Below, piece by piece: positions 1 through 5,501 of a DNA stretch of 5,501 nucleotides. Origin of the DNA: Candidatus Iainarchaeum sp. (GTDB taxonomy: Archaea > Iainarchaeota > Iainarchaeia > Iainarchaeales > GCA-2688035); assembly GCA_028713935.1 (NCBI GenBank), contig JAQTNI010000055.1, forward strand, positions 1 through 5,501. Direction: 5' to 3'. The notes beneath the pieces are model-generated. The model saw only the letters and a list, made by a program, of their open reading frames with translations. It did not search any database and had not been told where the DNA came from. Position numbers and translations under genes: made by a program. The first letter of the stretch is position 1; the number at the start of each line of letters is the position of its first letter.

Positions 1-1290
1 AACTGCAATGCTTCCAATTGCATATGCAATGACTGCGTTTTTTTCCGAAAAAAAATCCATTTCTTCTGCTTCTTCTTTCACGCAGGCCTGCCATTCCTGT
101 GCCCAGGCAAAAGCCTCTGTTTTTTTCTGCCTGATATACAATTTTAATTCTTCCAGAGAAACAGTTTCCGGAGTTGAATCTTTTTTGAGCTTTTTGAAAA
201 CAACAAATGACTTTTCAATTCCATACTTGGCTGCATCGCTTAAAAATTCAAAGACCATTTTTTCGCTTTTTGCCAAGCCCTCTGTGTTCCTGTTTACAAT
301 GTGAATATTGAATTCGCCTTTTGCGATTTTTTCAAGTTTCAGTTTTCCTTTTAGGCAGAGATGCAGTATTTCCCCGGTTATCTGGTCAAATCCCGCTGTT
401 TTTGAAAACTGGTGCATTAAGGCGCTGACAATTGCAGGGCTGTAATCAAAAGGCACTTCCCGTTCATAAATCGTTTCATCAAAAATTTTTGGTTCCCTGC
501 CCCATTTGTACCAGCAGAGCGCAAAAAAACCCAATTGCACAAGAACAAAGATTATTGCAAAAACAGGCAGCATTGCAGAGAATTGTTTTTTTGCTTTTTC
601 TCCTGCTTCCCAGTTTTGCTCTTCTGCAATAATGCCCTGCAATCCATCACTGTTTTTTACTATTGCAAAAGTTGTTTCAGGCAAATATTTTCTTGGAAAG
701 GCAATTCTCAGTTCAACCCATTGCTGTGCAGGGATATTAAATGCCTGGAAAAAAATTTTTTTGTTTTCAATCAGCCCAATTTTTCCGTTCAGGGCAGGAT
801 GGCCCCAGCTATAAACTTCGTTTGCATCGCCAACTTTTTCAGGCAGTTCAATTGTTCCAGTTATTTCCCGCAATTGCTTTTCCCAGCCATTGCCCCAGAT
901 TTTCCAGTAAAATTCCGCAACATCGTTGTAGGCAGTGACTGCCTTTTCCAAATCATATTTTATTGTGAAGGCTTTTTTTTCATTGCTTGCAGAAAAATGC
1001 CAGGTTACCCTGAAGCCGTTTCCCTGCTGGGTTTGCTCAAATTGCAGCGGCTTGCCGCCTTCAAAAACCTGGAGGTTTGTTATTTTCCATTCCCCATATT
1101 CAAAATCCCTGTATGCAAAAGAGTAACTTCCAGAAAAATCAAAGGTTATTTTTTCTTCCGCATGCACAAGCCCGCCAGGGGTTATTTGCATGTTTATTTC
1201 CGCTTTTTCAAGGGAATAGCTTTTTGCGGAAGCAAAGGCACAGAGCAAAATGAGTGCAATAAAAACCAGAAAAATTTTTGGCAAATTCAT
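1..1290 (-). CDS. DUF2207-type membrane protein with signal peptide; 3' end lies beyond the window (430 codons, no stop seen)
   Basis: Hand translation of the reverse complement: ATG at 1290..1288, and the frame stays open for all 430 codons down to position 1. With no stop in the window, it is absent from the ORF track. N-terminus MNLPKIFLVFIALILLCAFASA looks like a signal peptide or TM. The ectodomain contains EEKITFDFSGSYSFAYRDF, AEFYWKIWGNGWE, YSWGHPALNGK and WVELRIAFPRKY. A TM follows (LPVFAIIFVLVQLGFFALCWY), then REVPFDYSPAIVSAL, and a new hydrophobic stretch (AVIAYAIGSIAV) starts at the edge. I recognise this layout and these motifs as DUF2207; the family call is from memory, not a search. 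Confidence 0.75.
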   Translation of the reverse strand, partial: MNLPKIFLVFIALILLCAFASAKSYSLEKAEINMQITPGGLVHAEEKITFDFSGSYSFAYRDFEYGEWKITNLQVFEGGKPLQFEQTQQGNGFRVTWHFSASNEKKAFTIKYDLEKAVTAYNDVAEFYWKIWGNGWEKQLREITGTIELPEKVGDANEVYSWGHPALNGKIGLIENKKIFFQAFNIPAQQWVELRIAFPRKYLPETTFAIVKNSDGLQGIIAEEQNWEAGEKAKKQFSAMLPVFAIIFVLVQLGFFALCWYKWGREPKIFDETIYEREVPFDYSPAIVSALMHQFSKTAGFDQITGEILHLCLKGKLKLEKIAKGEFNIHIVNRNTEGLAKSEKMVFEFLSDAAKYGIEKSFVVFKKLKKDSTPETVSLEELKLYIRQKKTEAFAWAQEWQACVKEEAEEMDFFSEKNAVIAYAIGSIAV

Positions 1291-1315
1291 GTTTAATTTA
1301 TTTGTTAATTCTTCT

Positions 1316-1825
1316 TTAATTATTTGCGTTTTTTACATGTAAAGTCGAATCGTTATTTTTTGCTTTTGCTATTGCCCCGCCAATAGCCCCCACAATAAAG
1401 CCTTGTGCCAGCATAATGATTAGGCTGAAATTGTAGAAAAATAATCCCGCAAAGCCTGTAAACAGTATTCCAAGCGTAGAGTTGCTTGCTTTCCACAAGT
1501 CTACAATGTCAAAAGGCTGCGAAAGAATGTAATAGTCTATTGTGGTTAGTAAAAATATTAAAATGCCAATAATTAAACTAACAAGTATCCCCGCGATTGC
1601 ACCTGTAACAATACCTCCACTCATTTTTTTTGTTGCCAAATACCCCGCCCAAATTAACAAAACTATTGTAATTGGGTGTAGTATTAGTGGGCCCACTCCA
1701 AAAAAATAGAGATAGCCTAAACCGGCTCCTCGGTTCATTGCAATAAATACAAAATTAGCAATTGCAATAATCAGTAATATTGCCAAAGGGATTTTTGAGG
1801 CATTTAAAATTTTTAGAAAATTCAT
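1316..1825 (-). CDS. hypothetical small multi-pass integral membrane protein (169 aa, about 4-5 TM, Gly-rich helices)
   Basis: ORF from ATG 1825 to its stop at 1316. Hydrophobic segments: PLAILLIIAIANFVFIAM, LILHPITIVLLIWAGYLA, GIVTGAIAGILVSLIIGILIFLL and LGILFTGFAGLFFYNFSLIIMLAQGFIVGAIGGAIA. A GGTGGA Shine-Dalgarno-like motif sits 3 nt upstream of the ATG. The stop is only 25 nt from the start of the DUF2207 gene. No family recognised. Confidence 0.7.
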   Translation of the reverse strand: MNFLKILNASKIPLAILLIIAIANFVFIAMNRGAGLGYLYFFGVGPLILHPITIVLLIWAGYLATKKMSGGIVTGAIAGILVSLIIGILIFLLTTIDYYILSQPFDIVDLWKASNSTLGILFTGFAGLFFYNFSLIIMLAQGFIVGAIGGAIAKAKNNDSTLHVKNANN

Positions 1826-1828
1826 TCA

Positions 1829-1834
1829 TCCACC
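1829..1834 (-). promoter_or_regulatory. Shine-Dalgarno-like GGTGGA upstream of the membrane-protein gene
   Basis: Minus strand reads aaaaatGGTGGAtgaATG. It matches the GGTG core of the archaeal SD consensus GGAGGTGATC. Confidence 0.4.
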
Positions 1835-1861
1835 ATTTTTAGCTGTTCCTAATAGGCAACG

Positions 1862-1875
1862 TATTAAATAAAAAT
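1862..1875 (-). promoter_or_regulatory. candidate archaeal TATA box (TTTTTATTTAATA) for the membrane-protein gene pair
   Basis: This is the only strongly A/T-rich TATA-like block in the 196-nt ftsY-to-membrane-gene spacer on the coding strand. It lies about 37-50 nt upstream of ATG 1825. That spacing would give a short leader containing the SD-like motif. Sequence pattern only. Confidence 0.3.
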
Positions 1876-2021
1876 ATGCCTTTTGTTCTATCTTTTTGGC
1901 TTAGTTGAAAATCTTGGCTAGCCCATGGGTTTTTTGCTGCATATCTGGCGAATAATCACTCTGCGTTTTGTGTTTGTCATTGGACTGTGGGTATTGTTTG
2001 TTTGATTACGAGGGCTCCTTT

Positions 2022-3302
2022 TCACAGTATTTTGTCCAGAACAAATTTTGGGTCGAATTTTTCCAGGTCCTTGTATTCCTGGCCTGTTCCCACAAACAAA
2101 ATCGGCTTTTTTATTTTGTAAAGCAGGCTGATTGTTGTGCCGCCTTTTGCATCGCAGTCAATTTTTGTAAGGATAAATCCGTCAATCCCGATTGCCTTGT
2201 TGTATTCTTCTGCCTGCTGCAGTAATGCCTGCCCAGTGAAGCTTTCTCCCACATAAATTTTCAAGTCCGGCTTTGCAACCCGGACAATTTTTTTGAGTTC
2301 TTCCATCAAATTTTTGTTTGTTTCCTGCCTTCCAGCAGAGTCAATAAGCACTACATCAATTTTTTTTGCCTCTGCTGCTTTTATTGCGTCAAAAGCAACC
2401 GCTGCAGGGTCTGCCCCATAAGTGTGTTTTACAACTCTTACCCCTAATTTTTCCGCGTGTTTTTCAAGCTGTTCAATAGAGGCTGCCCTGAAAGTGTCTG
2501 AAGCTGACCAGATGCATTTCAACCCGTTGTTTTCAAAAAATTTTGTCAGCTTTGCAATGCTTGTTGTTTTTCCGGCGCCGTTCGGCCCCAAAAAAAGAAT
2601 CTTGAAAGGCTTTTTTTCTTTTGCCATTTCCAGCAAATCAACCTGTTCTGTTTTCATTATTTCAAGCAGGATTTCCCGTATTTCCTTTTTGATTGCCTCG
2701 TCAATTCCAATTGAGGCAGAAATTTTTTTTCCTGAAATCCTTTTGCGCATTTCCCTTGCTATTTCTTCTGCTGTTTCCTGTTCAACATCCGCTTCCAAAA
2801 AAGAAAGTTCCAATTCTTCAAGCAGTTCTTCAAGGTCTTTTTCTTCAATTGTTATTTCCGCTCTCAGGGCGCGCTTTATTTTGTCTCCGATTCCGATTTT
2901 TGCCTTTAATTCGCGTTTTTTTTCAAAAATCTTCGGGATTCCAAAAAAAGGCTTTTTTTCTTCAATTTTCAGAGGCTTTTCTGTTTCTTCTTTTTCAATT
3001 TCCAGTTCTTTTCTTTCAGGCTCAGGCTGTTCAATTTCAATTGGCTTTTCTTCTTCAGGCAACTGAAATGCTTTTTCTTCTGAAAGCACTTCTTCTTCGG
3101 CTTCTTTCCAGATTTTTTCCTCTTCGCTGAGGCTTTTTTCTTTTTCAAGGAAAGGCTTTTCAGGAACTGTTTTTTCAGCCGGCTTTTCCCCTATTATGCT
3201 TTCTTCTGCCTGCTTTGCCTTTGGCTCTTCGGCTTTTTTTTCCACTTTCTGCTTGAATTTATCTGCAAAAGAAGAAATTTTTTTCTTTAATAATTCAAAC
3301 AA
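2022..3302 (-). CDS. ftsY: signal recognition particle receptor FtsY (SRP-type GTPase)
   Basis: 426-aa ORF. The C-terminal NG domain carries the SRP-GTPase motifs: G1 LFLGPNGAGKTT, G2 DTFRAASIEQL, G3 LIDSAGRQ, G4 TKIDCDAKGG and G5-region FVGTGQEYKDLEKF. There is no M domain, so it is not Ffh/SRP54. The N-terminus MFELLKKKISSF is typical of FtsY. Residues about 20-135 form an E/K/P-rich low-complexity A-region with recurring EKP motifs. The first codon is TTG (3302..3300), directly after an in-frame TAA. Stop is TGA at 2022..2024. It sits downstream of pfdA, as in the conserved archaeal cluster. Confidence 0.95.
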   Translation of the reverse strand: MFELLKKKISSFADKFKQKVEKKAEEPKAKQAEESIIGEKPAEKTVPEKPFLEKEKSLSEEEKIWKEAEEEVLSEEKAFQLPEEEKPIEIEQPEPERKELEIEKEETEKPLKIEEKKPFFGIPKIFEKKRELKAKIGIGDKIKRALRAEITIEEKDLEELLEELELSFLEADVEQETAEEIAREMRKRISGKKISASIGIDEAIKKEIREILLEIMKTEQVDLLEMAKEKKPFKILFLGPNGAGKTTSIAKLTKFFENNGLKCIWSASDTFRAASIEQLEKHAEKLGVRVVKHTYGADPAAVAFDAIKAAEAKKIDVVLIDSAGRQETNKNLMEELKKIVRVAKPDLKIYVGESFTGQALLQQAEEYNKAIGIDGFILTKIDCDAKGGTTISLLYKIKKPILFVGTGQEYKDLEKFDPKFVLDKIL

Positions 3303-3343
3303 TTAACCACGCCTTGGCAGCGATAATAAGAATAATTTGGCAT

Positions 3344-3811
3344 TTAATCGTTTTTGGCTTTCTGCGCTTTCAGGTTTTCATTTCTGGCTTCCTGTTCTCC
3401 AACCCTTAGCACATTGGAAATTTCATTCATGCTCATTGCGGCTCTTTCCTGTTCTTTTGCTGCAATTTCAATTTCTTTTTGCAGGGTTTCCTTTTGTTTT
3501 TTAAGGTAAGCCAGGGCTGCCTCTGAATCCGCATTAATCAAAATTCCGCCTGCAAAGCCTGTCTTGAATTTTTCATTGCCATCAAGCATTGCTTCAACGC
3601 AGATTCCCGCGCCCAAATCCACAATTACTTTTTCGTTTTTTGAGGCTTTTTTTATTTCCTTCACTGCTTCTTCAGCAGTGCCTGCCTCTATAAAAAGCAT
3701 GTTCAACTGTTGGCTTCTCTGCTGCAATGCCTGCAATTTTGCCTCTTCATTCCTGTAGGCATTCAGCAATTGCTGCCCAGTCAATACAACCTGTTTTTTT
3801 TCTTCAGCCAT
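3344..3811 (-). CDS. pfdA: prefoldin alpha subunit
   Basis: 155-aa ORF with coiled-coil N- and C-terminal segments (LQALQQRSQQL, LKKQKETLQKEIEIAAKEQ). These flank a central two-hairpin region, KVIVDLGAGICVEAMLDGNEKFKTGFAGGILINADSEAALAYL, that matches the alpha-class pattern. Its size fits alpha rather than beta. It has the canonical position between rplX and ftsY. An AGGTGAT SD lies 3 nt upstream of the ATG. Confidence 0.85.
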   Translation of the reverse strand: MAEEKKQVVLTGQQLLNAYRNEEAKLQALQQRSQQLNMLFIEAGTAEEAVKEIKKASKNEKVIVDLGAGICVEAMLDGNEKFKTGFAGGILINADSEAALAYLKKQKETLQKEIEIAAKEQERAAMSMNEISNVLRVGEQEARNENLKAQKAKND

Positions 3812-3814
3812 AAA

Positions 3815-3821
3815 ATCACCT
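3815..3821 (-). promoter_or_regulatory. Shine-Dalgarno AGGTGAT for pfdA, overlapping the rplX stop codon
   Basis: Minus strand reads GCA AAA AGG TGA tttt ATG. The rplX TGA stop is embedded in the SD, which suggests translational coupling. Confidence 0.55.
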
Positions 3822-4034
3822 TTTTGCCTGTTCCTTTACCTCTTTTACAACAACTTTTCTTCTCGGCTTTTTGTGCCTTGAGCCAATAATGCAAAGCGCC
3901 TTTTCAGCAGCATAATTCGCGCTGTGCGCGCTTATTGTAAGGGAAAAATTTTTTTTGCCTTTTTTTTCCTGGATTTCCGCAGTTACTTCAAAATCCTTCA
4001 GGCCAGTCATTTCCAAAATTTTTTTTTCCGCCAT
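3816..4034 (-). CDS. rplX: 50S ribosomal protein LX (L18Ae / eL20 family)
   Basis: 72-aa ORF. DFEVTAEI...EKALCIIGSRHKKPRRKVVVKEVKE matches the LX pattern (FEV near the N-terminus, GS+H+ then a basic I/V-rich C-terminus). It has the canonical position between eif6 and pfdA. A GGTGA SD lies 4 nt upstream of ATG 4034. The internal Met at codon 9 (ATG 4010..4008) is a possible alternative start. Confidence 0.8.
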   Translation of the reverse strand: MAEKKILEMTGLKDFEVTAEIQEKKGKKNFSLTISAHSANYAAEKALCIIGSRHKKPRRKVVVKEVKEQAKR

Positions 4035-4038
4035 AACT

Positions 4039-4043
4039 TCACC
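4039..4043 (-). promoter_or_regulatory. Shine-Dalgarno GGTGA for rplX
   Basis: Minus strand reads TAA tcGGTGAagtt ATG. The TAA belongs to the relic eif6-tail mini-ORF. Confidence 0.55.
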
Positions 4044-4045
4044 GA

Positions 4046-4079
4046 TTATTCTCCGTTTAATCCTTCGTCAATTTTCATC
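4046..4079 (-). pseudogene. relic duplicate of the eif6 3' end (last 10 codons plus stop), 32/34 nt identical to 4209..4242
   Basis: Direct comparison: 4046..4079 is ttattctccgtttaatccttcgtcaattttcatc and 4209..4242 is ttattctccgcttaatccctcgtcaattttcatc. They mismatch only at 4056/4219 and 4064/4227. The relic reads ATG AAA ATT GAC GAA GGA TTA AAC GGA GAA TAA (MKIDEGLNGE*). The genuine eIF6 C-terminus is ..MKIDEGLSGE*. Confidence 0.75.
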
Positions 4080-4084
4080 CTGCC

Positions 4085-4161
4085 CTTTCTTTTCTTAGCA
4101 CATTGCAAAACAAAGTTTTGCGATGCCACGAAAAGCCTTGCTTTTCATGGAGAAAAGAAAG
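4085..4161. ncRNA. candidate structured element: 77-nt three-helix junction or TIR-bounded mini-element, family unknown
   Basis: 4085..4095 (ctttcttttct) is the perfect reverse complement of 4151..4161 (agaaaagaaag). Two abutting 25-nt hairpins lie inside. H1 is 4101..4125 (cat-t-gcaaaac aaa gttttgc-g-atg) and H2 is 4126..4150 (cca-c-gaaaagc ctt gcttttc-a-tgg). Each has a 3-nt loop and an 11-position stem with one non-Watson-Crick position at the same place. 66 of the 77 nt are in helices. The strand is not assignable: each strand gets one G.U and one A.C. Confidence 0.4.
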
Positions 4162-4208
4162 TGTAAGTTGCCCAAAGAAAAGAACCCTTGACTTTGGATA
4201 AACAATTT

Positions 4209-4871
4209 TTATTCTCCGCTTAATCCCTCGTCAATTTTCATCATTTCAATGCCTGTCGTATTCAGGCCCACAATTGCTGCCCTGCTGTTTGCTGCAACGC
4301 AGTTTCCAAGGAAAGCGTCGCCGTAATTTGCAGTTGAAAGGCTTCCTTCCAATTTAAAAAATTTTTTTGTGTCTTCAAATTCTTTTTCCGGGGCATTTGC
4401 GTTCATTGCAAAGCCCTTGTTTGTTGCAACAACGCAGCTTCCTGCAAGGTCGCTTCCCGCAATTCTGCTTGTTTTCAATTCAATTTTCAAAAATTTTTCT
4501 ATCAGGATTTTTGCCTTGCTGTTTATTGCAGGAGAACAGATTCCTTTTGAATCATTGGCTTCCAGAAGGTTTCCTATTGCACTAATGCCTGCAAGCTTTT
4601 TTATTCTTAATCCAAATGATTTCAAATTGTCAATTTCCTTGTCGGAAACAATTTCTCCCACAATAAAACCATGGCTGTTTCCTGAAGCAACAATTCCCAG
4701 CAATGGGCTTTGCGCAAGCTTTGTTTCAATAATCTCGATTCCAAACAAATCCGCGAGCCCCTTTGTTTCTTTTGGGCTTGTGCAGTGAGGCAGCAAGCCG
4801 ATTTTTTCAGTGATACAGCAAAAAACCCCTATGTGCGGGCTGCCAAGCAGGCTTCTTTTAACAATCTCCAT
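4209..4871 (-). CDS. eif6: translation initiation factor 6 (aIF6 / eIF6)
   Basis: The tracked ORF (4209..5018) is trimmed to the internal ATG at 4871..4869. MEIVKRSLLGSPHIGVF matches the canonical eIF6 N-terminus. Other matches include LLGIVASGNSHG, AIGNLLEANDSKG, GSCVVATNKG and the C-terminal STANYG...GNCVAANSRAAIVGLNTTGIEMMKIDEGL. The resulting 220 aa is the typical length. The upstream 49 codons of the ORF overlap the L31e tail in another frame. Confidence 0.9.
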   Translation of the reverse strand: MEIVKRSLLGSPHIGVFCCITEKIGLLPHCTSPKETKGLADLFGIEIIETKLAQSPLLGIVASGNSHGFIVGEIVSDKEIDNLKSFGLRIKKLAGISAIGNLLEANDSKGICSPAINSKAKILIEKFLKIELKTSRIAGSDLAGSCVVATNKGFAMNANAPEKEFEDTKKFFKLEGSLSTANYGDAFLGNCVAANSRAAIVGLNTTGIEMMKIDEGLSGE

Positions 4872-4899
4872 AATCCCAAATTCCAAAAAAAAGCAATTG

Positions 4900-5346
4900 C
4901 TATTGAGTGCCCCTCTTAATGGACATTTTTTCAGCTTCTTTTTCCGCTTCCTTTTTTTCCTCTTTTTTCTTTTCAGCTTCTTTTTCCTGTTCAACCTGCT
5001 CTTTTGTTTTTTTTTCAACTGCCTTTTTTTCCTCTTTTTTTGCCTTTTTTTCCGGCAATTTTTCGCCTGGCAATAACACTCTTAAATTTTCTTCTTCAAA
5101 AACAGCTTTTACTTTTATTTTTCTCGGCACATGCTCAATTCCCCGGCTCCAGATAAGCTCGTTCACTGCATTTGAAACAAGGACTTTTTCTTCTGAAACC
5201 CGAAAATGCTTTTTCATGAACGCCTTGAGAATATTAATCGCCTTTGCAGCCCTTTTTGTCCTTGGCTTTTCATATGCCTTTACAAGCGGCACAATGATTT
5301 CCCGTTCAATTTTCACTGTTTTTTTTTCAGGTTTTGCCTTTGCCAT
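4900..5346 (-). CDS. rpl31e: 50S ribosomal protein L31e with a Lys/Glu-rich C-terminal extension of about 55 aa
   Basis: 148-aa ORF. The core, IVPLVKAYEKPRTKRAAKAINILKAFMKKHFRVSEEKVLVSNAVNELIWSRGIEHVPRKIKVKAVFEEE, matches the L31e pattern (PL+.a...p..kRa.kAi..i+.f..KHf.v....V.l....Ne..W.RG....P.KirV). A GTGAT SD-like motif lies about 5 nt upstream of ATG 5346. Stop is TAG at 4900..4902. Confidence 0.9.
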   Translation of the reverse strand: MAKAKPEKKTVKIEREIIVPLVKAYEKPRTKRAAKAINILKAFMKKHFRVSEEKVLVSNAVNELIWSRGIEHVPRKIKVKAVFEEENLRVLLPGEKLPEKKAKKEEKKAVEKKTKEQVEQEKEAEKKKEEKKEAEKEAEKMSIKRGTQ

Positions 5347-5365
5347 TCAAAATCACTTTAAAAAT

Positions 5366-5501
5366 TCAGTTCCTTTTTTTCCTGAGTTTTTTCTTTGTCT
5401 TTGGCTTCATGTGCCTTTTTTTCAGGTCAGCAATCTTTTTCATCTTTGTCCTGAACATGTGCCCCATTTCAACATTTTTCCAGTGCCTTTTCTGCTTCGG
5501 G
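5366..5501 (-). CDS. rpl39e: 3' part of a small, very basic protein, probably ribosomal protein L39e with a C-terminal extension (5' end outside window)
   Basis: Hand translation gives an open frame from the window edge to TGA at 5368..5366: PKQKRHWKNVEMGHMFRTKMKKIADLKKRHMKPKTKKKLRKKRN*. PKQKRHWKN resembles the conserved HPKRRHWRR motif near the L39e C-terminus. L39e is the canonical gene immediately upstream of rpl31e. Only the tail is visible, so the call rests on one short motif plus synteny. Confidence 0.45.
   Translation of the reverse strand, partial: PKQKRHWKNVEMGHMFRTKMKKIADLKKRHMKPKTKKKLRKKRN

What the first reader, a model, noticed from the sequence alone, without database searches (positions are those of the whole stretch)
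4085..4161. Compact 77-nt three-helix element in the eif6-rplX spacer
An 11-bp perfect stem (4085-4095 with 4151-4161) closes over two directly abutting 25-nt hairpins, 4101-4125 and 4126-4150. The two hairpins share one design: a 3-nt loop and 3+7 Watson-Crick pairs split by a single non-canonical position at the same place. Only 5 junction nt (4096-4100) and 6 loop nt are unpaired. H1 and the reverse complement of H2 match at 16 of 25 positions, and the differences keep the pairing, which looks like a duplicated hairpin module. This density of nested complementarity is unlikely by chance, even in low-complexity AT-rich DNA. It sits inside a ribosomal-protein/translation-factor operon where the spacer is normally a few nucleotides. 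I see three possible readings. It could be a cis-acting mRNA structure controlling rplX-pfdA-ftsY expression or marking a processing site; r-protein autoregulation through rRNA-mimic mRNA structures is established, for example L1 in Methanococcus. It could be a small stable RNA. Or it could be a MITE-like insertion with 11-bp terminal inverted repeats. I find no C/D boxes, no tRNA cloverleaf and no hammerhead core, so it fits no family I know.
Basis: partly seen in the sequence, partly recalled or inferred. Interest (0 to 1): 0.7.

Follow-up and report, generated by a model that had tools for sequence, protein, structure and literature searches.

The report
Stray copy of mobile tRNA-intron element
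The three-helix hairpin between the aIF6 and LX genes is not a ribosomal-protein regulator: it is the core of one inserted copy of a repeated element, widespread in contigs resembling DPANN archaea, that usually sits in tRNA genes as an intron or directly after gene ends, and whose three conserved strands co-vary as expected for a triple helix.

Summary
Positions 4085-4161 fold exactly as described, far better than shuffled controls on both strands (z -6.7 and -6.1).

It is only the centre of a 129-nt insert (4080-4208). The insert is flanked by a 34-nt direct repeat of the last 10 codons plus stop of aIF6. Seven related lineages, including the closest (aIF6 95% identical), have a 2-15 nt aIF6-LX spacer instead. 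Two others carry a related insert at the same site.

The insert is one copy of a family with more than 120 matching stretches in metagenomes and none in viral contigs. Its parts are a pyrimidine tract, the box GGGCAACTTRCAC, a pyrimidine:purine hairpin, and GGGCAG.

Of 95 non-redundant copies:
- 18 are anticodon-loop introns of tRNA genes.
- 19 abut tRNA ends.
- 16 lie 0-2 nt after a stop codon.
- Several are flanked by 19-34 nt target duplications.

The two inner hairpins are private to this copy. The upstream pyrimidine tract is the parallel complement of the purine arm across the family, which is triple-helix geometry.

The window copy has no bulge-helix-bulge motif at its ends and lies antisense to the intron orientation. 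It is most likely a stray, unspliced insertion. How the element moves is unknown.

The parts
4209..4242 (-). Genuine 3' end of aIF6 (…MKIDEGLSGE + TAA) and the left copy of the 34-nt direct repeat
   Evidence: Repeat family D9. Translation and alignment with homologues. It matches the empty-site relative L001 at both positions where the two copies differ.
4080..4208 (-). The inserted element (129 nt), written 5'->3' on the minus strand: left part, arm 1, box, arm 2, loop expansion, purine arm, GGCAG. The + strand carries the orientation seen in tRNA introns.
   Evidence: It is a clean extra block in the alignment with empty sites L001 and L002. Covariance model R1 scores 63.9 bits, E 3.7e-12, full model, at 4080-4188 on the minus strand. 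The core is 100% identical to copies in L174, L158, L103, L102 and L097.
4185..4208 (-). Variable left part (AAATTGTTTATCCAAAGTCAAGGG), specific to a subfamily
   Evidence: Similar left parts occur at the same site in L003 and L198, and upstream of tRNA-Val in L072. No other homologues were found.
4174..4184 (-). Arm 1, pyrimidine tract TTCTTTTCTTT, the proposed Hoogsteen (third) strand
   Evidence: It is the parallel complement of the purine arm at 11 of 11 positions in this copy. Family-wide covariation supports the relation.
4161..4173 (-). Conserved box and linker GGGCAACTTACAC
   Evidence: It is invariant or nearly invariant in alignment A3. The pattern built on it found more than 120 metagenome stretches.
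4151..4161 (-).
   Evidence: Compensatory changes across 44 copies.
4096..4150 (.). Loop expansion private to this copy: a 5-nt junction (4096-4100), hairpin H1 (4101-4125) and hairpin H2 (4126-4150)
   Evidence: About 73 of 80 distinct cores have a 3-4 nt loop here. Only the window, L155 and L109 have clean extra hairpins, and L089 has a messier expansion. No homologues of H1 or H2 were found in 0.9 Mb of loci.
4085..4095 (-).
4080..4084 (-). Terminal GGCAG, the sharply defined right end of the element. On the + strand it reads CTGCC, which is the 5' end of the intron in tRNA copies.
4046..4079 (-). Second, non-coding copy of the aIF6 tail (GATGAAAATTGACGAAGGATTAAACGGAGAATAA). It reads as a 10-codon mini-ORF, MKIDEGLNGE*, from the ATG at 4078-4076.
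   Evidence: It carries two G-to-A differences from the coding copy and from L001.
4035..4045 (-). Native 11-nt aIF6-LX spacer with the LX ribosome-binding site (TCGGTGAAGTT), kept intact downstream of the duplication
   Evidence: Comparison with the empty sites L001 and L002.

Best explanation
The 77-nt three-helix element is the centre of one copy (window 4080-4208) of a non-coding, multi-copy, apparently mobile element family found in environmental contigs with archaeal, DPANN-like tRNA and ribosomal-gene features.

**Family plan, written on the window's minus strand**
- a variable left part
- pyrimidine arm 1
- the box GGGCAACTTRCAC
- pyrimidine arm 2
- a short loop
- a purine arm
- GGGCAG

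Arm 2 and the purine arm form a Watson-Crick hairpin. Arm 1 is the same-direction complement of the purine arm, so the three strands have the geometry of a T.A-T / C+.G-C triple helix.

**Where the family normally sits**
- In its commonest setting the element lies in the opposite orientation inside tRNA anticodon loops. There, its CUGCC end and a tail matched to that tRNA build the bulge-helix-bulge motif cut by the tRNA splicing endonuclease.
- It also lies directly after tRNA 3' ends or after stop codons.

**The window copy**
- It landed at the aIF6 stop codon.
- A 34-nt duplication of the target kept both the aIF6 C-terminus and the LX ribosome-binding region intact.
- It has acquired two private hairpins in the loop.
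- It lacks a bulge-helix-bulge motif and is antisense to the intron orientation, so it is probably not spliced.

**Shown:** the insertion, the duplication, family membership, the multi-copy and multi-context distribution, and the pairing and three-strand covariation.

**Inferred:**
- The element is mobile.
- The triple helix actually forms.
- This copy is a tolerated passenger. At most it adds a very stable structured block to the mRNA between aIF6 and LX, which could act as a decay barrier or a weak terminator.
For: **Insertion**
- The alignment with L001 (aIF6 95% identical) and L002 (80%) shows a clean 163-nt extra block, made of the 129-nt element plus one repeat copy.
- The site is also empty in L067/68, L069-71, L072-77, L199 and L200/201.
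- It is filled by a related element in L003/L004 and L198.

**Family**
- There are 102 instances with a module end and 80 distinct cores.
- Model R1 finds the window copy at 63.9 bits and several copies per locus, for example at least 5 in the 15-kb L153.

**Contexts of 95 non-redundant copies**

| Context | Copies |
|---|---|
| tRNA intron | 18 |
| Abuts a tRNA 3' end | 16 |
| Abuts a tRNA 5' end | 3 |
| Within 45 nt of the stop of an opposite-strand ORF | 22 |
| Within 45 nt of the start of a same-strand ORF | 10 |
| Unclassified | 26 |

- In 16 copies the GGGCAG end lies only 0-2 nt from the stop codon of an opposite-strand ORF.
- A bulge-helix-bulge motif sits at the ARAGORN splice sites in 8 of 18 module introns under strict rules and 15 of 18 under relaxed rules.

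**Target duplications**
- In other copies the duplication also starts at +1 or +2 after GGGCAG: L168 31 nt perfect, L119 27 nt, L177 26 nt, L174 19 nt perfect.

**Hairpin**
- 96.7% of cells are paired.
- 79 cells carry changes on both sides, against 25.8 +/- 7.5 in shuffles (0 of 500) and at most 6 in any slid register.

**Third strand**
- The parallel register matches at 83.6% of positions, the antiparallel register at 52.5%.
- At informative positions the count is 290 parallel against 33 antiparallel.
- Permuting partners gives 517.5 +/- 11 matches against 692 observed (0 of 2000).
- Shifting the register by +/-1-3 nt gives 51-59%.
- With a free register for both models, the mirror model is better in 52 copies, tied in 22 and worse in 3.
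- In the run-length test the count is 61 of 68 for the mirror model and 0 of 68 for the direct model.
- The window and L198 copies each fit at 11 of 11 positions.

**No splicing signal in the window**
Against: - The source genome is not in any searchable collection. I could not count copies in this organism or find its donor copy.
- Mobility is inferred from presence/absence, multiple contexts and duplications. No transposase, integrase or reverse transcriptase was linked to the family.
- L198, at the same site, has no long duplication. The duplication is therefore not an obligatory product of insertion.
- The site is occupied in 3 of 10 lineages surveyed, always in the same orientation. This could mean inheritance plus selection, that is, a function at this site, rather than repeated insertion.
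- The triple helix rests on covariation alone. The copies are related by descent, so the effective number of independent changes is smaller than the number of copies.
- On the strand that is certainly transcribed in tRNA genes, the geometry is the purine motif. From my own knowledge, that motif is considered poor for RNA.
- A quick free-register test on introns with other linker boxes did not discriminate between models.
Confidence: 0.8

Rival explanations
1. Co-opted function at this site. The element, whatever its origin, now serves the operon. It could act as a triple-helix-capped barrier that stabilises the upstream L31e-aIF6 message or the downstream LX-PfdA-FtsY message. It could also act as a partial terminator or insulator that uncouples the two halves of the operon.
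For: - The same site is occupied in the same orientation in three lineages: the window, L003/L004 and L198.
- The three arms are intact at 11 of 11 positions in both complete copies, although the peripheral parts differ.
- In this orientation the mRNA carries the U-rich, U-rich, A-rich arrangement.
- Three relatives have the module 1-7 nt upstream of a tRNA 5' end, where RNase P would leave the purine arm at an RNA 3' end, as in MALAT1 (PMC8457004).
Against: - Seven related lineages, including the closest, do without it.
- The longest T-run in the arms is 4, which from my own knowledge is weak for an archaeal terminator.
- There are no expression data.
- Intact arms may simply reflect a recent insertion.
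Confidence: 0.2
2. [quoted passage not shown] This was the first reader's third reading.
For: - It is multi-copy, non-coding, 75-200 nt long and rich in palindromes.
- Filled and empty sites both exist.
Against: - The 11-bp repeats are internal. The insert extends 5 nt beyond one of them and 47 nt beyond the other.
- The true ends (AAATTG… and …GGGCAG) are not inverted repeats.
- Flanking duplications range from none detectable to 34 nt. From my own knowledge, a DDE transposase gives a fixed short length.
- One end is precise and the other is variable.
Confidence: 0.07
3. A functional bulge-helix-bulge intron or processing site within the aIF6-LX mRNA, removed by the tRNA splicing endonuclease. 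The direct repeats would make excision restore the tight junction.
For: - The element is homologous to genuine tRNA introns.
- DPANN endonucleases are reported to be associated with increased tRNA gene disruption (PMC5829648).
- From my own knowledge, archaeal mRNA introns of this type exist (Cbf5).
Against: - No bulge-helix-bulge motif above background occurs on either strand. None is in register with the element ends (129 nt) or the repeats (163 nt), even under relaxed rules.
- The copy is antisense to the intron orientation relative to the operon's transcription.
Confidence: 0.04
4. A conserved cis-regulatory leader of rplX, either an r-protein autoregulation site that mimics rRNA, or an independent small RNA gene. 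These were the first reader's readings 1 and 2.
For: - The structure is strong and statistically exceptional.
- It sits directly upstream of an r-protein gene.
Against: - It is absent from most orthologous spacers.
- The same core occurs in tRNA introns and next to unrelated genes.
- There is no Rfam match.
- H1 and H2, which make it three-helical, are unique to this copy.
Confidence: 0.03
5. A remnant of a larger integrated virus or plasmid that used the aIF6 3' end as its attachment site. The 34-nt repeats would be attL and attR.
For: From my own knowledge, direct repeats of a gene's 3' end are the classic footprint of integrase-mediated integration.
Against: - The 129 nt between the repeats is a complete member of the repeat family, not a deletion remnant.
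- Other copies have duplications of quite different targets.
- Neither the aIF6 tail nor the family pattern is found in viral contigs.
Confidence: 0.02

Closest known systems
Transposed tRNA introns of Thermoproteales (Fujishima et al. 2010, Mol Biol Evol; as summarised in PMC4090602)
   Same: - Near-identical intron sequences occur in many different tRNA genes.
- This implies that endonuclease-spliced archaeal tRNA introns spread within genomes.
- The mechanism is unknown. PMC4090602 states this explicitly.
   Different: - This family is in contigs resembling DPANN archaea.
- It sits at the canonical 37/38 position in the cases I verified.
- It has a conserved three-strand core.
- It also occurs outside tRNA genes: at tRNA ends, after stop codons, and inside an r-protein operon flanked by a 34-nt target duplication.
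- I found no report of such ectopic copies.
ENE / MALAT1 / MEN-beta type RNA triple helices, including ENEs in transposable-element RNAs (PMC7583470, PMC8457004, PMC12501189)
   Same: - Two U-rich strands clamp an A-rich strand.
- Isolated C+.G-C triples interrupt runs of U.A-U.
- In three relatives the purine arm ends 1-7 nt before a tRNA 5' end, as MALAT1's A-rich tract ends at an RNase P site next to a tRNA-like structure.
- ENE triple helices are known to help a retrotransposon RNA survive.
   Different: - The topology is a simple third-strand, linker, hairpin arrangement. It is not a U-rich internal loop that captures a 3' tail.
- No Rfam ENE family matches.
- Most copies are oriented so that the transcribed strand carries one pyrimidine strand and two purine strands.
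- Nothing here has been tested experimentally, and the setting is archaeal.
Prokaryotic MITEs and palindromic repeats (REP/BIME, Correia elements, Rickettsia palindromic elements; reviewed in PMC10969869)
   Same: - Short, non-coding, multi-copy and rich in hairpins.
- Found at gene boundaries.
- Filled and empty sites occur among relatives.
- Assemblies break inside copies (L003, L004).
   Different: - There are no terminal inverted repeats.
- One end is precise and the other is variable.
- Flanking duplications are long and of variable length.
- The family doubles as a spliceable tRNA intron.
H-DNA-forming homopurine/homopyrimidine mirror repeats (from my own knowledge)
   Same: Arm 1 and arm 2 are mirror repeats on the pyrimidine strand, which is the sequence requirement for an intramolecular DNA triplex.
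   Different: The purine partner is also supplied in cis as a hairpin. A single strand of RNA or DNA can therefore form the triplex without supercoiling. The mirror relation is kept by covariation across many copies and is not simply a low-complexity tract.

Membership tests
Box-plus-hairpin repeat family defined here (model R1, alignment A3) | Box GGGCAACTTRCAC followed by a pyrimidine:purine hairpin and a terminal GGCAG | tested here: met
   cmsearch gives 63.9 bits, E 3.7e-12, full model 1-59, at window 4080-4188 on the minus strand. Segments of 34 nt and 17 nt are 100% identical to five other copies.
Box-plus-hairpin repeat family defined here (model R1, alignment A3) | The upstream pyrimidine tract is the parallel complement of the purine arm, aligned at the GGCA anchors | tested here: met
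   The window has TTCTTTTCTTT against AAGAAAAGAAA, 11 of 11.
Box-plus-hairpin repeat family defined here (model R1, alignment A3) | A short (3-4 nt) apical loop | tested here: not met
   The window has a 55-nt loop that holds H1 and H2. Only 3-4 of 80 cores are expanded in this way. It is a variant member.
Archaeal endonuclease-spliced (bulge-helix-bulge) intron | Interrupts a tRNA, rRNA or mRNA whose function needs the interruption removed | tested here: not met
   The window copy lies between two intact ORFs. aIF6 keeps its full C-terminus and LX keeps its ribosome-binding site. The window has no tRNA.
Archaeal endonuclease-spliced (bulge-helix-bulge) intron | A bulge-helix-bulge motif at the two boundaries | tested here: not met
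   The scanner was calibrated on family introns (8 of 18 strict, 15 of 18 relaxed). It finds nothing above background at the window's element or repeat boundaries on either strand.
Archaeal endonuclease-spliced (bulge-helix-bulge) intron | Sequence homology to verified tRNA introns | tested here: met
   The same core is found in 18 ARAGORN-called anticodon-loop introns in Ser, Tyr, Cys, Asn, Leu and Gln tRNA genes.
Classical MITE | Terminal inverted repeats at the ends of the insert | tested here: not met
   The ends at 4208 (AAATTG…) and 4080 (…GGGCAG) are not inverted repeats. The 11-bp repeats lie 5 and 47 nt inside the insert.
Classical MITE | A target-site duplication of fixed, short length | tested here: not met
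   The duplications are 34, 31, 27, 26 and 19 nt, and none is detectable in L198.
Classical MITE | Multi-copy, non-coding, with empty sites in relatives | tested here: met
Classical MITE | A parent element encoding a transposase with the same ends | not tested
   The neighbouring ORFs of module-bearing loci were not screened.
ENE / MALAT1-like RNA triple helix | Two U-rich strands and one A-rich strand, with Hoogsteen-compatible (parallel) covariation | tested here: met
   The test is at sequence level only.
ENE / MALAT1-like RNA triple helix | A match to the curated ENE families in Rfam | tested here: not met
   No such hit was found in the window at E <= 10.
ENE / MALAT1-like RNA triple helix | The A-rich strand lies at, or is processed to, the RNA 3' end | tested here: inconclusive
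   This holds by position in L072 (two copies) and L099, where the module ends 1-7 nt before a tRNA 5' end. In the window it is followed by the duplicated tail and LX, and no processing site can be inferred.
ENE / MALAT1-like RNA triple helix | Physical formation of the triplex and protection from decay | not testable with these tools
   This needs melting, CD or NMR, and decay assays.
Ribosomal-protein autoregulatory mRNA leader | Conserved in the orthologous leaders of related species | tested here: not met
   The spacer is 2-15 nt in seven related lineages.

The most novel reading that the evidence does not exclude
The family is an RNA-mediated mobile element. Under this reading:
- The excised tRNA intron, whose 5' end CUGCCC is made by the splicing endonuclease, or its antisense transcript, is copied into DNA.
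- Run-off at the RNA 5' end fixes the precise …GGGCAG-3' end of the DNA copy.
- The triple-helix hairpin next to that end protects or primes the intermediate.
- Integration at staggered breaks gives the variable 0-34 nt target duplications and the variable other end.

This would be the long-sought mechanism by which archaeal tRNA introns spread. It would also be the first conserved triple-helix element in Archaea, an analogue of the ENE elements that stabilise retrotransposon RNAs in eukaryotes.
Probability: 0.15. Interest if true: 0.9.

Novelty: new variant of a known kind. Interest (0 to 1): 0.72.

Why it matters
Similar introns in different archaeal tRNA genes have been taken as evidence that these introns move, but the mechanism is unknown (PMC4090602). 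This family gives that question concrete material:

- The same element is seen as a spliceable tRNA intron, at tRNA termini, directly after stop codons, and as ectopic insertions.
- The ectopic insertions have one precise end and long target duplications of variable length. These are footprints that constrain the mechanism.
- The three-strand covariation predicts a 10-14 triple pyrimidine-motif triple helix. It can be tested directly with oligonucleotides, and I found no archaeal precedent.
- Practically, the element breaks assemblies (L003, L004) and misleads gene callers (L198). It probably also hides tRNA genes in DPANN genome bins, where incomplete tRNA sets have been reported (PMC5829648).

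For this window alone, the result is deflationary. The structure is not an operon regulator conserved among relatives.

Tried and rejected
- **Exact-protein look-ups of the window's PfdA and LX:** the source contig is not on record.
- **Arm pattern CTTTCTTTTCTN{45,65}AGAAAAGAAAG:**
  - In viral contigs it hit 3 contigs carrying the same unrelated phage sequence.
  - In genome contigs it hit 59 loci. All are unrelated in the interior, and most belong to a Selenomonadaceae repeat.
- **Four-half-stem pattern for H1 and H2:** zero hits in viral contigs and zero in metagenome contigs. H1 and H2 are private to this copy.
- **aIF6-tail pattern and left-part hairpin pattern in viral contigs:** zero hits each. 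There is no sign of a virus or plasmid carrying the site.
- **Rfam at E <= 10:** only chance-level hits, none at the element.
- **Split-tRNA idea:** I first read the tRNA pieces next to the module as split tRNA halves, as in Nanoarchaeum. ARAGORN with introns allowed showed that the pieces tested are continuous genes with the module as the intron.
- **Diversity-generating retroelement idea:** both differences between the repeats are A in the non-coding copy and G in the gene. I rejected it for three reasons:
  - The gene copy has the ancestral bases.
  - Only 2 of the roughly 15 adenines differ.
  - The window has no reverse transcriptase.
- **Deletion scan for non-canonical introns:** I tried it on the copies where the adjacent tRNA-like sequence is broken in the T-arm. 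Many deletion lengths work, so the result is ambiguous.
- **Free-register mirror test on introns with other linker boxes:** a direct-copy control passed equally often, 8 against 8. I replaced it with the anchored and competitive tests.
- **sigma-70 promoter and terminator scan:** not informative for an archaeon.
Full report
**1. The observation**

- On the + strand, 4085-4095 (CTTTCTTTTCT) pairs perfectly with 4151-4161 (AGAAAAGAAAG).
- This stem closes over two abutting 25-nt hairpins, H1 (4101-4125) and H2 (4126-4150).
- Each hairpin has a 3-nt loop and 3+7 Watson-Crick pairs around one non-canonical position.
- RNAfold returns this three-way junction as the minimum-energy and centroid structure on both strands. 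The values are -31.9 kcal/mol (z -6.73) and -31.2 kcal/mol (z -6.09), and 0 of 200 dinucleotide shuffles fold as well.
- The junction survives folding of the whole spacer.
- H1 matches the reverse complement of H2 at 16 of 25 positions.

All genes are on the minus strand, in the order L31e, aIF6, LX (L18Ae), prefoldin alpha, FtsY.

**2.

A 34-nt direct repeat brackets the spacer: 4046-4079 and 4209-4242, 32 of 34 identical.
- Read on the coding strand, it is the last ten codons and the stop codon of aIF6 (…MKIDEGLSGE*).
- A second copy (MKIDEGLNGE*) lies directly upstream of the native 11-nt spacer and the LX start codon.
- The window therefore has a 163-nt block added to an otherwise tight junction. 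The block is 129 nt of new sequence (4080-4208) plus one repeat copy.

**3. Relatives**

The aIF6 protein places the organism among Iainarchaeum/Diapherotrites-like DPANN archaea. I surveyed the aIF6-LX junction in the contigs of its homologues.

| Locus | aIF6 identity to the window | Site | Spacer |
|---|---|---|---|
| L001 | 95% | empty | 9 nt |
| L002 | 80% | empty | 15 nt |
| L003/L004 | 76% | filled (contigs end inside the element) | – |
| L067/L068 | 75% | empty | 2 nt |
| L198 | 67% | filled | – |
| L199 | 65% | empty (LX not called) | tight |
| L069-L071 | 64% | empty | 8 nt |
| L072-L077 | 63% | empty | 10 nt |
| L200/L201 | 58% | empty (LX not called in L200) | tight |

- The nucleotide alignment with L001 and L002 shows one clean insertion in the window.
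- The aIF6-attached repeat copy agrees with L001 at both positions where the two copies differ. The LX-proximal copy is the one that has changed.
- L198 carries a complete related element between the stop codon and the LX ribosome-binding site, with no long duplication.

The element is therefore not a conserved feature of this operon. It is present in 3 of the 10 lineages surveyed, always in the same orientation and always starting right after the stop codon.

**4. Finding the family**

- The source genome is in none of the searchable collections.
- Patterns built on the 11-bp arms or on H1 and H2 found only chance matches or nothing.
- The lead came from a sensitive local search of the insert against the relatives' contigs. 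L072 holds two strong matches to the outer parts of the insert, each immediately upstream of a tRNA gene: Val-TAC and Gly-GCC.
- A degenerate pattern matching all four instances known at that point (TTTKGGCARCTTRCAYTTTYYT) found nothing in viral contigs.

**5. Anatomy of the family**

Written on the window's minus strand, a copy consists of:
- a variable left part (13-130 nt, often with its own small hairpins)
- pyrimidine arm 1
- the box GGGCAACTTRCAC
- pyrimidine arm 2
- a 3-4 nt loop
- a purine arm
- GGGCAG

Further points:
- Among 80 distinct cores, about 73 have a perfect 6-15 bp hairpin between the box and GGCAG.
- The positions of C in arm 2 and G in the purine arm move together. On a 44-copy alignment, 96.7% of cells pair.
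- On that alignment, 79 cells carry changes on both sides, against 25.8 +/- 7.5 in shuffles (0 of 500) and at most 6 in any slid register.
- Only the window, L155 and L109 have extra hairpins grafted cleanly into the loop, with L089 a messier case. L198 has one in the box linker instead.
- H1, H2 and the left part of the window copy have no homologues in 0.9 Mb of module-bearing DNA. The core segments (34 nt and 17 nt) are 100% identical to copies from several other metagenomes.
- A covariance model built from the family scores the window copy at 63.9 bits (E 3.7e-12). It finds no second copy in the window and none at any empty site. It finds several copies per locus elsewhere.

**6. Where copies sit**

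With introns allowed, ARAGORN shows that many copies lie inside tRNA genes as anticodon-loop introns of 65-202 nt. The genes are Ser, Tyr, Cys, Asn, Leu and Gln.

In tRNA sense the intron reads: 5' exon, CUGCCC, hairpin, GUGYAAGUUGCCC, purine arm, variable tail, 3' exon. This is the reverse complement of the orientation written in section 5.

The sharp GGGCAG end of the element is therefore the 5' splice site.

A bulge-helix-bulge scanner finds the canonical motif at the ARAGORN splice sites in 8 of 18 module introns under strict rules. It finds it in 15 of 18 with a 3-of-4 central helix. The inner helix is formed by CUGC(C) and a GCAG/GGCA in the tail.

Of 95 non-redundant copies:

| Context | Copies |
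|---|---|
| tRNA intron | 18 |
| Abuts a tRNA 3' end | 16 |
| Abuts a tRNA 5' end | 3 |
| Within 45 nt of the stop of an opposite-strand ORF | 22 |
| Within 45 nt of the start of a same-strand ORF | 10 |
| Unclassified | 26 |

- In 16 copies the GGGCAG end lies only 0-2 nt from the stop codon of an opposite-strand ORF.
- Some long introns hold two modules, one inserted into the other.

**7. Target duplications**

The window's 34-nt duplication is not unique. In other copies outside tRNA genes, a direct repeat of the flank starts at +1 or +2 after GGGCAG, and its partner lies at the far end of the element:

| Copy | Repeat length |
|---|---|
| Window | 34 nt (2 mismatches) |
| L168 | 31 nt, perfect |
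| L119 | 27 nt |
| L177 | 26 nt |
| L174 | 19 nt, perfect |

Weaker cases also exist. L198 has none.

So the footprint is one precisely defined end, one variable end, and duplications of variable and often long length. This does not fit a DDE-type MITE or a site-specific integrase. The mechanism is not established. Staggered-break capture and reverse-transcription-based integration are both compatible, and I could test neither.

**8. A third strand**

The alignment showed that arm 1 is not a repeat or an inverted repeat of the other arms. It is the position-by-position complement of the purine arm read in the same direction (T over A, C over G), aligned at the GGCA that follows both.

- **Fixed register, 69 distinct arm triplets:**
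  - The parallel register matches at 83.6% of positions, the antiparallel register at 52.5%.
  - At positions that can tell the two apart, the count is 290 parallel against 33 antiparallel.
- **Partner permutation:** pairing arm 1 with another copy's purine arm gives 517.5 +/- 11 matches against 692 observed (0 of 2000).
- **Register shift:** shifting by one to three positions drops the match to 51-59%.
- **Free register:** when both models may choose their best register, the mirror model wins in 52 copies, ties in 22 and loses in 3.
- **Run-length test:** the T-run next to the box equals the A-run next to GGCAG in 61 of 68 informative copies. It never equals the loop-side run.
- **Isolated C residues:** the C residues are isolated, never adjacent, in the arms listed.

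This is the design of an intramolecular pyrimidine-motif triple helix: third strand, linker, Watson-Crick strand, loop, purine strand. The window copy (4184-4174, 4160-4151, 4096-4086) and L198 each fit at 11 of 11 positions.

This is inference from covariation, with three caveats:
- The copies are related by descent.
- Formation is untested.
- On the strand transcribed in tRNA genes, the geometry is the purine motif instead. The level at which the constraint acts (RNA, single-stranded DNA or duplex H-DNA) is therefore open.

**9. What the window copy is and does**

- It lies with its intron-sense strand antisense to the operon.
- It interrupts no gene.
- It has no bulge-helix-bulge motif above background at its ends or in register with the repeats.

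The most likely reading is a stray copy of the family. It is tolerated because the duplication left aIF6 with its full C-terminus and LX with its own spacer and ribosome-binding site. In this orientation the operon mRNA would carry the U-rich, U-rich, A-rich arrangement and a very stable three-way junction. A role as a decay barrier or weak terminator between aIF6 and LX is possible. The same-site, same-orientation copies in two other lineages keep that option open at about 0.2.

**10. Comparison with what is known**

- **Thermoproteales tRNA introns.** The closest precedent is the spread of similar tRNA introns in Thermoproteales, whose mechanism is unknown (PMC4090602).
- **DPANN tRNA genes.** DPANN lineages are reported to show increased tRNA gene disruption and incomplete predicted tRNA sets (PMC5829648).
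- **Known triple helices.** The three-strand core resembles ENE/MALAT1 triple helices. Points of resemblance are their use by a retrotransposon and the RNase P-generated 3' end next to a tRNA-like structure (PMC7583470, PMC12501189, PMC8457004). The topology is different, and there is no Rfam match.
- **Literature.** Four full-text searches found no description of this family, of ectopic copies of archaeal tRNA introns flanked by target duplications, or of an archaeal triple-helix element. The library is incomplete, so prior description cannot be excluded.

**11. Verdict**

- The structure is real.
- The regulator reading fails, and the mobile-element reading is right in spirit with corrected anatomy.
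- As a feature of this operon the finding is ordinary: a repeat insertion.
- As an entry point it is interesting. It leads to a widespread family that is at once tRNA intron, gene-end element and ectopic insert. The family has insertion footprints and a covariation-supported triple-helix core.

Noticed in passing
L009-L066 (for example L056 401-471, L019 437-507): The arm-pattern scan picked up an unrelated palindromic repeat of about 70 nt (CTTTCTTTTCTTTGCTACTTTCTTTTCTTTCTCTCTCTTTTTT…AAAAAAGAGAGAGAAAGAAAAGAAAG). It is present on more than 30 contigs of rumen Selenomonadaceae MAGs (RGIG9201, RGIG9261, RGIG6591), so it is a bacterial repeat family in its own right.
   Followed up: no
L117 2358-2583; L139; L183/L184: Composite tRNA introns of 153, 202 and 165 nt hold two modules, sometimes in opposite orientations. 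This suggests that elements insert into one another.
   Followed up: partly
L100, L131, L134, L152, L162, L164, L176, L191 (contigs Ga0078972, Ga0233437, Ga0272448): In one group of long contigs the module abuts tRNA-like sequence that breaks off inside the T-arm. All these copies share an extended left part (…TTTTGGCAACTTACCCATTTATCTTTC). They may be non-canonical introns or split tRNA genes. My deletion scan was ambiguous.
   Followed up: partly
L085 and L153 introns; first half of the L117 intron; L158, L197: tRNA introns with quite different linker sequences (GTGTTACGTTATCCC, TCTACAGTCTATC, CCTTGGG, CTTCACC) look built on the same plan of a pyrimidine:purine hairpin plus a second purine strand. 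This suggests a wider superfamily. My automated test on them did not discriminate between models.
   Followed up: partly
L073 922-1818 compared with L072: A LAGLIDADG_3 homing-endonuclease-like ORF sits next to tRNA-Ala(CGC) in L073. It is not among the genes called in the otherwise syntenic L072.
   Followed up: no
L198 1439-1717: The public gene call for LX in this contig (92 aa) starts inside the inserted element. L199, L200 and L073-L077 have no LX call at all, although the gene is present. The short LX gene and the insert both mislead gene callers.
   Followed up: yes
window 4046-4078 (minus strand): The duplicated aIF6 tail begins with ATG directly after GGGCAG and reads as a 10-codon ORF ending 11 nt before the LX start. 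Three other duplications (L168, L119, L125) also have ATG within 3 nt of GGGCAG. This could be a target preference or a coincidence.
   Followed up: partly
window 4057-4062 (+ strand): One of the two changes in the non-coding repeat copy turns CTTAAT into TTTAAT, a TATA-like hexamer about 25 nt upstream of 4085 on the + strand. The idea is speculative and no evidence was sought beyond the sequence.
   Followed up: no
window 3918-3930 (+ strand): A G+C-rich hairpin (CGCGCTGTGCGCG) lies inside the LX coding region, on the strand antisense to it. The bacterial terminator scan flagged it.
   Followed up: no
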